A DNA stretch of 63,923 nt, the filler included, from an uncultured Methanosarcinales archaeon (GTDB taxonomy: Archaea > Nanobdellota > Nanobdellia > Woesearchaeales > CAZKBD01), in assembly GCA_964550945.1 (NCBI GenBank). It is 4 parts of 4 records of this genome, joined end to end, with 100 filler letters (N's around TTAATTAATTAA, not from the genome) between each part and the next. Parts side by side here need not be neighbours in the genome. Positions count along the whole stretch, not along the records: positions 18,413 to 36,593 come from CAZKBD010000032.1; 3 more parts are not named here. One strand, written 5' to 3'. The notes under the pieces are model-generated. The model was not told where the DNA came from, made no database searches, and saw only the letters and a list, made by a program, of their open reading frames with translations. Positions 1-63,923 of the stretch are shown one piece after another. The position numbers were made by a program, and so were the translations under genes. Each line of letters starts with the position of its first letter. Positions within the stretch are counted from its first letter, which is position 1.

Positions 1-572
1 AATTTCTTAAAGTCATCCTCTAATCCTTCCAGCTCAAATAAGGCATCTTTATCAGGATCAATTTTCGTGAATTGGTTTTTGTTAATTCCATTAAATAAAA
101 TGTGCGCTGCCCCGCCCCTGTTAAAACAGCTGATGTTAGGCTTGGCAATCTGGCAGCTATATTGGTAGCCTGGGCAACCATTAAATGGGAATATCTCTTC
201 ACAATTCTCGCAAGGCGTTTTTTCACATTTTAAATAATGCAAAACCAACTGATAATCGCCAGACAAGTTAGCCATTCCCACTTCTGAGCTAAAATCTGCA
301 TATTGTATTGGATTTTCATCGTAGCAATAATCTCCCTTGATGTATTCTTTATTCCATCTGCCTTTTAAGGGTATAATAGCTCCTTCTGGATCAATCAGCT
401 TAACTTCCACATCTTTTAGGAATAATTCCCCATGATAGTAGTTCCTGGCTGTAAAACTTACAGAACCATTGGCAAAGCAGTCTTTCTGGAAAACATTAAT
501 GTCTGCTGGCTTTTCAGCAGAGACAAAATAAGCAGAGAATACAATTAACAATAGGATGTAACACCTCTTCAT
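1..572 (-). CDS. Secreted Cys-rich hypothetical protein (3' end runs off the window)
   Basis: Read manually: ATG at 572, MKRCYILLLIVFSAYFVSAEKPADINVFQKDC... stays open to base 1. Signal-peptide-like N-terminus, several Cys, GGAGAGGTG SD-like motif upstream. Absent from the ORF track because it has no stop in the window. Confidence 0.75.
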   Translation of the reverse strand, partial: MKRCYILLLIVFSAYFVSAEKPADINVFQKDCFANGSVSFTARNYYHGELFLKDVEVKLIDPEGAIIPLKGRWNKEYIKGDYCYDENPIQYADFSSEVGMANLSGDYQLVLHYLKCEKTPCENCEEIFPFNGCPGYQYSCQIAKPNISCFNRGGAAHILFNGINKNQFTKIDPDKDALFELEGLEDDFKK

Positions 573-657
573 GTATTAAGCTCCCTATCACCTCTCCTAG
601 AAACAATTTAGCTGACAAATATTTAAGCCTTGTGTTGTCTCTAATGCAAAGAAAAAA

Positions 658-791
658 TGCGCCGGCCGGGACTTTCAAAAAAACTACGCTTTTTTGAATG
701 CATCAAACGCAGTTTGATATTTGAACCCGGATACTCAGCTATCCTCTTGGATAATGGAAGGCTGAAGTCATAGCCATTAGACCACCAGCGC
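658..791 (-). tRNA. tRNA-Gly(TCC) with two introns (37/38: 741-754; 59/60: 672-719)
   Basis: Acceptor stem GCGCTGG/CCGGCGC-A, D arm GTCTAATGGCTATGAC, anticodon stem TCAGC/GCTGA with loop CT-TCC-A^A, T arm CCGGG-TTCAAA^T-CCCGG. Both insert junctions form bulge-helix-bulge-like pairings (CTTC/GAGG; TTCA/TGAA). Confidence 0.92.
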
Positions 792-892
792 ATTAACCGG
801 CCAATTCGCATTATTGAGCAAAGCGAAATAATGCCAATAGTCCACGGTACCTATAGGGTGAAACCCTTAGTAGCCATTAGACCACCAGCGCA
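771..892. repeat. 22-bp direct repeat of the tRNA-Gly 5' end (771-792 and 871-892)
   Basis: TAGCCATTAGACCACCAGCGCA occurs identically twice, 100 bp apart. Confidence 0.95.
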
Positions 893-911
893 TAACAGTC
901 AAAAATCAAAT

Positions 912-1937
912 TTAATTTATAAAATTATCCCTTATTCTTTGTATGAACAACTCAAAATCATCCTGTTTTACACAAGCGCCACAGGCATGCTCATGCCCTC
1001 CTCCATAACCTTCTAAGCCCTGCAAAGCTTTTTCTAATATTGGAGGCAGTAATTTGTTTGATCTGAGGCTCATCCTTATCTCATCGTTCTTTTTGCGTCC
1101 CACAATTATAAGCTTGTCTGGAATTCTGAAGTGCAGCTCATTTGATAGATCTCCTGTAAAGCTCATCCTATTCTCTTCATATGTGAATATAAGGAGAGGA
1201 TCTTTAGATTCCTTCTTCAATGCCTGCTCAAGCAACAAACTGTATTGATGGTTGATCTTTTCATATCTTTTATAGATGAACTTTCCCTGGGAAGTTTCTT
1301 GATTGAGGATTTCATAGGGTGTTTTAATCCTTGTGAGGATCTTAACGCATTTCATGACATCCATTGTCTTGCCCTTTAGAACGAATGAAAATATCTTTGC
1401 CAGCTGGCCAATCTTTGTCGTGAATAAAATAGTGCCTGGATCCTTCTCATCATTAACTAAATCAGGATACTTATCCTTAAACTCCTTATGGAAAGGAGGC
1501 AAAACCCAATCTCCGATGCAGCCAGTCATAGCAATCCACAGATTATCGCCTGCGACCTTGTGGCAGATTAAGGTTGCGGGCGTATTTTCGCTCTTATCTT
1601 TGATCCTTGGATTAAAATATTTGACATTACTCCTTTTTATGGGCTCGTGATGATCTATCCACACCACTTGCGCATTAGCCTTGTCGATAAATTCCTGGTC
1701 CAGCAAGGCTATATCAGCAACAAATATCTTGTCTGGAGAATATTCCTGGACTTTTTTTAGGAATTTTTCATCCAGTTTAGGGACGCTTTTAACTATTACA
1801 CCATTGCCTTCTTTTTTGTATTTGTACAACAATAGAAATGAGCATAATCCATCTGGGTCATCATGGAAAAAAAATAATGGATTCTTACATTCATCAAGCT
1901 CTTTTCTTATCTCTTTTATCTGGTCGTTAGTAAGCAT
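912..1937 (-). CDS. DHH/DHHA1 phosphoesterase (RecJ/NrnA-like)
   Basis: HDDPDG, WIDHH and C-terminal GGGHEHACG motifs. Confidence 0.9.
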   Translation of the reverse strand: MLTNDQIKEIRKELDECKNPLFFFHDDPDGLCSFLLLYKYKKEGNGVIVKSVPKLDEKFLKKVQEYSPDKIFVADIALLDQEFIDKANAQVVWIDHHEPIKRSNVKYFNPRIKDKSENTPATLICHKVAGDNLWIAMTGCIGDWVLPPFHKEFKDKYPDLVNDEKDPGTILFTTKIGQLAKIFSFVLKGKTMDVMKCVKILTRIKTPYEILNQETSQGKFIYKRYEKINHQYSLLLEQALKKESKDPLLIFTYEENRMSFTGDLSNELHFRIPDKLIIVGRKKNDEIRMSLRSNKLLPPILEKALQGLEGYGGGHEHACGACVKQDDFELFIQRIRDNFIN

Positions 1938-2073
1938 TTTATTTTAAGTTAGGAGTGTGTTTAAAAAGTTTTGGGTTTTTAATCTATACTGTTTTAACCA
2001 CTTGCCAATAACAAAAGATAGAAAGATTTATAAACAACATACCGAATAACTAGATATTACAAACAAAACTGAA

Positions 2074-3414
2074 ATGGTAAACTTAAAAGTTCTAGGAATG
2101 GTGCTGGCAGGAGGGCAGGGAAATAGATTATACAGCCTAACCCAGTATAGAGCAAAACCCGCTGTACCATTTGGTGGACGCCATAGGATAGTTGATTTTG
2201 TACTTAGTAATTTTATTAATTCAGGAATTAAACACATATATGTGGCTAAGCACTTTAAGCCTCACTCTCTTGAGAGGCATATTGATGAATGTTGGCAGCA
2301 TAGAGTTGGTCAAGGAGAGTTTATTAGGACTATAGGAGTTCAATGGACTAGCCCAGCTAATCTGCAACAAGAAGCTTATCAAGGCACTGCTGATGCTGTT
2401 TACCAAAGTCTGGATAGGATATTGCAGTTAAATCCAACATATGTGGCTGTCTTTGGCGGTGACCATATATTCAAGATGGATATCTGGCAGATGATAGATT
2501 TCCATAGGAGTAATCAGGCTTATTTAACAGTAGCGGCAATTCCAGTTCCCATAAACGAAGCAAGCGCCTTTGGCGTATTTGAAATTGATAAAAGCGGAAC
2601 AGCTATAGGTTTTGAAGAGAAGCCTGATTGCCCAAAAGAAATGCCAGACAAGCCAGGATTTGCGCTAGCCTCAATGGGAAATTATGTTTTTGATACTAGC
2701 CAATTGAGAGAAAATCTGGTAATAGATCATTCTAAACCTAATGTTCCATCAGGAGTACACCAATATGATAGAATTGCTTCCTCAAAACATGACTTTGGAA
2801 GCGATATTATTCCCATGATGGTTCGGGCAGGACACGTTTTTGTTTACGATTTTAATACAAACCATGTAGATGGAGAGGAAGTGGAACAAGAGGCATTAAG
2901 GTACTGGCGAGATGTGGGTGATGTTGATGCTTTCTATGCTGCTAATATGGATCTAAGGGATGTTAAGCCCAAACTTAATTTGTACAACATGGAATGGCCT
3001 ATCTATACTGCTGAGTGTATGGGGCCAGGTGTAAAAACTGTATTCGGCAGTTCAGGAGAATCAAGAAAAGGTGAATTAGTGGACTCTGTGGGTTCTCCTG
3101 GTGTGATAATCAGTGGTGGCAGGGTATTTAGGAGCATATTAGGCCCTGATGTCAGAATTGAGGAATTTGCTGTTGTTGAGGATTCATTTGTAATGGAAGG
3201 CGCTTATATTGGCCCTGGAGCAAAAGTCAGAAGAGCTATTATAGATAAGGATTCAGTGATAGAAGCAGGCATGCAAATTGGCTATGATCATGAAGATGAT
3301 GCTGCAAAAAGAGAGACTACAGGAGGGGGAAGGCAGCTTTATATTTCAAGCGGAGGAGTTGTTGTGGCTCCAAAACTGTGGAACAACACTAGATTTAATC
3401 CTCACTCTGCATAG
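2074..3414 (+). CDS. glgC: Glucose-1-phosphate adenylyltransferase (ADP-glucose pyrophosphorylase)
   Basis: LAGGQGNRL..RAKPAVPFGG, GTADAV, GDHIFKMD, FEEKP, ASMGNYVF, YWRDVG motifs and a C-terminal beta-helix. Confidence 0.93.
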   Translation: MVNLKVLGMVLAGGQGNRLYSLTQYRAKPAVPFGGRHRIVDFVLSNFINSGIKHIYVAKHFKPHSLERHIDECWQHRVGQGEFIRTIGVQWTSPANLQQEAYQGTADAVYQSLDRILQLNPTYVAVFGGDHIFKMDIWQMIDFHRSNQAYLTVAAIPVPINEASAFGVFEIDKSGTAIGFEEKPDCPKEMPDKPGFALASMGNYVFDTSQLRENLVIDHSKPNVPSGVHQYDRIASSKHDFGSDIIPMMVRAGHVFVYDFNTNHVDGEEVEQEALRYWRDVGDVDAFYAANMDLRDVKPKLNLYNMEWPIYTAECMGPGVKTVFGSSGESRKGELVDSVGSPGVIISGGRVFRSILGPDVRIEEFAVVEDSFVMEGAYIGPGAKVRRAIIDKDSVIEAGMQIGYDHEDDAAKRETTGGGRQLYISSGGVVVAPKLWNNTRFNPHSA

Positions 3415-3449
3415 AAACCTTTAAATTGAACTGATTCTTACTTTTTTGA

Positions 3450-4679
3450 ATGAACATACCTTGTATAAGATGCAAAGGTGCTGATCTTTCTTGCGGAAGA
3501 AGCTTCTGCCCGATAATAGCAAAAGCAGAGTCTATGTTCAAGGTGAGCAGCAAACCGATAAAAGAGGATTTTTTCGGCTCATCCCCAGCCCCATTTGTTG
3601 GCCGATATGGTTACCCTGAAATTAATGTGGGCATTATGACTCCTCCAGAGCAAAGAGAGGATGCATGGCTGTTTGACGCTCCAAAACACTGGGCAAATTC
3701 TGATTTTAAGATAGCTGAGATAATTGACTTGAGAAGTGCTTTAATCAACTCAAGGTTCAAGGCAAACATAAAAGGCCAAAGCAAGCTTTTAGACATAAGC
3801 CAGGAAGTTGGAATGGCTTCAAAGCCAGTTGATTTAGAGATAAATTTGAAAGACAAGCCTCATTTTAGGTTAAGGACAGATGCTTATCTAGCGCCACAAG
3901 GCCCAAATGCGCAATTGGAAAAAGCAAGGATAACTGAAAACCCCAAGATTGATACTAGAGTAGATAAAGTAGTTTCTGATATACATCTTAAGGCAAACGA
4001 CGCCTTAAAATATCTTTATGAAAAAGAATTTGATGAGAATTTCTTGGCAAAAATGCTTAGCGTGGGTGTATTGGGGATAAAAACTAATAGAAAACTGGTG
4101 CCCACCAGATTTTCGATTACTGCAATTGATGATACTATTGGAAAAAAATTAATTAATGAGGTTAAAGATTATAATCCAACTAATTATTTGGCTTATTTTG
4201 GCAGCTATCTTGGAAATTATTACCTTTTTTTGATGTTTCCAGAGCCGTGGAGCTATGAATTATTTGAGATGTACATGCCAAGAGCAGAATGGAACATCAC
4301 TAATGAAATACAGTTTATGACTGATTACGAATCTTACAGCGGAAGAAAGGAATATGCAGAGAATTGCGGAGGAGGTTATTATAGTGTCAGGCTAGCGGTA
4401 TTAGAGAGATTAAAAGAAATTAAAAAACAAGCTTCTGTTTTAGCGTTAAGGTTTATTACAGGAGAGTATGCTGTCCCTCTTGGTGTGTGGGTTACAAGAG
4501 AAGCTGCGAGAAAGGCCTTAAAAAATAAGCCTATTGAGTTTGCATCTAAGGAATTAATGGTAGAATACACAAAAAAACTGGCAAAAAAAAAGTTTGGATA
4601 TGATTTAGGAGATTTATTAAAGAACAGTATCTTGCTTAGGAATATTAATACTCAAATGAAATTGCAGGTGTTTGCATGA
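3450..4679 (+). CDS. nreA: Archaeal DNA repair protein Nre
   Basis: N-terminal CxxCKG..CGRxxCP, FVGRYGYP, LVPTRFSITAID, PLGVWVTRE, and a C-terminal PIP-like QMKLQVF. Confidence 0.9.
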   Translation: MNIPCIRCKGADLSCGRSFCPIIAKAESMFKVSSKPIKEDFFGSSPAPFVGRYGYPEINVGIMTPPEQREDAWLFDAPKHWANSDFKIAEIIDLRSALINSRFKANIKGQSKLLDISQEVGMASKPVDLEINLKDKPHFRLRTDAYLAPQGPNAQLEKARITENPKIDTRVDKVVSDIHLKANDALKYLYEKEFDENFLAKMLSVGVLGIKTNRKLVPTRFSITAIDDTIGKKLINEVKDYNPTNYLAYFGSYLGNYYLFLMFPEPWSYELFEMYMPRAEWNITNEIQFMTDYESYSGRKEYAENCGGGYYSVRLAVLERLKEIKKQASVLALRFITGEYAVPLGVWVTREAARKALKNKPIEFASKELMVEYTKKLAKKKFGYDLGDLLKNSILLRNINTQMKLQVFA

Positions 4680-5440
4680 ATTTTAAACCAGCTCTGAATA
4701 AACTCAAATCAGCATTAAACCAGGTTAAGAGCCATAAAATAGATTTGAATAAAAAAACAAATAATATCAAGACATTAGTGGATTACAAGGAAAAAAAACT
4801 GGCTTATTATACGAAATTTTATCAGACAAGTGTTAAGGAGTTTATGGGAGCTTCATCAGAACTTAACAATTTGGTCAATGTTAATCAAAACAAGATTCTT
4901 ATTGATAAAATAAAAAAGCTGATTGATGAGCTTCAGCTATCTTATGAAAAAGGAGATACAAACCAGGTTAGCAGCTTAGTTAGTGAAATCGAGAAAGAAT
5001 ATTCTGGTATTATTATGCCTGTAGAATCAGAAATAATGCATGCAAATCTAGGCAATATACCTAGTGATATAAGGGGGGATATAAATGCGGATATTGACGA
5101 ACTGGACAGATGCTTTAATAATGGCTGCTACAGAAGCTCAATAATCCTTTGCGGCAGGATTTTAGAGATAGCATTGCACAGAAAATATTACGAATTAACT
5201 AAGAATGACCTATTAGAGAAAAGCCCTGGAGTTGGCATTGGAAACCTCATAGCTAAGCTGAAGGAAAAAAATATCAATATTGACCCGGGCTTGACTCAGC
5301 AGATACATCTAATAAATCAGGTGAGAATTTTTTCTGTTCATAAGAAACAAGAGGCATTCAACCCAACAAAAGCGCAGACACAAGCAATCATCATTTATAC
5401 TTTAGATGTTTTGGATAGGTTATTTAAACAGGCTGCTTAG
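4676..5440 (+). CDS. Hypothetical protein with C-terminal DUF4145/HEPN-like domain
   Basis: CYRSSIILCGRILE...GNLIAKL...VRIFSVH pattern after a coiled-coil N-terminus. Confidence 0.65.
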   Translation: MNFKPALNKLKSALNQVKSHKIDLNKKTNNIKTLVDYKEKKLAYYTKFYQTSVKEFMGASSELNNLVNVNQNKILIDKIKKLIDELQLSYEKGDTNQVSSLVSEIEKEYSGIIMPVESEIMHANLGNIPSDIRGDINADIDELDRCFNNGCYRSSIILCGRILEIALHRKYYELTKNDLLEKSPGVGIGNLIAKLKEKNINIDPGLTQQIHLINQVRIFSVHKKQEAFNPTKAQTQAIIIYTLDVLDRLFKQAA

Positions 5441-5840
5441 CTTTTTTCTTGCAAATAGATGCAATGCCCAATACAGCCATGACAAGAACTGCTGAAAAAA
5501 GAGCCAAAGCATATGCCCCAACGCCAATTGTAATTCCAATTGCTGCTGTAATCCAGATAGTAGCTGCAGTTGTTACGCCATGAACACCCTGTTTTCCAGA
5601 TGCAATTATTGCGCCTGCTCCAACAAAGCCAATGCCAGTAATTATTGCTGCAGCAATCCTGGCAGGGTCCATCTGATAATAATAAGTAGATATGATAGTT
5701 GCTAAGGTTGATCCCAGACAAACAAGAATATGGGTCCTTAAGCCTGCTGGCTTATGGCTAACCTCTCGTTCAATTCCAACCAGGCCACCTATACCCACTG
5801 CTAATACTAATCTGATAATCTGTGCTGTTAAATCCAACAT
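5424..5840 (-). CDS. MgtC/SapB family membrane protein
   Basis: GIERE..HKPAGLRTH, DPARIAA.IITGIGFVGAG, GVTTAATIW. Confidence 0.93.
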   Translation of the reverse strand: MLDLTAQIIRLVLAVGIGGLVGIEREVSHKPAGLRTHILVCLGSTLATIISTYYYQMDPARIAAAIITGIGFVGAGAIIASGKQGVHGVTTAATIWITAAIGITIGVGAYALALFSAVLVMAVLGIASICKKKAKQPV

Positions 5841-5938
5841 AGTCTAGCTATAATTTTTGGTATTTAAATACTTTGTTTATTATTTGACAATGCTAAAAAC
5901 AATAAACTTTAAATAACCTGTTTGAAATCTATTAACCA

Positions 5939-7705
5939 ATGAATTCAAAAGAGCTGAAAGAGAGGTATTTCAAATTTTTTAAGGAAAAAAAACATGCGAT
6001 AATTAGTTCTGCATCTTTAATACCTGAGCATGATCCTACTGTTTTGTTTACAACTGCAGGCATGCATCCTTTAGTGCCTTTTTTAATGGGGCAGCCTCAT
6101 CCTTCTGGCAAAAGGCTGGCAAATGTCCAGAAATGCATAAGGACAGGAGACATAGATGAGGTTGGTGATCCTCTGCATCTCACCTTTTTTGAGATGCTTG
6201 GCAATTGGTCATTAGGTGATTATTTTAAGGAAGACGCAATAAGATGGAGCTTTGAATTCTTGACAGACAAAAAATGGTTAGGCTTGGATAAAAATAAGCT
6301 TTCTGTCACATGCTTCGCAGGAGATAAAGATGCACCAAAAGATGATGAAAGTGCAAAGATATGGGAAAGATTAGGCATACCTAAAGAAAGGATATTCTTT
6401 TTGCCGAAAAAAGACAACTGGTGGGGCCCTGCTGGCGCAACAGGCCCTTGCGGCCCTGACACAGAGATGTTTATTGATACAGGAAAAGAAAAATGCAGCA
6501 GCGCCTGCAAACCAGGATGCAGCTGCGGAAAATATTTTGAGATATGGAATGATGTATTTATGCAGTACAATAAAACAAGCGAAGGAAGATATGAGCCATT
6601 GAAACAGAAAAATGTCGATACTGGCATGGGTGTTGAAAGGACAATAGCAATGCTGCAAGGCAAGAAATCAGTCTTTGAGATCGAGGCGTTTGCTTCAATA
6701 ATAGCTGAGATAAAAAAATTGGCCTCAATAAAAGAATATAGCGAAAAAGAACTTAAATCATTAAGGATAATCGCAGATCATCTAAGGGCAGCTGTTTTCA
6801 TATTAGGTGATGAAAACTCGATTGTTCCTTCTAACTTAGACCAAGGGTATATATTGAGAAGGTTCATAAGAAGAGCGATAAGGCATGGGAAACTTATTGG
6901 TATAGATAACGATTTCTGTACAATGATAGCAAAAATAGTGATAAAAATGAATCAAGAAAGTTGGCCAGAATTAAAGAAGAAAGAGCATTTCATATTAGAT
7001 GAGCTAAACAAAGAAGAAGAGAGATTTAGGGCAACATTAGAAAAGGGATTAAAGAAATTTGAGCAGATCGCTACAAAAGACTTGTCAGGCCAAGACGCAT
7101 TCCTTTTATTCCAGAGCTTTGGCTTTCCTATTGAGATAACTCAGGAGCTTGCAAAGGAAAAAGGCCATAATATAGACATTGATGCCTTTTCAAGAGAGTT
7201 TGAAAAGCATCAGGATATTTCAAGGAAAGGGGCAGAGCAGCGCTTCAAAGGAGGATTAGCTGATTCTTCAGAAGGGACAACTAGATTGCATACAGCAACC
7301 CATTTATTGAATCAAGCGCTAAGGGAAGTTTTGGGAAAAAAGGATATTTTTCAGAAAGGTTCTAACATAACCACTGAAAGGCTTAGGTTTGACTTTAACT
7401 TTGACAGGAAATTAACAAATGAGGAGCTTCAGAAAGTTGAAGATTGGGTAAATGAAAGGATAAATGAAAAGCTTGATGTTGTTAGAGAGGAGATGACTGT
7501 TGAAGAGGCCAAGAAAAAAGGGGCGCAAGGCGTTTTTGAGCATAAATATGGAGAAAAGGTTTTTGTTTATACTATTGGAAAAAAGTCAATTGAGATATGC
7601 GGCGGCCCTCATGTTAAGAATACTTCTGAATTAGTGCATTTTAAAATTAAAAAAGAAGAAAGCAGCGCTGCTGGTGTTAGAAGGATTAAGGCTGTTTTGG
7701 AGTAA
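5939..7705 (+). CDS. alaS: Alanine--tRNA ligase (compact form, no C-Ala domain)
   Basis: LFTTAGMHP, QKCIRT, TFFEMLGNWS, GPCGP.TE, EIWNDVFMQY, DTGMGVER; editing motifs HTATH and CGGPH; protein ends at GVRRIKAVLE. Confidence 0.97.
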   Translation: MNSKELKERYFKFFKEKKHAIISSASLIPEHDPTVLFTTAGMHPLVPFLMGQPHPSGKRLANVQKCIRTGDIDEVGDPLHLTFFEMLGNWSLGDYFKEDAIRWSFEFLTDKKWLGLDKNKLSVTCFAGDKDAPKDDESAKIWERLGIPKERIFFLPKKDNWWGPAGATGPCGPDTEMFIDTGKEKCSSACKPGCSCGKYFEIWNDVFMQYNKTSEGRYEPLKQKNVDTGMGVERTIAMLQGKKSVFEIEAFASIIAEIKKLASIKEYSEKELKSLRIIADHLRAAVFILGDENSIVPSNLDQGYILRRFIRRAIRHGKLIGIDNDFCTMIAKIVIKMNQESWPELKKKEHFILDELNKEEERFRATLEKGLKKFEQIATKDLSGQDAFLLFQSFGFPIEITQELAKEKGHNIDIDAFSREFEKHQDISRKGAEQRFKGGLADSSEGTTRLHTATHLLNQALREVLGKKDIFQKGSNITTERLRFDFNFDRKLTNEELQKVEDWVNERINEKLDVVREEMTVEEAKKKGAQGVFEHKYGEKVFVYTIGKKSIEICGGPHVKNTSELVHFKIKKEESSAAGVRRIKAVLE

Positions 7706-7706
7706 A

Positions 7707-8369
7707 ATGCCTCTTTATATCGTTTCAACGCCAATAGGAAATCTTAAAGACATCACTTTAAGGGCTTTGGAAACATTAAAGGAAGCGGATTTAATACTTG
7801 CAGAAGACACAAGAAGAACATACATTCTATTGAACCATTATGAAATTAGAAATAAAAAACTGATTTCGTATAATGACTACAACAAGGAAAAAGTTATCCC
7901 TAAAATTATTGAAGAGCTGAAAAACAATAAGAAAATTGCTTTGGTCTCTGATTCTGGAACACCTGGGATATCAGACCCAGGATTTCGTTTAATAAGGGAG
8001 TCTATTAAGAGCAATATCCCAATTATTCCGATACCAGGAGCAACTGCTTCAATCGCTGCATTAGTATCATCTGGCTTTGCAACAGATTCTTTTGTATTTT
8101 ATGGATTTATTCCAAAGAAGGAAAAAGCGAAAAAGGATTTTTTCGAAAGATTGCCTAGCAACACAGTTATTTTTTATGAAAGCCCATATCGCTTAATCAA
8201 GACTTTAAAGATGTTAGCTGAGATTATTCCTGAAAGGGAGATTTGTGTTGGCCGCGAATTGACAAAGAAGTTTGAGGAGTTTATTAGGGGCAGTGCAGAT
8301 GAGGTTTATGAAAATTTAAAGGATAGAAATATTAAAGGAGAAATTACAATAATAATAAACAAAAAATAA
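7707..8369 (+). CDS. rsmI: 16S rRNA (cytidine1402-2'-O)-methyltransferase
   Basis: LYIVSTPIGNLKDIT, AEDTR, SDSGTPGISDPG, YESPYRL, RELTKKFEE. ATG at 7707 directly after the alaS stop. Confidence 0.93.
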   Translation: MPLYIVSTPIGNLKDITLRALETLKEADLILAEDTRRTYILLNHYEIRNKKLISYNDYNKEKVIPKIIEELKNNKKIALVSDSGTPGISDPGFRLIRESIKSNIPIIPIPGATASIAALVSSGFATDSFVFYGFIPKKEKAKKDFFERLPSNTVIFYESPYRLIKTLKMLAEIIPEREICVGRELTKKFEEFIRGSADEVYENLKDRNIKGEITIIINKK

Positions 8370-8371
8370 TT

Positions 8372-8632
8372 TTATTCAATTACTTTGGACACTTTGTCTT
8401 TTTCTCTGACATGGTCTTCTACTTTTAGCCCAATGCTTGTTCCAGCTTTTACTGATTCAACTGGATTATGGTCAACCTGCATTGAATCTGCTAGTTGTGT
8501 AAAATCCGTATTTGCCCCTTTTATATGGATTGTATCTCCGTTGTTAAGCTCTGCTTTGGTTACTTTTATGACAGCTACACCTATCTTAGGAAAATAGTGT
8601 GTAACTTCTCCAACTTCTTTTTCTTCAGCCAT
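8372..8632 (-). CDS. Small translation-factor-like beta-barrel protein
   Basis: VGEVTHYFPKIGVAVI...GDTIHIKG.TDFTQ...SMQ...GLKV..VREKD pattern. Confidence 0.8.
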   Translation of the reverse strand: MAEEKEVGEVTHYFPKIGVAVIKVTKAELNNGDTIHIKGANTDFTQLADSMQVDHNPVESVKAGTSIGLKVEDHVREKDKVSKVIE

Positions 8633-8707
8633 ACCATCACCCCCTGAAAGGCATAAGGTGGTTTTATTATTTAAGGTTTTTGTTGGAAAAAGGGAAAAAA
8701 GAAAAAA

Positions 8708-9361
8708 TTACCTGCTTCTTTTAACACCAACCCTTTTGCAATACTTGTTTATAGGGCATTTTGAGCATAATGGAGAAACAGGAACGCAAATAGCCTGCCC
8801 CAACTGCACAAAAAGCTCATTAAAATCATAGTAGAATCTCTTGGGTAGCAATTTTTTCAAAGCTTCTTCAGTTTCTTCAGGAGTTTTTGTTTTAATCCAG
8901 CCTAACCTGTTAGGAATCCTGTGGCAATGAGTATCAATTGGCAAATAATCTCTTTTAAAATGGCCGTAAGTCATTACAATATTAGCAGTCTTCCTTCCCA
9001 CACCCTTAAGTTTCATCAATTCATCAAAATCATTAGGGACTTTTGAATTATACTCATTTATTAAAACTCCAGATATTTCCTTTATCCTTTTTGCCTTTGT
9101 CCTGTAAAAACCAACTGGATAGATTAATTTTTCAATCTGTTTTTGAGATAATTTTAATATTTTTTCAGGTGTGTTGTGTTTTTTTAACAATCTCAATGAT
9201 GCTTTGGCTGTAACCTCATCTTTTGTCCTCAAAGAAAGCAAGCAAGAAATTAGAGTAGTAAAAGGATCTCTGACAACTTCAGCCCATTCAGAGACAAAAG
9301 GCCTTTTGTATTTGCTAAGCTCTTTTTTAAGCAATTTGAAGATGATATTTATGTCCTTCAT
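8708..9361 (-). CDS. nth: Endonuclease III (HhH-GPD, 4Fe-4S)
   Basis: LKGVGRKTAN helix-hairpin-helix, IDTHCHR, and C-terminal CxxxxxxCxxCxxxxxC. Confidence 0.93.
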   Translation of the reverse strand: MKDINIIFKLLKKELSKYKRPFVSEWAEVVRDPFTTLISCLLSLRTKDEVTAKASLRLLKKHNTPEKILKLSQKQIEKLIYPVGFYRTKAKRIKEISGVLINEYNSKVPNDFDELMKLKGVGRKTANIVMTYGHFKRDYLPIDTHCHRIPNRLGWIKTKTPEETEEALKKLLPKRFYYDFNELFVQLGQAICVPVSPLCSKCPINKYCKRVGVKRSR

Positions 9362-9436
9362 CTTAGGTATACAACTATATTCTTTATTTAAATATTTGGA
9401 TAGATTTATTAAGAGGATAATTTTGCTTATTTTATT

Positions 9437-10606
9437 ATGGAGTTTGAAGAAGCGCTTAATTGGCTGTACTCATTAGAGCCGCATGAGATAAAACTAGGGC
9501 TTAGGAATATAAAAACTTTATTGGAGAAAATAGGCAACCCTCATAAAGGGCTAAAATGCATCCATGTTGCAGGAACTAATGGCAAAGGAAGCGTCTGCGC
9601 TATGATTGTAAGCATATTGATGGATGCAGGATTTAAGGTTGGCATGTATACAAGCCCCCATCTTGTGAAATTTAACGAAAGGATTACAGTTAATAACAAA
9701 CTAATAACAGATGAGGATATTGCGCGATTAGCTGCTAGAGTTAAGAAACATTACACCAGCCAAACATTTTTTGAGGTTACAACTGCTTTGGCATTTCTTT
9801 ATTTTAAGGAACAGAAAGTTGATTATCTTGTTTTGGAAGTTGGCTTAGGCGGAAGGTTAGATGCAACTAATGTTGTTGATCCTTTGGTCTCAATAATAAC
9901 CAACATCGATATTGAACATGTTGATTATCTGGGTAAAACTGTTAAATCAATTGCATATGAGAAAGCAGGAATCATCAAAAAAAATGGATTTGTAGTGGCA
10001 GGAGCAAAAAAAGAGGCTTTGGAAGTCATTAAAAAGATAGCTAAATCAAGAAATGCCAAGCTATTTTTAGCTAGAACTATCAATCTGAAGACAAACCTTA
10101 GAGGAGATTTTCAAAAAACCAATGTTAATATTGCGGTGGCTGCTGTTGATATGTTAAAAAAATATTACCAAATAAAAATAAACAATAAAAATATAAAAAA
10201 AGGATTAAAGAATGTGGCCTGGCCTGGAAGATTCCAATTTATTGGCAAGAATGTTCTGGTCGATTGCGCGCATAACCCGGCAGCAGCCGCTGTTTTGAAA
10301 AAAGAATTAACAAAAATAAAAAATAATTTCAAAAAGAAAATTCTTGTGATTGGGATATTAAAAGATAAAGATTATAAAACCATTTTAAAAATTCTTGTTC
10401 CGTTTTTTGATAAAATAATCATCACAAAACCCAAGCTGTACAGAGCATTGGAGCCGGAGATAATCGCAAAGGAAATGTCTGGAAAAGAGTTCTTAATCAA
10501 AAAAGAGGTTAAAGAAGCAGTAAATTATGCAAAATCAATTGCTGAAAATGACGATTTAATCGTGATAACTGGGTCTATTTATGTTGTGGGAGAGGTTTTA
10601 TCTTGA
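9437..10606 (+). CDS. folC: Folylpolyglutamate synthase / dihydrofolate synthase
   Basis: HVAGTNGKGS, TSPHL..FNERI, EVGLGGRLDATN, WPGRFQ, DCAHNP, TGSIYVVG. Confidence 0.93.
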   Translation: MEFEEALNWLYSLEPHEIKLGLRNIKTLLEKIGNPHKGLKCIHVAGTNGKGSVCAMIVSILMDAGFKVGMYTSPHLVKFNERITVNNKLITDEDIARLAARVKKHYTSQTFFEVTTALAFLYFKEQKVDYLVLEVGLGGRLDATNVVDPLVSIITNIDIEHVDYLGKTVKSIAYEKAGIIKKNGFVVAGAKKEALEVIKKIAKSRNAKLFLARTINLKTNLRGDFQKTNVNIAVAAVDMLKKYYQIKINNKNIKKGLKNVAWPGRFQFIGKNVLVDCAHNPAAAAVLKKELTKIKNNFKKKILVIGILKDKDYKTILKILVPFFDKIIITKPKLYRALEPEIIAKEMSGKEFLIKKEVKEAVNYAKSIAENDDLIVITGSIYVVGEVLS

Positions 10607-10628
10607 TTATAAATGCTATTCAAGTTTT

Positions 10629-11768
10629 TCAATTTGCAATCAATTTTTCAACTTTGTACTTACTTCTAAATCTTTTTTGCATCAACTGGAATGCTTCATC
10701 GTTGGGATATAAACCGAACACAGCTCCGCCAGAACCTGGAAACTTTGCATAAGCTCCGCATTTCATTGCTTCCCTGACCAACTCTATGTTTCTTTTTCCT
10801 AAATAACCATTATCAAAATATTCTACTGAAAGTTCGAAACACTCTCTGATTGATTGCCCTAATCTTTCCATGTCCCATTGGAGGATAGCAGACTTTGCTT
10901 CTACTGCAAGATTCGCAATTCTTTCCATCCCTTCCATTACTCTTTTGTTTTGATTTCTGAATGCTTGGACGTTTGGCGATAACTCTGTGCTGGAGTCGCT
11001 GCCAGATTCACCCGTTATGATAAAAAATGGCAGGGGTCCCTTAGTTTCAATAGCTTCGACATAAGGCAATACAGCATATCTCATAGCTCCGTTGTCTCTT
11101 ATCGCTTTATTTGACAGATAGGCATTTGATGATGAGTAATCAGCATGAACAACTGCCCTTTCCAATGAATCAAGGTTACTATTGGCTGATTCCATTCTGT
11201 AAGTTCCCTTTGAGAAATCCATGTACACTATCTTTTCTCTACTGACAGCAACAGGGTCTTGTGGGCCTGCATTCCTCTTTAATTCGTGAGTCTCTGCATG
11301 AAGAGCCATGCTTTCGATATCGCTGCTGCATAATCTTGTTCCATAAAATTCATTTAATGCTCTTAATATAGAAACTGATACTGCTGTAGATCCAGAAAAC
11401 CCTAAAGAGTAAGGGATAGTTGAAGAATAGGAAACTCTAAAAGGTTTCCTCTCAAATTCTATCCTATTAAACATACAAAAATCAAAAAAGGTTTTTATCA
11501 CAGATAATGCAAGTTTATTTTCTTCTACTTCTGGAGTAAGAATTGTGTTTTCAACTGGAAATACCTTTCCCAATAATCTATCAAGGCTGCTAAAATCTTC
11601 TAAATCCAGTTCGTTTCTATATTCTCTTTGTAAAATAAAAGATTCGGAAGATGATATAGTACATTGCGCTGAGTAATTTAAGAAACTCATAGAAAGGCAT
11701 TTGCCCCAAAAACCGTCAGAAGGGTTGCCTGCAATTGAAACTCTGGGATAAGATATTTTTTGGATCAT
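10629..11768 (-). CDS. GHMP family sugar kinase (glucuronokinase-like)
   Basis: PRVSIAGNPSDGF, IPYSLGFSGS ATP loop, AGPQD, AKFPGSGGAVFG. Confidence 0.8.
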   Translation of the reverse strand: MIQKISYPRVSIAGNPSDGFWGKCLSMSFLNYSAQCTISSSESFILQREYRNELDLEDFSSLDRLLGKVFPVENTILTPEVEENKLALSVIKTFFDFCMFNRIEFERKPFRVSYSSTIPYSLGFSGSTAVSVSILRALNEFYGTRLCSSDIESMALHAETHELKRNAGPQDPVAVSREKIVYMDFSKGTYRMESANSNLDSLERAVVHADYSSSNAYLSNKAIRDNGAMRYAVLPYVEAIETKGPLPFFIITGESGSDSSTELSPNVQAFRNQNKRVMEGMERIANLAVEAKSAILQWDMERLGQSIRECFELSVEYFDNGYLGKRNIELVREAMKCGAYAKFPGSGGAVFGLYPNDEAFQLMQKRFRSKYKVEKLIAN

Positions 11769-11815
11769 TCTTTACCAACTTTTGCATGTTTTATGGTTTT
11801 CTAGTGGCAAATCTA

Positions 11816-13036
11816 CTATTGCCCTATGATGTACCTTTGATGCAGCGCTTTAACTTCGCCTATTGGAACTCCAGAAAGCCAAGTCATGAAAGCATTTCTT
11901 CTTGCTGATGATGGGGAGCATATTTTGCAATGATCGTCAGGCAGTGCTTGTACATGCTCAACTCTTTTACTACCATACCACAATTCCTGGAACCCACAAT
12001 GAGAAAAACTGCCATATGAATCTACACCTGAGTGGGTTCTATGGCCGCATGCATATAACTCGTAATTAGGGCCTACACATGCCCAGAAATGATGGTTAAA
12101 ACATCTTCTGCCGTAAGACTGAAACTCAGAATCGTCTTTACTTATCCCCTCGTTTGAATAAATAGAAACCACTTTGAATCCATTTCCTGAATACTCCATT
12201 GCCTGCTCAATCTGTTCTTCTATGGTTACAGCCAATTGCCTGACCATATTTGTATCAGTAAAATCTACTCTGAATCTAATCTCGTTTACGCCGATTTCTC
12301 TAGCTCTTCTGGCAGCCTGAGGAACATCGCCATAGTTGGTTGACCCTATGACATAGCTAGCAGCTACATGCAGCGTGCTTCCACATCTAGATCTCTTTTC
12401 AATGATAGCCTCAAGGTTTTGCGCTACCCTTCCGAAGCCATTTATTCCTTTTAGTTGCAGGAATGTTTCGTCAGAACCAGCATCTAGGCTTAGCACAAGT
12501 TTGTCTGCTTCTAATACAGCATCCAAGAAGAGATCTCCATTATTGCTGCATCTCTTGTCAAGCCACAGGCCATTAGTAAACACTATGACTTTTTTTCCAT
12601 AACTCTTGAAAAGCTTTATTCCTTGCGCTGTGGCAGGATTAACCAATGGCTCTCCTGTAGTTCCGCAGAATTTTGCCACTTCAATGCCAAATCCATCTTC
12701 TTCAAAGTCAGCAACTTTTCTTGCGAGATCTTCCATCTCTTTTTCAGTTATCACAGCAGGCAAAGGATCATAAAACCTCCCAAAACAGTGTTTGCATTTG
12801 AGATTGCAGGAAGCAGAAGGCTGAATCTCAAGCTCGTAAGGAGGCGGAGATCCACCCCCTAATATGTAAAGAACCCTATCAAAATGCTCTGTTAAAAGCT
12901 GCCGTTCATAGTCATGCGGCGGTTCTCCCCTCTTTAAAAATCTGACAAATGTTTTTTCTGCTTCCTCCTTTATAGGAACAGCCGCATTATTTTGCATACT
13001 TGCGCTATCTTGGTCTTTTCGCTTTTTTTGTTTCAT
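11816..13036 (-). CDS. Radical SAM protein with C-terminal SPASM/twitch-like Cys domain
   Basis: CNLKCKHC (CxxxCxxC), GEPL, FTNG, SLDAG, plus C-terminal CFNH..YACGH..CKIC. Confidence 0.88.
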   Translation of the reverse strand: MKQKKRKDQDSASMQNNAAVPIKEEAEKTFVRFLKRGEPPHDYERQLLTEHFDRVLYILGGGSPPPYELEIQPSASCNLKCKHCFGRFYDPLPAVITEKEMEDLARKVADFEEDGFGIEVAKFCGTTGEPLVNPATAQGIKLFKSYGKKVIVFTNGLWLDKRCSNNGDLFLDAVLEADKLVLSLDAGSDETFLQLKGINGFGRVAQNLEAIIEKRSRCGSTLHVAASYVIGSTNYGDVPQAARRAREIGVNEIRFRVDFTDTNMVRQLAVTIEEQIEQAMEYSGNGFKVVSIYSNEGISKDDSEFQSYGRRCFNHHFWACVGPNYELYACGHRTHSGVDSYGSFSHCGFQELWYGSKRVEHVQALPDDHCKICSPSSARRNAFMTWLSGVPIGEVKALHQRYIIGQ

Positions 13037-13070
13037 AGAGCTGTCGCTACCTCAGATCAGTTTTGATTAA

Positions 13071-13535
13071 TCACTCGAGAACACTGAAGTGTTCTGGCTT
13101 GCTAAGGAAATCCTCTTTTTTTAATTCTTCAGTAATGTTAAAAATCTGAATTTGCTCTATCGGATAATTTTTTTCAATACTATAAGCAAAATTTTCAACA
13201 TCCCCTATATTTTTAAAGATAACCTCTGCCAAAAAATCAGAGCCAAAATTTACTTTATGGAGTGAATTGACATTAGGGTGCTGCATCAAAAATTTCTGCA
13301 ATGCGTCTTTTGAATCCCTATTCACCTTTATTGCGATTTGCGCTTTGGCATTAAGGCCAATCTTTTGAAAATCAACCAGCGTTACATGTTTTTGTATGAA
13401 CTTTTTTTCTTGAGCCTTGAGTTTGTCATAAATGGTTGTTACGGGAATTCCAAGGTTTCTTGCAATCTCGGTCACTTTTTTCCTCGCATTATTTCTTAAG
13501 TGTGATAGAATTTTGAGGTCTTTTTGTGGGATCAT
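13071..13535 (-). CDS. Lrp/AsnC family transcriptional regulator
   Basis: DLKILSHLRNNARKKVTEIARNLGIPVTTIYDKL HTH followed by a RAM-like domain. Confidence 0.92.
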   Translation of the reverse strand: MIPQKDLKILSHLRNNARKKVTEIARNLGIPVTTIYDKLKAQEKKFIQKHVTLVDFQKIGLNAKAQIAIKVNRDSKDALQKFLMQHPNVNSLHKVNFGSDFLAEVIFKNIGDVENFAYSIEKNYPIEQIQIFNITEELKKEDFLSKPEHFSVLE

Positions 13536-13578
13536 TTTGATAATTGTGGTGAGGATTACGAAGTATAAAAATGTTGCT

Positions 13579-13681
13579 ATATTGCATTATATGTATGCAA
13601 TATTGCATATATGCATCACTTACCATTAAATTACGCAAAAATGCATAAAATTTATATATAATTGCACATTATATATGCAAT
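13579..13681. promoter_or_regulatory. Divergent promoter region with two ATTGCA-N9-TGCAAT palindromic operators
   Basis: ATTGCA TTATATGTA TGCAAT (13581-13601) and ATTGCA CATTATATA TGCAAT (13661-13681), plus TGCATATATGCA (13604-13615). TATA-like TTTATATA at 13651. Confidence 0.7.
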
Positions 13682-13855
13682 ATGGCAGCAAAATATGTGG
13701 GCGTAAATATTCCAGTAGGTCTTGCAAAGGTAATTGATGAGATTGTAAAGAAAGAGGGGATTTATGGTAACAGAGCTTCTTTTGTCAAGCATATAATCCA
13801 AGACTGGATAGAAGAATATAGGAAGCAGAAAATTGTTGAGAAGAAATTAGGCTAA
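13682..13855 (+). CDS. Small ribbon-helix-helix (CopG/Arc-like) regulator, 57 aa
   Basis: Manual translation MAAKYVGVNIPVGLAKVIDEIVKKEGIYGNRASFVKHIIQDWIEEYRKQKIVEKKLG; below the track length cutoff; TATA 23 nt upstream. Confidence 0.82.
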   Translation: MAAKYVGVNIPVGLAKVIDEIVKKEGIYGNRASFVKHIIQDWIEEYRKQKIVEKKLG

Positions 13856-13860
13856 CTGTG

Positions 13861-14213
13861 TTATTTAAGCATAGCAGCTAAATTCTCTGGAGACTTTTCA
13901 TGAAAATCTGGCATATTAGGCTTAAGAGGCAGCCTATAACACAAAGCAATTGCCAGCATATCAAAAACATCAACACAAGGCCTATCATAATATCTTACTC
14001 CTCCAAATTCTTTAGAGGAAGGAATCCATTCAGCTCCATTGAATTCAAGCGCCCTTATTGATCCGTCAACATAGGATATAAAATTTGCTTCCCAGCTAAT
14101 GTTGGATTGAAATAATCTTGGCCTTGGCAAATTGCGTTTACATGACCCTCCAACAAATATTTGCTAAAAGCATCAACCATCCAGCGATCATACCTGACAT
14201 AGCCATTATTCAT
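13861..14213 (-). CDS. Hypothetical protein, possibly frameshifted (overlapping ORFs 14055-14213 and 13861-14130)
   Basis: ATG at 14213 overlaps the end of the upstream small gene; coding appears to continue in a second frame that ends at 13861. No recognised motif. Confidence 0.4.
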
Positions 14214-14370
14214 TTTTATCACTTGCAGACCTTCTATCATAATGCTCAATCATATCAATTATCGCATGCGTAATAAAATCATGATGGTCTTCGAAAATGC
14301 CATGCTTATTTATTATAGTGATAATTTTATTATATACTGCCGGTGAAAACTCCATAGTGAATTGAGGCAT
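14206..14370 (-). CDS. Small RHH-like protein, 54 aa
   Basis: Manual translation MPQFTMEFSPAVYNKIITIINKHGIFEDHHDFITHAIIDMIEHYDRRSASDKNE; GGTGGTG SD upstream; strand-helix-G-helix pattern. Confidence 0.6.
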   Translation of the reverse strand: MPQFTMEFSPAVYNKIITIINKHGIFEDHHDFITHAIIDMIEHYDRRSASDKNE

Positions 14371-14379
14371 ATCACCACC

Positions 14380-14748
14380 CTAATTGTGGTTTGGATCTGC
14401 TTCATGATAGTGCATGCGGCCTGGTTGGAATGCGGTTAAATCTGTACTTAAAAATTCTTCAACCTTATCTGCATATTCATGAAATCCATGGCTTCTTAAC
14501 ACATTAGCTGCCGAAGCGGCTATGCAGCGCCTATCATTTTCTGGAAGCCTTGAAGGGTCATAGCTTAGATCATCATTTGGGCAATAACCCTCTTGCGAAT
14601 GCGCGAAAGAAACTGGATAGCCTCCAAATCCCATCGATAACATCGTATGCGCTGCAAGCCTTAAAGATAAGTCAGTTGGCTGATAAGCGGCCAGAGCCTC
14701 ATCCACTGCTCTACCAATGTCCACTTGTGCTTTTTGTACTGTTGGCAT
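14380..14748 (-). CDS. Hypothetical protein
   Basis: 122-aa ORF with a GGAGGT SD upstream; no recognised motif. Confidence 0.65.
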   Translation of the reverse strand: MPTVQKAQVDIGRAVDEALAAYQPTDLSLRLAAHTMLSMGFGGYPVSFAHSQEGYCPNDDLSYDPSRLPENDRRCIAASAANVLRSHGFHEYADKVEEFLSTDLTAFQPGRMHYHEADPNHN

Positions 14749-14899
14749 ATTAATCTACCTCCCGTTGTTTCGATATATAATGTTAATATTACTGAACTAT
14801 ATATAATTATTCCATACTGAATATACATCTCAATAGTGGAATATATTTTTTAAAAAATCACTATTTTTCGAAAAATTTATATATTCTAACCTATTTATT

Positions 14900-15823
14900 A
14901 TGGCTATGAGAAGGAAAGTTATCAAGCAGGGGCATAACACTTTGACGATAACTTTGCCAGCTAAGTGGGTTGAGAAGAATAACGTTAAAGCCGGAGCAGA
15001 GTTAGATATCCAAGATAAGGATCACATCTTAATAATAACAACCAAACCAACTAACGGAAAGGAAACAACAACCATAGATATTTCTGAATTTGATGTGGCT
15101 TTGGAAAAAGTGATATACTCCCTATATAAAAAGGGATACGATGAAATAGTCTTAAATTATTCAGATTCTTCAGTGCTTAATAAAATTCAGAAAATAATCC
15201 TTGAGTTGGTTATAGGCTTTGAGATTGTGAGTCATTCAAAGAACTCTTGCACTATCAGAAGCGTTGTGGAAATGGATGACAATGAATTTAGTTCAATTTT
15301 GCGTAGAACCTTCCTGCTGCTTCATTCTCAAGAAGAGGGGATACTAAATTCCTTAGAGAGCGAGGATTATCCTTCTTTGATTATATTTAGGAATATGGAA
15401 TCTACAAACAACAGATACACTGGTTTTTGCAGGAGAGTTATCAACAAAAGGGGGTTTGGTGAGCAAAAGAATGAAAAGTTGCTCTATTGTATGATCGAGT
15501 TTTTAGAAAAAGCTGCTGACGAGTATAAATTTCTAAGCGATTTTTTAACAGAAAACAAAAATATACTGAAAAAACTTTCAAAAGAAAATCTTGATCTATT
15601 CAGAAGGGTTTGCCTTCTTTCACGCAGTATAGAAAAACTATACTACAAATTTGATATTAAAGATTACCTTAGTATATACCGGGAAAGAAAAGACATTGTA
15701 AAGGTCATTGCAAAGAATTATCCAATGGAAAAAAGCCCAAATAGCATTTTTTTGCACTATATGCTTAGTCTAGTTGGCATTTATATTGATATAACCAATT
15801 TTATTTTGACAATGAAATTATGA
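14900..15823 (+). CDS. Phosphate-uptake regulator-like protein (AbrB N-terminus + PhoU-like helical repeats)
   Basis: MRRKVIKQGHNTLTITLPAKWV AbrB motif, YKKGYDEI, GFEIV, EKAADEY. Confidence 0.82.
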   Translation: MAMRRKVIKQGHNTLTITLPAKWVEKNNVKAGAELDIQDKDHILIITTKPTNGKETTTIDISEFDVALEKVIYSLYKKGYDEIVLNYSDSSVLNKIQKIILELVIGFEIVSHSKNSCTIRSVVEMDDNEFSSILRRTFLLLHSQEEGILNSLESEDYPSLIIFRNMESTNNRYTGFCRRVINKRGFGEQKNEKLLYCMIEFLEKAADEYKFLSDFLTENKNILKKLSKENLDLFRRVCLLSRSIEKLYYKFDIKDYLSIYRERKDIVKVIAKNYPMEKSPNSIFLHYMLSLVGIYIDITNFILTMKL

Positions 15824-18280
15824 ACCTAGTCCTAATAGGGGCGCTATTTTTGAAAAATTTGGGGATTGTTCTAATAGTTCTTTTCCGTGATCTGACATTT
15901 TCTCATACATGAAGTTTACTTTAGTTCTTACTCTTTTGGGATCATCATTGTGTTGCGCAAGATATGTGTCTAGATTCACACTAAAAAAACTGAGGCTATC
16001 AGCATCCCTGATTTTTTCTATTTTTCTATGGAACTGGACATTATTTCTTGGAAGTATTGTATGGTCATGATACCTTACTAATGTAGTGGCCTCTTGAATA
16101 AACGCAGCATCTACACTTTCCTCTTTAAGCATCCCTTCCAGTAGTGTTGCGCAAGCTGCAGCATGTCTCCTTTTGTAATCTCTATACGATTCTCCTTCTC
16201 CCATCTTCACTTTTTTTCCAACTGCTCTCTCATAATCATGAAAAACTGCTGCAAGCCGTTCAGCATACGAAGCGCCTGGGTCTAATTCAAGCAGCTTTTC
16301 TTCAGTATTCTTTAAATGAGGGTGAAGATAGTCAGTTGGGGGAGTTTTAGATACTTCTTGGATAACTCTGTCAGTTAAAGTTTGGTAAATTACACCCCTT
16401 TTTCTTATGGTTTCAAATTCACCTTTAAATTCTTGGGCATTTTCTGGACGCTTATTGGGATCTCTATTCAGAAGTCTTAATACCGTTAATCTGAGGTCCT
16501 CAACTACGCTGCCAACTCTGCTTTGGAGTTGATTGTCATAATCCCCAGATTCTACTCTAAACTCGAGTATATCTGTTTCGTATTGGCCTCGACTATCATC
16601 TGTTTTATCTGGTTTTGGCAGTTCAGGATGAGGTGTAGGATAATGCCCAGTTAACATCCTCCACATGATGGCGCCTACAGAGTACATATCCGATCGAGTT
16701 GTTTTTTTAGTACCTGGTTCAAATAATTCTGGAGCTCTAGTGTCAATCGATCCTATATTTGCCCCTCTTAATTGAGGGGTGTTAACCTCTCTTACTCTAG
16801 AAGAAACTCCAAAATCATCCAACTTTACTATGCCTTTTATAATGCCAATATTGTCCAATTTTAGGTCTCCATGGACAATACTCCCCTCTTTATAGGTGTG
16901 GCAGAAACTTAAACCTTCCAAAATCTGAGCCATATGATCATAGAAAGTTTCCATGGAAGGGGGTTTCTCTCCGAACTGATACACTTTAGATAGTATACTA
17001 TCACAAACTGGCTCTACCATAGCAATTCTACCATCTGGCAGAGTAGTTGGAACTCCCATCTCCATAATATTTTCGTGTTTTGATTCTGCAAGGAGCGCTA
17101 ATCTACATTCCCTTCTCAAATAATCTGCAAAACTTATTTTCTCTTCCTCTAGGAAAGCTTCTCCATCAGGACCAAGCTCAATAACATGGACAAATCTAGT
17201 CTGCCTAGATTGTCTATGTTTTCCTATATAAGAGGATTTGAAAGCTGTCTTCGGTGCGGGGCTTATAACCTCATAATCCGGATGTTCAATAATTTCTCGT
17301 AATCTAACTCTGGATGACCACCCTGTTACCGAGTCATCAATTTTTGCAGATAAATCGTCTACAATGGCCTTGCCTAACTCCTCTGTCCTAGCCACGACAA
17401 GTGTAACTTCATAATTCTTAAGAATTTTCGGATCAGCCATATAGGACTCTAAAGATTTTCCTCTGGCATCTGCTACATAAAAACCCACGGCTTTCAAAAA
17501 TCTATACATACTGGCAACATCTGCTATTTGTAAACTTGCCCAACTATCTTTATAAAGAGCTCTTAAATCAACTATAGCATCCATTTTACCAGCTATCATA
17601 TTTACAATATCAATTGCACTGGAGCCGCTGCTTGTTATTCTTACTTCGCCATACTTCTTCCTATCAATTAAATGACCTGCAAGTTCACCTATCCCGCGCA
17701 GATTATAACTTGTATTGCCCATTATATCAATTTGGCAATCACCGAATTGCAGATCTGGTGGCTGAAAATCTGTGCGTACAACTCTTGTTCCGTTAATATA
17801 AGCCACAGATCTTCCTTCTGCTTCTTTTATTGCAGAAAAAACATCGCCTTGCATTGTAGCAGTTACATTTACTACAATATCTTCAAAACGTGGGCCTTCA
17901 AATAGCGCCATACAAACAGCAGAGTCAGGCCTCATATTGAAAGCTTCCCATCCTTGCCTGGGCAGTCTATTTTCAAGGGTTGTTCTTTGTGATTGGAACC
18001 TTCCTGTAAATTTCTGCCCATCTATCTCATCAACCACTAGAACAGGTTTACCACCATGAACATGAAAATCATATTCAAAATTCGCAGACTCTACTACAAT
18101 TTCAATTGCATCTACATCATAGCGCCCTATAGCATGTTGCCTTATCGCTCCTAATACTAAACCAGGAGCAGTCGATGATAATGTTGTGCCAGTTTGATGC
18201 CCAGTACCTCCTATCTGCTCGCCTCTTCTTTCCTCTCTAATTTTTAATATCTCTCCAATAGAATTCCTCTTTCCACCAGT
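15818..18280 (-). CDS. Fusion: IMPase/FBPase-like domain + Ser/Thr kinase domain + HD (DUF4202-like) domain; 5' end unresolved
   Basis: VVDEIDG, RITSSGSSAIDIVNMIAGKMDAIVDLR and ADVAS (IMPase-like); HGDLKLDN, DFG, RAPE, SDMYSVG (kinase); FHDYER, HAAAC, YHD, DADSLSFF (HD). The frame is open 81 codons upstream of the track start, to a TAG at 18281-18283 near the contig end. Confidence 0.8.
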   Translation of the reverse strand, partial: TGGKRNSIGEILKIREERRGEQIGGTGHQTGTTLSSTAPGLVLGAIRQHAIGRYDVDAIEIVVESANFEYDFHVHGGKPVLVVDEIDGQKFTGRFQSQRTTLENRLPRQGWEAFNMRPDSAVCMALFEGPRFEDIVVNVTATMQGDVFSAIKEAEGRSVAYINGTRVVRTDFQPPDLQFGDCQIDIMGNTSYNLRGIGELAGHLIDRKKYGEVRITSSGSSAIDIVNMIAGKMDAIVDLRALYKDSWASLQIADVASMYRFLKAVGFYVADARGKSLESYMADPKILKNYEVTLVVARTEELGKAIVDDLSAKIDDSVTGWSSRVRLREIIEHPDYEVISPAPKTAFKSSYIGKHRQSRQTRFVHVIELGPDGEAFLEEEKISFADYLRRECRLALLAESKHENIMEMGVPTTLPDGRIAMVEPVCDSILSKVYQFGEKPPSMETFYDHMAQILEGLSFCHTYKEGSIVHGDLKLDNIGIIKGIVKLDDFGVSSRVREVNTPQLRGANIGSIDTRAPELFEPGTKKTTRSDMYSVGAIMWRMLTGHYPTPHPELPKPDKTDDSRGQYETDILEFRVESGDYDNQLQSRVGSVVEDLRLTVLRLLNRDPNKRPENAQEFKGEFETIRKRGVIYQTLTDRVIQEVSKTPPTDYLHPHLKNTEEKLLELDPGASYAERLAAVFHDYERAVGKKVKMGEGESYRDYKRRHAAACATLLEGMLKEESVDAAFIQEATTLVRYHDHTILPRNNVQFHRKIEKIRDADSLSFFSVNLDTYLAQHNDDPKRVRTKVNFMYEKMSDHGKELLEQSPNFSKIAPLLGLGS

Positions 18281-18312
18281 CTATAGCGAGCCAAGAGCGG
18301 TGACTGGTGGGA

Positions 18313-18412
18313 NNNNNNNNNNNNNNNNNNNNNNNNNNNNNNNNNNNNNNNNNNNNTTAATTAATTAANNNNNNNNNNNNNNNNNNNNNNNNNNNNNNNN
18401 NNNNNNNNNNNN
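18313..18412. other. Assembly gap with artificial linker
   Basis: N-run containing TTAATTAATTAA (stops in all frames). Confidence 0.98.
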
Positions 18413-18521
18413 GCAATATGGCACAATTTGCTTAGATTATAACAAATCAATCCTGTCCCAAAATCCAAAAAACCACCACAAAATTCACAAAAAAATATAA
18501 TAAAAAAAAATAAATAAAAGA

Positions 18522-20528
18522 TTACAAGAACAAAGGCACAAAGACTATCGCTACAATTGTCATCAGCTTGATCAGTATGTTCAATGATGGCCCTGCTGTG
18601 TCTTTCATTGGATCGCCGACAGTATCACCAACAACTGCTGCTTTATGAGTATCAGAGCCTTTTCCGCCAAATTTGCCTGATTCAATGTACTTTTTGGCAT
18701 TATCATAAGCTCCGCCGGCATTTGCCATGAATACTGCAAGCAAGAAGCCAGTTACAGTGCCTCCAACCAACAATCCGCCTAATGCCTCTAGGTTCCATAT
18801 ACCAACAACAATAGGGCTGACTATTGCTAACAAGCTTGGGGCAATCATCTGCCTTAAAGCAGATTTTGTACTTATGCTGATGCACTTGTTGTAGTCTGGC
18901 TTTGCCTTGCCCTGCATAAGCCCTTTTATCTGCTTAAACTGGCGCCTAACTTCATCTACTATCTTTTGAGCTGCTCTTCCAACTGCACCCATTGAAAATG
19001 CACAAAATAAGAATGGAAGCATTGCTCCGATAAATAAGCCAATTACTACAGTAGGATTCGTTACATCTATGATGAATGCGCTGCCTTTTAAATTCGAAAC
19101 AACCTGGATATAGCTTACAAATAGCGCTAAGGCTGTTAATGCTGCTGAGCCAATTGCAAAACCTTTACCAATTGCTGCTGTTGTATTGCCAACAGAGTCT
19201 AAGGTCTCTGCCCTCCTCCTTACTGCAGGCCCCATTTTAGCCATTTGTGCTATGCCTGCTGCATTGTCTGCTACCGGGCCATAACAGTCTGTTGCCAAGG
19301 TTATCCCTAAAGTAGAAAGCATACCTACTGCAGCTATTGCAATGCCATACAACCCGGCAAAATAATATGCCAAGTAGATTGCAGCACATACTGCAGCTAC
19401 TGGAACAACTGTTGAAAACATGCCTACTGATAAGCCGCGGATTATGGTGGTAGCAGCTCCTGTCTTTGCAGCTTCTGCAATCGAGATAGTAGGCCTTCTA
19501 TCCGGGCTGGTGTAATACTCTGTAGAAACACCTATTATTATTCCTGCTACTAATCCTGCAATGGTTGCAAAGAAAATGCCTATGTCTTTAGCAATAATCA
19601 TTATCAGAATAAAAGATAAGATAGTCATTATTATCGCACTTGCCCAAATCCCTTTGTCCAAGGCTCTGCCTGGATTTGAGCCTTTTTTAGCGTTAACAAA
19701 ATAAGTTCCGATTATTGAGCTAATGATTCCTGCGGCTGCAAGTATTAATGGCAGAATAATGCCTTCATTATTCTTATAAGCTACCAGGCCAACACCAATG
19801 ACCATTGCTGCAATTATGCTATCAACATAGCTTTCAAATAAATCTGAGCCCATTCCAGCAATATCGCCTACATTATCGCCAACATTATCTGCTATTACAG
19901 CCGGGTTCCTGGGATCATCTTCAGGAATGCCTTTTTCAACTTTTCCAACTATATCTGCCCCAACATCGGCTGCCTTTGTATAAATCCCGCCGCCAACTCT
20001 TGCAAATAGGGCAATTGAAGATGCTCCAAATCCAAATCCGTAAATTATTGTCGGATCGCCATATAACCAGTAAAATATTGTAACGCCAAGCAAGCCTAAA
20101 CCCACAACACAAAGGCCCATGACAGCGCCAGAAGAAAATGCAATTTTAAGCCCTTCATTAATGCTTTTTTTAGCAGCATTGGCTGTTCGCGCATTAGACT
20201 TTGTTGCTATCCTCATGCCAATATTTCCTGCTAAAGCAGAGAAAACCCCTCCAACTAAAAATGCAATAGCCATCCTTTCTCCATTATTAAGAAGACCAGA
20301 ATAGCCCAGATAGTAGAGCAAGCCAGTAACAATAACCATAAACACGACTAATATCCTGTATTGCTGCTTTAGAAAAGCCATGGCCCCTTCGTGGATTGCT
20401 CGGGATATCTCCCTCATTTTAGGAGTGCCTTCCTCTTTTTTCATGATCTTGGCTGCAATATGCGCGGCAAAACCCAAAGACACCAAGCTAACAATTAATG
20501 TAACTACAACTAAAATCAGATTTAACAT
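18522..20528 (-). CDS. hppA: Membrane-bound ion-translocating pyrophosphatase (K+-dependent signature, probably Na+)
   Basis: [42 protein letters not shown] (K+-dependent type), [29 protein letters not shown] before ATG at 20528. Confidence 0.96.
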
Positions 20529-20652
20529 TAATAACACCTCCTTTTTATATGGTTTATTATCACCTATAGCCTTAATATTTAAATATTTCTAATTTTAGAT
20601 TTGTTACAACCAAATATTTATAAATGTGATGCCTAAACCTGATTAAAGATGG

Positions 20653-20982
20653 GTGGATAATATGGGTGACAAATCTATCTTGCAAGACCTAAGAGAACTT
20701 GAAAATCAATTAGAGGAGAAACTTAAAAATGCCCAGGATCATTCTAAAAAAAGAATTGAGCAAACAAAAAAGGAATTAGACAACCAGCTAGATGGAGCAA
20801 GAATGGGCTGGCTAAAGGAAAAGGGAGAGGCAATAAGAAATGCAGAGGAAGAGGCGCTAAGGGACGCAAAGAAAAGAACAGAAGGGTATAATAAAAAGAA
20901 ATCAGAGCTAAAAAAACTATTTTTAAAGAATAAAGAAAAAGCAGTAGAAATAATGGTTGAGGATGTCCTTGGAAATGTTTAA
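20653..20982 (+). CDS. atpH: A/V-type ATP synthase subunit H (G-like stalk)
   Basis: Charged coiled-coil of 109 aa, first gene of the operon, overlaps subunit I. Confidence 0.75.
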   Translation: MDNMGDKSILQDLRELENQLEEKLKNAQDHSKKRIEQTKKELDNQLDGARMGWLKEKGEAIRNAEEEALRDAKKRTEGYNKKKSELKKLFLKNKEKAVEIMVEDVLGNV

Positions 20983-22900
20983 ACCTGCAAAAGTATTGCA
21001 TTCACTTATTGTAGTGCCTAGATCTAATGTATCCTCCCTCATAACTGGCCTGTATGAACAGGGTATCTGTGAGCCTAAGGAAATTGATACTGATCTTGAA
21101 CCAATTTTTGATCATGAAAAAGCTAAGAGAGTATATGAAGCTGATCAAAGGATTAAGTTTGTAGTTGATTCTTTAGAGCCATTTAAAGATGTTGTTCAGC
21201 CAGAGAAACTGTTAAGATCTTTATTTAAGCCTACACGCCCTTTAAGGTACAATATAGACCTCAGACCAAAAGGAGAAATTATTGAAGAGGTTGAAAGGCA
21301 TCTTGATATTATCGAGCCTAAGATAAGGGAAAAGATAGAAAGAATAGCTAAATTGCGTGAAAGGATAGAGCAAAACAAATTTTTAGAGTCTAATCTTGAT
21401 TTAATGCCTGATTTAGACACTTCGCTGTTTAAGCCTTCCAAAAATATATCTATCGCATTGGGCGTATCATCAACAAACGGATTAGATAAGATTAAGGACG
21501 ATCTCGCAAGCAAGGCCATTGTTGGGATCAAGGAGATTTCGAAAAACCAAAGGCTAATAGCAATCTTTTCTTTACCTGGTGATTCTCTATTGATAAATAA
21601 GATACTCCATGAAATCGGCTTTGAAGCTATTGATGTACCTTATTATAACAAAAGGCCTTCTGTCATAATAAGGCAACTGAAGGAAGAAACTGAAAGACTA
21701 ATAAAAGAGGTAAAAGGAATTGAACACTCATTACAAAATATAGGGCGAGTGTATAATAAGAGGATAACAATATTGAAAGAAGAGTTAGCTGATGTTAAAG
21801 AGAAGATAGATGTTCTAAAAAGGCTAAAGACAACAAATTCTATTTCAGTTTTAGAAGCTTGGGTCCCAAATAGTGAAAAGGATAGTATAGTCAAGCTGGT
21901 AAAAAGGATCACAAAAGCATACTACATTGAGTTCAATGAAGATGATAATGCGCCAACATTATACCAACACCATAAATTGATAGCTCCTTTTGAATTAATA
22001 ACCAATCTTTATTCAGCTCCAAAACATGGAAGATTTGATCCAACTGCGTTAATTGCAATCACATTTTCAATATTCTTTGGATTAATGCTTACGGATTTTG
22101 TATATGGACTTTTGCTGTTAGTTTTTGCCTATCTTATCCATAGGGGGATGGGCAAGTATAATATAGGTGTTAGAAATTTTTCACTTATACTCATTTTTTT
22201 CTCCATATCTACAATGATATGGGGGCTGATATTTGGCTCGTATTTTGGGGATTTTTTTCAGCAGATTGGATTTAAAGTGCCTATGCTGATAAATTCAATG
22301 ACTGATGTAATAGTATTCTTATCAATTGTACTGATCATAGGCGCTCTTCATATGGGAATTGGCCTTTTTGTTGGTTTTATGGAGTGTATAAAATACGAAA
22401 GCTTAAGGGCAGCCGTAGAAAAACAAGGGGTATGGCTTTTATTCCTGGTTAGCATGCCGTTAATCTTGTTAGGCGGGTTTTTTATCAAGATTGGATTAGC
22501 TTTTGTTGGTTTTGCGGTTGTTATGCAGTTTTACTTCAATTATATTGCTGGAGGCCCGATAACCGGCGTAATAAGCTTATTCAATTTCAGCGGTTTTATT
22601 GGAGATATGTTCAGCTATGCGCGATTGATGGCGTTGGGCATAGGCTCAAGCGGTATAGCGCTTGCGGTTAACTTTCTAACTTTGCTCAGCATAGACATGG
22701 TGCCTGTAGTTGGATTTATTTTCGGGATGATCATATTCATAGTGGGCCACGCATTTAACATTTCTATGAGCGGCCTTGGAGCATTTATCCATAGCACCAG
22801 GCTCCACTTTTTAGAATTTTTTCAAAAATTTTACGAAGGAGGAGGGAGATTGTATAGGCCTTTTAAGGCTATCAGAGAGAATGTGATTATTAAACCATAA
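20975..22900 (+). CDS. atpI: A/V-type ATP synthase subunit I (a)
   Basis: MFKPAK start, EAWVP, FDPT, FFGLMLTDFVYG, SYARLMALG, HSTRLHFLEFFQKFYEGGG. Confidence 0.95.
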   Translation: MFKPAKVLHSLIVVPRSNVSSLITGLYEQGICEPKEIDTDLEPIFDHEKAKRVYEADQRIKFVVDSLEPFKDVVQPEKLLRSLFKPTRPLRYNIDLRPKGEIIEEVERHLDIIEPKIREKIERIAKLRERIEQNKFLESNLDLMPDLDTSLFKPSKNISIALGVSSTNGLDKIKDDLASKAIVGIKEISKNQRLIAIFSLPGDSLLINKILHEIGFEAIDVPYYNKRPSVIIRQLKEETERLIKEVKGIEHSLQNIGRVYNKRITILKEELADVKEKIDVLKRLKTTNSISVLEAWVPNSEKDSIVKLVKRITKAYYIEFNEDDNAPTLYQHHKLIAPFELITNLYSAPKHGRFDPTALIAITFSIFFGLMLTDFVYGLLLLVFAYLIHRGMGKYNIGVRNFSLILIFFSISTMIWGLIFGSYFGDFFQQIGFKVPMLINSMTDVIVFLSIVLIIGALHMGIGLFVGFMECIKYESLRAAVEKQGVWLLFLVSMPLILLGGFFIKIGLAFVGFAVVMQFYFNYIAGGPITGVISLFNFSGFIGDMFSYARLMALGIGSSGIALAVNFLTLLSIDMVPVVGFIFGMIIFIVGHAFNISMSGLGAFIHSTRLHFLEFFQKFYEGGGRLYRPFKAIRENVIIKP

Positions 22901-22906
22901 GGAGGA

Positions 22907-23395
22907 ATGAAAATGGTAATAAGCTTAGGAACCGGATTAGCAGCTACTGGGGCTGCATTAGCACTTGGAGTGGCTGGAATAAGCACAGCATTAGGAGTAA
23001 AGGCTGCAGGCATAGCTGCTGCCGGAGCAGTAGCTGAAAAGAAGGAAAATTTCAAAAACAGCTTAATCCTGCAGGCATTGCCTCAGACACAAACAATATA
23101 TGCGTTTATTACAGCCTTGCTGATAATTATGGGCATTGGCTTGCTGGGCCAAGCAAAAGAGGTTACTGTATACCAGGGCATGGTGTTTTTTGGCGCAGGC
23201 TTAGTTGTTGCATTAACAAGCATTTCTGCTGTTGCACAAGGGATTATTGCAGCTGCTGGGATAGTGGCAACAACAAAGAATCAAGATGCTTTTGCTCCAA
23301 GCTTAGTTTTTGCGGGCCAGAGCGAGACTCCTGCAATTTTTGGATTCATAGCAGCATTGATAATACTCATAGTAGGATTAGGGGTGCTAGGGTAA
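22907..23395 (+). CDS. atpK: A/V-type ATP synthase subunit K (c), four-helix duplicated form
   Basis: Two Gly/Ala-rich hairpins: LPQTQTIYAF, AQG, SETPAIFGF. Confidence 0.95.
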   Translation: MKMVISLGTGLAATGAALALGVAGISTALGVKAAGIAAAGAVAEKKENFKNSLILQALPQTQTIYAFITALLIIMGIGLLGQAKEVTVYQGMVFFGAGLVVALTSISAVAQGIIAAAGIVATTKNQDAFAPSLVFAGQSETPAIFGFIAALIILIVGLGVLG

Positions 23396-23435
23396 ATCCT
23401 AGCATGTTCAATCTAACACACGCAAGGAGAACAAT

Positions 23436-23975
23436 ATGGAAGTCATAGGCAATGTAGATATGATAAAAGGTTTCATAGAGAAAAAATACCAGACAGAAAT
23501 TAAGCAGTTAGATAAAGAAACAGAGCTAGAAATTCAGAGATTGAAGGAAGAAGCAAAAAAAAGAGAAGCTTTGCATAGGTCGAAGATTAAAACTATGACA
23601 GATGCTGAATCAAGAAAGGCTTATTCAAAAATTATTAGTGAAGAAGAGCTAAAGGCAAAAAGGGATTTTGAAGAGGCAAGAGAGGCGTTGATTGGAAATG
23701 CCTTTTCCGAGCTTGGGGAAAGGGCCAAGGATATTGCCCATTCGAAAAGGTATTTAGATTTTGTAAAACAAAAAATGCCTAAATCTGATGGGATGATAAT
23801 AGCAGACAGCGATTTTTATAAAAAATATTTTGGTGATGTACAAGTTGACAGCAGCATAATAGGCATAAAGTTCCAAGTTGATAACATCACTTATGACCTC
23901 AGTTTAGATGGGATGATAGAGTCAAGAAGAGATATGTTAAGGCATAAGGTAAGCAAATCATTATTTGACAAATGA
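23436..23975 (+). CDS. atpE: A/V-type ATP synthase subunit E
   Basis: Coiled-coil N-terminus, C-terminal YDLSLDG..SLF, operon position. Confidence 0.82.
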   Translation: MEVIGNVDMIKGFIEKKYQTEIKQLDKETELEIQRLKEEAKKREALHRSKIKTMTDAESRKAYSKIISEEELKAKRDFEEAREALIGNAFSELGERAKDIAHSKRYLDFVKQKMPKSDGMIIADSDFYKKYFGDVQVDSSIIGIKFQVDNITYDLSLDGMIESRRDMLRHKVSKSLFDK

Positions 23976-25135
23976 CACTGGAAACCATTATTGGAATTGT
24001 AAAGGAGCCTTCAACAATTATTGGATTATTAAAAAATCCAGCTGTTGATGTTATTGCAGTTATAGCGCTATCAATAATATGCGTTGGAGTTATCCTGGTT
24101 TATGTTACAAAGTCAATAACTCCTCTTACGCCTTTCCTATACGCAAATGCGATCATACAAGCTAGAAGCTCTAGGCTGATCTCGTCAAACAGGATTAAAG
24201 AATTAGCAGAGATAAAAAGCTTAAGCGAGTTGGGAAATTCTCTCAGAGACAGCGACTATAGCGAGGAGTTAGAAAGAATGGATAAGATAGATTTAAGGAT
24301 GGTGCATATAGCAATTGAGAGGGGTTTTGTAAAGTCAATAATCCATCTAAAGGAAACAAGCCCGAAAAAGTTTGTTAGTGTAGTTGAGGCATACCTTATG
24401 TTTTTGGAGGCAAATGTGCTCGAAACAATATACCGTGCAAAGTTTTTTAATAATAAGGTAGAAGAGGGCCTGGTTTTTGATGTCGGGAATATAACGCCAA
24501 TAATACTCAAGCATTTGATGGAGGCAGAATCAATTTCTGATATGGGTGTTGTAATGTCAACTACAATATACCAGCAAGTGTTTTCTAAAAAGCATGAGAG
24601 TATAGAAGAGTTTGATGTTGCCCTTGAAGAGTTCATCCTGAACAGATTTATTGAAACAACCCAACAAACAAAAGTTTATGAGGCCGAATATATAGTGGAT
24701 ATCATCAATAAAAAGGTAGACATACTAAATCTGCTGGCTTTGATAAAGTTCAGGATAAGGGGAATGGATAAAGAAAAGCAGATTAAGTTCCTTGTAAACA
24801 ATAATGCTCCTTTGACAGGGCGGTTTAGAGAGATAATTTTTGCTGACAATTTTATGGGTTTTGTTGATGCTATAAATGGGCTGCCTTATCATAATGCTCT
24901 AACAAAAGCAATGTCTCTGTATGAAAAAGACGGAGACATTTTCCATTTTGAGAATGAGCTGCAAAGATTCTTTAAGGAGCAGGTATCAGATCTTGAGATG
25001 GCCCATACGTTAGGGCCTTATCCATTAATCTCTTATTTGGTAAAAAAAGAGATTGAAAAAAGGAACCTGTTCATAGTATCAAAAGGGATAGAATCTGGAT
25101 TTGGAGCTGCTAGGATAAGGGAGATGGTAGTATGA
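23972..25135 (+). CDS. atpC: A/V-type ATP synthase subunit C (with N-terminal hydrophobic extension)
   Basis: FLYANAIIQARSSRL, DILNL, YLVKKEIEKRNL..G; operon position. Confidence 0.88.
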   Translation: MTLETIIGIVKEPSTIIGLLKNPAVDVIAVIALSIICVGVILVYVTKSITPLTPFLYANAIIQARSSRLISSNRIKELAEIKSLSELGNSLRDSDYSEELERMDKIDLRMVHIAIERGFVKSIIHLKETSPKKFVSVVEAYLMFLEANVLETIYRAKFFNNKVEEGLVFDVGNITPIILKHLMEAESISDMGVVMSTTIYQQVFSKKHESIEEFDVALEEFILNRFIETTQQTKVYEAEYIVDIINKKVDILNLLALIKFRIRGMDKEKQIKFLVNNNAPLTGRFREIIFADNFMGFVDAINGLPYHNALTKAMSLYEKDGDIFHFENELQRFFKEQVSDLEMAHTLGPYPLISYLVKKEIEKRNLFIVSKGIESGFGAARIREMVV

Positions 25136-25410
25136 TTGTGGTTGGAAATCATGAGTTTGCCATTGGAATGAAGCTGATAGGTGTTAAGGACAGCTTTGTA
25201 ATCAAAAACAAAGCAGATGGGCTAGAATTGATAAAAAGGATAGATAAAAATGAGATTATAGTTGCAAATGTATCAGTAATAGGGATGATCCCTGAGTTAG
25301 GGGAATTTAGAAACCTTGTAACAATTCCGGATAATGTGGCTGAGTTGAGGAGCACAAAAGACCTCAACAGCATAATAAAAGCCGCAGTTGGAATAGAAAT
25401 TAATATTTGA
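25132..25410 (+). CDS. atpF: A/V-type ATP synthase subunit F
   Basis: [18 protein letters not shown]...VTIP...IKAAVGIEI. Confidence 0.88.
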
Positions 25411-25414
25411 AAAG

Positions 25415-27163
25415 GTGGTATTTGTGGGAAAGATAATAAAGATTTCAGGCCCTGTAGTGGTCGCGGATGATATGAAAGGATCAAAGATGTTTGATGTAGT
25501 AAGAGTTGGAAACGAGGGCCTTATTGGGGAAATAATCCAATTAAAAAATGATAAAGCTACGATCCAAGTTTATGAAGATACAACTGGCTTAAAGCCTGGA
25601 GAGAATGTTGCTTCTACAAATAATCCTTTAAGTGTAGAGCTTGGGCCTGGATTGTTAGGATCTATTTACGATGGAATTTTAAGGCCGTTAAAGAGCATAG
25701 CTGACAAATCTGGAGATTTTATCAGCAGAGGGATTGAGGCTGATTCTTTAGATAAACATAAGAGGTATGAGTTTAAGGCAACTGTAAAAAAAGGAGATGA
25801 GATAAAAGAAGGAGCAGTAATTGGAACTGTAGAAGAAACAAATCTCATACAACATAGGATTCTGGTTCCAATAGGTATTTCAGGCAAAATAATCCAGGTT
25901 GAAGAAGGCAAGAAGTCAGTAGAAGATATAATAGCTGTTATCAAGACTAACAGCGGAGAGGAAAAGATAAAGATGTATCAGAAATGGCCTGTCAGAAAAG
26001 AGAGGCCTGTCAAGGAAAAGCTTGATCCAAACATCCCATTAATTTCAGGACAGCGCGTTTTTGACACGTTGTTTCCATTAGCAAAGGGAGGAACAGCAGC
26101 TATTCCAGGGCCTTTTGGCGCTGGCAAAACAGTTGCGCAGCAAACACTCGCAAAATGGGTTGATGCTGATGTTATTGTTTACATTGGCTGTGGAGAACGG
26201 GGGAATGAGATGACTGAAGTTTTGGATGAATTTCCAAAGCTTTTAGATCCAAAATCAGGGAAGCCTTTAATGGAGAGAACAGTAATTATCGCTAATACAA
26301 GCAATATGCCTGTTGCTGCAAGAGAGGCTTCTGTTTACACTGGAATAACAATTGCAGAGTATTTTAGGGACCAGGGATATGATGTTGCATTGATGGCAGA
26401 CTCAACATCGAGATGGGCTGAGGCAATGAGGGAGATTGGAGCAAGATTAGAAGAGATGCCTGGTGAAGAAGGCTATCCAGCATATCTTTCTTCTAGATTA
26501 GCGCAATTCTATGAGAGGGCTGGAAGAGTGATTAATTTAAATGGCAGCAAGGGTTCTGCTTCTATTATAGGGGCTGTTAGCCCGCCAGGGGGGGATTTTT
26601 CTGAGCCAGTAACTCAAAATACATTGAGGATAACTAAGGTTTTTTGGGCATTAGATGCACCATTAGCATATAGCAGGCATTTTCCGGCAATAAACTGGCT
26701 CACAAGCTATTCGCTTTATTCTGATAAACTGTCAGGGTACTTTGAGAAGGAAGTTAGCGCTGATTTCGGATCATTAAGGATTGAACTTATGAAGATGCTA
26801 CAGAAAGAATCTGAGCTAAAGGAGATTGTTCAGCTTGTTGGGCCTGATGCTCTGCCAGATGAAGATAAGGTTATGTTAGAGAGCGCAAGATCTATCAGAG
26901 AGGATTTTCTGCAGCAGAATGCTTATCATGAGGTTGACACATATTGCGAACTGAAAAAACAATATTTAATGATGAAAACCATATTGAACTTCCATAATAA
27001 TGCATTAGCAAGCTTATCAAAAGGGGTTAAGCCTACTAAAATATTCCAGCTGCCAGTCAGAGAGAGGATTGCAAGAATGAAGTATGAGAAAAATTATGAA
27101 AAGGCAATCGAGTCTATTAATAAGGATATCAACGAACAGATGACCAAAATGGTAGAGGGATAA
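25415..27163 (+). CDS. atpA: A/V-type ATP synthase subunit A
   Basis: GPFGAGKT P-loop, [35 protein letters not shown]. No intein. Confidence 0.98.
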
Positions 27164-27164
27164 A

Positions 27165-28535
27165 ATGCTAAAAGAATACACTTCAGTTACAGATGTTTCA
27201 GGGCCTTTGATGATTGTTGAGAATGTGAAAGATGTAGCTTATGCAGAGCTTGTACAAGTCACAACTAGTAGGGGAGAGAAAAGGCTTGGACAGGTTTTAG
27301 AGATTAGCCAGGATAAGGCAGTTGTCCAATTGTTTGAAGGCACATCGGGAATAGATACAAAGAATACAAAAGTCCGGTTTGTTGGCGAAACTATGAAGAT
27401 TGGTGTTAGCTTAGAGATGCTTGGAAGGATATTTGATGGAAAAGGAAAGCCAATTGATGGAGCTCCTGAGATAATTGCTGAAGAGAGGCTTGACATCAAT
27501 GGACAGCCAATTAATCCGTACAGAAGAATGCATCCTGCAGAGTTTATCCAAACAGGGATGTCTACAATTGATTTATGCAATACTTTAGTAAGGGGCCAAA
27601 AACTACCTATATTCTCTGGCTCTGGCCTGCCCCATAATGTTTTGGCTGCGCAGATAGCAAGACAAGCCCAAGTGCTAGGGCAGAAAGAGAGGTTTGCAGT
27701 TGTGTTTGCAGCGATGGGCATTACAAATGAAGAGGCATTGTTTTTTAAAAATGAGTTTAAGACAACTGGATCGTTAGGCAATGTTATCATGTTCTTAAAT
27801 TTAGCGAATGACCCTGCAATTGAGAGAATAATTACTCCAAGGATTGCGTTGACTGCTGCTGAATTTTTAGCTTACAATCAAGGTATGCATGTGCTTGTGA
27901 TATTGACTGATATGACTAATTATTGCGAGGCTTTGAGGGAGATATCTGCTGCAAGGTCTGAGGTGCCTGGTAGAAGGGGCTATCCTGGATATATGTACAC
28001 TGATTTAGCGAGTATCTATGAAAGAGCTGGAAGGATTAAAGGAAGAAAAGGAAGTTTAACACAAATGCCCATATTAACTATGCCTGATGATGATATAACC
28101 CATCCGATTGCTGACCTTACAGGATATATTACTGAGGGGCAGTTCGTGCAAAGCAGGGATCTGCACAGGAAAGGAATTTACCCTCCAGTTGATGTCTTGC
28201 CTTCACTATCCAGGCTTATGAAAAATGGCATTGGCGCTGGTAAAACAAGAGAGGATCATTCAAATGTTTCTGACCAGGTTTATGCTGCATATGCTAAAGG
28301 CCGCGAAATTAGGGATTTGGTTGCAGTTGTTGGCAAGGAAAGCCTTAGCGAGCTTGATAATAAATACTTAGATTTTGCGGATAAATTTGAGGATAGGTTT
28401 GTAAGGCAAAGGGCTGATGAGAACAGGCCAATACAAGAGACTTTAGCTATTGCCTGGGAGCTTTTGTCTGAGCTGCCTGAGGCTGAGCTTAAAAGAATAA
28501 AAAAGGAATTCATCGAGAAGTTCTACAAGAAATAA
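27165..28535 (+). CDS. atpB: A/V-type ATP synthase subunit B
   Basis: [48 protein letters not shown]. Confidence 0.98.
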
Positions 28536-28536
28536 A

Positions 28537-29148
28537 ATGCTAGCTGTAAAACCGACAAGGATGGAGCTATTGTTGTTGAGGAAGAAGCTAAAGCTAGCTC
28601 AAAAAGGGCACAAATTACTGAAAGAGAAAAGAGATGTCCTGGTGATGGAATTCTTTTCTGTTTTGAGAGAGATAAAGGGATTAAGGGAGGGTATGGGGGG
28701 AAGGCTAGCGAAGGCACAAAATTCTGTTTATAATGCGCAGGCGGTTGAAGGCGAGCTTAATATAGAGAGGATGGCATTGGGTTTAGCGGATGGTGTGAGG
28801 ATGGATGTTGACTCAAGATCGATAATGGGCATTAATGTCCCTGTGATAAAGAATGTTGAGGTTAAGGAGCAGTGGCATGGCTACTTTGGCCAGACAATTG
28901 AGATGGATAATGCAATAAAGCAGTACAGGGAGCTGTTTCCTGACTTTGTTAAATTGATGGAGAAACAGCTTGTGCTGAAGCATCTTGCAGAAGGGATAAA
29001 GAAAACAAAAAGAAGGGTTAATTCTTTAGAGCATTTGACAATACCTAGGCTTGAAAAATTAAAGAAAGTGATTGCATTTAAATTAGAGGAATTGGAACGG
29101 GAGAATTTCACAAGATTAAAGATAATCAAGAAAAGAACAGCCAGATGA
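28537..29148 (+). CDS. atpD: A/V-type ATP synthase subunit D
   Basis: PTRMEL...GHKLLKEKRD...KTKRRVNSLEH..IP...LEELERENF. Confidence 0.97.
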   Translation: MLAVKPTRMELLLLRKKLKLAQKGHKLLKEKRDVLVMEFFSVLREIKGLREGMGGRLAKAQNSVYNAQAVEGELNIERMALGLADGVRMDVDSRSIMGINVPVIKNVEVKEQWHGYFGQTIEMDNAIKQYRELFPDFVKLMEKQLVLKHLAEGIKKTKRRVNSLEHLTIPRLEKLKKVIAFKLEELERENFTRLKIIKKRTAR

Positions 29149-29279
29149 GAAAAAAAGAGCTAGACAAGAAAACAAGATTTTATCTAGTCATTATTTATGC
29201 AAGGATCTTTTCAGAAATAATCGTGATTATTGGTTTTTTTATCATCATATTTTTATTGATGAATAGATATTTGTTTTGA
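29145..29279 (+). CDS. Small membrane protein (44 aa) coupled to atpD
   Basis: ATGA overlap with the atpD stop; MRKKELDKKTRFYLVIIYARIFSEIIVIIGFFIIIFLLMNRYLF. Confidence 0.6.
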   Translation: MRKKELDKKTRFYLVIIYARIFSEIIVIIGFFIIIFLLMNRYLF

Positions 29280-29331
29280 GGATAATATAAGCAGGTATAA
29301 TTGTTTGTGATGGATATTAAATAAGGAAGAA

Positions 29332-29964
29332 CTATTTTTTCTGCTTTGACAGTTTATGTTTAATGTGCCTGTATACAAAATAACATCCTACAATTAGTAT
29401 TATAAGAGCTAGAGGAATAGATATAAACTCAGAATATTGCCTTACAATTTGCCAATTTTTGCCTAATAAAAAACCAAGGTAAGCCAAGAATGTGTTCCAT
29501 AAGGTAGCGCCAATTATGGTGTATATTGAGAATTTCTTGATATCCATTTTTCCTATGCCTGCAGGAATCGAAATTAAGTGCCTAACCACAGGAATAAACC
29601 TGCTAATAAGCACTGTTTTTTCTCCTTTTTTTGAAAACCATTGCTCTGTTTTTAAAAGGTCTTCTTCATCTAACAAAAGAAATTTTCCAAATTTTATGAC
29701 AATTTTGTTTCCTCCCCATTTACCCATATAATAGGATAATAGGGAGCCAAATAAGCTACCAAGGGAGCTAAACAAGATAACCAGCGCAAAATTCATGTCT
29801 CCAGAAGCAACCAGAAATCCTGCGAAAGGCATGACCAGCTCAGAGGGAATAGGCGCAATCATGCTCTCAAGAGCCATTAAAACAAATATCCCAAAATAGC
29901 CAAGAGAAGAGATTATTGTGATTGCTAGTCTTCCAATGTACTCTAGTATTTCAGTTATAATCAT
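29332..29964 (-). CDS. DedA family membrane protein
   Basis: MALESMIAPIPSELVMPFAG, SRFIPVVRHLISIPAG. Confidence 0.94.
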   Translation of the reverse strand: MIITEILEYIGRLAITIISSLGYFGIFVLMALESMIAPIPSELVMPFAGFLVASGDMNFALVILFSSLGSLFGSLLSYYMGKWGGNKIVIKFGKFLLLDEEDLLKTEQWFSKKGEKTVLISRFIPVVRHLISIPAGIGKMDIKKFSIYTIIGATLWNTFLAYLGFLLGKNWQIVRQYSEFISIPLALIILIVGCYFVYRHIKHKLSKQKK

Positions 29965-30077
29965 CTAGGGAATAGAATAAAGTTCTGATTTATAATTCCT
30001 TGCTTTTTTGTTGCAGCTATTGTAAAAATGCAATAGAAAAGTAATTAAATGATAATCCCGTTTCTTGTTCTATCATG

Positions 30078-30229
30078 TGTCAGAAACATATCTCTGAATT
30101 TAAAACTAGCGGACAAGAGTCCACAATCCATAATAGAATGGGCTATGTTTCTGAGCACGTTAAAAACTATCTGATAAAAGGCAATAACTCCAAAATAAAG
30201 GGTCTCCGTAGGGGAGGTAGTTTTTAACG
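30078..30229 (+). other. 152-nt tandem double-hairpin insertion (intron-like or MITE-like)
   Basis: TCAGAAACATA...TATGTTTCTGA and ACGTTAAAAACTATCT...AGGTAGTTTTTAACGT inverted repeats lie between ATG 30075 and the downstream ORF. Confidence 0.7.
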
Positions 30230-30880
30230 TACATTGTAAGGGAAGCTTTTGAAAGATTGTATCCAGACAAAGAGCTGGAGTATGACATCAGATTGAAGTA
30301 CTCTGGAAAGTTCAAGTCTTATAATGCAAATGTAAGGAGGAGCGGGAATAGTCTAGAATTTAACCTTAGCAAGAAATGGAAGAATATCAGCAAAGAAATA
30401 CAGATGGGGTTGATACAGGAGCTTCTTTTAAAGATTTTGAAGGATAAGAAAAAAACGCAGAATATTGACATGTACAATATTTTCATGAAAAAGATACACA
30501 TTGCTGTGCCAAAGACAAAGATCAATCCTGTTCTTGAGGGGTCTTTTGATAGGGTAAATAATGAATATTTTTTTGGGCTTTTGGAAAAAACCAACTTAGT
30601 TTGGGGCCAGAACTCAAGAAGAAAGCTTGGGTCTTATGATTATGGAAGCGATACAATAACCATAAGCACGATATTTGAGAATTGTGATAAAAGGCTGCTT
30701 GATTATGTCATGTACCATGAGATGCTCCATAAAAACCATAAGTTTGACTGCAAGAATGGCAGAAATTACCATCATACAAGATTGTTTAAGAGAAAGGAAA
30801 AAGAGTTTAGAGATAGTGAAGAAATTGAGAAAGATATCAAAGGAATGGTAAGCAAGAGAAGGTTTTTTATTTTAATGTAA
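30230..30880 (+). CDS. SprT/YgjP-like (M48-type) Zn metallopeptidase; probable true start ATG 30075
   Basis: RKLGSY, YVMYHEMLH (HExxH), HTRLF. The frame is open upstream of the TTG at 30257 (YIVREAFERLYP) back to TAG 30218. Confidence 0.8.
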   Translation, partial: YIVREAFERLYPDKELEYDIRLKYSGKFKSYNANVRRSGNSLEFNLSKKWKNISKEIQMGLIQELLLKILKDKKKTQNIDMYNIFMKKIHIAVPKTKINPVLEGSFDRVNNEYFFGLLEKTNLVWGQNSRRKLGSYDYGSDTITISTIFENCDKRLLDYVMYHEMLHKNHKFDCKNGRNYHHTRLFKRKEKEFRDSEEIEKDIKGMVSKRRFFILM

Positions 30881-30938
30881 GACGAAAGCTTTAAATATAA
30901 CTCGCTTTTCCTTATAATTAAAATTAACGGTGCGTATT

Positions 30939-31148
30939 ATGACAACAAAACTTTTACCATTAGCAGCAATGGAAAAAATATTAAAGAAATGCGGCGCTGA
31001 AAGAGTGTCTGATAAAGCAAAGATGGCTTTGAAGAGCATTGTTGAAGAGCAAGCAGAAGATATTGCTGCTAGGGCAATTAGATATGCGGTTCATGCAGGA
31101 AGAAAAACAGTTAAAGCTGGTGATATAAAGCTGGCAACAAAAGGATAA
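30939..31148 (+). CDS. Archaeal histone
   Basis: LPLAAMEKILKKCGAERVS...HAGRKTVKAGDIKLA. Confidence 0.95.
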   Translation: MTTKLLPLAAMEKILKKCGAERVSDKAKMALKSIVEEQAEDIAARAIRYAVHAGRKTVKAGDIKLATKG

Positions 31149-31167
31149 CTGGTTCTGGGCGTTAAAT

Positions 31168-31569
31168 ATGGCAACAAAAACAGCTAGCGTTGGAAGTATG
31201 CAGGAAGGAAGTTATATTGTTATAGATGGCGCTGCTTGTAAAGTAGCAGATATTAAGACTTCAAAACCCGGCAAACACGGCCATTCCAAAGTAAGGTTAA
31301 GCGCAATGGGCATTATTGATAACAAGAAAAGAGTGATAGTATTGCCTGGCCATGATAATGTGGATGTCCCTATTGTTGAGAAAAAGAACGCTCAAGTGCT
31401 TTCTATTAATGGAGATATGGCAAATGTTATGGATAAAGAAAACTTTGAAACATTTGACTTAAAAATACCAGAAGAGCTTAAAGGCCAGGTTGTAGAGGGC
31501 TGTACTGTAACGTATTGGGTTGTGCTTGAGGACCGAGTCATGAAGCAGATTAAAGGAGATGGCGCATAA
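31168..31569 (+). CDS. eif5a: Translation initiation factor aIF-5A
   Basis: TSKPGKHGHSK hypusine motif. Confidence 0.97.
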   Translation: MATKTASVGSMQEGSYIVIDGAACKVADIKTSKPGKHGHSKVRLSAMGIIDNKKRVIVLPGHDNVDVPIVEKKNAQVLSINGDMANVMDKENFETFDLKIPEELKGQVVEGCTVTYWVVLEDRVMKQIKGDGA

Positions 31570-31730
31570 TGGTGAAATTCCCAGAAGCTGATGCAAGAAA
31601 ATTCAAGAATATCTTTGTTTGCAAGGTTTGCAAGACTAAAATTAGGGCTCCTAATCTTAAGGTTATTCAGGGAAAAATCAGCTGCAGGAAATGCGGAAGC
31701 TATGCATTAAGGCCTGTTAGAAAGAAATAA
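31569..31730 (+). CDS. rpl40e: 50S ribosomal protein L40e
   Basis: Manual translation MVKFPEADARKFKNIFVCKVCKTKIRAPNLKVIQGKISCRKCGSYALRPVRKK; overlaps the aIF-5A stop. Confidence 0.92.
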   Translation: MVKFPEADARKFKNIFVCKVCKTKIRAPNLKVIQGKISCRKCGSYALRPVRKK

Positions 31731-31751
31731 GGCTTTCTGGTTTAAAAAAAG

Positions 31752-32930
31752 ATGGATTTCCAAACTATAAGCGCATTTGTATTCATTCTTTTATTGGCTG
31801 CTTTATTGTACTTCCAAAGAAAAAAGCTAAGCATACAGAAGATTATCTATCCTTTATTCTATTTGATATTGCTAAGGAGCAAATTTGGCCTGAAGTTTAT
31901 GGATAATTTTGCCAAAAGATGGTCAAAACAATTGAAATATGTTGGTTATGCCGGGATTTTTCTTGGTTTTTTGGGTATGGCTGTGATATCTTATAGCTTG
32001 ATAAGCAATATTGTTATGCTATTGACTAAGCCAGCTGCTGCTCCTGGTGTTGGCCTAGTTTTGCCTTTTAAAATGAAAGGAGTATTCTTTGTTCCGTTTT
32101 TTTATTGGATAATATCTATTTTTGTGATTGCTGTTGTCCATGAGTTTTCACATGGGATAATAGCAAGAAAGTATGGGATGAAAATAAAATCAAGCGGCTT
32201 GGCTTTTCTGGCTGTTTTGCTGCCGATAATTCCAGCTGCTTTTGTTGAGCCTAATGAAAAAGAATTAAAGAAACGGCCGCATAAAGAGCAATTAAGTGTT
32301 TTTGCTGCTGGCCCTTTTTCGAATATACTACTGGCTTTTATTGTTTTAGGGTTATCCTTTTTGATCTTTTTTCCAATAGCCAACCATATGATGGAGTATA
32401 AAGGAGTTGAGATCACAGGGTTTGTTGAAGGAAGCTATCCTGCTGAAAAAGCAGGGCTTTCGCAAGGGGAGATCATCAAGGAGATTGATGGTACATCTGT
32501 TGACCTTGTTGGAAACTTTTCCGGCATAATGCAAAAAAAGAAGCCTGGTGATGATATTTTTGTAAAAACTGATAAGTCAAGCTATAATATAACCTTGGGG
32601 GAGAATCCTGATAATAAAACTATGGCTTATCTTGGCGTGTTTATCCAGCAGAACCAAAAGATTAAGGATAGCGTGATAAAGAGATATGGGGAGTTTATTC
32701 CAGACTCTATTTTGTGGTTTATTGGGCTGCTTTATTGGCTGTTTTTTTTGAATTTAGGCATCGGGCTTTTTAATTTAGTCCCAATAGGGCCGATAGATGG
32801 CGGAAGGATGCTACAGCTTGTGTGCCATAGGTTGTTTGATAAAGAAAGAGGAGATAAGGTTTGGAAAAGGATTAGTTTATTCTTTTTGTTGCTGGTTTTC
32901 GTGAATATTGCTTTTGCGTTTATTAAATAA
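31752..32930 (+). CDS. Site-2 protease (M50) with PDZ domain
   Basis: HEFSH, AFVEP, AAGPFSN, PDZ-like segment, NLVPIGPIDGG. Confidence 0.94.
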   Translation: MDFQTISAFVFILLLAALLYFQRKKLSIQKIIYPLFYLILLRSKFGLKFMDNFAKRWSKQLKYVGYAGIFLGFLGMAVISYSLISNIVMLLTKPAAAPGVGLVLPFKMKGVFFVPFFYWIISIFVIAVVHEFSHGIIARKYGMKIKSSGLAFLAVLLPIIPAAFVEPNEKELKKRPHKEQLSVFAAGPFSNILLAFIVLGLSFLIFFPIANHMMEYKGVEITGFVEGSYPAEKAGLSQGEIIKEIDGTSVDLVGNFSGIMQKKKPGDDIFVKTDKSSYNITLGENPDNKTMAYLGVFIQQNQKIKDSVIKRYGEFIPDSILWFIGLLYWLFFLNLGIGLFNLVPIGPIDGGRMLQLVCHRLFDKERGDKVWKRISLFFLLLVFVNIAFAFIK

Positions 32931-33132
32931 AACAAAATTAAAATTAGCATCTTAATGGTTATTCTTAAAAACCACAACATTTATACATTACTGTTTGTAA
33001 TAGTACTATTATATTAGGTAATAAATATGGATAGCATGATAAAGATATTAAAGAATACCACTAGAACAAAATCATTAAGATGACTATTAGAAGCGAACTA
33101 CAAGGTGGATGTGCCTATCGAGGTGATGTGCA

Positions 33133-34011
33133 ATGGATAAAAACCATTCGATAAAAATATTTGAAAACAAAAAAGTGAGGGTTCAGTGGAATCAGGCTGA
33201 AGAAAAATGGTATTTTTCGATTGTTGATGTGATAGCTGTGCTTACAGAGAGCGAAAACCCGCAAACATACTGGAGAGTACTAAAAATGCGGCTTAAAGAT
33301 GAAGGAAATGAAACCGTTACAAATTGTAACGCTTTGAAACTGGTTGCAGAAGACGGCAAGATGAGGCTTACAGATGTAGCTGACACTGAACAATTATTAA
33401 GATTAATCCAGTCCATTCCTTCAAAAAAAGCAGAACCATTCAAGGCATGGCTGGCAAAAGTAGGGTATCAGAGGATTGAGGAAACACAAAACCCAGAACT
33501 TGCATTTGACAGGGCAATGAAAACTTATCTGCAAAAAGGGTATTCAAAAGAATGGGTTAACCAAAGGCTTAAAACAATAGAAGTAAGGAAAGAACTAACA
33601 GATGAATGGAACAGGACAGGAATAGAGAATGAGTCTGATTTTGCAATTCTGACAAATGAGATTACAAAGGCGTGGTCTGGTAAGACAGTAACTGAATACA
33701 AACAGCTAAAAAATCTAAAAAAAGAAAATCTTAGAGATAACATGACAAATCTTGAGCTTATATTGAATATGCTTGCAGAAGCAACAACCACCGAGATATC
33801 AAAAAAACAAACCCCCAAAACATTCAATGAAAGCAAAAATGTCGCAATTAAGGGTGGAACAATAGCAGGGAATACAAGAAAAGACATTGAAAACCAATTA
33901 GGCGAAAGCATAGTTACACGAAAAAATGCAAAAGACAATTTGTTAGATCTTTCAAAAGATGATTCTGATACGAAAAGATTAAGAAGAATACCCCACAAAC
34001 GGAGAAATTGA
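33133..34011 (+). CDS. Bro-N domain protein (phage antirepressor-like)
   Basis: IFENKKVR..W..EKWYFSIVDVIAVLT, AEDGKMRLTDVAD, LIQSIPSKKAEPFK.WLA, NLRDNMT.LELILNMLAE. Confidence 0.9.
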   Translation: MDKNHSIKIFENKKVRVQWNQAEEKWYFSIVDVIAVLTESENPQTYWRVLKMRLKDEGNETVTNCNALKLVAEDGKMRLTDVADTEQLLRLIQSIPSKKAEPFKAWLAKVGYQRIEETQNPELAFDRAMKTYLQKGYSKEWVNQRLKTIEVRKELTDEWNRTGIENESDFAILTNEITKAWSGKTVTEYKQLKNLKKENLRDNMTNLELILNMLAEATTTEISKKQTPKTFNESKNVAIKGGTIAGNTRKDIENQLGESIVTRKNAKDNLLDLSKDDSDTKRLRRIPHKRRN

Positions 34012-34044
34012 TTGTAACGTTAAAGGATTGAAAAATAAATGTTA

Positions 34045-35454
34045 TTAAATAAATTTAAACCTCAGGTTAATATCTCTGGCTGCTTTAACTGCATCTAATC
34101 TTTTTATGGGTGTTGTGTGCGGGGCTGTTTTTACTATATCTGGATTCTGCTCTGCTTCCTTCCTTATCTTTATCATTGTTTCTGCAAACCTGTCTAGAGT
34201 TTCCTTGCTCTCAGTTTCAGTTGGCTCTATCATAATTGAACCATGAACTATTAATGGGAAGTATATAGTTGGCGGGTGAAAGCCATAATCAATAATCCTT
34301 TTTGCAATATCGCTTGTTGTGACTCCATTTGGAATCTTGCTGTCGTCCAAAACAAACTCATGCTTGCAGATTTGGTTGTATGGCAAGTTGTAATAATGCT
34401 TTAGTTTTTCTTTAAGGTAATTTGCATTTAAGACTGCATTTTCTCCAACATCTCTGATATGCTCCTTGCCAATCGCCAAGATATAGGTGTAGGCCTTGAC
34501 CATAACGCCAAAATTGCCATAAAATGAGTGTATCTTGCCAATTGATTTTCTGTTATTGGCAAATACAAATCTGTTTCCTTGCTTTTCTATGCTTGGATTT
34601 GGCAGGAAATCAGTAAGTTCTTTTTTAACTCCAACTGGGCCAGAGCCAGGGCCGCCACAGCCGTGAGGTGTTGAGAAAGTCTTATGCAAGTTTAGATGCA
34701 AGACATCAAAACCCATATCACCTGGCCTTGCAACTCCCATCAAGGCGTTCATATTTGCGCCATCACAATAAACTAATGATCCGTTATTATGCATTAACCT
34801 TGTTATTTCCAGAATGTCAGTTTCAAACAAGCCAAGGGTGTTGGGATTTGTAAGCATAATTGCAGCAACTTCCATATCCAACACTTTTTTTAGCTCTTCA
34901 AGGTCCACTAAGCCGTTTTTGCTGTTTATCTGGATTGTGTTAAATCCAGCTATTGAAGCTGATGCTGGATTTGTCCCATGAGATGAATCTGGAGTTATGA
35001 TCTTTGTTCTTTTTTCAGCTTTGTCTTCAAAATACTTCTTTATTATCATAAGGCCAGTTAATTCGCCATGAGCTCCTGCTGCTGGCTGCAAAGTGAATTT
35101 GTCCATGCCCGTTATCTCGCAAAGATGATCGTTAAGCTCGTACATTAACTGCAAAGCGCCTTGAGAATCTTGATAGGGGTGGGCATTTGCAAAGCCATCC
35201 AGCCTTGCACAATCCTCATTTATTTTGGGGTTATACTTCATTGTGCAGGAGCCTAATGGATAGAATCCATTATCAACTCCAAAATTTTTTCTTGCGAGGC
35301 CTGTAAAATGCCTGACAACATCTACTTCAGACAGCTCTGGAAGATTATTTTTTTCCCTAAGAAGCTCTTCTGAGAAATCTGATAGCGACACATCTAAGTC
35401 TGGCAGTTTGATTGCTGTTCTTCCTTTTCTTGATTTCTCAAATATTAGCTGCAT
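34045..35454 (-). CDS. gcvPB: Glycine dehydrogenase (decarboxylating) subunit 2
   Basis: [41 protein letters not shown] (PLP Lys), IEPTETE. Confidence 0.97.
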
Positions 35455-36593
35455 TTTTTTAATATATCAATCAAGTTATCCATCTCTTCTTTTGTGTTCA
35501 TTTCAGTAACACAAAACAAAATGCTGTTTTTAAACTCAGGATAATATTTTCCTAAATCCAAAGTGAGTATATTGTTTTTTAATAAAAATTCGTGAACATT
35601 CTTGTCAAATTTTATAACAAACTCATTATAAAAAGGAGAGTTAAACTCTGCCTTAAAGCCTGATTCTGTTATCTTCTTATGCAGATAGTGGGCTTTATGC
35701 AAGCAGAGCTCTCCAATTTTCTTAACACCGCTTTTCCCCAGGATTGAGAGATAAACAGCAGCTGCCAAAGCGTTTAAAGCTTCATTTGAGCATATATTTG
35801 AGGTTGCTTTTTCTCTCCTAATATGCTGCTCACGCGTTTGTAATGTCAGAATAAAGCCAGGTTTGCCTTCTGTGTCAGTTGTTCTGCCAACCAAACGGCC
35901 TGGCAAATTTCTTATATAAGCTTGATTGGTTGCCATTATTCCAAGATAAGGGCCCCCAAAACTCATTGGATTGCCAAAGCTCTGGCCTTCCCCACAGACA
36001 ATGTCTGCGCCATAGCTGCCCGGCGATTTCAATATGCCAAGAGAGGTTGCTTCAACAACACAGACAATTAATAAAGAGTTATTGGAGTGAGCAATCTTTT
36101 CTATCTCTCTTAGATTTTCTATGCAGCCAAAGAAATTAGGGTTTTGCATTAAAACAGCAGCTGTTTCGTTATCAATAGCTGCTTTTTCTATATCAGTTAT
36201 TCCATTTGTGAAATCAATTTCTTCATAACGGATATTATGGAAATGGCAGTATGTCTTCACAACTTCCCTGTATCCTGGATGGATTGTTTTTGAGACCAGT
36301 ATCTTTTTCCTTTTTGTAATAGAGCAGGCCATCAAAGCAGATTCTGCCAAAGATGAAGCGCCGTCATACATAGAGGCATTTGCAACATCCATCCCTGTTA
36401 AGTCGCAGATCATCGTCTGGTATTCATATGTTGCCTGGAGTATGCCTTGAGACATCTCTGGCTGGTAAGGCGTGTAAGCTGTGTAGAATTCAGATCTTGA
36501 GATTATGTGGTTAACAACAGAAGGGACAAAATGATTGTAGGAGCCTGCTCCAATGAAAGTTGAGTAAGATTTAGTTTTATCTGCCAGGCTTTG
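35445..36593 (-). CDS. gcvPA: Glycine dehydrogenase subunit 1 (5' truncated by gap)
   Basis: [48 protein letters not shown]; frame open to the gap. Confidence 0.95.
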
Positions 36594-36693
36594 NNNNNNN
36601 NNNNNNNNNNNNNNNNNNNNNNNNNNNNNNNNNNNNNTTAATTAATTAANNNNNNNNNNNNNNNNNNNNNNNNNNNNNNNNNNNNNNNNNNNN
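36594..36693. other. Assembly gap with artificial linker
   Basis: N-run with TTAATTAATTAA. Confidence 0.98.
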
Positions 36694-37404
36694 AATATTA
36701 TCCGAAGTTATTTTAAAGTCTTGTTCACGGGTATCAGATTTATCAAATTCCCACTCCCATGTTCCTTTAAAATAAATAGCATTTGTAAGAACTAATCTAG
36801 TCATTGAATCAATAATTCCTTGCGGGATCAAATCCTTAATTTTATTGTTTGTCTGTTCTTCAATAAAACTATTAATTGTTTGTCTTGATTTTTCTGTTTC
36901 TTTGATAAAATCCAAATTTGCTGCTTTTCCACCATAATATTTTTCAACCCTGTGGGTATAATCTTCAAGGAAAAGATAATCTTGTTGAACCCATAAGGCG
37001 TTTCCTGTCCTTAATTCATAATCTTTATTTCCTTTGTTGATATCATTATAGATTGCAGCAAAGTTTGGCCTTAATGTGCTGCTTTCCGGAAAATGAAAAA
37101 CTGCTTTCATTTCATCTGCTGTTTGTCCTTTTGCACCTTCATAAGTCATTGCTAATGCAGCAGAAATACTATAAGGAGAATAGAATATATTTTCCTGTTC
37201 AGGTTTATCAAGTTCGGCGTACAAATCAAAAGCAAATTTATTATTAGCATCTACCACTTCCTGAATTCCTTGTGAAGTTGAACCTATATCTTCTGCTTTT
37301 GGAGGTTGTTTTGGTTCATAAGGAAAAAGAAAAAATACTGCTGTCGCAGTTACTACTGCAATCATAAGGAGTATTATCCCGATTGTAAAGATTTTTTTGT
37401 TCAT
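36694..37404 (-). CDS. Serpin family protein with N-terminal membrane anchor (3' truncated by gap)
   Basis: NNKFAFDLY, NIFYSPYSISAALAM..GAKG.T, INSFIEEQTNNKIKDL, LVLTNAIYFKGTW..F. Confidence 0.93.
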
Positions 37405-37484
37405 ATAAGTATGTAGGACCCAGCAAGTATATAAAGGTTATTTTGACTTTGATTTCATTTGAAGTGAACCAAGTGTATCTATCC

Positions 37485-39518
37485 TCAAACCCTTACAGGG
37501 ACAGTGATGAAGGGTATCCCTTTTCTGTACAACCTTTCCTGCAAGGAAAAGACAGTATAATTATGCAGAACCCTGGAAAAGAGATTATCTTTCGGAAAAA
37601 CAATCTGGCCTGCGAAGAATACTGAATTAGGATAGCGCGCCAAAACCTCCGGAGCGATCTTGAATACCTCATCCACAACATCTGTGCCTAAGCATGTAAC
37701 TCCCTCGCCATGATAGCCGTACTTATTAACGAATTTAACGTAATCGTTAACATCTTCCTTTACTTTTTGGTCCAATAGCTTAATGCCAGCCTCACCTTTA
37801 AAAGCACCTCCTTCAATAATGCCTATCTCAATAAACACAAAATTCTTGAATGAGTTCCCAAACAGTTTAAAAATGTTTGAAAGGGTCTTTAAGCCCAGCC
37901 CATTAAATTCTTTAACAAAAACCAATGCAGTCTTTGCATTAGGGTCGTAATACTCCTCATGCCTTTCGCTATTTTCACAAATGTTCAAAAAGCATTCCTG
38001 GCTTTTTGAATTAGCAATAGGAACCAAATAATCAAGCTTGTTAATCAGCGTCTGAGCGCGTTTATAGTGGCTTTTTATGATCAAAACTAAGAATATAAAC
38101 ACAACAAGTATCAAAATAGTTATCCACCCGCCCTCATAAAATTTGAGTATGGTTACAGAAGCTAAAATAAAAAAAGTAAGCATAAGGCCTATACCACTAA
38201 CAATAATCTTTCTCAGCCAATGCTTTATTTTAGAGCGCGAGTTCCACCAATAACGGACCATCCCTGCCTGCGAAAGTGAAAATGTTATGAACACTGCAAT
38301 ACTATAAAGGACAACAAGGAAAGTGACTGAGCCCCTGCTTAGAAGGAGCGTTAATAAAGCAGCACCTCCCATAAAAAGAACCCCTTTTTGGGTTACTAAT
38401 CTATCGCTTAATGAAGCAAATCTGGTAGGGACCCATTTATCCACCGCCATGTTGGATAAAACCCTTGGACCACCAATAAAACCTGTCTGCGCAGCAACTA
38501 GCAATAATGCTGCATCTGCAACAAGAGACAAAAGCACAAAATAATATCCCAGATTATTCCCCCAATGCTGAGATATGGCTTCAAAAAAAACAGCATTAAG
38601 AGTTTTTCCTGCTTGAGGCCCAACACCATAAAGAAGAAAAGCTACCATTAAGCCTACGACCATAAACATCAATGAAAAGGCTATATATTTCATTGTTCTC
38701 TTTGCAGTCCTTACTTTTGGCTCGCGCAGTATGGGCATACCATTGCTAACAGCTTCTATGCCGGTATAAGTGCCTGCACCCATACTGTAAGCATGCAATA
38801 ATACAAAAATCACTCCTAATACTCCTAGTTGCAATGATGCTGCCTGAAAATCAGCTACAGTAGACTGCACTAATACTGGCACTCCTGAAATATGTCGTAT
38901 TATAGCATAGATTATGGCAAAAGCGTGAGTAGCTATAAATATAATAAAAATAGGCATCAAAGAAAAGACAGATTCTTTTGCTCCCCTTAGATTGATCAGA
39001 ATAAGAATGAGTATACAAAAAATCGCGAATACCAGCTTAAAAGAGTGCCATCCCTGCGGCAAAAAACTAAAGACAGCGTCTGTACCGCTTGCTATGGAAA
39101 CACTAATAGTAAGAACATAGTCTATCAATAATGCACAGCCTGAAATCATTCCTAAACTAGGAGATAATAGCTTGCTCGCAACAAGATAACCCCCGCCACC
39201 ATGCGGAAAAAGCTCTACAATTTGAGAATAGCTTATGCTGATTATGAATATTGTCAGCGCAATGAACAAAGCAACAAAAATCGCAAGATACTGGTGGCTG
39301 CCCAAAGCCAAAAATGCCTCCTGCGGACCATAAGAAGATGAGGATATAGCGTCTGCTCCTAAGCCAACCCACGCAAATACTGCTATAAGGGAGATGTTGC
39401 GGAAAAGAGAAGGATCATAAATATTATGAGCTTTACCAAGAATTAATGTTTTCAGCCTTTTGAATAAGGGTTTATTAGGTTTTTCATGCATAAAAAGTCT
39501 ACTCTTAACTACCACCAA
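37485..39518 (-). CDS. APC superfamily permease (KimA/YdaO-like)
   Basis: GADAISSSSYG, SYSQIVELFPHGGGGY, LLIDYVLTISVS, TGIEAVSNG; many TM helices and a soluble C-terminal domain. Confidence 0.88.
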   Translation of the reverse strand: MVVVKSRLFMHEKPNKPLFKRLKTLILGKAHNIYDPSLFRNISLIAVFAWVGLGADAISSSSYGPQEAFLALGSHQYLAIFVALFIALTIFIISISYSQIVELFPHGGGGYLVASKLLSPSLGMISGCALLIDYVLTISVSIASGTDAVFSFLPQGWHSFKLVFAIFCILILILINLRGAKESVFSLMPIFIIFIATHAFAIIYAIIRHISGVPVLVQSTVADFQAASLQLGVLGVIFVLLHAYSMGAGTYTGIEAVSNGMPILREPKVRTAKRTMKYIAFSLMFMVVGLMVAFLLYGVGPQAGKTLNAVFFEAISQHWGNNLGYYFVLLSLVADAALLLVAAQTGFIGGPRVLSNMAVDKWVPTRFASLSDRLVTQKGVLFMGGAALLTLLLSRGSVTFLVVLYSIAVFITFSLSQAGMVRYWWNSRSKIKHWLRKIIVSGIGLMLTFFILASVTILKFYEGGWITILILVVFIFLVLIIKSHYKRAQTLINKLDYLVPIANSKSQECFLNICENSERHEEYYDPNAKTALVFVKEFNGLGLKTLSNIFKLFGNSFKNFVFIEIGIIEGGAFKGEAGIKLLDQKVKEDVNDYVKFVNKYGYHGEGVTCLGTDVVDEVFKIAPEVLARYPNSVFFAGQIVFPKDNLFSRVLHNYTVFSLQERLYRKGIPFITVPVRV

Positions 39519-39588
39519 TAAGGTTATATGAATTAGCTCATAGTCTTAAGCTTACAGTTTTACGTTAACTGGTGTTTAAATACCTTTC

Positions 39589-39652
39589 GTAAAAAACTAC
39601 CCCGTATAGGTTCAGGACATATGTCATGACCCAGCACATGTAAAAAACTACC
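39589..39652. repeat. 13-bp direct repeats flanking a short hairpin
   Basis: GTAAAAAACTACC at 39589-39601 and 39640-39652 around GGTTCAGGACATATGTCATGACC. Confidence 0.8.
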
Positions 39653-39689
39653 ACAAAACTTAAAAATTGGCTTCCTTTCCTGTCGAAAT

Positions 39690-41123
39690 ATGAAGATATT
39701 ACTGCTTTACCCGGGTTATGACAGGAAAACAGAATTTGGCAAATTTGAAGGGTTAGCCAGAAGCTGCATGCCTCTTGGCTTGGCTTTATTAGGAGCTATT
39801 CTCAGAGAGAAAGACTATGATGTTTATTGCATTGATACTACAGTTGACTATAGCTCTGATGATGAATTAAAGGAAAAATTGAAAAATGATAATCCTGATA
39901 TTGTTGGTGTTTCTATCCTTTCCCCAATGATTGATGCAGCAAGAAAAAAGATAAAGCTTATCCGTGAAACCCTCCCAAAATCAAAAATTATAGTTGGCGG
40001 CGCTCATATAACATATTATCCAAAAGAGGCGTTTGACCATTTTCCAGGCATTGACCTGGCTTTCTTTGGCGAAGCAGAAAGATCGTTCCCTAACTTACTA
40101 GAGGAGTTAAAGAAAGAAGAGCCTAATTTAAGCAAAGTAAAAGGGATTGTATACAAAAAAGAGGGCAAAGTGATGCAGAATGGGCCAGAGCCATTTATTG
40201 AAAATCTGGATGAGCTGCCAATGCCTGCTCGTGACATGTTTCCTGTTTTAAAATACAAGCCATCTGTAACAAGATATAAACAGCTGCCTTCTACTTCAAT
40301 GTATGCATCAAGAGGATGCCCCTATAGATGCGCTTTTTGCACACAAACTTTTGGCAAAAAAGTCAGAGTACGGTCTGCAGAAAAGATATATGAAGAGATG
40401 ATGGAATGCCATGATAGATGGGGGATAACGGATTTTGAGTTCTTTGATGACAGCATGGCAATACACAGGCCTAATTTGATAAAACTATGCAATCTACTAA
40501 TTGAATCAAAAGTAAAGTTCACCTGGAGCTGCCAAATGAGAGTCATACAAGTTGATGAAAAGATATTGAGGTTAATGAAAAAAGCTGGTTGCTGGAATAT
40601 AAGGTTTGGCCTAGAATCAGGCGTTCAAAGAATTCTTAACTATATATGCAAAGACCAGACATTGGAGCAGATGACCAAAGCAGTTAGGCTTTGCGATAAA
40701 ATAGGGGTAATCGCTTATGGCGGATTTATTATTGGATTGCCTACAGAAACAGTTGAAGAGTCGTGGCAGACAATAAATTATGCTTTATCTTTGCCTTTGT
40801 CTCATTGTAATTTTGCCATATATGAGCCAAGGCCGAATACAAAGCTGTTTAAGATGGCCCAGGATGAGGGTTTTGAGATAGAGGATGTTGCTTATTCAAG
40901 CTTATGGTCTGGCTTAAGAGGCACAATACCAAAATATACTCCCCAAGGAAGGACGCCTGAAGAATTGGCTGAATTGCAAAGGACTGCTTTTAAAAGATTT
41001 TACATGAGGCCAAGCTTTGCATTTAGGCATTTAAAGAATATCAGAAGTTTGCAGGATATCAAAACAACCTTTGTCGGGCTCAGATTTCTTTTAGGCATGG
41101 GAAAAGAAGGCGCAGAGTTTTAG
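39690..41123 (+). CDS. B12-binding domain radical SAM protein
   Basis: PLGLALL, IVGGAH, GEAE, SRGCPYRCAFC, FGLESG, FIIGLPTET. Confidence 0.92.
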   Translation: MKILLLYPGYDRKTEFGKFEGLARSCMPLGLALLGAILREKDYDVYCIDTTVDYSSDDELKEKLKNDNPDIVGVSILSPMIDAARKKIKLIRETLPKSKIIVGGAHITYYPKEAFDHFPGIDLAFFGEAERSFPNLLEELKKEEPNLSKVKGIVYKKEGKVMQNGPEPFIENLDELPMPARDMFPVLKYKPSVTRYKQLPSTSMYASRGCPYRCAFCTQTFGKKVRVRSAEKIYEEMMECHDRWGITDFEFFDDSMAIHRPNLIKLCNLLIESKVKFTWSCQMRVIQVDEKILRLMKKAGCWNIRFGLESGVQRILNYICKDQTLEQMTKAVRLCDKIGVIAYGGFIIGLPTETVEESWQTINYALSLPLSHCNFAIYEPRPNTKLFKMAQDEGFEIEDVAYSSLWSGLRGTIPKYTPQGRTPEELAELQRTAFKRFYMRPSFAFRHLKNIRSLQDIKTTFVGLRFLLGMGKEGAEF

Positions 41124-41129
41124 ATAATC

Positions 41130-42239
41130 TTAGATAATAGATATGTCTACAATTTTAGTAATAAGCTTCTCCCAATCGAATCTCATTGCTTGTTTCCTGC
41201 TGTTTGATTTCATCTTCTCCAGCAACTGAACATCATTGATAAGAAAAAGAATCTTTTTAGCTAAATCTTTAAAATCATCGGGCTTGAAGAAAAGTATATT
41301 TTTCTTATCTTCACCAACCTCCTCAATAGCCTGTAGCCTGGATGAAATCACTGCAGTGCCGCTTGCCCAATATTCAAGCAGCTTTAAAGTAAGGATAGTA
41401 TTGTTAGGAAGAGTATTGGGCCGCGTTATCAGGCCAATATCTGCTTTTCTTAGGTAATCTTTCATCTCAGAGTAAGGCTTCCAGCCGGTAAATACAAAAT
41501 AATCATTCATCTTGCTCTGTTCGACAATTTTTTTCACTCTATCCAGCTCAACTCCTGATCCAACAATAAAGAATTTAACATTCTTGAATTTATCAACAAC
41601 CAAAGGAGCTGCTTCTGCAATATAATGAACCCCATCCTGGGTGTCTATGCCGCCATGGTGGATTATCCCTAAATAGTTTCTTTTTTCTTTCTTGTCTGAA
41701 AAATTGCCTGTTTCACAGCCATCGTAAACCACAAATATCCTGTTTTTGTTTACTCCATTCTCAATCAGGATATATTTCATAATCCTAGAAACAACAATCA
41801 CTTTATCTCCTAGTTTAAAGGAAAAATATTCTATTTTGTTTAACAGGTTAATAAAAAAACCTTTTTTAGTCACTTTGATGTATTCTGTATGGATATCCGT
41901 TGTGTCATACACTAGCTTTTTAAAAAATATTCTTGAATACAACGAGCAGGGTATTCCTGCAACAGAGTTATGGACGAAAATCAGGCTATAATTAATATTT
42001 TTAACTAATTTGAGCAGCAGTATGATCATAAAGTATAGCGAACTAACAACAAACCTATCCTTAGAAACCTGGGGCATTTGCTCAACTTCTATGCCTTCAA
42101 TAAGGTTTTTATCAGAAGGAGCAATTATCTTTACTTGGTGTCCTCTTTTTTTAAATTCAATCGCTGTTTTTACGGTCCTTAACCCGCCACCACCACGAAT
42201 AGGACTTACAATATCATGGGTTATAACCAGAACATTCAT
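41130..42239 (-). CDS. Glycosyltransferase family 4
   Basis: GT-B motifs: FFIVGSG, FTGWKP, LKLLEYWASGTAVISS. Confidence 0.9.
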   Translation of the reverse strand: MNVLVITHDIVSPIRGGGGLRTVKTAIEFKKRGHQVKIIAPSDKNLIEGIEVEQMPQVSKDRFVVSSLYFMIILLLKLVKNINYSLIFVHNSVAGIPCSLYSRIFFKKLVYDTTDIHTEYIKVTKKGFFINLLNKIEYFSFKLGDKVIVVSRIMKYILIENGVNKNRIFVVYDGCETGNFSDKKEKRNYLGIIHHGGIDTQDGVHYIAEAAPLVVDKFKNVKFFIVGSGVELDRVKKIVEQSKMNDYFVFTGWKPYSEMKDYLRKADIGLITRPNTLPNNTILTLKLLEYWASGTAVISSRLQAIEEVGEDKKNILFFKPDDFKDLAKKILFLINDVQLLEKMKSNSRKQAMRFDWEKLITKIVDISII

Positions 42240-43351
42240 ATTAATCCTTTATCTTTCAGCTCTTGAGCAGCTTTTTCAAATTTGTCTTCTGCTTTCACGT
42301 TCCTGCTCCATCCTATAAGTTCTTTCATGCCTTGCTCAAAGCTTATCTTCGGCTCCCAGCCCAATTTATTCTTTATCTTAGAAATATCTGCAAAACAATG
42401 CCTAACATCCCCTTTTCTGAATTTGTTTGTTATTTCTGGAGTTATATCTTTCCCATAAAGCCTTGCCAGAATCTCTGCAATCTTTTTTATTGAGATGGGT
42501 TTTCCTGTCCCCACATTAAAAACTTCGTAATTTGCGTTGCTATGGTTCATTGCAAGGATATTCGCTTCTACAATGTCATGCACTGAAATAAAATCTCTTG
42601 TCTGCAATCCATCTTCATAAATAACTGGCTTATTGTTATTTTTTATCCTGCTCATGAATATCGCTGCAACGCCTGTATAAGGGTTGCTCAAGCTCTGCCT
42701 GGGCCCATAAACATTAAAGTATCTTAGGGCAACAGCAGGTATCCCATAGCTCTTGCCTATATTCAAGACCATATCTTCCTGATCTTTTTTTGTTATAGCG
42801 TAGATGGAGTTGCAGTTCTGCTGGTCTTCTTCTTTAATTGGCACTGGCTTTAGAATTTTTCTGCATTTAGGGCACTTAAGTTCCCATTCCTCTCTTTTCA
42901 TTTGTTCTTCTGTCCTTAATGCAGGCTTTACCCTGCCACAACTGCTGCACTCATAAACCCCTTCTCCATAAGAGCTCATGCTTGCTGCAACAATAATCTT
43001 CTTAATGTTGTTATTTTTGTTTACTATAAAATCAAGAAGATTGGCAGTTCCTAAAGAATTTGTGTCAACATACTGCTTTATTTGATACATGCTTTGGCCA
43101 ACGCCAACAGCAGCAGCCTCATGGAATACTATTTCGATGCCTTCAAAGGCTTTTTTCAAATCTGCCGTATTCCTAACATCCCCTTTTATAAACTCTGCTT
43201 TTTTGTTTATATAATCGGGCATTTTTCCCTGGTGCACTTGTTGGTCTAAATTGTCAAGAATTCGGACAAAATGGCCTTCTTCAATTAGCTTATCCACTAG
43301 AAAAGAACCAATAAACCCGGCTCCGCCAGTTACAAGTATCTTATTTGACAT
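42236..43351 (-). CDS. NAD-dependent nucleotide-sugar epimerase/dehydratase with CxxC..CxxC insert
   Basis: [45 protein letters not shown] at 43351. Confidence 0.9.
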   Translation of the reverse strand: MSNKILVTGGAGFIGSFLVDKLIEEGHFVRILDNLDQQVHQGKMPDYINKKAEFIKGDVRNTADLKKAFEGIEIVFHEAAAVGVGQSMYQIKQYVDTNSLGTANLLDFIVNKNNNIKKIIVAASMSSYGEGVYECSSCGRVKPALRTEEQMKREEWELKCPKCRKILKPVPIKEEDQQNCNSIYAITKKDQEDMVLNIGKSYGIPAVALRYFNVYGPRQSLSNPYTGVAAIFMSRIKNNNKPVIYEDGLQTRDFISVHDIVEANILAMNHSNANYEVFNVGTGKPISIKKIAEILARLYGKDITPEITNKFRKGDVRHCFADISKIKNKLGWEPKISFEQGMKELIGWSRNVKAEDKFEKAAQELKDKGLI

Positions 43352-43352
43352 T

Positions 43353-44387
43353 TTAGAATATATTTTTGTTTTCCTGAATCCATTCAACTAGTTGTTTAAC
43401 TCCTTCTTTGGGCTTTATTTCAGGCTCCCAGCCTAAAGCTTCTTTTGCTTTTGAAATATTTGATATGTATACTTTTTGGTCGCTTGGCCTCCAATTGCTA
43501 AATGATGCTCTGCTTCTCTTGCCAGTAAGGTCTTCAAGGATGTCCAATAACTCAAGCAAAGACATTGTATTTTTTGGGCCGCCCCCCATATTAAAGACGC
43601 CGTGCCTTAATTTGCTATTTAGAAAGTTATCATAGGCTTTTACCAGATCAGAGACAAATAAGACATCTCTAACCTGTTTTCCGTCTCCGTATATTGTTAT
43701 TTTTTTGCCAAGAACAGTCGCAATAGCGAACCATGCAACCCAGCCTTGGTCCTCAACGCCAAACTGCCTGGTTCCATAAATGCAGCTCATCCTGAATACT
43801 GCTGTTTTCAGGCCATAAAGCCTTGCATAGTCCTGTGCGTATAAATCGCCAGTTAATTTGCTGCAACCATAAGGCGTATGCTCGCACAAGTCGATATTAA
43901 ATGTTTCCTGGATCCCTTTTTTGAATCTTTTTTCAAAAATGTATCTTTTATTCTTTTCTATAACTTTTATCTTGTTTACGTTCTCTCCATACACCTTGTT
44001 AGTAGAACAATAAACTATTTTGGGATCATTTTTTGATAATCTGGCTGCTTCCAGCACATTAAATGCGCCAAGAGCGTTAGTAGAGAAATCGGGCCTAGGG
44101 TCAGTGACAGAGGTTGTTACAGCTGTCTGCGCTGCTGTGTGGATTATAACATCAACATCCTTAGCAAGGTTCTTTATCTTTTTAAAATCCCTTATATCTG
44201 CTTTGATTAGTTTTACTTTTTTAAACTTCCTTAGATAGTTCCAATTATAGCTTAAGTTCTTTATGTTTTTTTTAAGAAGCCTTGCCCTGCTTAGATTGTC
44301 AACTACAATAACCTTGTTTTTGGCAGCATAATACTCTGCAACATGGCTTCCAATAAAGCCTGCCCCCCCTGTAACCAATACTCTCAT
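43353..44387 (-). CDS. CDP-paratose 2-epimerase-like NAD-dependent epimerase
   Basis: AQTAVTTSVTDPR, STNKVYG, TPYGCSK, FRMSCIYG.RQFGVEDQGWVAWF. Confidence 0.88.
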   Translation of the reverse strand: MRVLVTGGAGFIGSHVAEYYAAKNKVIVVDNLSRARLLKKNIKNLSYNWNYLRKFKKVKLIKADIRDFKKIKNLAKDVDVIIHTAAQTAVTTSVTDPRPDFSTNALGAFNVLEAARLSKNDPKIVYCSTNKVYGENVNKIKVIEKNKRYIFEKRFKKGIQETFNIDLCEHTPYGCSKLTGDLYAQDYARLYGLKTAVFRMSCIYGTRQFGVEDQGWVAWFAIATVLGKKITIYGDGKQVRDVLFVSDLVKAYDNFLNSKLRHGVFNMGGGPKNTMSLLELLDILEDLTGKRSRASFSNWRPSDQKVYISNISKAKEALGWEPEIKPKEGVKQLVEWIQENKNIF

Positions 44388-44437
44388 TTTAGCTTAGAAA
44401 AATAGAAGAATATATTTAAATCTTATCTATTTGTGGT

Positions 44438-44502
44438 GGTGTAGAAATCCTATGAGAAGGCATTTAGCCTTCACATAAGCATTGTGAGCAAGGTTCTACA
44501 CC
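44438..44502. repeat. Intergenic nested inverted-repeat element
   Basis: GGTGTAGAA/TTCTACACC outer stem with an inner TATGAGAAGGC/GCCTTCACATA hairpin, between divergent promoters. Confidence 0.65.
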
Positions 44503-44551
44503 CCCTAATCAGAGCAAGTTTTAAATACTTCAACACCTATTTTTAAATAAA

Positions 44552-45742
44552 ATGATAGATGAGAATCTGATCAACAAATGGTTAGCAGAGAAGGTCATTA
44601 ACCGAAATCAAGCCCAAAGGATGTTGGCTGATGTTACTCACCATAAAACAGAAAGCCGTTCTAATAAGTTTATTGTGGCAGTATCAACCATAGGTGCTAT
44701 ATGCCTTGGGATTAGTGCCATACTGTTTATTGCTTCAAACTGGCAAGAGCTGTCTAGCCTAGCTAAGACTCTGATTTTGATTGGTAGCACAGCTATTTCA
44801 TATTATGCAGGATATTTTTTTAGATATCAAAGGCAAAATCTACCTAAGGTTGGTTCAGCTTTGATCTTTCTAGGGGCATTGCTCTTTGGAGCAACAATTA
44901 TTCTAATAACTCAAATTTATAATGTGAATGCCAATAACCATATTTTAGTGCTTATTTGGCTTATTGGAATCCTGCCTTTGGTCTACGCCCTAAGATCAGC
45001 TCCAATTGCCGGTTTAGCTTCGTTATTGTTCTACTTATGGGTAGGTTTATTTTTTGCAAAGGATAATAATTGGTGGTTTTTTGAGTTCTTGGGTCGTTTT
45101 ACAATAATTTTGTTTATAGCCAGTTCAATCATGTTGTTTGCACTAGGAGGTTTACACTACTTTTCAAAAGAATTAACCAATGTTGCGAGAACTTACAGAC
45201 TGGCAAGCTTAAAGGTGTTTATGGTCTGCCTATTTTTGTTGACATTTGAATGGTTTTCAAAGCTCCCTTCAGGTAGATTATCCACTTGGTTCCATAGTAT
45301 ACAAAACCAGTTGGTTGTTGGAATGGTGGTTTTTTCACTTATTGCTATTGTGATAACAGTTATCAACTTGTTTTTTAATATGTCCAAATATTTAAATATC
45401 ATCGAGGGGCTGTTAAGTATAGGCCTTATCACATTGTCTTTGATATTTTTCTTTTATCCATCTACAACAAACGTGTATGTGATAATATTCAACATTCTTT
45501 TTGCAGGACTTACTATTTTGTTTTTGTATCTGGGGTACCATAGGGAGGACATTAATCTGGTTAATTTAGGCATGTTCTGGTTATCTGTGTTCTTGATTGC
45601 AAAATACTTTGATTGGTTTTGGGAGATGCTTGAAAAATCAACGTTCTTTTTAGTTGGAGGCTTAATTTTAGTTCTTGGAGGCATAGCTCTTGAAAAGAAG
45701 CGTAGGCAGATAAAGCAAAAATTTGAGCATAAAAATGGATAA
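44552..45742 (+). CDS. DUF2157-type polytopic membrane protein
   Basis: N-terminal W..EKVI...QA, ILFIASNWQEL, LITQIYN; sits beside the GDYXXLXY gene as is typical. Confidence 0.82.
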   Translation: MIDENLINKWLAEKVINRNQAQRMLADVTHHKTESRSNKFIVAVSTIGAICLGISAILFIASNWQELSSLAKTLILIGSTAISYYAGYFFRYQRQNLPKVGSALIFLGALLFGATIILITQIYNVNANNHILVLIWLIGILPLVYALRSAPIAGLASLLFYLWVGLFFAKDNNWWFFEFLGRFTIILFIASSIMLFALGGLHYFSKELTNVARTYRLASLKVFMVCLFLLTFEWFSKLPSGRLSTWFHSIQNQLVVGMVVFSLIAIVITVINLFFNMSKYLNIIEGLLSIGLITLSLIFFFYPSTTNVYVIIFNILFAGLTILFLYLGYHREDINLVNLGMFWLSVFLIAKYFDWFWEMLEKSTFFLVGGLILVLGGIALEKKRRQIKQKFEHKNG

Positions 45743-46280
45743 GAAGGTTTTTATCGCAATTGGCCTATTTTGGCTAATCCTCATTGCTGGATTTGTAACC
45801 TATAAGGAATTCACATTGAAAAGTGGGAAAGAAGTATTGCTCAAAACACGGCCTGTTGATCCAAGAGACCTCTTTAGAGGTGATTATGTTATCCTTAGGT
45901 ATGAAATAAGCACATTGAATATGGGTTCATTAAACAGTAATTCTGATACTGACTTTGAAGAAAACGATAATATATTTGTAACCTTGATCCAGGGAAGCGT
46001 GTATGCTGTGGCTACTGGAGTCTATAAGAATAGTCCAAAGGATCAGTTATACATTGAAGGAAAAGTGAAACAAGTCGGGGGTGATAGTTTAGACATAGAG
46101 TATGGGATTGAAAGCTATTTTGTTCCAGAAGGGAGAGGCAGGGAAATTGAAAGGGAAAGTGGAAAGAATTTAGATGTGCTGGTCGCAGTTGATAAATTTG
46201 GCAATGCAGTTATTAAATCCGTTTTTATAGGCGGTAAGGAATTCAGTTTCAATAGGGATAAATCAGGATTAATTGTATGA
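45735..46280 (+). CDS. GDYXXLXY domain protein
   Basis: PVDPRDLFRGDYVILRY, YGIESYFVPEG. Confidence 0.92.
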   Translation: MDKKVFIAIGLFWLILIAGFVTYKEFTLKSGKEVLLKTRPVDPRDLFRGDYVILRYEISTLNMGSLNSNSDTDFEENDNIFVTLIQGSVYAVATGVYKNSPKDQLYIEGKVKQVGGDSLDIEYGIESYFVPEGRGREIERESGKNLDVLVAVDKFGNAVIKSVFIGGKEFSFNRDKSGLIV

Positions 46281-46461
46281 GGATGACTAGGAATTTATTA
46301 ACTCTACTTGTGACGAAAAATATTTAATGAAAAGATTGTTTCTAGTCCATTTGAAGACTAACATGGCTAAAAATAAAGAAGAATCAATAAACCAAATTGA
46401 TATTATTGTAGATATAAATAAATAGGGTGACAGGATATAATCTATGGTTTTCTACTAGCAT

Positions 46462-47394
46462 CTATTTGTGGTCCTTAAAAAAATCTATCGTCCTTTTCAA
46501 TCCTTCATCCAAACCAACCTTAGGCTCCCAGCCAAGCTCTTTCTTTGCTTTAGTAATATCTGGCTGCCTTGTCTTTGGATCGTCAACTGGAAGAGGTTTA
46601 TAAACTATCTTGCTTTTTGTGCCTGTGATTTTGATTATTTTTTCTGCAAAATCCAATATGCTCATTTCGTTAGGGTTCCCTATATTAACAGGCTCATTTA
46701 ACTTGGAGTTCATCAATCTAAAAATTCCTTCTACTAAGTCAGAAACATAGCAAAAGCTCCTTGTCTGATTCCCATCGCCATAGACAGTTAACTGCTTATT
46801 GTTCAAGGCCTGGTATATGAAATTAGGAACAACCCTTCCGTCATTTATTCTCATTCTTGGGCCATAGGTATTGAATATACGGACAATCTTTGTATCCAAC
46901 TTATGAACTCTGTGATAAGCCATGGTTATTGCCTCTGCAAACCTTTTCGCTTCATCATAAACGCCTCGAGGTCCAATTGGATTGACATTGCCCCAATAGC
47001 TCTCTTTTTGTGGATGTATTAATGGATCGCCATAGACTTCTGAGGTTGAGGCTAGCAAGAACTTAGCTTTTTTTGCCTTTGCTAATCCTAGTGCATTATG
47101 GGTTCCTAAGCTGCCTACTTTTAGGGTCTGGATTGGATAGTCAAGGTAATCGATTGGGCTTGCTGGGCTTGCAAAATGCAAAACACAATCTAAATTATCA
47201 TCAATCTCTATATGTTTGCTTACATCATGCTCTACCATCTTGAAATTTTTGTTCTGCATCAGATGCCTGACATTTGCCTTGTTTCCTGTAATAAAGTTAT
47301 CCATGCAGACAACATAATGCCCCTTCTCCAATAAGAAATCACATAAGTGTGAACCAATAAACCCTGCTCCACCGGTTATTAAGATTTTACCCAT
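46462..47394 (-). CDS. UDP-glucuronate decarboxylase (UDP-xylose synthase)-like SDR
   Basis: [57 protein letters not shown]. Confidence 0.9.
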
Positions 47395-48121
47395 TATACT
47401 CCTTCCTTGCTCTTTCCAGCTCTTCAAACGAGCCTATGTCATACCATTTCTCTTTAAATGTGCAACAATAAATATCTTTCTTTTTATATAACCACTCTAA
47501 AAATGACCCTGTTTTGTCCTGGCTTCCTCTGTTTGCTAAATATTCAGAGATTAACTTTAAGGTGTTTTTGGGGAAGAGATAAACTCCTGTGGAGGCTAAT
47601 GTTGATTCAGGATTAGCCGGCTTTTCAACAAAATTTATTATTTTATTATTTGAGTCTGTTGTAACAATGCCATACTTTTTTGCTAATTCTTTGCTTTGGA
47701 CATCATACAAGGCTATAACTGGGCTTTTTTTCTTTTTAAATAAGTCAACCATCTTGGTTAGAGAAAACTCAAATAAGTTATCTCCAGCTATAACTAAAAT
47801 ATCATCGTCAATTTTTTCTTTATCAATCACGAATTTAATATCGCCTATTGCCCCTAATCTGTCTTCATTGGATTTAGTATTGTCATTAATCACTTTTATT
47901 TGTTTGCTGCATGAATATTTTTTTGCCCACTCATCAAAATTAGGAAAGAATTTGTTATTTGTAATTATCACTATTCTATCGATATCATGTATCTCTTCAA
48001 TTTTGGAGATGATGTACTCGATAATGGGCTTTTTTCCAACTTCAAGAAGGGGCTTTGGATTGTCTTTTGTCAGAGGATATAGCCGGGTTGCATATCCCGC
48101 AGCGAGGACTATTGCTTTCAT
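47387..48121 (-). CDS. Sugar-phosphate nucleotidyltransferase
   Basis: [41 protein letters not shown]. Confidence 0.9.
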
Positions 48122-49410
48122 TTTCTTCCTATGCTTATATATTCAAAACCAAGGTTTTTCATTTCTTTAGGATCATAGATATTCCTGCCATCAAGAATTA
48201 AGGGCTGCTTGAGCAGATTTTTAACTTTGTTTAGGTCTAATTCCCTAAACTCGTTCCATTCTGTAACAATAATCAAAGCGTCACTGCCTTTGATTGCATC
48301 ATAAGGATTGCTACAATATTCAACATCCCTTAAAAGAGATTTGGCTCTTTCCATAGCTTCTGGGTCATAGGCTTTTATCTTTGCCCCTTCTCTCTGCAAT
48401 GTGCTGATTATGTCGATAGACGGGGCTTCTCTCATATCATCTGTATTTGGCTTGAATGCTAACCCTAAAATAGCTACTGTCTTGCCTTTAAGTATCCAAA
48501 TATGCTCTTCAATCTTCTTAATAAAATTATGTTTTTGCTGCTTGTTAATGTTTTCCACTTCCCTGAGAAGCTGAAAATCATAGCTATTCTTTTCTGCTAT
48601 TTTAATAAATGCTGAAACGTCTTTTGGAAAACAGCTGCCGCCATAACCTATGCCTGCGTTCAAAAAAGATTTCCCTATCCTTTTGTCATAGCCCATACCT
48701 TCAGCAACTTTTTCAACATCTCCTCCAGCTTTCTCGCAAATGTTTGCAATAGCATTAATAAACGAAATCTTTGTTGCTAAAAATGAGTTTGAGGCGTGCT
48801 TGATAATCTCAGCGCTTCTTATGTCTGTAACAATAATCGGGGCCTTTAACGGGCTGTACAACTTGCCCATGATATCTGCTGCTTTTTTGCTGTCTGTGCC
48901 TATTACAATCCTGTCTGGATTAAGAAAATCGCTAACAGCGCTTCCTTCTCTTAAGAACTCGGGATTTGAGACAACGTCAAATTCTGCGTTATGAGGATTA
49001 TTTATTTTTATAGTCTTTTTTACTTTCTCTCCTGTTTCAACCGGCACTGTGCTCTTTTCTACAATCACTTTATAAGACTCAATTTCATTGCCTATTGCTC
49101 TTGCAACATTCTCTATATAAGAAAGATCTGCCTCTCCATTCTCTTTTGGAGGCGTGCCAACTGCAATAAAGATGATTTCTGATTTTCTTACTGCACCTTT
49201 CAAATCTGTTGTGAAATTTAGCCTGTTTTCCTTAACGTTTCTTTTGATTAATTCATCCAGGCCAGGCTCGAATATGGGGATTATCCCTTTTTTTAGGCTG
49301 CCTATCTTTGATTCATCAATATCAACACAAATCACATTATTGCCTAAATCAGCCAAGCAAGTGCCTGTGACTAACCCCACATACCCTGACCCAACAATCG
49401 CAATATTCAT
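48118..49410 (-). CDS. ugd: UDP-glucose 6-dehydrogenase
   Basis: GSGYVG, IAVGTP, KSTVP, SNPEFLREG, GYGGSCFPKD, LAFKPNTDDMREAP. Confidence 0.95.
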   Translation of the reverse strand: MNIAIVGSGYVGLVTGTCLADLGNNVICVDIDESKIGSLKKGIIPIFEPGLDELIKRNVKENRLNFTTDLKGAVRKSEIIFIAVGTPPKENGEADLSYIENVARAIGNEIESYKVIVEKSTVPVETGEKVKKTIKINNPHNAEFDVVSNPEFLREGSAVSDFLNPDRIVIGTDSKKAADIMGKLYSPLKAPIIVTDIRSAEIIKHASNSFLATKISFINAIANICEKAGGDVEKVAEGMGYDKRIGKSFLNAGIGYGGSCFPKDVSAFIKIAEKNSYDFQLLREVENINKQQKHNFIKKIEEHIWILKGKTVAILGLAFKPNTDDMREAPSIDIISTLQREGAKIKAYDPEAMERAKSLLRDVEYCSNPYDAIKGSDALIIVTEWNEFRELDLNKVKNLLKQPLILDGRNIYDPKEMKNLGFEYISIGRK

Positions 49411-49503
49411 TTTAGCCTAAGAAAGCCATCATTATTTAAAAAGATTATGAAATGGAGATTTATGCCAGCAAGATTTTTATACTTGTGCTTCAAGTAGATA
49501 GGT

Positions 49504-50103
49504 GTGTTACTAAAAAAAGAGCAGTTTCCGGTATTCATACTCCATTCAATTCCGCTTCTGGTATACACAATAATATTTCTTTCAAGAGCAAATTATGAGT
49601 TTCTGGGCTATGTTGGCGTGATTGTTTTTTTTATGCTGGTCGTTATCTTCACAAATGATAAAGTAAACTATCCCACTGGCATCTTATGGGGCCTCGCAAT
49701 ATGGTCTGTTCTTCATATGTCTGGCGGAGGAGTTATACTAAACGGAACAAGATTGTATGACCAGATACTCTTGCCAATTGTAGGCGAGCCTTACAATATA
49801 TTCAGATTTGACCAGTTTGTTCATATTGTTGGATTTTGGGTGGCAACTTTGTTGATGGGTTATTTGCTAAAACCCAGCTTGAAAAAAGACCATAAATGGA
49901 TTGCTTTGTCAATTGTGATAATAATGGCTGGTGTGGGGGCTGGAGCCATGAATGAGATTATTGAATTCTTAGCAACCATTTTCGTAAAAAATACTGGTGT
50001 TGGAGGTTATGAAAATACATCGCTAGATTTAGTATCTAATCTCATCGGCGCAATAGGAGCAATGAGCTATACCCTAATAAAAGAGAAAAAAATCAAACGT
50101 TAA
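49504..50103 (+). CDS. DUF2238-like membrane protein
   Basis: HMSGG, FDQFVH, GAMNEIIEF, NTSLDLVSN; hydrophobic. Confidence 0.75.
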   Translation: MLLKKEQFPVFILHSIPLLVYTIIFLSRANYEFLGYVGVIVFFMLVVIFTNDKVNYPTGILWGLAIWSVLHMSGGGVILNGTRLYDQILLPIVGEPYNIFRFDQFVHIVGFWVATLLMGYLLKPSLKKDHKWIALSIVIIMAGVGAGAMNEIIEFLATIFVKNTGVGGYENTSLDLVSNLIGAIGAMSYTLIKEKKIKR

Positions 50104-50253
50104 ACATCTCGCTTTTTTGATATCTAAATCACCTAAAAAGTGTTTCAACTATCAAATTATAAGTTCTGTCCATTAGCACTGGACATTCACGCGTAGCGCT
50201 TATAAATAGAACCCATTTACATAGTTACAACCAATAAAAGTTTGGTGATTTAA

Positions 50254-50931
50254 ATGATATCAAAAAATTTGGCAAGATGTGTAGCTAAAATAAGTGGAGA
50301 CGGATATTTATATTATAGGTATATCCGCTATAATAACACCTCTAAAGAGCTGTTGGACGAATTCGAGGAGGATATAAAAAAGGAGTTTGGCGACATAAAA
50401 ATAACTAAAGGGATAACAAATACAGGAACTCCATTTCGTCAAGTTCATGGCAAAAGGATAATAACCAAATTTTTAGAATACCTACCTGACTATAGAAGTG
50501 ATTTCATCTGGGTTCCAGATCAAATAAAAGAAAGTACAGACAGTGTTAAACAAGAGTATTTGAGGGCATTATACGACGACGAAGGGTCACCTAGTCTAAG
50601 GTTATTCAATAAAACCAAAGAATGGAAAAGAAACTTAAATCTAACTTCAAACTCAACCAGGCTACTTAAAGATGTAAAAGAGATATTGTCGAATAGTTTT
50701 AGTATCAAAAGCAGTAAGATTTTCAAAAACAAAAATAATGACCATTGTTATGTCCTGAGTATAACCGGCAAAGATAATTTTGTAAGATTTAAGAGGAATG
50801 TGGGGTTTAAGATCCCTCGCAAAAAGGAAAGATTAAACCTAATAATCAAAAGTTATGGAAATACTTTTTCTAGAAATAGAGGAGGATTTAGTAAAATAAA
50901 AGAAAAATTGGACTTAATTTCCCGTTCCTAA
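50254..50931 (+). CDS. Free-standing LAGLIDADG (DOD) homing endonuclease-like protein
   Basis: Two LAGLIDADG-like helices (ARCVAKISGDG; YLRALYDDEGS); no intein splicing residues; own TATA upstream. Confidence 0.85.
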   Translation: MISKNLARCVAKISGDGYLYYRYIRYNNTSKELLDEFEEDIKKEFGDIKITKGITNTGTPFRQVHGKRIITKFLEYLPDYRSDFIWVPDQIKESTDSVKQEYLRALYDDEGSPSLRLFNKTKEWKRNLNLTSNSTRLLKDVKEILSNSFSIKSSKIFKNKNNDHCYVLSITGKDNFVRFKRNVGFKIPRKKERLNLIIKSYGNTFSRNRGGFSKIKEKLDLISRS

Positions 50932-50941
50932 AATAAAAAGG

Positions 50942-51078
50942 TGGACAGCTTTCCTGATTTCCCGCGTAATGCAGTACACTCAAGAACGGAGGCTTGCTTA
51001 ACTATCACGTGGGTTAAGTCCAAACCCCAATCCGTGTTCGAAAAGGGAACGGGTGAACCAAGCCCCTATGACCGTCCA
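50942..51078 (-). rRNA. rrf: 5S rRNA with a 27-nt intervening sequence (51004-51030)
   Basis: Minus strand reads TGGACGGTCATAGGGGCTTGGTTCACCCGTTCCCTTTTCGAACACGGA[insert]AGTTAAGCAAGCCTCCG...GTACTGC...GCGGGAAATC...GCTGTCCA, matching the archaeal 5S pattern (GGUCAUAG, CCCG..CGAAC.CGGAAGUUAAG, GUACUG). Termini pair; TATA-like TTTTTAAATA just upstream. Confidence 0.9.
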
Positions 51079-51195
51079 ATGCCTAGAAATGGGGTTTTAT
51101 TTAAAAAGATTTCTTTTTTTTAGTGGATTGGTCAGTTAATGTCTCCCTTACATAAAATCGAAAGTAATTTATACTTTGTTTTACAGTAAAAACTT

Positions 51196-52293
51196 ATGAT
51201 TGATGAATGCTATGAGAAAGCGATTGATGCCATAAGAGCTTGTTCTACAAAAAATGGGCTGTTTGCTTCTGGAGGGAAAGAAGGCTATAATGCAGTGTGG
51301 GCAAGAGATAGCATGATCAGCTTCTTAGGAGCAAGTTTAGTTAAAAATTCATTGTTTAAGGATACTTTTAAAAAAAGCATTATTACGCTTGGTGACAACC
51401 AAAGCAAAAAAGGGCAGATCCCTAATTGCGTTGACAAGTTTAGCGAAAGAAAGCCCCATGTTGATTATGCATCTATTGACTCAACTTTGTGGTACATTAT
51501 TGGGCATTATGCTTACAAAGAGAGGTATAAGGACAACTCTTTATTTAACAAGTATAAAGATGCAATAAAACAAGCGCTATCATGGCTGGATTGCCAGGAT
51601 GTCGGTGAAAAAGGGATGTTAGTACAGCTGCCGACAACAGACTGGCAGGACGCTTTTCCCCATAAGTATGGGTATACAATTAACACTCAGGCTTTATACT
51701 ACAAAGTTTTGAATTTGATGGGCAGGAATAGGGATGCAAAAAAATTAAGATTTATGACCAATGAGAATGAAGATACAAGATTATGGAATGGAAAATTTTA
51801 TGTGCCTTACAGATGGAAAAACCACAATAAATACCGCGAGATGGGAAACTGGTTTGATTCTCTTGGAAATCTCCTTGCAATTGTTTTTGGCTTGGCTGAT
51901 ATGGCAAAATCTGAAATGATTATCTCTTATATTGAAAAAAATAAGATAAACATGCCTTATCCTGTCAAAGCAATCTATCCTCCAATAAGAAAGGGAACAA
52001 AAGACTGGCAAGATTATTTTGAAGATTGTGCTGCCAAAAAGCCTTACAATTATCTAAATGGAGGGATATGGACTTTTATAGGAGGATTTTATATCTTGAG
52101 CTTATTGAAATTGAAAATGTTTAAAAAAGCAAAAATAGAGATGAGGAAATTAGCAGAAGCTAATTTAAGAGGAGATTTTCCAGAATGGATCGATCCTTTA
52201 ACAAAGAGGTCTTACGGAGAACAACAGGCATGGAATGCCGGCATGTATATCCTAGCATATGAATCATTCAACAAGAAAAAGAGCTTAGTCTAG
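51196..52293 (+). CDS. (alpha/alpha)6 glycoside hydrolase (GH100 invertase / debranching-like)
   Basis: VWARDS, SIDSTLWY, TDWQD, YLNGGIW, FPEW, QAWNAG. Confidence 0.8.
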   Translation: MIDECYEKAIDAIRACSTKNGLFASGGKEGYNAVWARDSMISFLGASLVKNSLFKDTFKKSIITLGDNQSKKGQIPNCVDKFSERKPHVDYASIDSTLWYIIGHYAYKERYKDNSLFNKYKDAIKQALSWLDCQDVGEKGMLVQLPTTDWQDAFPHKYGYTINTQALYYKVLNLMGRNRDAKKLRFMTNENEDTRLWNGKFYVPYRWKNHNKYREMGNWFDSLGNLLAIVFGLADMAKSEMIISYIEKNKINMPYPVKAIYPPIRKGTKDWQDYFEDCAAKKPYNYLNGGIWTFIGGFYILSLLKLKMFKKAKIEMRKLAEANLRGDFPEWIDPLTKRSYGEQQAWNAGMYILAYESFNKKKSLV

Positions 52294-53424
52294 ATCCAGC
52301 TTTTCTTTTGTGATATCAATCATCTTTTTTGAAGTGATCCTGTAATCAAAATTCTTGACAGCATGTTTTCTTGCTTCTTTACCCATCTTTCCAGTTAGAT
52401 TATTGTCTGTCAACAGTTTTAAGGTGTATTCTTTTAAATCATTTACATCTGCTCTATACGTAAATGTCTTTGGCTCTTTGAATTTTATTATTTCTTGTTT
52501 TTCAAAACCCATTGAAGGATACGCCCATTCCTGAGTTAGTATAACTTCTTCTGCAACTTTAGCTAGAAATCCTGTTTTATTATGGATTATTGTTTCAGAA
52601 GGGCCCATTTTGTTTATGGATATAACTGGCTTGCCGCAGGACATCGCTTCAACTTGTACCATGCCAAAACCCTCAATCCTTGAAGGAGCGGCATAAATAT
52701 CTGCAGCATTTAAAAGATGAATCATAAATTCCTGGCTGAACATGTCACTTAAAAAGATAATCTTGTCTCTGATTCCCAGACTCTCTGCCAGCTCAATCTC
52801 ACATTTTCTCCAATTGTCTGCATTTCTGCTCGGCCATGATTTGCACACATAAACCCAATCTTTGAATTCCTTATCTATTTCTGCAAGCGCCTTAATCATT
52901 TCCTGCGCTCCCTTTGAAGTTACATCTCCTCCGATTGTCAGGATCATCTTTTTATCTTCTTCAACACCAATCATCTCCCTTATAAATCTGCTGTACTCTG
53001 GGTTATTAGTAGGCTTAAAAAATTCTGTATCTATACCTATAGGCATGGGAATTATTTTGCTGATATTCACTCCATCTCTCTTATAGATTTGCCTTACCCA
53101 TTCGCTTGTTGTGAACATTAATTCAAGCTTATCAAACTCGTCCTGGTAATTTGCCACCCAGCCATCTGCATTGAACCAAGGAACAGGCTTTACACCATAA
53201 TTTAATGGCTCTCTGACAATCTCAGGAAGGTTTCCCCAAAACCCAACACCAAAAGCAACATCTAGCTTCAGATGCTTTAAATAAAATCTTTTTTGAATGC
53301 TATCCTTAAAATGGCAGGGTATTGCCAGGTTGCCTGAATTAACAATTCCTTTGTAAAGAAAATCCCCTTGCAAGCTTTGCCCGTCAGGCTCAGGAGGATA
53401 TGCGTAAAATACAATGCATCTCAT
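52285..53424 (-). CDS. Glycosyltransferase family 4
   Basis: GIDTEFFKP, SKGAQE, PSRIEGFGMVQVEAMSCGKPVI. Confidence 0.9.
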   Translation of the reverse strand: MRCIVFYAYPPEPDGQSLQGDFLYKGIVNSGNLAIPCHFKDSIQKRFYLKHLKLDVAFGVGFWGNLPEIVREPLNYGVKPVPWFNADGWVANYQDEFDKLELMFTTSEWVRQIYKRDGVNISKIIPMPIGIDTEFFKPTNNPEYSRFIREMIGVEEDKKMILTIGGDVTSKGAQEMIKALAEIDKEFKDWVYVCKSWPSRNADNWRKCEIELAESLGIRDKIIFLSDMFSQEFMIHLLNAADIYAAPSRIEGFGMVQVEAMSCGKPVISINKMGPSETIIHNKTGFLAKVAEEVILTQEWAYPSMGFEKQEIIKFKEPKTFTYRADVNDLKEYTLKLLTDNNLTGKMGKEARKHAVKNFDYRITSKKMIDITKEKLDLD

Positions 53425-53996
53425 GTCATTTCCTCAATCATAAATGATTCTGTATCGCTACAGCAAACATCTTCAAAACTATTTTCCTCAAATCCGTAAA
53501 CCTCCCGGATAAGAAACTTTTTTCTTTTAAAATACTTTTCCTTTAACTTTATAAACTTATCTGAATGGGGGTTTGCCTTGCAGATATCTCTGCCTTTTGT
53601 ATAAGAAAATAAGCAAAGCTTTTTTGAGGATAATAATCTTTGATTTAACATTTGGGTTACTGCCTCATGCACATCTATATGCCTTTTATGGCCATATTCT
53701 CCATTTTTTCCGTGGGTGAAAATGCAATCAAATTTTTCTAGGGGAAATGATCTGAGTCTGTTTATCACTTCATCTACCGGGATATCGTTGAGTTTTTCAT
53801 CCTCTAAATCAGACATAAAGCATTTTGCTTTTAGAATTTCACATACTCTTTTGAATTTTGGAGCCCTGTCTCCATCATATTTCCTGCATAAACTGATGAT
53901 TGTGGTGTCCCAGCCATTACTCTTGCTTAAAATGGTCCCTCCCATCCAGATTGTCTCATCGTCAGGGTGCGCGACTACCACTAAAACTTTCTTCAT
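53421..53996 (-). CDS. PIG-L/LmbE family deacetylase
   Basis: VAHPDDE, THG..GEYGHKRH. ATG at 53996. Confidence 0.9.
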   Translation of the reverse strand: MKKVLVVVAHPDDETIWMGGTILSKSNGWDTTIISLCRKYDGDRAPKFKRVCEILKAKCFMSDLEDEKLNDIPVDEVINRLRSFPLEKFDCIFTHGKNGEYGHKRHIDVHEAVTQMLNQRLLSSKKLCLFSYTKGRDICKANPHSDKFIKLKEKYFKRKKFLIREVYGFEENSFEDVCCSDTESFMIEEMT

Positions 53997-54073
53997 AAGG
54001 TTGAGGGTATCATTAACTAAATAAAGTTTTCGCAACAGTAACTTATTTATATGCCTTATCACTCCTTGATTGC

Positions 54074-54619
54074 ATGAAAACAAAAAATAAGCTAACCAGG
54101 CAAGATACAATTCTTTTAGTTATTGATGTTCAAGATAGGCTTAGGCCCCATATGAATAAAAAAGAGGATCTGGTCGATAATATTAAAAAATTGATAAAAT
54201 CATTTAACATAATGGGCATACCTATGATTCTGACTGAGCAATACCCTAAAGGACTAGGAAAAACAATAAAAGAAATCAAAGATGAGCTAAAAAACTATGA
54301 GTATATTGAAAAAATATGCTTTGACTGTTTTGATAATGGGGGATTTGCCAAAAAAATAAAAGCAAAGAATCTTGTTATCTGCGGGATAGAAACGCATGTG
54401 TGCGTATTACAAACTGTATTAAGCGCGTTATCGAGAAAATTTGATACATATGTTGTTGCTGATGCGGTTTCTTCAAGAAAACAGTTTGATTATGAAATTG
54501 CCATTAGGAGAATGGAAAACATAGGGGCAAAATTAACAACAACTGAGATGATTATATTCCAACTTCTTAGAAAAGCAGGAACACCTGAATTCAAAGAGGT
54601 ACAAAAAATAATAAAATAA
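54074..54619 (+). CDS. Isochorismatase family hydrolase
   Basis: IDVQ, TEQYPKGLG.T, GIETHVCV.QT, DAVSSR. Confidence 0.92.
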   Translation: MKTKNKLTRQDTILLVIDVQDRLRPHMNKKEDLVDNIKKLIKSFNIMGIPMILTEQYPKGLGKTIKEIKDELKNYEYIEKICFDCFDNGGFAKKIKAKNLVICGIETHVCVLQTVLSALSRKFDTYVVADAVSSRKQFDYEIAIRRMENIGAKLTTTEMIIFQLLRKAGTPEFKEVQKIIK

Positions 54620-54718
54620 ACCTATACAAATTTTATTATAAACCAGATTGCCACCAAAAACTATATAAAGATTATCCCAAAAACCAAGAACATAACAAAT
54701 TAAAGAGGGATTAAAAAA

Positions 54719-54788
54719 ATGCCAGAAGAAAAGACAATTATGAGTATACAGCATGAAGGTAAGAGGCTAAAGCCACCAGTTTCTTTAA
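54719..54788 (+). CDS. 5' fragment of an unknown protein (cut by gap)
   Basis: GAGGG SD-like motif, then MPEEKTIMSIQHEGKRLKPPVSL running into Ns. Confidence 0.45.
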
Positions 54789-54888
54789 NNNNNNNNNNNN
54801 NNNNNNNNNNNNNNNNNNNNNNNNNNNNNNNNTTAATTAATTAANNNNNNNNNNNNNNNNNNNNNNNNNNNNNNNNNNNNNNNNNNNN
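54789..54888. other. Assembly gap with artificial linker
   Basis: N-run with TTAATTAATTAA. Confidence 0.98.
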
Positions 54889-54954
54889 TGTAAAAAACGC
54901 AAAAGTCTAAAAACCGAAAGGTTTATATACTAGTTTAATCACTAAGTAGTAGTA

Positions 54955-56103
54955 ATGACAGTAGCAAAACTAAACTTTGAATACCAGGAAACAGACAAAC
55001 CTTTGATGGTATTTTACCGCCAGCCTATGGATAAGCTAGATCCAACAGCAGTTATATGGGAAGATATGGCTTTCAAAGGATGGGAATACCAAGGCCGTAA
55101 TCCTGAATCAGCTGTTGGCACTGTTCCAGTTCCAAAAGCAGCTTATTGTTATGTCAGCTCTGGAGAAATCCCTGTAGATTCACTTGGAATAACTAAATAT
55201 GCTCATGATTTGCGCTACAAAGGCCCAATGGTAGAGCTAGGCAATTGGCTTTCTATGTCGGAAAATGTAAGGCAAGACATGCTTAACATGCTTTATGATG
55301 AAAGAGGCGAGCTTAGGGAGGAGATGGTTGCATTTGCTAAATCCTTAAATGATTTAGGCCTTGAGCCAGCAGATGTTACTCAAATTGGAGTGGAGGATAC
55401 AGGCGGTAAAGCCTTTGCAGTACTATACCATTTAAGTGACGGTAGCTCACGAATTGTTTTATCTAAAGGATATTATGATAGCAAGTATCTAGATAGATTT
55501 AAAAATGATAAGGATGCTTTGGAAGCAAAAAAGGCGGATAGTGTAAGGCACGAATTAACGCATGATTATGGCGTCTCACCTTATGCCAATCCATGGCTTT
55601 CAGTAAGTGGAGCTGAAAAAAGAGTTGGTGAATTATTAGCAGACTTCTACGAATCAAGAGCAGAATCGCTAAAAGGAACACCAGAAGCAAAAACATACAA
55701 AGCTTTAGCCGAAATGGCAAGAGAATATGCAAAAAGCTATACCTGGTATAACCGCTTAGCAGCTGAGCTTTCAAGAGACATCCAATCAGGAATTAAGGAG
55801 GCTAATCTTAGAGAAGGAGACTTAGAAGCATTAATAGCAGAATTTTCCGACGAAGCAGTAAACAGGCAGGGAATAAACACGCAAGAAGGGATTGAAAAAT
55901 ATGTAAGAAATAAATTATCTAGCTTATACAGATCAAAACATGCTGAATCAGATAGGGAAGAAGAACAAGGCAAAGAACAATCAGAAACTGAGCCTGCTGG
56001 GAAAGATTATAGGCCAGAAGAACAAACCGATGAAGAAGGCCAAGATGCAGAATCAGATAGAGAGACTGATGATTCAGACAAGTCAGGAGATTCCAGTGAA
56101 TAA
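54955..56103 (+). CDS. Hypothetical protein with HExxH motif and acidic disordered tail
   Basis: RHELTHD followed by a downstream AE; D/E-rich C-terminal ~55 aa; TATA upstream. Confidence 0.75.
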   Translation: MTVAKLNFEYQETDKPLMVFYRQPMDKLDPTAVIWEDMAFKGWEYQGRNPESAVGTVPVPKAAYCYVSSGEIPVDSLGITKYAHDLRYKGPMVELGNWLSMSENVRQDMLNMLYDERGELREEMVAFAKSLNDLGLEPADVTQIGVEDTGGKAFAVLYHLSDGSSRIVLSKGYYDSKYLDRFKNDKDALEAKKADSVRHELTHDYGVSPYANPWLSVSGAEKRVGELLADFYESRAESLKGTPEAKTYKALAEMAREYAKSYTWYNRLAAELSRDIQSGIKEANLREGDLEALIAEFSDEAVNRQGINTQEGIEKYVRNKLSSLYRSKHAESDREEEQGKEQSETEPAGKDYRPEEQTDEEGQDAESDRETDDSDKSGDSSE

Positions 56104-56145
56104 AACCAATAAACACTTAAAACAACACAAAAACTTGAGTTAAAA

Positions 56146-57468
56146 ATGGATGAACAACGATTGCTATCGGGCTTAGAACAAATATTAAGGGTTGGTGCAA
56201 ACCACATTAGACAAAGTGTTATTGATCCTTATACTCGCATTTCAGAGTATGTAGCTGTCGGTGCGAAAGCCCTTGATGCTCCAGCAGCAACATTCTTTGA
56301 TGTAGAAGAATATAAAGGCGGCGTTGGAAGCACTAATTTAATTCCATACGCAGTAACTGGTCCAGATGAAATATTAGTAAGAAAACTAAGGCTGCCTAGA
56401 CATGCTGGTGTAGCTGGTGCAGTTTTATCTGCAGGTGAACCTAAAATAGAAAATGATCCTAGTAATTCTCCATGTTTTGATATAGATGACGTTGCTAGAT
56501 TAGGCTTAGCAATGCCCTCTGCAGTGGTTGCAGTTCCAGTGTACTGCAATAATGCTATTGCCGGAGTTCTTGAGCTATTAAAATATCAAGGCAAATTTGA
56601 TGAAACAGATTTAAGATTAGCGCAATACACTGCTGATGAGATAAGCAAGATTTTAGTGGCCGAAAAATTACGCCAAAGAGATTCTTTAACAGGCATCGAT
56701 AATAACGAAGCGCTGCATACAAACATTGTAAGAATAATACGTGCAGCATGGAGACATGAAATTGACCTCTCAGTTGGAATGTCGGATCTTGATCATTTCG
56801 GAAATGTCAATAACACTTATGGCCACCAAGCAGGAGATTTTGCTCTTAAAGAGTTTGTTAGCTTAGTTCAAGGATCCTTGCATCGTCCAGAAGATTTGAT
56901 CGCTAGGTATGGTGGAGAAGAATTTGTAATAGTCCTGCCGCACACTTTTCCGGGTAATGCTTCTGGAGTATTTGAAGGCGTGAGAAAAACAATTGACCAA
57001 CATCAATTTATTTATTCTGGAACTGAAATACCCTTGACAGTGAGTATCGGTGTTTCTTCCTTAAGTCAATTAGAATGCCAGTACTTATTGCATTTCGGCA
57101 AACCAGGAGAAGATGAACAACGCTATGACCCATCTCCGATAAATCTTATCAGGTATTATTGTGATAATCATGATGCTCTTGCGCAAACTGGTTTTGATAC
57201 CCATGATTTTAATTCCCAAATAACTTCCTATTTAGGTTTAAATCAAAGAACCGTTGCTAGAACACCAGATGAAGTAAAAAATGACCTTGGAATATTAAGG
57301 CAAATCATGAGTACTCACGGAATTACACCAGATGGTATCATACATGATCCTAACGCCAGGGCATTTGTTGCAGCTAAGAGGCTCTTGCACCAAGCAGATT
57401 TAGCTTTATATGCAGCTAAACATTCAGGAAGAAACCAAGTTGTATTATACAACCCTTCATTAGGCTAA
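56146..57468 (+). CDS. GAF + GGDEF diguanylate cyclase with large intra-domain insertion
   Basis: GAF (GVAGAV, VAVPV, GVLEL); DSLTG, DLDHFGNVNNTYGHQAGD, RPEDLIARYGGEEF, TVSIGV, ADLALYAAKHSGRNQV. Confidence 0.92.
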   Translation: MDEQRLLSGLEQILRVGANHIRQSVIDPYTRISEYVAVGAKALDAPAATFFDVEEYKGGVGSTNLIPYAVTGPDEILVRKLRLPRHAGVAGAVLSAGEPKIENDPSNSPCFDIDDVARLGLAMPSAVVAVPVYCNNAIAGVLELLKYQGKFDETDLRLAQYTADEISKILVAEKLRQRDSLTGIDNNEALHTNIVRIIRAAWRHEIDLSVGMSDLDHFGNVNNTYGHQAGDFALKEFVSLVQGSLHRPEDLIARYGGEEFVIVLPHTFPGNASGVFEGVRKTIDQHQFIYSGTEIPLTVSIGVSSLSQLECQYLLHFGKPGEDEQRYDPSPINLIRYYCDNHDALAQTGFDTHDFNSQITSYLGLNQRTVARTPDEVKNDLGILRQIMSTHGITPDGIIHDPNARAFVAAKRLLHQADLALYAAKHSGRNQVVLYNPSLG

Positions 57469-58997
57469 TAATCCCTCAGGCTAATCTGCCCTTTCCTTTT
57501 ATTCTCTTTAACCACAACTATTTTCTCTCCAACCTGCTCTTTAACATCAATAGCAACATTCTCCCCTAATATTGCTTTCAATCTTCCTAAATCTGCCTTT
57601 TTAACATCTTCAATTGTCTTTATTTTATTGTTAAACAATTTCCTTGCCCTGACCCTTCCAATATTCCTTAACTTGAGTAATGTCAAAAGCTCTTCCTTTA
57701 CGCCATCTTGCAATCTTAGCCTGGCTTTCATTATGTCCTTTAGTAATATCTGAAATCCAAGGATTCTGCAAAGCTCATGCATGCTGTACAAAAGCCAGTC
57801 TCCATTATCTAATTTTACCCTAATCTCTCCAGGCCTTATATCATACTTCTCTAATAATTCTTCTTCTGATTTCTCATCAATCCAGTCTTCCATAAACAAA
57901 GCAGTCTTTATTGAATTGATAAACTCCTTATACTCTAAATCATACATTGATGGCTCATCCTCTAATAAATTGCCAGAATATTTAATAAGAGCTTCTTCTA
58001 TCATCCCATACTCCTTATTCTTGACTCTAAGCAAAGGCCTCATCTCTAAAGTATTAGAGATTGATTGTAAAAAAGAAAATGATTTTAGCTCTTTATTTGT
58101 TGCTCTTCTTAAGCATTCAATAAAAAAATGTGCAGTTAAAGGGTCAATATACAGCTCAGCTACTCTTTTGCCTAGAATAGTTGCTTTTATCGCTACCTTA
58201 CCAATATTATCAGCGCTTGTAAATTCTTCTTCTTTTCTGCTGATGAGCTCCCATTCCTCTAACAAACCCAGCATATTGTCAATTATCTCCTCTAGCCTTT
58301 CCATATCCTTGAATTGAAAAGCCCAGAATGTTCTGCCAAAAAAATCAGTTATCTGTCTTTTATTGCTTACAAAATTAGCAGCAATCAAAGACAATAAATA
58401 AGTCCTCAAAACAGGCTCTACCGCTAGCTTGCTATAGATCTCCTCAGGTTTTCCATTAATAAACTTTTCAATTATCTCATCCTTCATTGCCTCGCTTGAT
58501 GCGATGCAGATAGCTTCTCCAAATTTATCATATTTCGGCCTTCCTGCCCTTCCAGCCATCTGGTGGTATTCCAGCACAGGGATATCTTCCATCCCCCTAT
58601 GGCCATATCTCTTCAAATCCCTTATAACAGCTCTAAAAGCAGGAAGATCAACACCTAGCGCCAAAGTTGGAGTGCAGCAGATTATCTTTATCTTGCCTTC
58701 TCTAAAACTATCCTCAACAATCTCTCTCTGTTTCTGGACTAAGCCGGCGTGATGGAATGCAATCCCTTTCTCAACACAATTCGCCAATCTCCTGCACTGC
58801 ACAGTCGGTCTTGACAAGGCATGAAGCACTTGATTCGCCAATTCATTTGATGCTGGTTTTAATTTCTTTGCTATATCCTCAGCTGTTTTCTCTGCGCTTC
58901 TTTTGGTGTTGACAAAAACCAATGCTTGCTTTCCCTTGTTTATAGTATCCAACGCGAGATTTATTGCAGCAACTTCACTTTCTTCTTGAATCTTCAT
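57465..58997 (-). CDS. Hel308/Ski2-like helicase, C-terminal half only
   Basis: LVFVNTK, FHHAGL, TPTLALGVDLPA, QMAGRAGRP, winged-helix/ratchet region, IGRVRARKLF, PIP-like QISLRDY. No Walker A or DExH motif. Confidence 0.88.
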   Translation of the reverse strand: MKIQEESEVAAINLALDTINKGKQALVFVNTKRSAEKTAEDIAKKLKPASNELANQVLHALSRPTVQCRRLANCVEKGIAFHHAGLVQKQREIVEDSFREGKIKIICCTPTLALGVDLPAFRAVIRDLKRYGHRGMEDIPVLEYHQMAGRAGRPKYDKFGEAICIASSEAMKDEIIEKFINGKPEEIYSKLAVEPVLRTYLLSLIAANFVSNKRQITDFFGRTFWAFQFKDMERLEEIIDNMLGLLEEWELISRKEEEFTSADNIGKVAIKATILGKRVAELYIDPLTAHFFIECLRRATNKELKSFSFLQSISNTLEMRPLLRVKNKEYGMIEEALIKYSGNLLEDEPSMYDLEYKEFINSIKTALFMEDWIDEKSEEELLEKYDIRPGEIRVKLDNGDWLLYSMHELCRILGFQILLKDIMKARLRLQDGVKEELLTLLKLRNIGRVRARKLFNNKIKTIEDVKKADLGRLKAILGENVAIDVKEQVGEKIVVVKENKRKGQISLRDY

Positions 58998-59086
58998 TGA
59001 ATAAAAGAAAAAGAACAGTGTTTATAAGGTTTGCTCCAACTCCCAATATTAGTTCAAAGCCCGCAGGCTGAGAAAGTATGACTGAG

Positions 59087-59762
59087 GCGGTTCACTTTAT
59101 TTTTTTCTGAGAAAAAACCATCCTAGAATAATTAAGGCCATTAAACCAGCAGAGACTAACAGATACAGATTTTGGTTTGAAATAGATTGATTATCTTTTG
59201 AAATGTCGGTTAAATTTCCTTTGGTGTTTACATCAATTATCTTTTTAGTACAGTTTATTTGTTCTTCCATCCATTCAAATTCTAATGAAGGACACACATT
59301 ACCCCAAAATTCGACTTCTTCAGCTTTTTGCCAATTAGGAAGTAATTTTTCGCATTTGTTAATATCTTCAACAAAGGCACATTTCTTTTCTAGACTATTT
59401 ACGACAACATCTTCACAATCTCCACCAGCTCCAGAATGTTGAACCGTACAACAAAATGAATCTTTTCGTGGTGTACAAATGGAATCTGTTTGAACTTCTT
59501 TATAATCCTGGGGGCACTGTGATTCTTCTATTATTTCCCAAGCATTTGGCATTACACAAGAAACGCATTCATCTCCCATGAAGAATTCCGAGCATTCTTT
59601 TGTTTGTTCATTAATGCCATATCGAGGCATAGCCACGGAAGCAAAAACTGAAGAAGAAATAATGATAGCAGATAATAAAATAAAAATAATTGATAGATGA
59701 TTTTTTCTCATATCAACTTATTTAGATTATACTGATTTATTAATCTTTCTAAAGTGAACCGC
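59087..59762. repeat. 13-bp perfect inverted repeats flanking one gene
   Basis: GCGGTTCACTTTA (59087-59099) and TAAAGTGAACCGC (59750-59762). Confidence 0.85.
59097..59711 (-). CDS. Cys-rich secreted protein with C-terminal membrane anchor
   Basis: Signal peptide, many Cys in a repeated KxC.F...C...P.W....CP pattern, C-terminal TM helix + RKK. Confidence 0.8.
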   Translation of the reverse strand: MRKNHLSIIFILLSAIIISSSVFASVAMPRYGINEQTKECSEFFMGDECVSCVMPNAWEIIEESQCPQDYKEVQTDSICTPRKDSFCCTVQHSGAGGDCEDVVVNSLEKKCAFVEDINKCEKLLPNWQKAEEVEFWGNVCPSLEFEWMEEQINCTKKIIDVNTKGNLTDISKDNQSISNQNLYLLVSAGLMALIILGWFFLRKK

Positions 59763-59882
59763 TGAGTAATACTGTAACTAATTTCCGGTTATATTCTCCG
59801 AAGGACAAAAGTTTAGTGTAACATTCCGAAGAAAAAATTCAGAGTTTGCCCCCGAGCAGTCCTTTTTAGACATAGTAACAGA

Positions 59883-60518
59883 TTATATAGCCCTCCTGAG
59901 AAGCATCAAAATATCCACGACTCCAGAAATGCAAAGTATTAATGAAATCCAAAAGATAAAATTCTTGAAGACATTATTTTTTATAATTTCTCTATTTATC
60001 AAGAAAGCAAAAGCGATTAACACTATGCCTAAAATTAAAAGACTTATTGTAAAAAAGGTAAAGCCAACTGGTCCGGCCGGGATATAGCCATAAAAAACTA
60101 GATCGAGAGTGAGTAGTATTTCAAATACTCCGCCCAATATTGTGATTATCCAACAAAAAAGATTATTTTGTTTTATATTACTGACACTCATTAAAGAAAT
60201 AATACTGCCGATTAATAGTATAATGGCAAAATAGTAAGATATAGAAAGTATCATAAGCATGCTTATTATGAGGCTAAGCCACGAATACATTTTTGTTTGT
60301 TTGTTGGCTCTTATTCTTAATGACGAGAAGATTAAGAATCCTCCTAACAGCAATCTTATTATGCCCACATAAATAGCCGCCATGGTAACTGTACGTCCTA
60401 TTAAACCACTAGTGATCATCGAAGCCCTTCCTTGCAAGATAAAAGATAAGCCGAGTGATACATAAATAGCCCCAATTATTAGGATGATTATCCAACCCGC
60501 ATTATTTCGCTGATTCAT
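59883..60518 (-). CDS. Polytopic membrane hypothetical protein
   Basis: About 6-7 hydrophobic segments; TATA-like TTTATAAA upstream. Confidence 0.7.
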   Translation of the reverse strand: MNQRNNAGWIIILIIGAIYVSLGLSFILQGRASMITSGLIGRTVTMAAIYVGIIRLLLGGFLIFSSLRIRANKQTKMYSWLSLIISMLMILSISYYFAIILLIGSIISLMSVSNIKQNNLFCWIITILGGVFEILLTLDLVFYGYIPAGPVGFTFFTISLLILGIVLIAFAFLINREIIKNNVFKNFIFWISLILCISGVVDILMLLRRAI

Positions 60519-60711
60519 ATTTATTATATTATTGATTATTATTCCTTTATAAAGTTGTTGATGGCTTTAATTCACATGGAAGCAAGGGGGCAAATTGGAT
60601 ATAACAGTTTATGCACCTCAAACACAGAATTTTATGTTTTTAGCTGCTATAACAGACGAATTTTTAGAATCATAATGTTATTTTATTGTTTATATTCTCC
60701 CTAGAACTCTC

Positions 60712-62640
60712 CTATTTGAGATTGCTTTCCTTATACTCCTCATAATCCATAACCTCAACATTCCATACATAAGAAATCTCTTCAATGCCATCTGTAACAA
60801 CAACTTCAACTTTTTTATTTCCTAAAGCAGTAAACGTCCTTGCATGTTTTGCAGTGGCCTCAAATTTCTCAAACAGGCCAAAATTCCACAAATAGGTTAA
60901 TTCATCATTATCAGGATCCTCTGCATCAATCAAGAACAAAACAGGATTGTCCTTAAAAACAATAATATTCTGCGAAGGGCTGGCATTAACTATCTCAGGC
61001 TTCCTGTTCACATTGTAAACAGTTATATTAGCATATTGTGTAACATTATTCTGGCCGTCACTTGCCATAAATCCAAATGATAGGGTTTTATTTCCTTCTA
61101 TGCTGCTAACTACATCAAAGCTGGGTTTCCAAATAAACAATCCATTTTCAATAATAGCGTCAAAAGGAACACTAATTCCGGAATAGGCAACATCATCCCC
61201 ATCAGGATCCACAGCTTCAAGCTTAACTTTTACCTCCTCACCTTCTTTAGCCCAAGTTGCAGGAATTGCTTTAAAAATAGGAGCTCTATTAACATCCAGA
61301 ATCACAATTTTAACCTCCTTTTGCGTCTCCAATCTGCCATCAGAAGCAATAACTGTAACGCTATATTCTCCGCTATCATCATAATTTGTTAGATACTTGT
61401 TGCTGTCCATAAATCCCCTATACTTTATTGAACCATCATCCCCATCAGGATCATCCGATTTAGCTCCAACATTTATTTCTTCTCCTTCATTAACTGTTAT
61501 AGTATCAGGAGATTCTATCACAGGAGCCCTGTTTACATCATAAACCGTAATCTTAACATCTCTCTCAATCTCAACATCATTGCTTTTTGCTTTAAATTTA
61601 ATCAAAAAACTTTTTCCTAGGATACTGAACTTGTCCATAACTGTATCCATAAAATCCTCTTTTTTAACAGTATCATAGTTAGTCTGCCAGCTGAAAACAT
61701 TTCCCTGGCGATTAGCTCCTTCAGGCATATTCTCTGCGCTAAATGTAATAGCATCATTGTCAGGATCAGTTGCATTCAGGTAGATAACCACTTTTTGGCC
61801 CTCTTGCATAGCAGCATTAGCTATCTTCTGGAAATGCAAAGGCCTGTCTTTCTTTTTTACCGCTATCTTAATATCTCTTGAATCTTCAAATCCTTCGCCT
61901 TTTACACTAACTTTGGCATAATAAACTCCATTATCACCATAATCGGTCTGCCAATGATTATCTTGGTTCAATGGTTCTGATAGGGTATAGCTTAGCCCAT
62001 ATACGCTGAAATCAGGCAATTCTAATCTGGCAACCTCAGTCTCAAAAACCTCAACATCCTTTATCTGGCCTAAAATAGAAGACATATCCACATCATTTAC
62101 ATCAACATCCCATTCCTGAGAGATTGAAAGCTCTCCATCACTTATTATAACTTTTATTTTATGCAAGCCAGCATATTCATAGTTTGGCTTGTAAACAAAA
62201 GAGATTCCTTCTCCAACGCTCTTATCATCAACCTTCCATGTATAACTTAAACTATCCTTATTTGGGTCTTCAGCAGCAATATTAAGCTCCAGGCTTTTTC
62301 CTTCATCAACCTCTAATTCGCTGTCCGCTGGGCTAAAACTATTGATTACTGGCCCAACCTCCTTCTTGTTGATCGCAAGTGTAACATCCTGGGAGCTTGA
62401 AAGCTCTCCATCAGAAACAGTGACTGTAATTTTATACTCGCCAGCATCACCATACTTTGTCTGCCACTTTCCATCAGCATCTAAAGGTGGACTGTAGCTG
62501 TAAACAAGCCTGTCAGCATCTAAATCTGTTGCCGTCGGTTTTAAACTGACAAGATCAGTCTCATTATATTCAAGCCTGACAGCTTCAGCTAAGTAAACAT
62601 TGGCGATTACTATCAGTAGTAATAAAATCCCTCTCTTCAT
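60712..62640 (-). CDS. Secreted/surface protein with tandem Ig-like (cadherin/PKD-like) repeats
   Basis: Signal peptide; repeated AxDPDxDxLxY...WQTxYxDAGxY...VSDG...V.VxNVNRxP units. Confidence 0.85.
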   Translation of the reverse strand: MKRGILLLLIVIANVYLAEAVRLEYNETDLVSLKPTATDLDADRLVYSYSPPLDADGKWQTKYGDAGEYKITVTVSDGELSSSQDVTLAINKKEVGPVINSFSPADSELEVDEGKSLELNIAAEDPNKDSLSYTWKVDDKSVGEGISFVYKPNYEYAGLHKIKVIISDGELSISQEWDVDVNDVDMSSILGQIKDVEVFETEVARLELPDFSVYGLSYTLSEPLNQDNHWQTDYGDNGVYYAKVSVKGEGFEDSRDIKIAVKKKDRPLHFQKIANAAMQEGQKVVIYLNATDPDNDAITFSAENMPEGANRQGNVFSWQTNYDTVKKEDFMDTVMDKFSILGKSFLIKFKAKSNDVEIERDVKITVYDVNRAPVIESPDTITVNEGEEINVGAKSDDPDGDDGSIKYRGFMDSNKYLTNYDDSGEYSVTVIASDGRLETQKEVKIVILDVNRAPIFKAIPATWAKEGEEVKVKLEAVDPDGDDVAYSGISVPFDAIIENGLFIWKPSFDVVSSIEGNKTLSFGFMASDGQNNVTQYANITVYNVNRKPEIVNASPSQNIIVFKDNPVLFLIDAEDPDNDELTYLWNFGLFEKFEATAKHARTFTALGNKKVEVVVTDGIEEISYVWNVEVMDYEEYKESNLK

Positions 62641-62661
62641 TTTCCCCCCAACAAAAGAAAA

Positions 62662-63747
62662 TTAACCTTTAGTGATATCAGCAATTACAGGAGCTCTGTT
62701 GACATTCTCTACAATAACCTTGACATCCTGGCTGACTCCCTCAGTTCCATCGCTGGCTGTAACCTTGATATCATACTCGCCAGCATCATCATATGTTGTA
62801 TCCCAAACCCCATCATCACCAACCGGATCGCTTATTGTGGAAGTTATTGCATCTCCATCTGGGTCAGTTGCCTGAGGGCTAATTTTTACTGTCTCTCCTT
62901 CTTTTACAGTAATATCCTCTATCTTGGCTAATTCAGGTTTTCTGTTGACATTTTCAACGCTGATTGACCATAGTTGTGTTGTTGTTAAAGCGCTGTCTGA
63001 GATATCAAGTTTGACAGTGTGTGATCCAGCATCATCATAAGTGCTTTTATAAGCAAAAGAGTCTGTGCTTGAAACATCAGTTCCATCATACTTCCAGGCA
63101 TAAGTCAAAGGATCGCTGTTTAAATCGCTTGCGCTGACTTTGAAATCTACAGGATCAGTCTCCTTGATTTTTATTGCTGTTGTATCTGGGCTGAATGAGT
63201 CAATCTTAGGCGCTTCATCTTTCTTATTCACTATCAATAAGACATCCTTTGTGCTTGAAAGCTCTCCATCAGAAACAGTGACTGTGATTGTGTACTCGCC
63301 AGCATCACCATACTTTGTCTGCCACTTTCCATCAGCACCTAACGGTGAAGTGTAGGTATAAGCTAATTTATCAGCATCTGGGTCAGAAGCCTTTGGGACC
63401 AAGTTGACCAGATCAGTCTCGCTTGCAATGATTACAATAGCCTTTCCTTCTTGAGCTTCTGCTGCATTTTCCACAACTTCAGTTTCTGTTTTCTCTTCTG
63501 TAACTTCTGTTTTTTCCTCTGTTGCAGGCTCATTGATTGGCGTAGTTTCATTAGCTTCAGGAACTTGTTCAACAATCTCTATTGAAGGCAATGTGTCATT
63601 TGCTTTTTCCTCAATAGGAACATCTCCCAATGATACATAACTTACGTCTTCTCCACCATAGAGATCCTTAATATATTGGCACCCGCCAAAAAGAATAACA
63701 ACTACTAATACCCCTAATAATCTAGCTAAAAACCTCTTTGTAACCAT
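62662..63747 (-). CDS. Lipoprotein with tandem Ig-like repeats
   Basis: Lipobox-like LFGGC, E/T-rich linker, same repeat unit as the neighbouring gene. Confidence 0.85.
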   Translation of the reverse strand: MVTKRFLARLLGVLVVVILFGGCQYIKDLYGGEDVSYVSLGDVPIEEKANDTLPSIEIVEQVPEANETTPINEPATEEKTEVTEEKTETEVVENAAEAQEGKAIVIIASETDLVNLVPKASDPDADKLAYTYTSPLGADGKWQTKYGDAGEYTITVTVSDGELSSTKDVLLIVNKKDEAPKIDSFSPDTTAIKIKETDPVDFKVSASDLNSDPLTYAWKYDGTDVSSTDSFAYKSTYDDAGSHTVKLDISDSALTTTQLWSISVENVNRKPELAKIEDITVKEGETVKISPQATDPDGDAITSTISDPVGDDGVWDTTYDDAGEYDIKVTASDGTEGVSQDVKVIVENVNRAPVIADITKG

Positions 63748-63897
63748 AAATACCCCTCCTTTTTGTTTAATTATTTTTATGTAACTTCCCTTATATATAA
63801 ACTTTTTGGTAGGAAAAGAATGTCTCTATTTAGGAGTTACGTCATTTTCGTCCTCAATAGATTAGGAAAAGAAGAATAACATATAATCAGAAAAAAA

Positions 63898-63923
63898 TGG
63901 CCCCGCGGAGATTCGAACTCCGG
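63898..63923 (-). tRNA. 3' end of a tRNA (identity undetermined, truncated by window)
   Basis: Minus strand CCGGAG-TTCGAAT-CTCCG-CGGGGCC-A: T arm plus acceptor 3' strand followed by oligo-T. Confidence 0.85.

Follow-up and report, generated by a model that had tools for sequence, protein, structure and literature searches.

A probable mobile double-hairpin repeat of DPANN archaea lies between the start codon and the body of a zinc-protease gene

The window analysed here, a stretch of 63,923 nt with filler included, consists of four joined contigs from a 1.97-Mb, Woesearchaeota-like genome (G000), and the split gene that concerns us lies on one of them, C32. An ATG at 30075-30077 (plus strand) follows a TATA-like box (ATTAAATG, 30044-30051, plus strand) at a spacing of 23 nt; the same spacing of 23 nt is seen behind the box TTTAAATA of the window ORF at 5939, whose N-terminus we take to be alaS-like, and the TATA-like box at 30044-30051 is, judging from its sequence and this shared spacing, probably part of a leaderless promoter. 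The frame opened by ATG 30075 comprises 50 codons and stops at 30225-30227, while the protease frame carries a TAG at 30218-30220 and has the TTG at 30257 as its earliest common start codon. From 30230 to 30880 (plus strand) extends the intact body, 216 codons long, of a gene that conservation and domain matches identify as a SprT-like/YgjP-like HExxH zinc protease. This gene is present in 54 of the 61 genomes of the order, and its residues H163, E164, L166 and H167 are invariant in 29 sequences. Among these family members, PF10263 is matched by 24/29 and PF01863 by 26/29 (E<=0.1); the window protease itself matches PF01863 only (E 0.008), and the protease shows weak similarity to projannalysin and Spartan. 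Elsewhere in the window, C75 carries a direct repeat of 114 nt (91%; 62384-62497 and 63242-63355), and a stretch of about 125 nt (50144-50267) recurs on C53 and C99.

Deletion of positions 30078-30229 yields a 217-codon ORF beginning M-Y-I-V-R-E-A-F, and the first 16 residues of the closest homologues, P0020 (78%) and P0021 (74%), are those of the restored ORF; the source names of the homologues are Woesearchaeota. In a scan of 108 homologue loci, which covered only codon +3 and upstream, the codon directly preceding the Tyr that corresponds to 30230 is ATG in 53 loci, and an ATG lies within -3 to +1 codons in 95. Since the nearest relatives start with precisely the N-terminus that removal of 30078-30229 gives, we regard ATG 30075 as the ancestral start codon and the 152 nt as inserted; the three bases of this ATG are at the same time the last three of the insert's 5' target. 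A sequence-only reading of the window had located the TATA-like box, the ATG, both stops, the TTG and two hairpins, and had predicted that removing the hairpins would restore the true N-terminus and that aligned homologues would start at the ancestral Met: all these coordinates proved correct, and the homologues agree with both predictions. Gene callers cut at least about 10 residues off the protease (P0017-P0019).

The insert (30078-30229, plus strand) is built of two abutting hairpins and belongs, by its centre GCACG and its 3' end ACG, to what we call the CG subtype. The left hairpin (30078-30157, plus strand) reads TG-TCAGAAA ... TTTCTGA, a bulged G at 30155, and CA, and its variable loop is akin to the loops of other copies; the right hairpin (30158-30229, plus strand) reads CG-TTAAAAACTATCT ... 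AGGTAGTTTTTAA-CG, with the centre dinucleotide pairing with the terminal dinucleotide. The arms 30080-30090/30144-30154 (11 nt) are 100% complementary and the arms 30157-30172/30215-30230 (16 nt) 94%. As RNA, the segment 30060-30250 folds with -47.4 kcal/mol (z -2.64; 3/200 shuffles equally good), and an Rfam scan of the window gave 0 matches.

Filled and empty forms of this site coexist as DNA. In the DNA run X5, the two filled junctions are crossed by unitigs that show 0 differences; a single further unitig (depth 2.1) joins 30069 to 30229 via seven letters, restoring ATG-TAC. The flanking unitigs are shared, and the empty allele differs from the window at three of the seven letters before the junction (30070-30076), which disfavours simple skipping of the hairpin by the polymerase; in the filled allele, these letters form part of a 9/10 complementarity to 30129-30138 inside the element. 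In runs X1 and X3, to which X5 is unrelated by study, single unitigs span the element, and there is no empty-site joint among those listed. A second case is provided by a 152-nt copy at C175:1140-1291 (L259) that frameshifts a RelE-like gene; its intact allele (P0001, 106 aa), identical to both halves, occurs on five ENA contigs, and the truncated product is also found in other public contigs. This gene is accessory, as a half-gene query did not find it in 60 relatives, and for two relatives a source names it RelE. Both empty-site pairs have exact boundaries and no duplication, and at the protease gene the insertion falls exactly between ATG and TAC. A palindromic insertion at the DNA level, which the sequence-only reading had kept as its fallback, is thereby supported. 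This insert and the C175 copy, both of 152 nt and of the CG subtype, are two sense copies that persist while breaking a frame; some public copies, among them L148, L155 and L172, also interrupt a short frame. A further candidate for a split start, L163, is probably not one, as a second ATG follows at codon 10 of the read-through frame, behind a G run.

That a family of hairpin elements exists had also been supposed, and G000 alone carries 48 complete double-hairpin copies at 46 sites, this insert included and six copies having been entered by hand. They range from 49 to about 210 nt, and their two adjoining hairpins combine fixed bases with variable loop cargo, following the consensus TGTCAGAAA-loop-TTTCTGA, centre GCA(T/C)(G/A)N, TCA(A/G)AAA-loop-TT(T/C)TTGA, then the terminal dinucleotide. 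The core motif occurs in 12 of the 61 genomes of the order and its reversed control in 0. Public genomes and viral contigs add at least 57 complete double hairpins among at least 120 motif loci listed; all 57 carry archaeal titles (Woesearchaeota, Nanoarchaeia/Nanoarchaeota, Pacearchaeota, Aenigmatarchaeota, unclassified, and 18 reading 'Methanosarcinales', by record titles alone), and viral contigs account for two motif matches and no complete element among the matches listed. Copies were found by motif and arm-pairing scripts, so that diverged ones are undercounted. A set of 102 copies was compared, in which boundary miscalls (L147, L160, L230) and false calls (L171 at least) were retained. 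In 95 of them the centre dinucleotide can form Watson-Crick pairs with the terminal one (TG/CA 74, CG/CG 11, CA/TG 10), and the arms differ between copies by compensated pairs. Stem mismatches are 20 GT versus 18 AC among 2040 positions; this lack of G-U bias is what one would expect of a structure that matters as DNA rather than as one RNA strand. Taken with the filled and empty alleles, these observations make it very probable that the insert is one member of a REP/REPIN/MITE-type family of mobile DNA repeats that occurs in DPANN archaea and is non-autonomous.

Copies occur in both orientations relative to neighbouring genes, and ORF interiors hold only 3 of the 46 sites versus 76.7% of target-like sites (p 4e-24), a rarity that points to purifying selection. 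Of the interior copies, those on C20 and C48 are in frame and the one on C175 is not; on C20 (18663-18716 and flanks), two nested 54-nt copies keep the frame of a 423-aa ORF. Nesting, as on C20, C59, C64 and C68, often takes place within hairpin loops or just past the centre, and both nested and tandem copies occur frequently. Two further loci deserve mention: at C83:7005-7078 a solitary right hairpin resembles that of this insert closely, its left half not being recognisable, and in another lineage an independent 262-nt copy (L077) lies in opposite orientation about 9 nt upstream of the intact ATG of the same protease gene.

The target duplication is 0-1 nt in 91 of the 102 copies and <=3 nt in 101; IS200/IS605 elements likewise insert without target duplication. 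The 5' target is T-rich, ends in a TRAWA-like sequence and resembles the element's own right end. The pattern T[AG]A[ATC][AG], derived from the same copies in which it was counted, matches the 5' flank in 43/102 copies against 2.1% genome-wide, and the 3' flank in 2/101. Target and element are, moreover, coupled in their final bases (odds ratio 8, p 0.0013, values overstated because the copies are related). A guiding role of the loop finds little reflection in the flanks, with no excess in three of four comparisons (66 copies); the loop against the reverse-complemented 3' flank scored nominally higher (5/300 shuffles, uncorrected), and the 9/10 match of this copy's loop to its 5' flank is seen in 1/66 copies, about as expected by chance.

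The sequence-only reading had favoured a mini-intron, and excision from the mRNA, whether by EndA at a relaxed motif or along some other pathway, with the ATG being rejoined to its ORF, has to be weighed against insertion as DNA; we consider it very unlikely. It would fit the exact restoration of the homologue N-terminus and the undamaged state of so widespread a gene (54/61 genomes), the host encodes EndA (PF01974 at C4) and has at least 15 T-loop introns, and there is the second sense frame-breaking copy at C175. With cuts shifted by 4-5 nt (30081 or 30082), one can draw a helix of four pairs, two of them G-U, next to an exon helix of 2 bp, and a relaxed bulge-helix-bulge (BHB) rule picks 9/101 copies forward versus 0/101 reversed, a difference that probably arises because target and element end are both TTRA-like. 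However, cuts displaced in this way fall within the left stem, without an intron helix, and would place a Cys at position 2. At the exact junctions (30077/30230), only two of the four central BHB pairs form, in agreement with the earlier remark that no canonical BHB could be drawn there, and no same-frame cut pair nearby offers a convincing motif. Furthermore, 43 of the 46 sites lie outside ORF interiors, copies occur in both orientations, the C175 gene is accessory and empty alleles exist as DNA. A routinely spliced element should not avoid genes so strongly, and hence routine splicing is disfavoured; together with the missing BHB, the two orientations, the absence of G-U bias and the empty DNA alleles, this leaves the suggested removal by the tRNA splicing endonuclease unsupported. 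There is a very slim chance that CG-subtype copies, besides being mobile as DNA, are excised from mRNA along a pathway that needs no BHB; if so, they would be mobile archaeal mRNA introns of a new class, and such removal would explain why two 152-nt frame-breaking sense copies persist.

True tRNA introns of this genome look different at their junctions: 13 of 15 T-loop introns give 4/4 central BHB pairs and 13/15 end in YGAAA plus one base (15 of 22 rows were used, seven with alternative boundaries or doubtful status being dropped, and the search required an exon helix). The comparator chosen in the earlier reading, a 48-nt T-loop intron of tRNA-Gly(TCC) at 672-719 (minus strand), has the 4-bp BHB central helix; its two-hairpin layout and some arm letters do recall the insert, but the family centre and ends are not there, and by our tests it is not a member. 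The proposed spread into tRNA genes thus holds for family fragments in introns at most and not for full members, and spread into rRNA was not seen, the rRNA contig C88 having none of the copies listed. Some exchange of sequence between tRNA introns and the repeat may occur, since T-loop introns on C6 and C167 contain, by eye, family-like half hairpins. In general, the T-loop introns of G000 are 15-110 nt long, with diverse hairpins, and occur in at least 15 tRNA genes (C3, C5, C6, C31, C37, C42, C71, C86, C88, C167); ARAGORN alone reported 12 tRNAs in G000 and none in the window, and the T-loop introns were recovered after in-script removal.

How, then, may the repeat move? Guide-directed cleavage of single-stranded DNA at one-sided targets is described, in the excerpts available, for IS200/IS605 and TnpA-REP (PMC8266576). 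We tentatively postulate that the repeat, too, moves as folded single-stranded DNA that an HUH/Y1-type enzyme, supplied in trans, would cut and join, with cleavage on the 3' side of a target that is T-rich, TRAWA-like and an imitation of the element's right end, and with the centre dinucleotide serving as guide. Our searches show that no mobilising enzyme tracks the repeat across the genomes searched. Y1_Tnp was found in 15 of the 61 genomes of the order, including 5 of the 12 genomes with the element, and in none of the element-rich genomes G009, G049 and G057. The TnpA of C153, used as query, matched 12/61 genomes, with close homologues only in G023, G027 and G048. The G000 TnpA is a questionable candidate for the mobiliser: it is of the ordinary IS200 type, and the close homologue for which flanks are available (G027) has different ends; the G000 tnpA copies sit at contig starts. 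IS110 was found in 6/61 genomes of the order and not in G000. RAYT (NF047646) exceeded the cut-off in 0 of 5 genomes, these being incomplete, and the element ends are absent from the 1400 nt inspected at the best RAYT match (L264). As side observations, an IS200 tnpA lies directly upstream of a retroelement-like locus on C153 (L031) and C146 (L032), which comprises a 265-288 aa ORF and an Asn-rich, template-like repeat of its C-terminus, with the N-terminus at the locus edge; we take this locus to be a diversity-generating retroelement and the N-terminus at its edge to be RT-like. Loop cargo with CTAAAG/CTTTAG hairpins (C13:16406, C48:5133, C59:7053; L234) is, by eye, similar to the hairpin upstream of the G027 IS200 tnpA homologue.

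Because no enzyme was found, spread without a dedicated transposase stays a serious rival to trans mobilisation by an HUH/Y1-type enzyme, and we regard it as possible, if doubtful. The repeat could spread by host replication or recombination acting on folded single-stranded DNA, whether by template switching or with the help of a host recombinase, for instance the single Xer-like protein, or else through an RNA copy and a reverse transcriptase. CGTC REPs, according to the excerpted source, are likewise without a dedicated transposase (PMC3733652). In favour of such spread, no transposase family co-occurs with the repeat, nested and tandem copies are frequent, the element centre resembles inverted arms about a 6-bp spacer, and G000 encodes one tyrosine recombinase. 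Such a recombinase, however, is expected to cut at the spacer edge, whereas the junction lies midway along the 4-bp central helix. The one-sided target suits HUH chemistry, the patchy distribution of the repeat (12/61 genomes) is at odds with a host enzyme, which would be common, and the lack of G-U bias argues against selection on an RNA form.

The insertion has created an upstream ORF of 50 codons (30075-30227, plus strand), to which we assign a putative role in expression of the protease. Its TAA overlaps by one base an in-frame ACG (30227-30229, plus strand) that occupies the position of the homologues' Met and is a candidate near-cognate restart codon, and a Shine-Dalgarno-like GGAGGT (30213-30218, plus strand) lies 8 nt before this ACG. 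The duplex with the anti-SD at the 3' end of the genome's 16S rRNA amounts to -11.6 kcal/mol before the ACG versus -4.0 before TTG 30257; in the RNA fold, the right hairpin covers both SD and ACG. This combination is unusual, since an open frame of the uORF type is found in only 3 of 48 copies of >=130 nt and an SD of six or more letters in 4/102. In G000, 206 of 1405 starts have an SD of 5+ nt versus 25 in control windows, and TAATG/TGATG starts number 161. According to excerpts of the respective papers, overlapping stop-start pairs couple translation in Haloferax (PMC6728339), and archaeal start codons are AUG, GUG and UUG, ACG not being among them (PMC7531240). We speculate, post hoc and from a single copy, that a leaderless mRNA might be translated through the uORF, that this translation would melt the right hairpin, and that the ribosome, after stopping at the TAA, could restart on the overlapping ACG behind GGAGGT, giving a protease of normal length at reduced yield. 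If true, reinitiation at ACG would be unusual for an archaeon.

Several other outcomes compete with reinitiation at the ACG. The filled form may be a null or near-null allele that is still unpurged, which we think somewhat unlikely. A -1 slip on the T run 30221-30225 before the stop is an improbable route, and it is just as improbable that translation starts at TTG 30257, at the price of losing the conserved first ten residues. Rescue of the gene by splicing is very hard to credit. Finally, the hairpins could be a domesticated regulatory leader, attenuator-like or riboswitch-like, or the ACG could stem from simple mutation of an ATG, the upstream ATG being there by chance. The burial of SD and ACG in the right hairpin and the open uORF would suit a leader, but Rfam has no match in the window, the motif scan flagged among the 108 other homologue loci only L077, where the copy precedes an intact ATG, and the empty allele in the same population contradicts it; we consider this pair of readings extremely unlikely.

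Collectively, our results remove a candidate from the archaeal mRNA introns and put in its place a testable mobile palindromic repeat of DPANN archaea. Two pairs of filled and empty sites fix the element boundaries, a target rule is supplied by which the target imitates the end of the element itself and centre, end and target are coupled, and a specific route is proposed by which a near-universal gene may survive an insertion at its start codon.

We found no published description of this double-hairpin repeat in a literature that was largely open-access, and the sources of the following comparisons are available as excerpts. Similarly to REPIN/BIME and RAYT-mobilised REP sequences, the repeat comprises short, multi-copy, mostly extragenic hairpin doublets, with population excision footprints, bulged stems and a guide-like choice of the cleavage site (PMC3116915, PMC8266576). 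Unlike REP/REPIN as excerpted there, it has no GTAG tag, its ends being TGTC...GACA/ACG/GATG, and its hairpins abut head to tail around a 5-6 nt centre, whereas a REPIN is one long inverted doublet; its large variable loop cargo, its archaeal hosts and the failure to find a RAYT also set it apart. It shares with the CGTC/TGTC-tagged REPs (Neisseria dRS3, Rickettsia RPE-4/6) outward TGTC ends, no dedicated transposase and some intragenic copies in frame (PMC3733652); TGTC marks the left end and, read on the opposite strand, also the right one in the TG subtype. As far as that excerpt describes them, CGTC REPs have an unpaired tag, stems of 8-9 bp, loops of 4-5 nt and a CCA tail (PMC3733652), a combination not seen in the repeat, whose TGTC lies within the stem, whose terminal dinucleotide covaries with the centre and whose loops differ widely in length and can exceed 100 nt. 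No target duplication, a one-sided 5' target and single-strand hairpins with unpaired bases recall the ends of IS200/IS605, as excerpted (PMC8266576), but tnpA and tnpB are absent between the ends of every copy seen, and the local IS200 ends resemble, by eye, the loop cargo of the repeat and not its frame. With the cbf5 pre-mRNA intron and non-canonical tRNA introns, in the excerpted account, it has in common an interrupted protein gene, exact boundaries and a host with EndA; cbf5 introns, however, have a BHB-like structure, cuts in the bulges and cDNA proof (PMC2738675), whereas the repeat has no BHB, is multi-copy and mostly intergenic, and is polymorphic in DNA. MITEs, in the excerpt of PMC2229807, typically have TA ends and target duplications; the repeat shows neither, and we reject a classical DDE-mobilised MITE on its target-site duplications (>3 nt in 1/102 copies). 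The in-frame copies on C20, C48 and C147 resemble, by description, Rickettsia RPE-1 and the palindromic elements of Methanocaldococcus jannaschii (excerpts of PMC2229807). The repeat appears to work like REPINs and CGTC REPs, and yet we do not file it with either group, because it departs from them in defining tags, geometry or RAYT.

Follow-up and report, generated by a model that had tools for sequence, protein, structure and literature searches.

A putative protein-spliced intron in the only detected 5S rRNA gene of a Woesearchaeales archaeon and a converging LAGLIDADG endonuclease gene that may spread it

Introduction

Is the 27-nt insert that splits the only 5S rRNA gene detected in this genome removed from the RNA, or does it stay in the mature molecule? 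The window, by which we mean the whole 63,923-nt stretch of DNA analyzed, consists of four contigs joined by N-containing spacers at 18313-18412, 36594-36693 and 54789-54888; the 5S gene lies inside C33. The window also contains a direct repeat of 114 nt with 91% identity (62384-62497 and 63242-63355).

Stepanov and Fox (2021) described 89 expanded 5S rRNAs, the archaeal ones only in Halobacteriales, and warned that untested 5S insertions might be excised (PMC7812874, in part). The words "splic", "Woesearch" and "DPANN" do not occur in the main text of that paper, and the accessible parts of PMC12918454, PMC7714728, PMC4090602 and PMC8172020 mention no 5S intron. Our literature search, which covered few subscription papers, found no report of a 5S rRNA intron or of permuted Asgard 5S genes. 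A preliminary description of the locus proposed an intron spliced by EndA and took known 5S insertions, such as that of Halococcus, to be retained expansions; it omitted position 52/53 as a known bacterial expansion site (PMC7812874, in part). Because expansions are retained at this very site in bacteria, retention has to be weighed against removal here. We compare the two readings below, along with a neighboring nuclease gene.

The interrupted 5S rRNA gene

The insert interrupts the conserved helix III bulge of 5S rRNA, between what we take to be A52 and A53 in E. coli numbering (Table 1). Its sequence and BHB geometry are as first described. Exon CACG (positions 47-50) pairs with CGTG in the insert tail (51009-51006) to form a central helix of 4 bp, the 3-nt bulges are GA^T and AT^A, and a stem of four pairs, TGGG/CCCA, lies on the intron side (51029-51026 with 51013-51010). 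The exon-side helix, which had been called weak, shows an A46.G54 opposition and then two pairs, which involve exon bases that hardly vary. It does not adjoin the 3′ bulge as in a strict hBHBh′ motif, and the insert fits the relaxed HBh′ class only. A perfect central helix arose in 0.6% of 200,000 shuffles of the insert and the helix together with a four-pair stem in 0.02%; as the insert sequences are related, these shuffle figures are not probabilities.

Table 1. Features predicted at the 5S rRNA locus, in window coordinates
Feature	Position	Strand	Evidence
5S rRNA gene	50940..51079	-	RF00001 match; contig C33
5S 5′ exon, 49 nt, to A52, with CACG at 51036-51033	51031..51079	-	RF00001, sequence
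Putative BHB (HBh′-type) intron, 27 nt, at 52/53	51004..51030	-	motif, covariation, deletion test
5S 3′ exon, 64 nt, from A53	50940..51003	-	RF00001 match
TATA-like box, 19-26 nt upstream of 5S	51098..51105	-	read from sequence
T-rich run after 5S, overlapping the stop codon of the converging ORF	50930..50939	-	read from sequence
Free-standing two-motif LAGLIDADG endonuclease gene, 225 aa, intact	50254..50931	+	PF14528, E 3e-13; predicted structure; alignment
Upstream element of the nuclease gene, CACTGGACA-containing motif and TATA-like box	50171..50207	+	sequence, repeat search

The standard cuts had been said to restore the 5S consensus. When 49 deletions were tried against a profile of 30 relatives that have no intron, the one at the motif cuts scored highest (94.4 bits, with 92.5 for the next best and 77.6 for the unspliced gene). 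The predicted spliced product is 113 nt long by Rfam bounds, or 110 nt by the bounds used in the preliminary description. The unspliced gene scores 35.2 bits with RF00001, which is less than the 38-bit cut-off, and a standard Rfam scan therefore misses it; as had been anticipated for annotation pipelines, the default scan of the window reports no 5S.

The TATA-like box upstream would give the 5S gene a promoter of its own, and the T-rich run that follows is likely its terminator. The 16S and 23S genes sit on a different contig.

An even sample of the order had a 5S match in 139 of 151 genomes (the unpublished G127 counts among those without an intron). Eight of the 139 matches, that of the window genome included, are 136-148 nt long. 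Five relatives with no match were searched again with laxer filters, which returned one weak match only (E 7.2).

These searches bear on whether the interrupted copy could be silent or dead, with an uninterrupted 5S missing from the assembly. The genome (1.97 Mb) is 92.5% complete in 177 contigs, leaving room for such a gene, and loop C of the copy in hand has one unusual base, T at position 39, where A is common. However, a genome-wide search for a second, uninterrupted 5S found none, the gene in Table 1 being the sole RF00001 match at E <= 10. Its exons retain every helix, a promoter-like box and T-run are present, and the long 5S is the only match in each of the eight insert-bearing genomes. 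We find a silent copy scarcely credible.

Covariation among 5S inserts

Pattern scans used fixed exon motifs only, with a gap of 9-39 bases and no constraint on the insert itself; genome contigs yielded 91 loci and metagenome contigs 68. After exclusions, and with relatives from the genome searches included, there were 67 distinct rows: 58 archaeal-type inserts, four bacterial-type inserts that were kept separate as controls, four false matches and one duplication. Left out before counting were matches with a gap starting AGT (for the most part ordinary genes in which a later motif had been matched), the non-5S or normal genes L047, L097, L119 and L181, and an apparent internal duplication, L158. 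By exon sequence, eleven of the 58 archaeal-type inserts fall into a group with a Heimdallarchaeota-titled record.

The preliminary description had suggested looking for inserts at the same 5S site with a covarying motif. Four Watson-Crick pairs join the tail to exon 47-50 at the 52/53 register in 49 of the 58 inserts; the other nine fit a register one base upstream (51/52), seven perfectly and two with three of four pairs, and none is left over. The 49 were chosen by this pairing, and their 100% central-helix pairing is by construction. Five helix combinations occur among them (CACG/CGTG in 22, CTCG/CGAG in 18, CACA/TGTG in six, CCCG/CGGG in two and CTCA/TGAG in one). Permuting the partners gave a mean of 17.3 perfect helices and a maximum of 33 in 100,000 trials, a contrast that is inflated by kinship, and sliding the partner strand gave 0. 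A single intron interior was found with both the CACG/CGTG and the CTCG/CGAG helix. The intron stem beside the motif, which was not used for selection, is 95.3% paired with two-sided changes at six of six pairs (46 distinct rows); its first four pairs are complete in 46 of the 49, and the 3′ bulge starts with A in all 49. Kinship inflates all of these covariation results.

Inserts in loop C (40/41) of three further genomes have the same geometry, two of them with a wobble pair. The bacterial-type controls at 52/53 (n=4) form at most two of four pairs in three registers.

Several other 5S genes with inserts were seen. L034 (G002:C6:11151-11317) has two putative introns, at 40/41 and 52/53, whereas in L202 and L203 only the one in loop C is present. 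The bacterial-type 5S genes of L100 and 15 related loci, L151, L155 and L177 carry hairpin inserts of 15-18 nt at 52/53 with no splice motif; these inserts are candidates for retained expansion segments.

Could the archaeal-type insert also be retained, as a hairpin that projects from the helix III bulge of mature 5S? The site is among the least obstructed in 5S rRNA, and Thermoanaerobacterium retains a 46-nt insertion there (PMC7812874, in part). In our folding models the expansion structure lies 1.4 kcal/mol below the forced motif. A retained segment, however, gains nothing by pairing with exon 47-50 in competition with helix III, yet this pairing covaries. An expansion folds on itself and leaves the core undisturbed, but in the relatives the tail stays complementary to core 47-50, and bacterial-type inserts at 52/53 do without exon-tail pairing. 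The geometry also recurs in loop C, where the nearby positions 42-43 are blocked by uL5 in bacteria (PMC7812874, in part). A retained expansion therefore appears very unlikely to us.

In a tree of exons only (86 rows), interrupted genes are scattered among uninterrupted ones. Resolution is lacking at 40 of its 82 inner branches, and we therefore do not draw a count of independent intron gains.

Splicing machinery and folding of the precursor

We found one EndA gene (214 aa, L131:1144-1788, on C4 of the window genome, G000), whose best PDB match is 3iey_A; tblastn detected no second EndA subunit in this genome. In the predicted protein, Phe replaces the M. jannaschii Tyr of the KYGADF motif, as in 3iey_A, and there is a 40-residue N-terminal extension. 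The genome also contains rtcB, of which only the 3′ part is assembled, at a contig end. Relaxed motifs are described as being cut well only by (alpha-beta)2 and epsilon2 EndA enzymes (PMC5829648, in part). This poses a problem for splicing, as the motif here is relaxed and only one EndA gene was detected.

A genome-wide pattern found seven T-loop tRNA introns with the same register, and D-loop tRNA introns were seen by eye. Inserts interrupt the majority of the tRNA genes (for example on C5, C6, C31, C37, C42, C71, C86, C88 and C162 of G000), in many cases in the T loop (59/60) or D loop, and some genes have several or very long inserts; ARAGORN finds only 12 tRNA genes in the genome.

Thermodynamic folding of the whole precursor does not favor the motif. 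The motif pairs have a probability near 0.001 in the whole unspliced RNA, the median probability of the central helix is 0.085 over 48 genes, and whole-molecule energies are -47.7 kcal/mol for the free minimum, -44.1 for the expansion model and -42.7 with the motif forced. The 51-nt junction alone adopts the motif pairs (z = -0.29). The sequence of the intron tail is similar to that of the 5′ helix III strand, and an origin as a local copy could thus explain part of its match to the exon.

In the established structure of mature 5S rRNA, exon 48-50 pairs with 32-34 in helix III. Since mature helix III needs exon 48-50, a conserved pairing of these bases with the insert describes a precursor, which argues for removal. 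We propose that exon 47-50 of the precursor would pair with the intron tail instead of 31-34, that EndA would cut at GA^T and AT^A, and that RtcB would join the exons into the 113-nt 5S, with helix III forming afterwards. Three runs of the same sequencing study, probably of DNA, had no contig that covers the locus and speak neither for nor against this scheme.

Excision may also happen with no ligation, leaving a two-piece 5S held by base pairs. Excision of intervening sequences is known to leave some rRNAs in fragments (a case mentioned in PMC7812874, in part), and the incomplete assembly of rtcB fits this reading. It is nevertheless highly improbable, as the cuts restore the consensus to the base and the many tRNA introns of the genome require ligation.

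We are highly confident that the 27 nt represent a protein-spliced archaeal intron in the only detected 5S gene. The comparative evidence (covariation, the fixed 2+1 register, negative bacterial controls, and EndA with RtcB) argues strongly for the EndA type. The single copy of the gene adds to the support for the intron as first proposed, a proposal that was incomplete in missing the LAGLIDADG gene next to it.

The converging LAGLIDADG endonuclease gene

The nuclease ORF converges on the 5S gene tail-to-tail, with 8 nt between its stop codon and the 5S 3′ end. The 225-aa protein has the two motifs, catalytic acids and fold of a LAGLIDADG endonuclease, and 92 further relatives were found in the protein collection. 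In an alignment of 83 sequences, D16 is conserved in all 83 and E110 in 82. The structure model (pLDDT 96.8) matches I-DmoI, PI-PfuI and I-Tsp061I in Foldseek (E about 1e-9 to 1e-8); the fold search thus found matches where the nuclease profile found none among PDB sequences.

The motif in the element upstream of the gene is 16 nt long with the core CACTGGACAT. Counting this one, the genome has 13 copies of the motif, each a short and constant distance ahead of a TATA-like box; the other 12 are on C2, C3, C4, C5, C7, C13, C40 (twice), C46, C53, C99 and C104 of G000. In other genomes, too, the core is found ahead of most of the related nuclease genes, and the motif looks like a shared operator or promoter element. 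A sigma-70 promoter scan was set aside as unsuited to archaea. About 100-125 nt upstream of the nuclease gene (window 50144-50267) are repeated with 86-90% identity before other genes (C53:12454-12579, C99:247-341 and C5 near 22900 in G000), and one copy directly follows a tRNA-like 5′ half.

Linkage of the nuclease to the intron

In a profile search, three of 401 genomes of the order scored above 300 bits for the nuclease family, and the next best scored 113 (the genomes with no member include the unpublished G269 and G402). These three belong to three different families of the order, and in all of them the gene lies tail-to-tail with an intron-bearing 5S. Among 28 genomes chosen for a 5S intron, 13 have the family, always adjoining the 5S and in one case with stops; its absence from the other 15 would fit either loss following fixation or a looser linkage. 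None of 34 intron-less 5S loci has a member. When 5S flanks of equal length (90 nt) were compared, the nuclease was found at 18 of 56 intron-bearing genes versus 0 of 30 intron-less genes. A Fisher test against 131 intron-less genomes was set aside because kin are not independent.

A class-wide search (401 genomes) added two members, both abutting an intron-less 5S with one extra base at the same bulge. The family thus occurs in 16 distinct genomes, in each at the 5S 3′ end, 14 with the intron and two with the extra base. Extra-base alleles at the helix III bulge were found at L319, L320 (G734, G804), L318 and L322, two beside the nuclease and two not. When 16 of 21 family relatives were parsed, G839 and G779 carried the extra base with no nuclease gene, and four nuclease-less congeners had the consensus. 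The extra-base alleles could be resistant, or they could be scars left where an intron was lost.

No nuclease relative was confirmed on viral contigs. A CPR-titled record (L129 / L296) has an archaeal-type intron-bearing 5S, identical to that of L067, together with the nuclease gene, and the contig is probably mis-binned.

A putative homing cassette

On the far side of the nuclease gene, L289-L293 contain the 5S 3′ half a second time, with its start at about A52-55 and a spacing of about 0.95-1 kb; in L299 this copy is decayed, and L261 and L294 retain short remnants. Because these displaced halves start at the intron site, it appears that the intron, a new 3′ half and the nuclease gene were inserted there together, which points to a homing cassette in several relatives. 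The nuclease would cut an intron-less 5S allele at or near 52/53, and during repair a cassette some 0.95-1 kb long would be copied in, consisting of the intron, a new 3′ half and the antisense nuclease gene. The original 3′ half would end up farther downstream and decay there, and the intron would make the host allele resistant to the nuclease. By analogy with the relatives, the 3′ exon in the window would be a replacement 3′ half that came with the nuclease gene. Three findings count against homing: 15 of 28 intron-bearing genomes lack the nuclease, two family members flank intron-less 5S genes, and a displaced 3′ half was sought in the window and none was found.

The intron may be real and the nuclease a passenger with no relation to it, one that settles at 5S 3′ ends without targeting the intron site. 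This would account for the 15 intron-bearing genomes with no nuclease, for the two members beside intron-less 5S genes and for the extra bulge base in G839 and G779, and co-occurrence can arise by shared descent. We think it possible but rather doubtful: the displaced 3′ halves begin at the intron site, the adjacent 5S allele is altered at the bulge in 16 of 16 cases, the family is rare and patchy across three different families of the order, and the catalytic acids are conserved. Given splicing, the nuclease probably spreads the intron by homing.

Permuted 5S genes in Asgard archaea

In the class of the Heimdallarchaeota-titled genome (G155), only 13 of 83 genomes have an RF00001 match. Eleven permuted 5S copies, with the 3′ half first, were parsed at L221, L226, L240, L242, L244, L246, L249, L250, L252 (two in tandem) and L253. 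The break is at 52/53 in four copies and at 53/54 in seven. Three or four pairs form in the matching helix when the best of three registers is chosen. The permuted genes support the helix III bulge as a processing site.

Discussion

Archaeal 16S and 23S rRNAs contain BHB introns, some of which encode LAGLIDADG endonucleases such as I-DmoI and I-Tsp061I. The locus described here likewise has an rRNA host, the same splicing motif and a structurally similar two-motif LAGLIDADG protein, but its nuclease gene is outside the intron, antisense and beyond the 3′ end of the RNA gene. The tRNA BHB introns at non-canonical positions (HBh′/hBH; EndA and RtcB) share the exon-intron helix of 4 bp and the two 3-nt bulges, as well as a short hairpin intron and a relaxed outer helix (definitions in PMC4090602 and PMC5829648, in part). 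Unlike in these introns, the host is 5S rRNA and the helix competes with mature helix III. Compared with 5S expansion segments, the insertion at the 52/53 bulge and its being overlooked by annotation are alike, whereas our inserts pair with the exon in the register of a splice motif (PMC7812874, in part).

In collaborative homing of phages, a free-standing endonuclease lies beside an intron that lacks one (PMC2988022 and PMC10448857, in part). As in those systems, the nuclease gene adjoins the gene that is interrupted, the site of cutting would be protected by the intron, and the two are inherited jointly; the linkage expected from this is what we found (the intron in 14 of 16 family genomes, extra-base alleles in the other two). 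Differences from the phage systems are that the gene is a chromosomal archaeal rRNA gene, that the intron is protein-spliced and 22-32 nt long rather than a group I ribozyme, and that a LAGLIDADG enzyme, with cleavage as yet a prediction, is combined with a replacement 3′ half of the gene. What we describe is very probably a known splicing motif in a new host RNA with an unusual mobility arrangement. The explanation as a whole, a spliced 5S intron likely spread through homing by the converging LAGLIDADG gene, we consider very likely from the comparative sequence evidence.

More broadly, we lean toward the view that 5S rRNA is spliced in parts of the DPANN and the Asgard archaea, and that the tRNA-splicing machinery generally enters at the helix III bulge, through mini-introns as well as permuted genes. 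In Woesearchaeales, the intron, replacement 3′ half and antisense LAGLIDADG gene would make up a selfish cassette in which the intron is the nuclease immunity element.

If this is true, 5S rRNA would join the RNAs that are spliced by archaea. The seeming absence of 5S from some archaeal genomes would be explained, as with the gene in the window, which falls below the Rfam cut-off. A nuclease acting in trans would provide a concrete route for the spread of tiny non-coding BHB introns, which bears on the origin of archaeal tRNA and rRNA mini-introns. The locus would also offer a natural substrate of 140 nt on which to learn what an EndA of the DPANN, for which one subunit was detected, does with a relaxed motif, and it would supply a family of nucleases that is new and whose target has been predicted.
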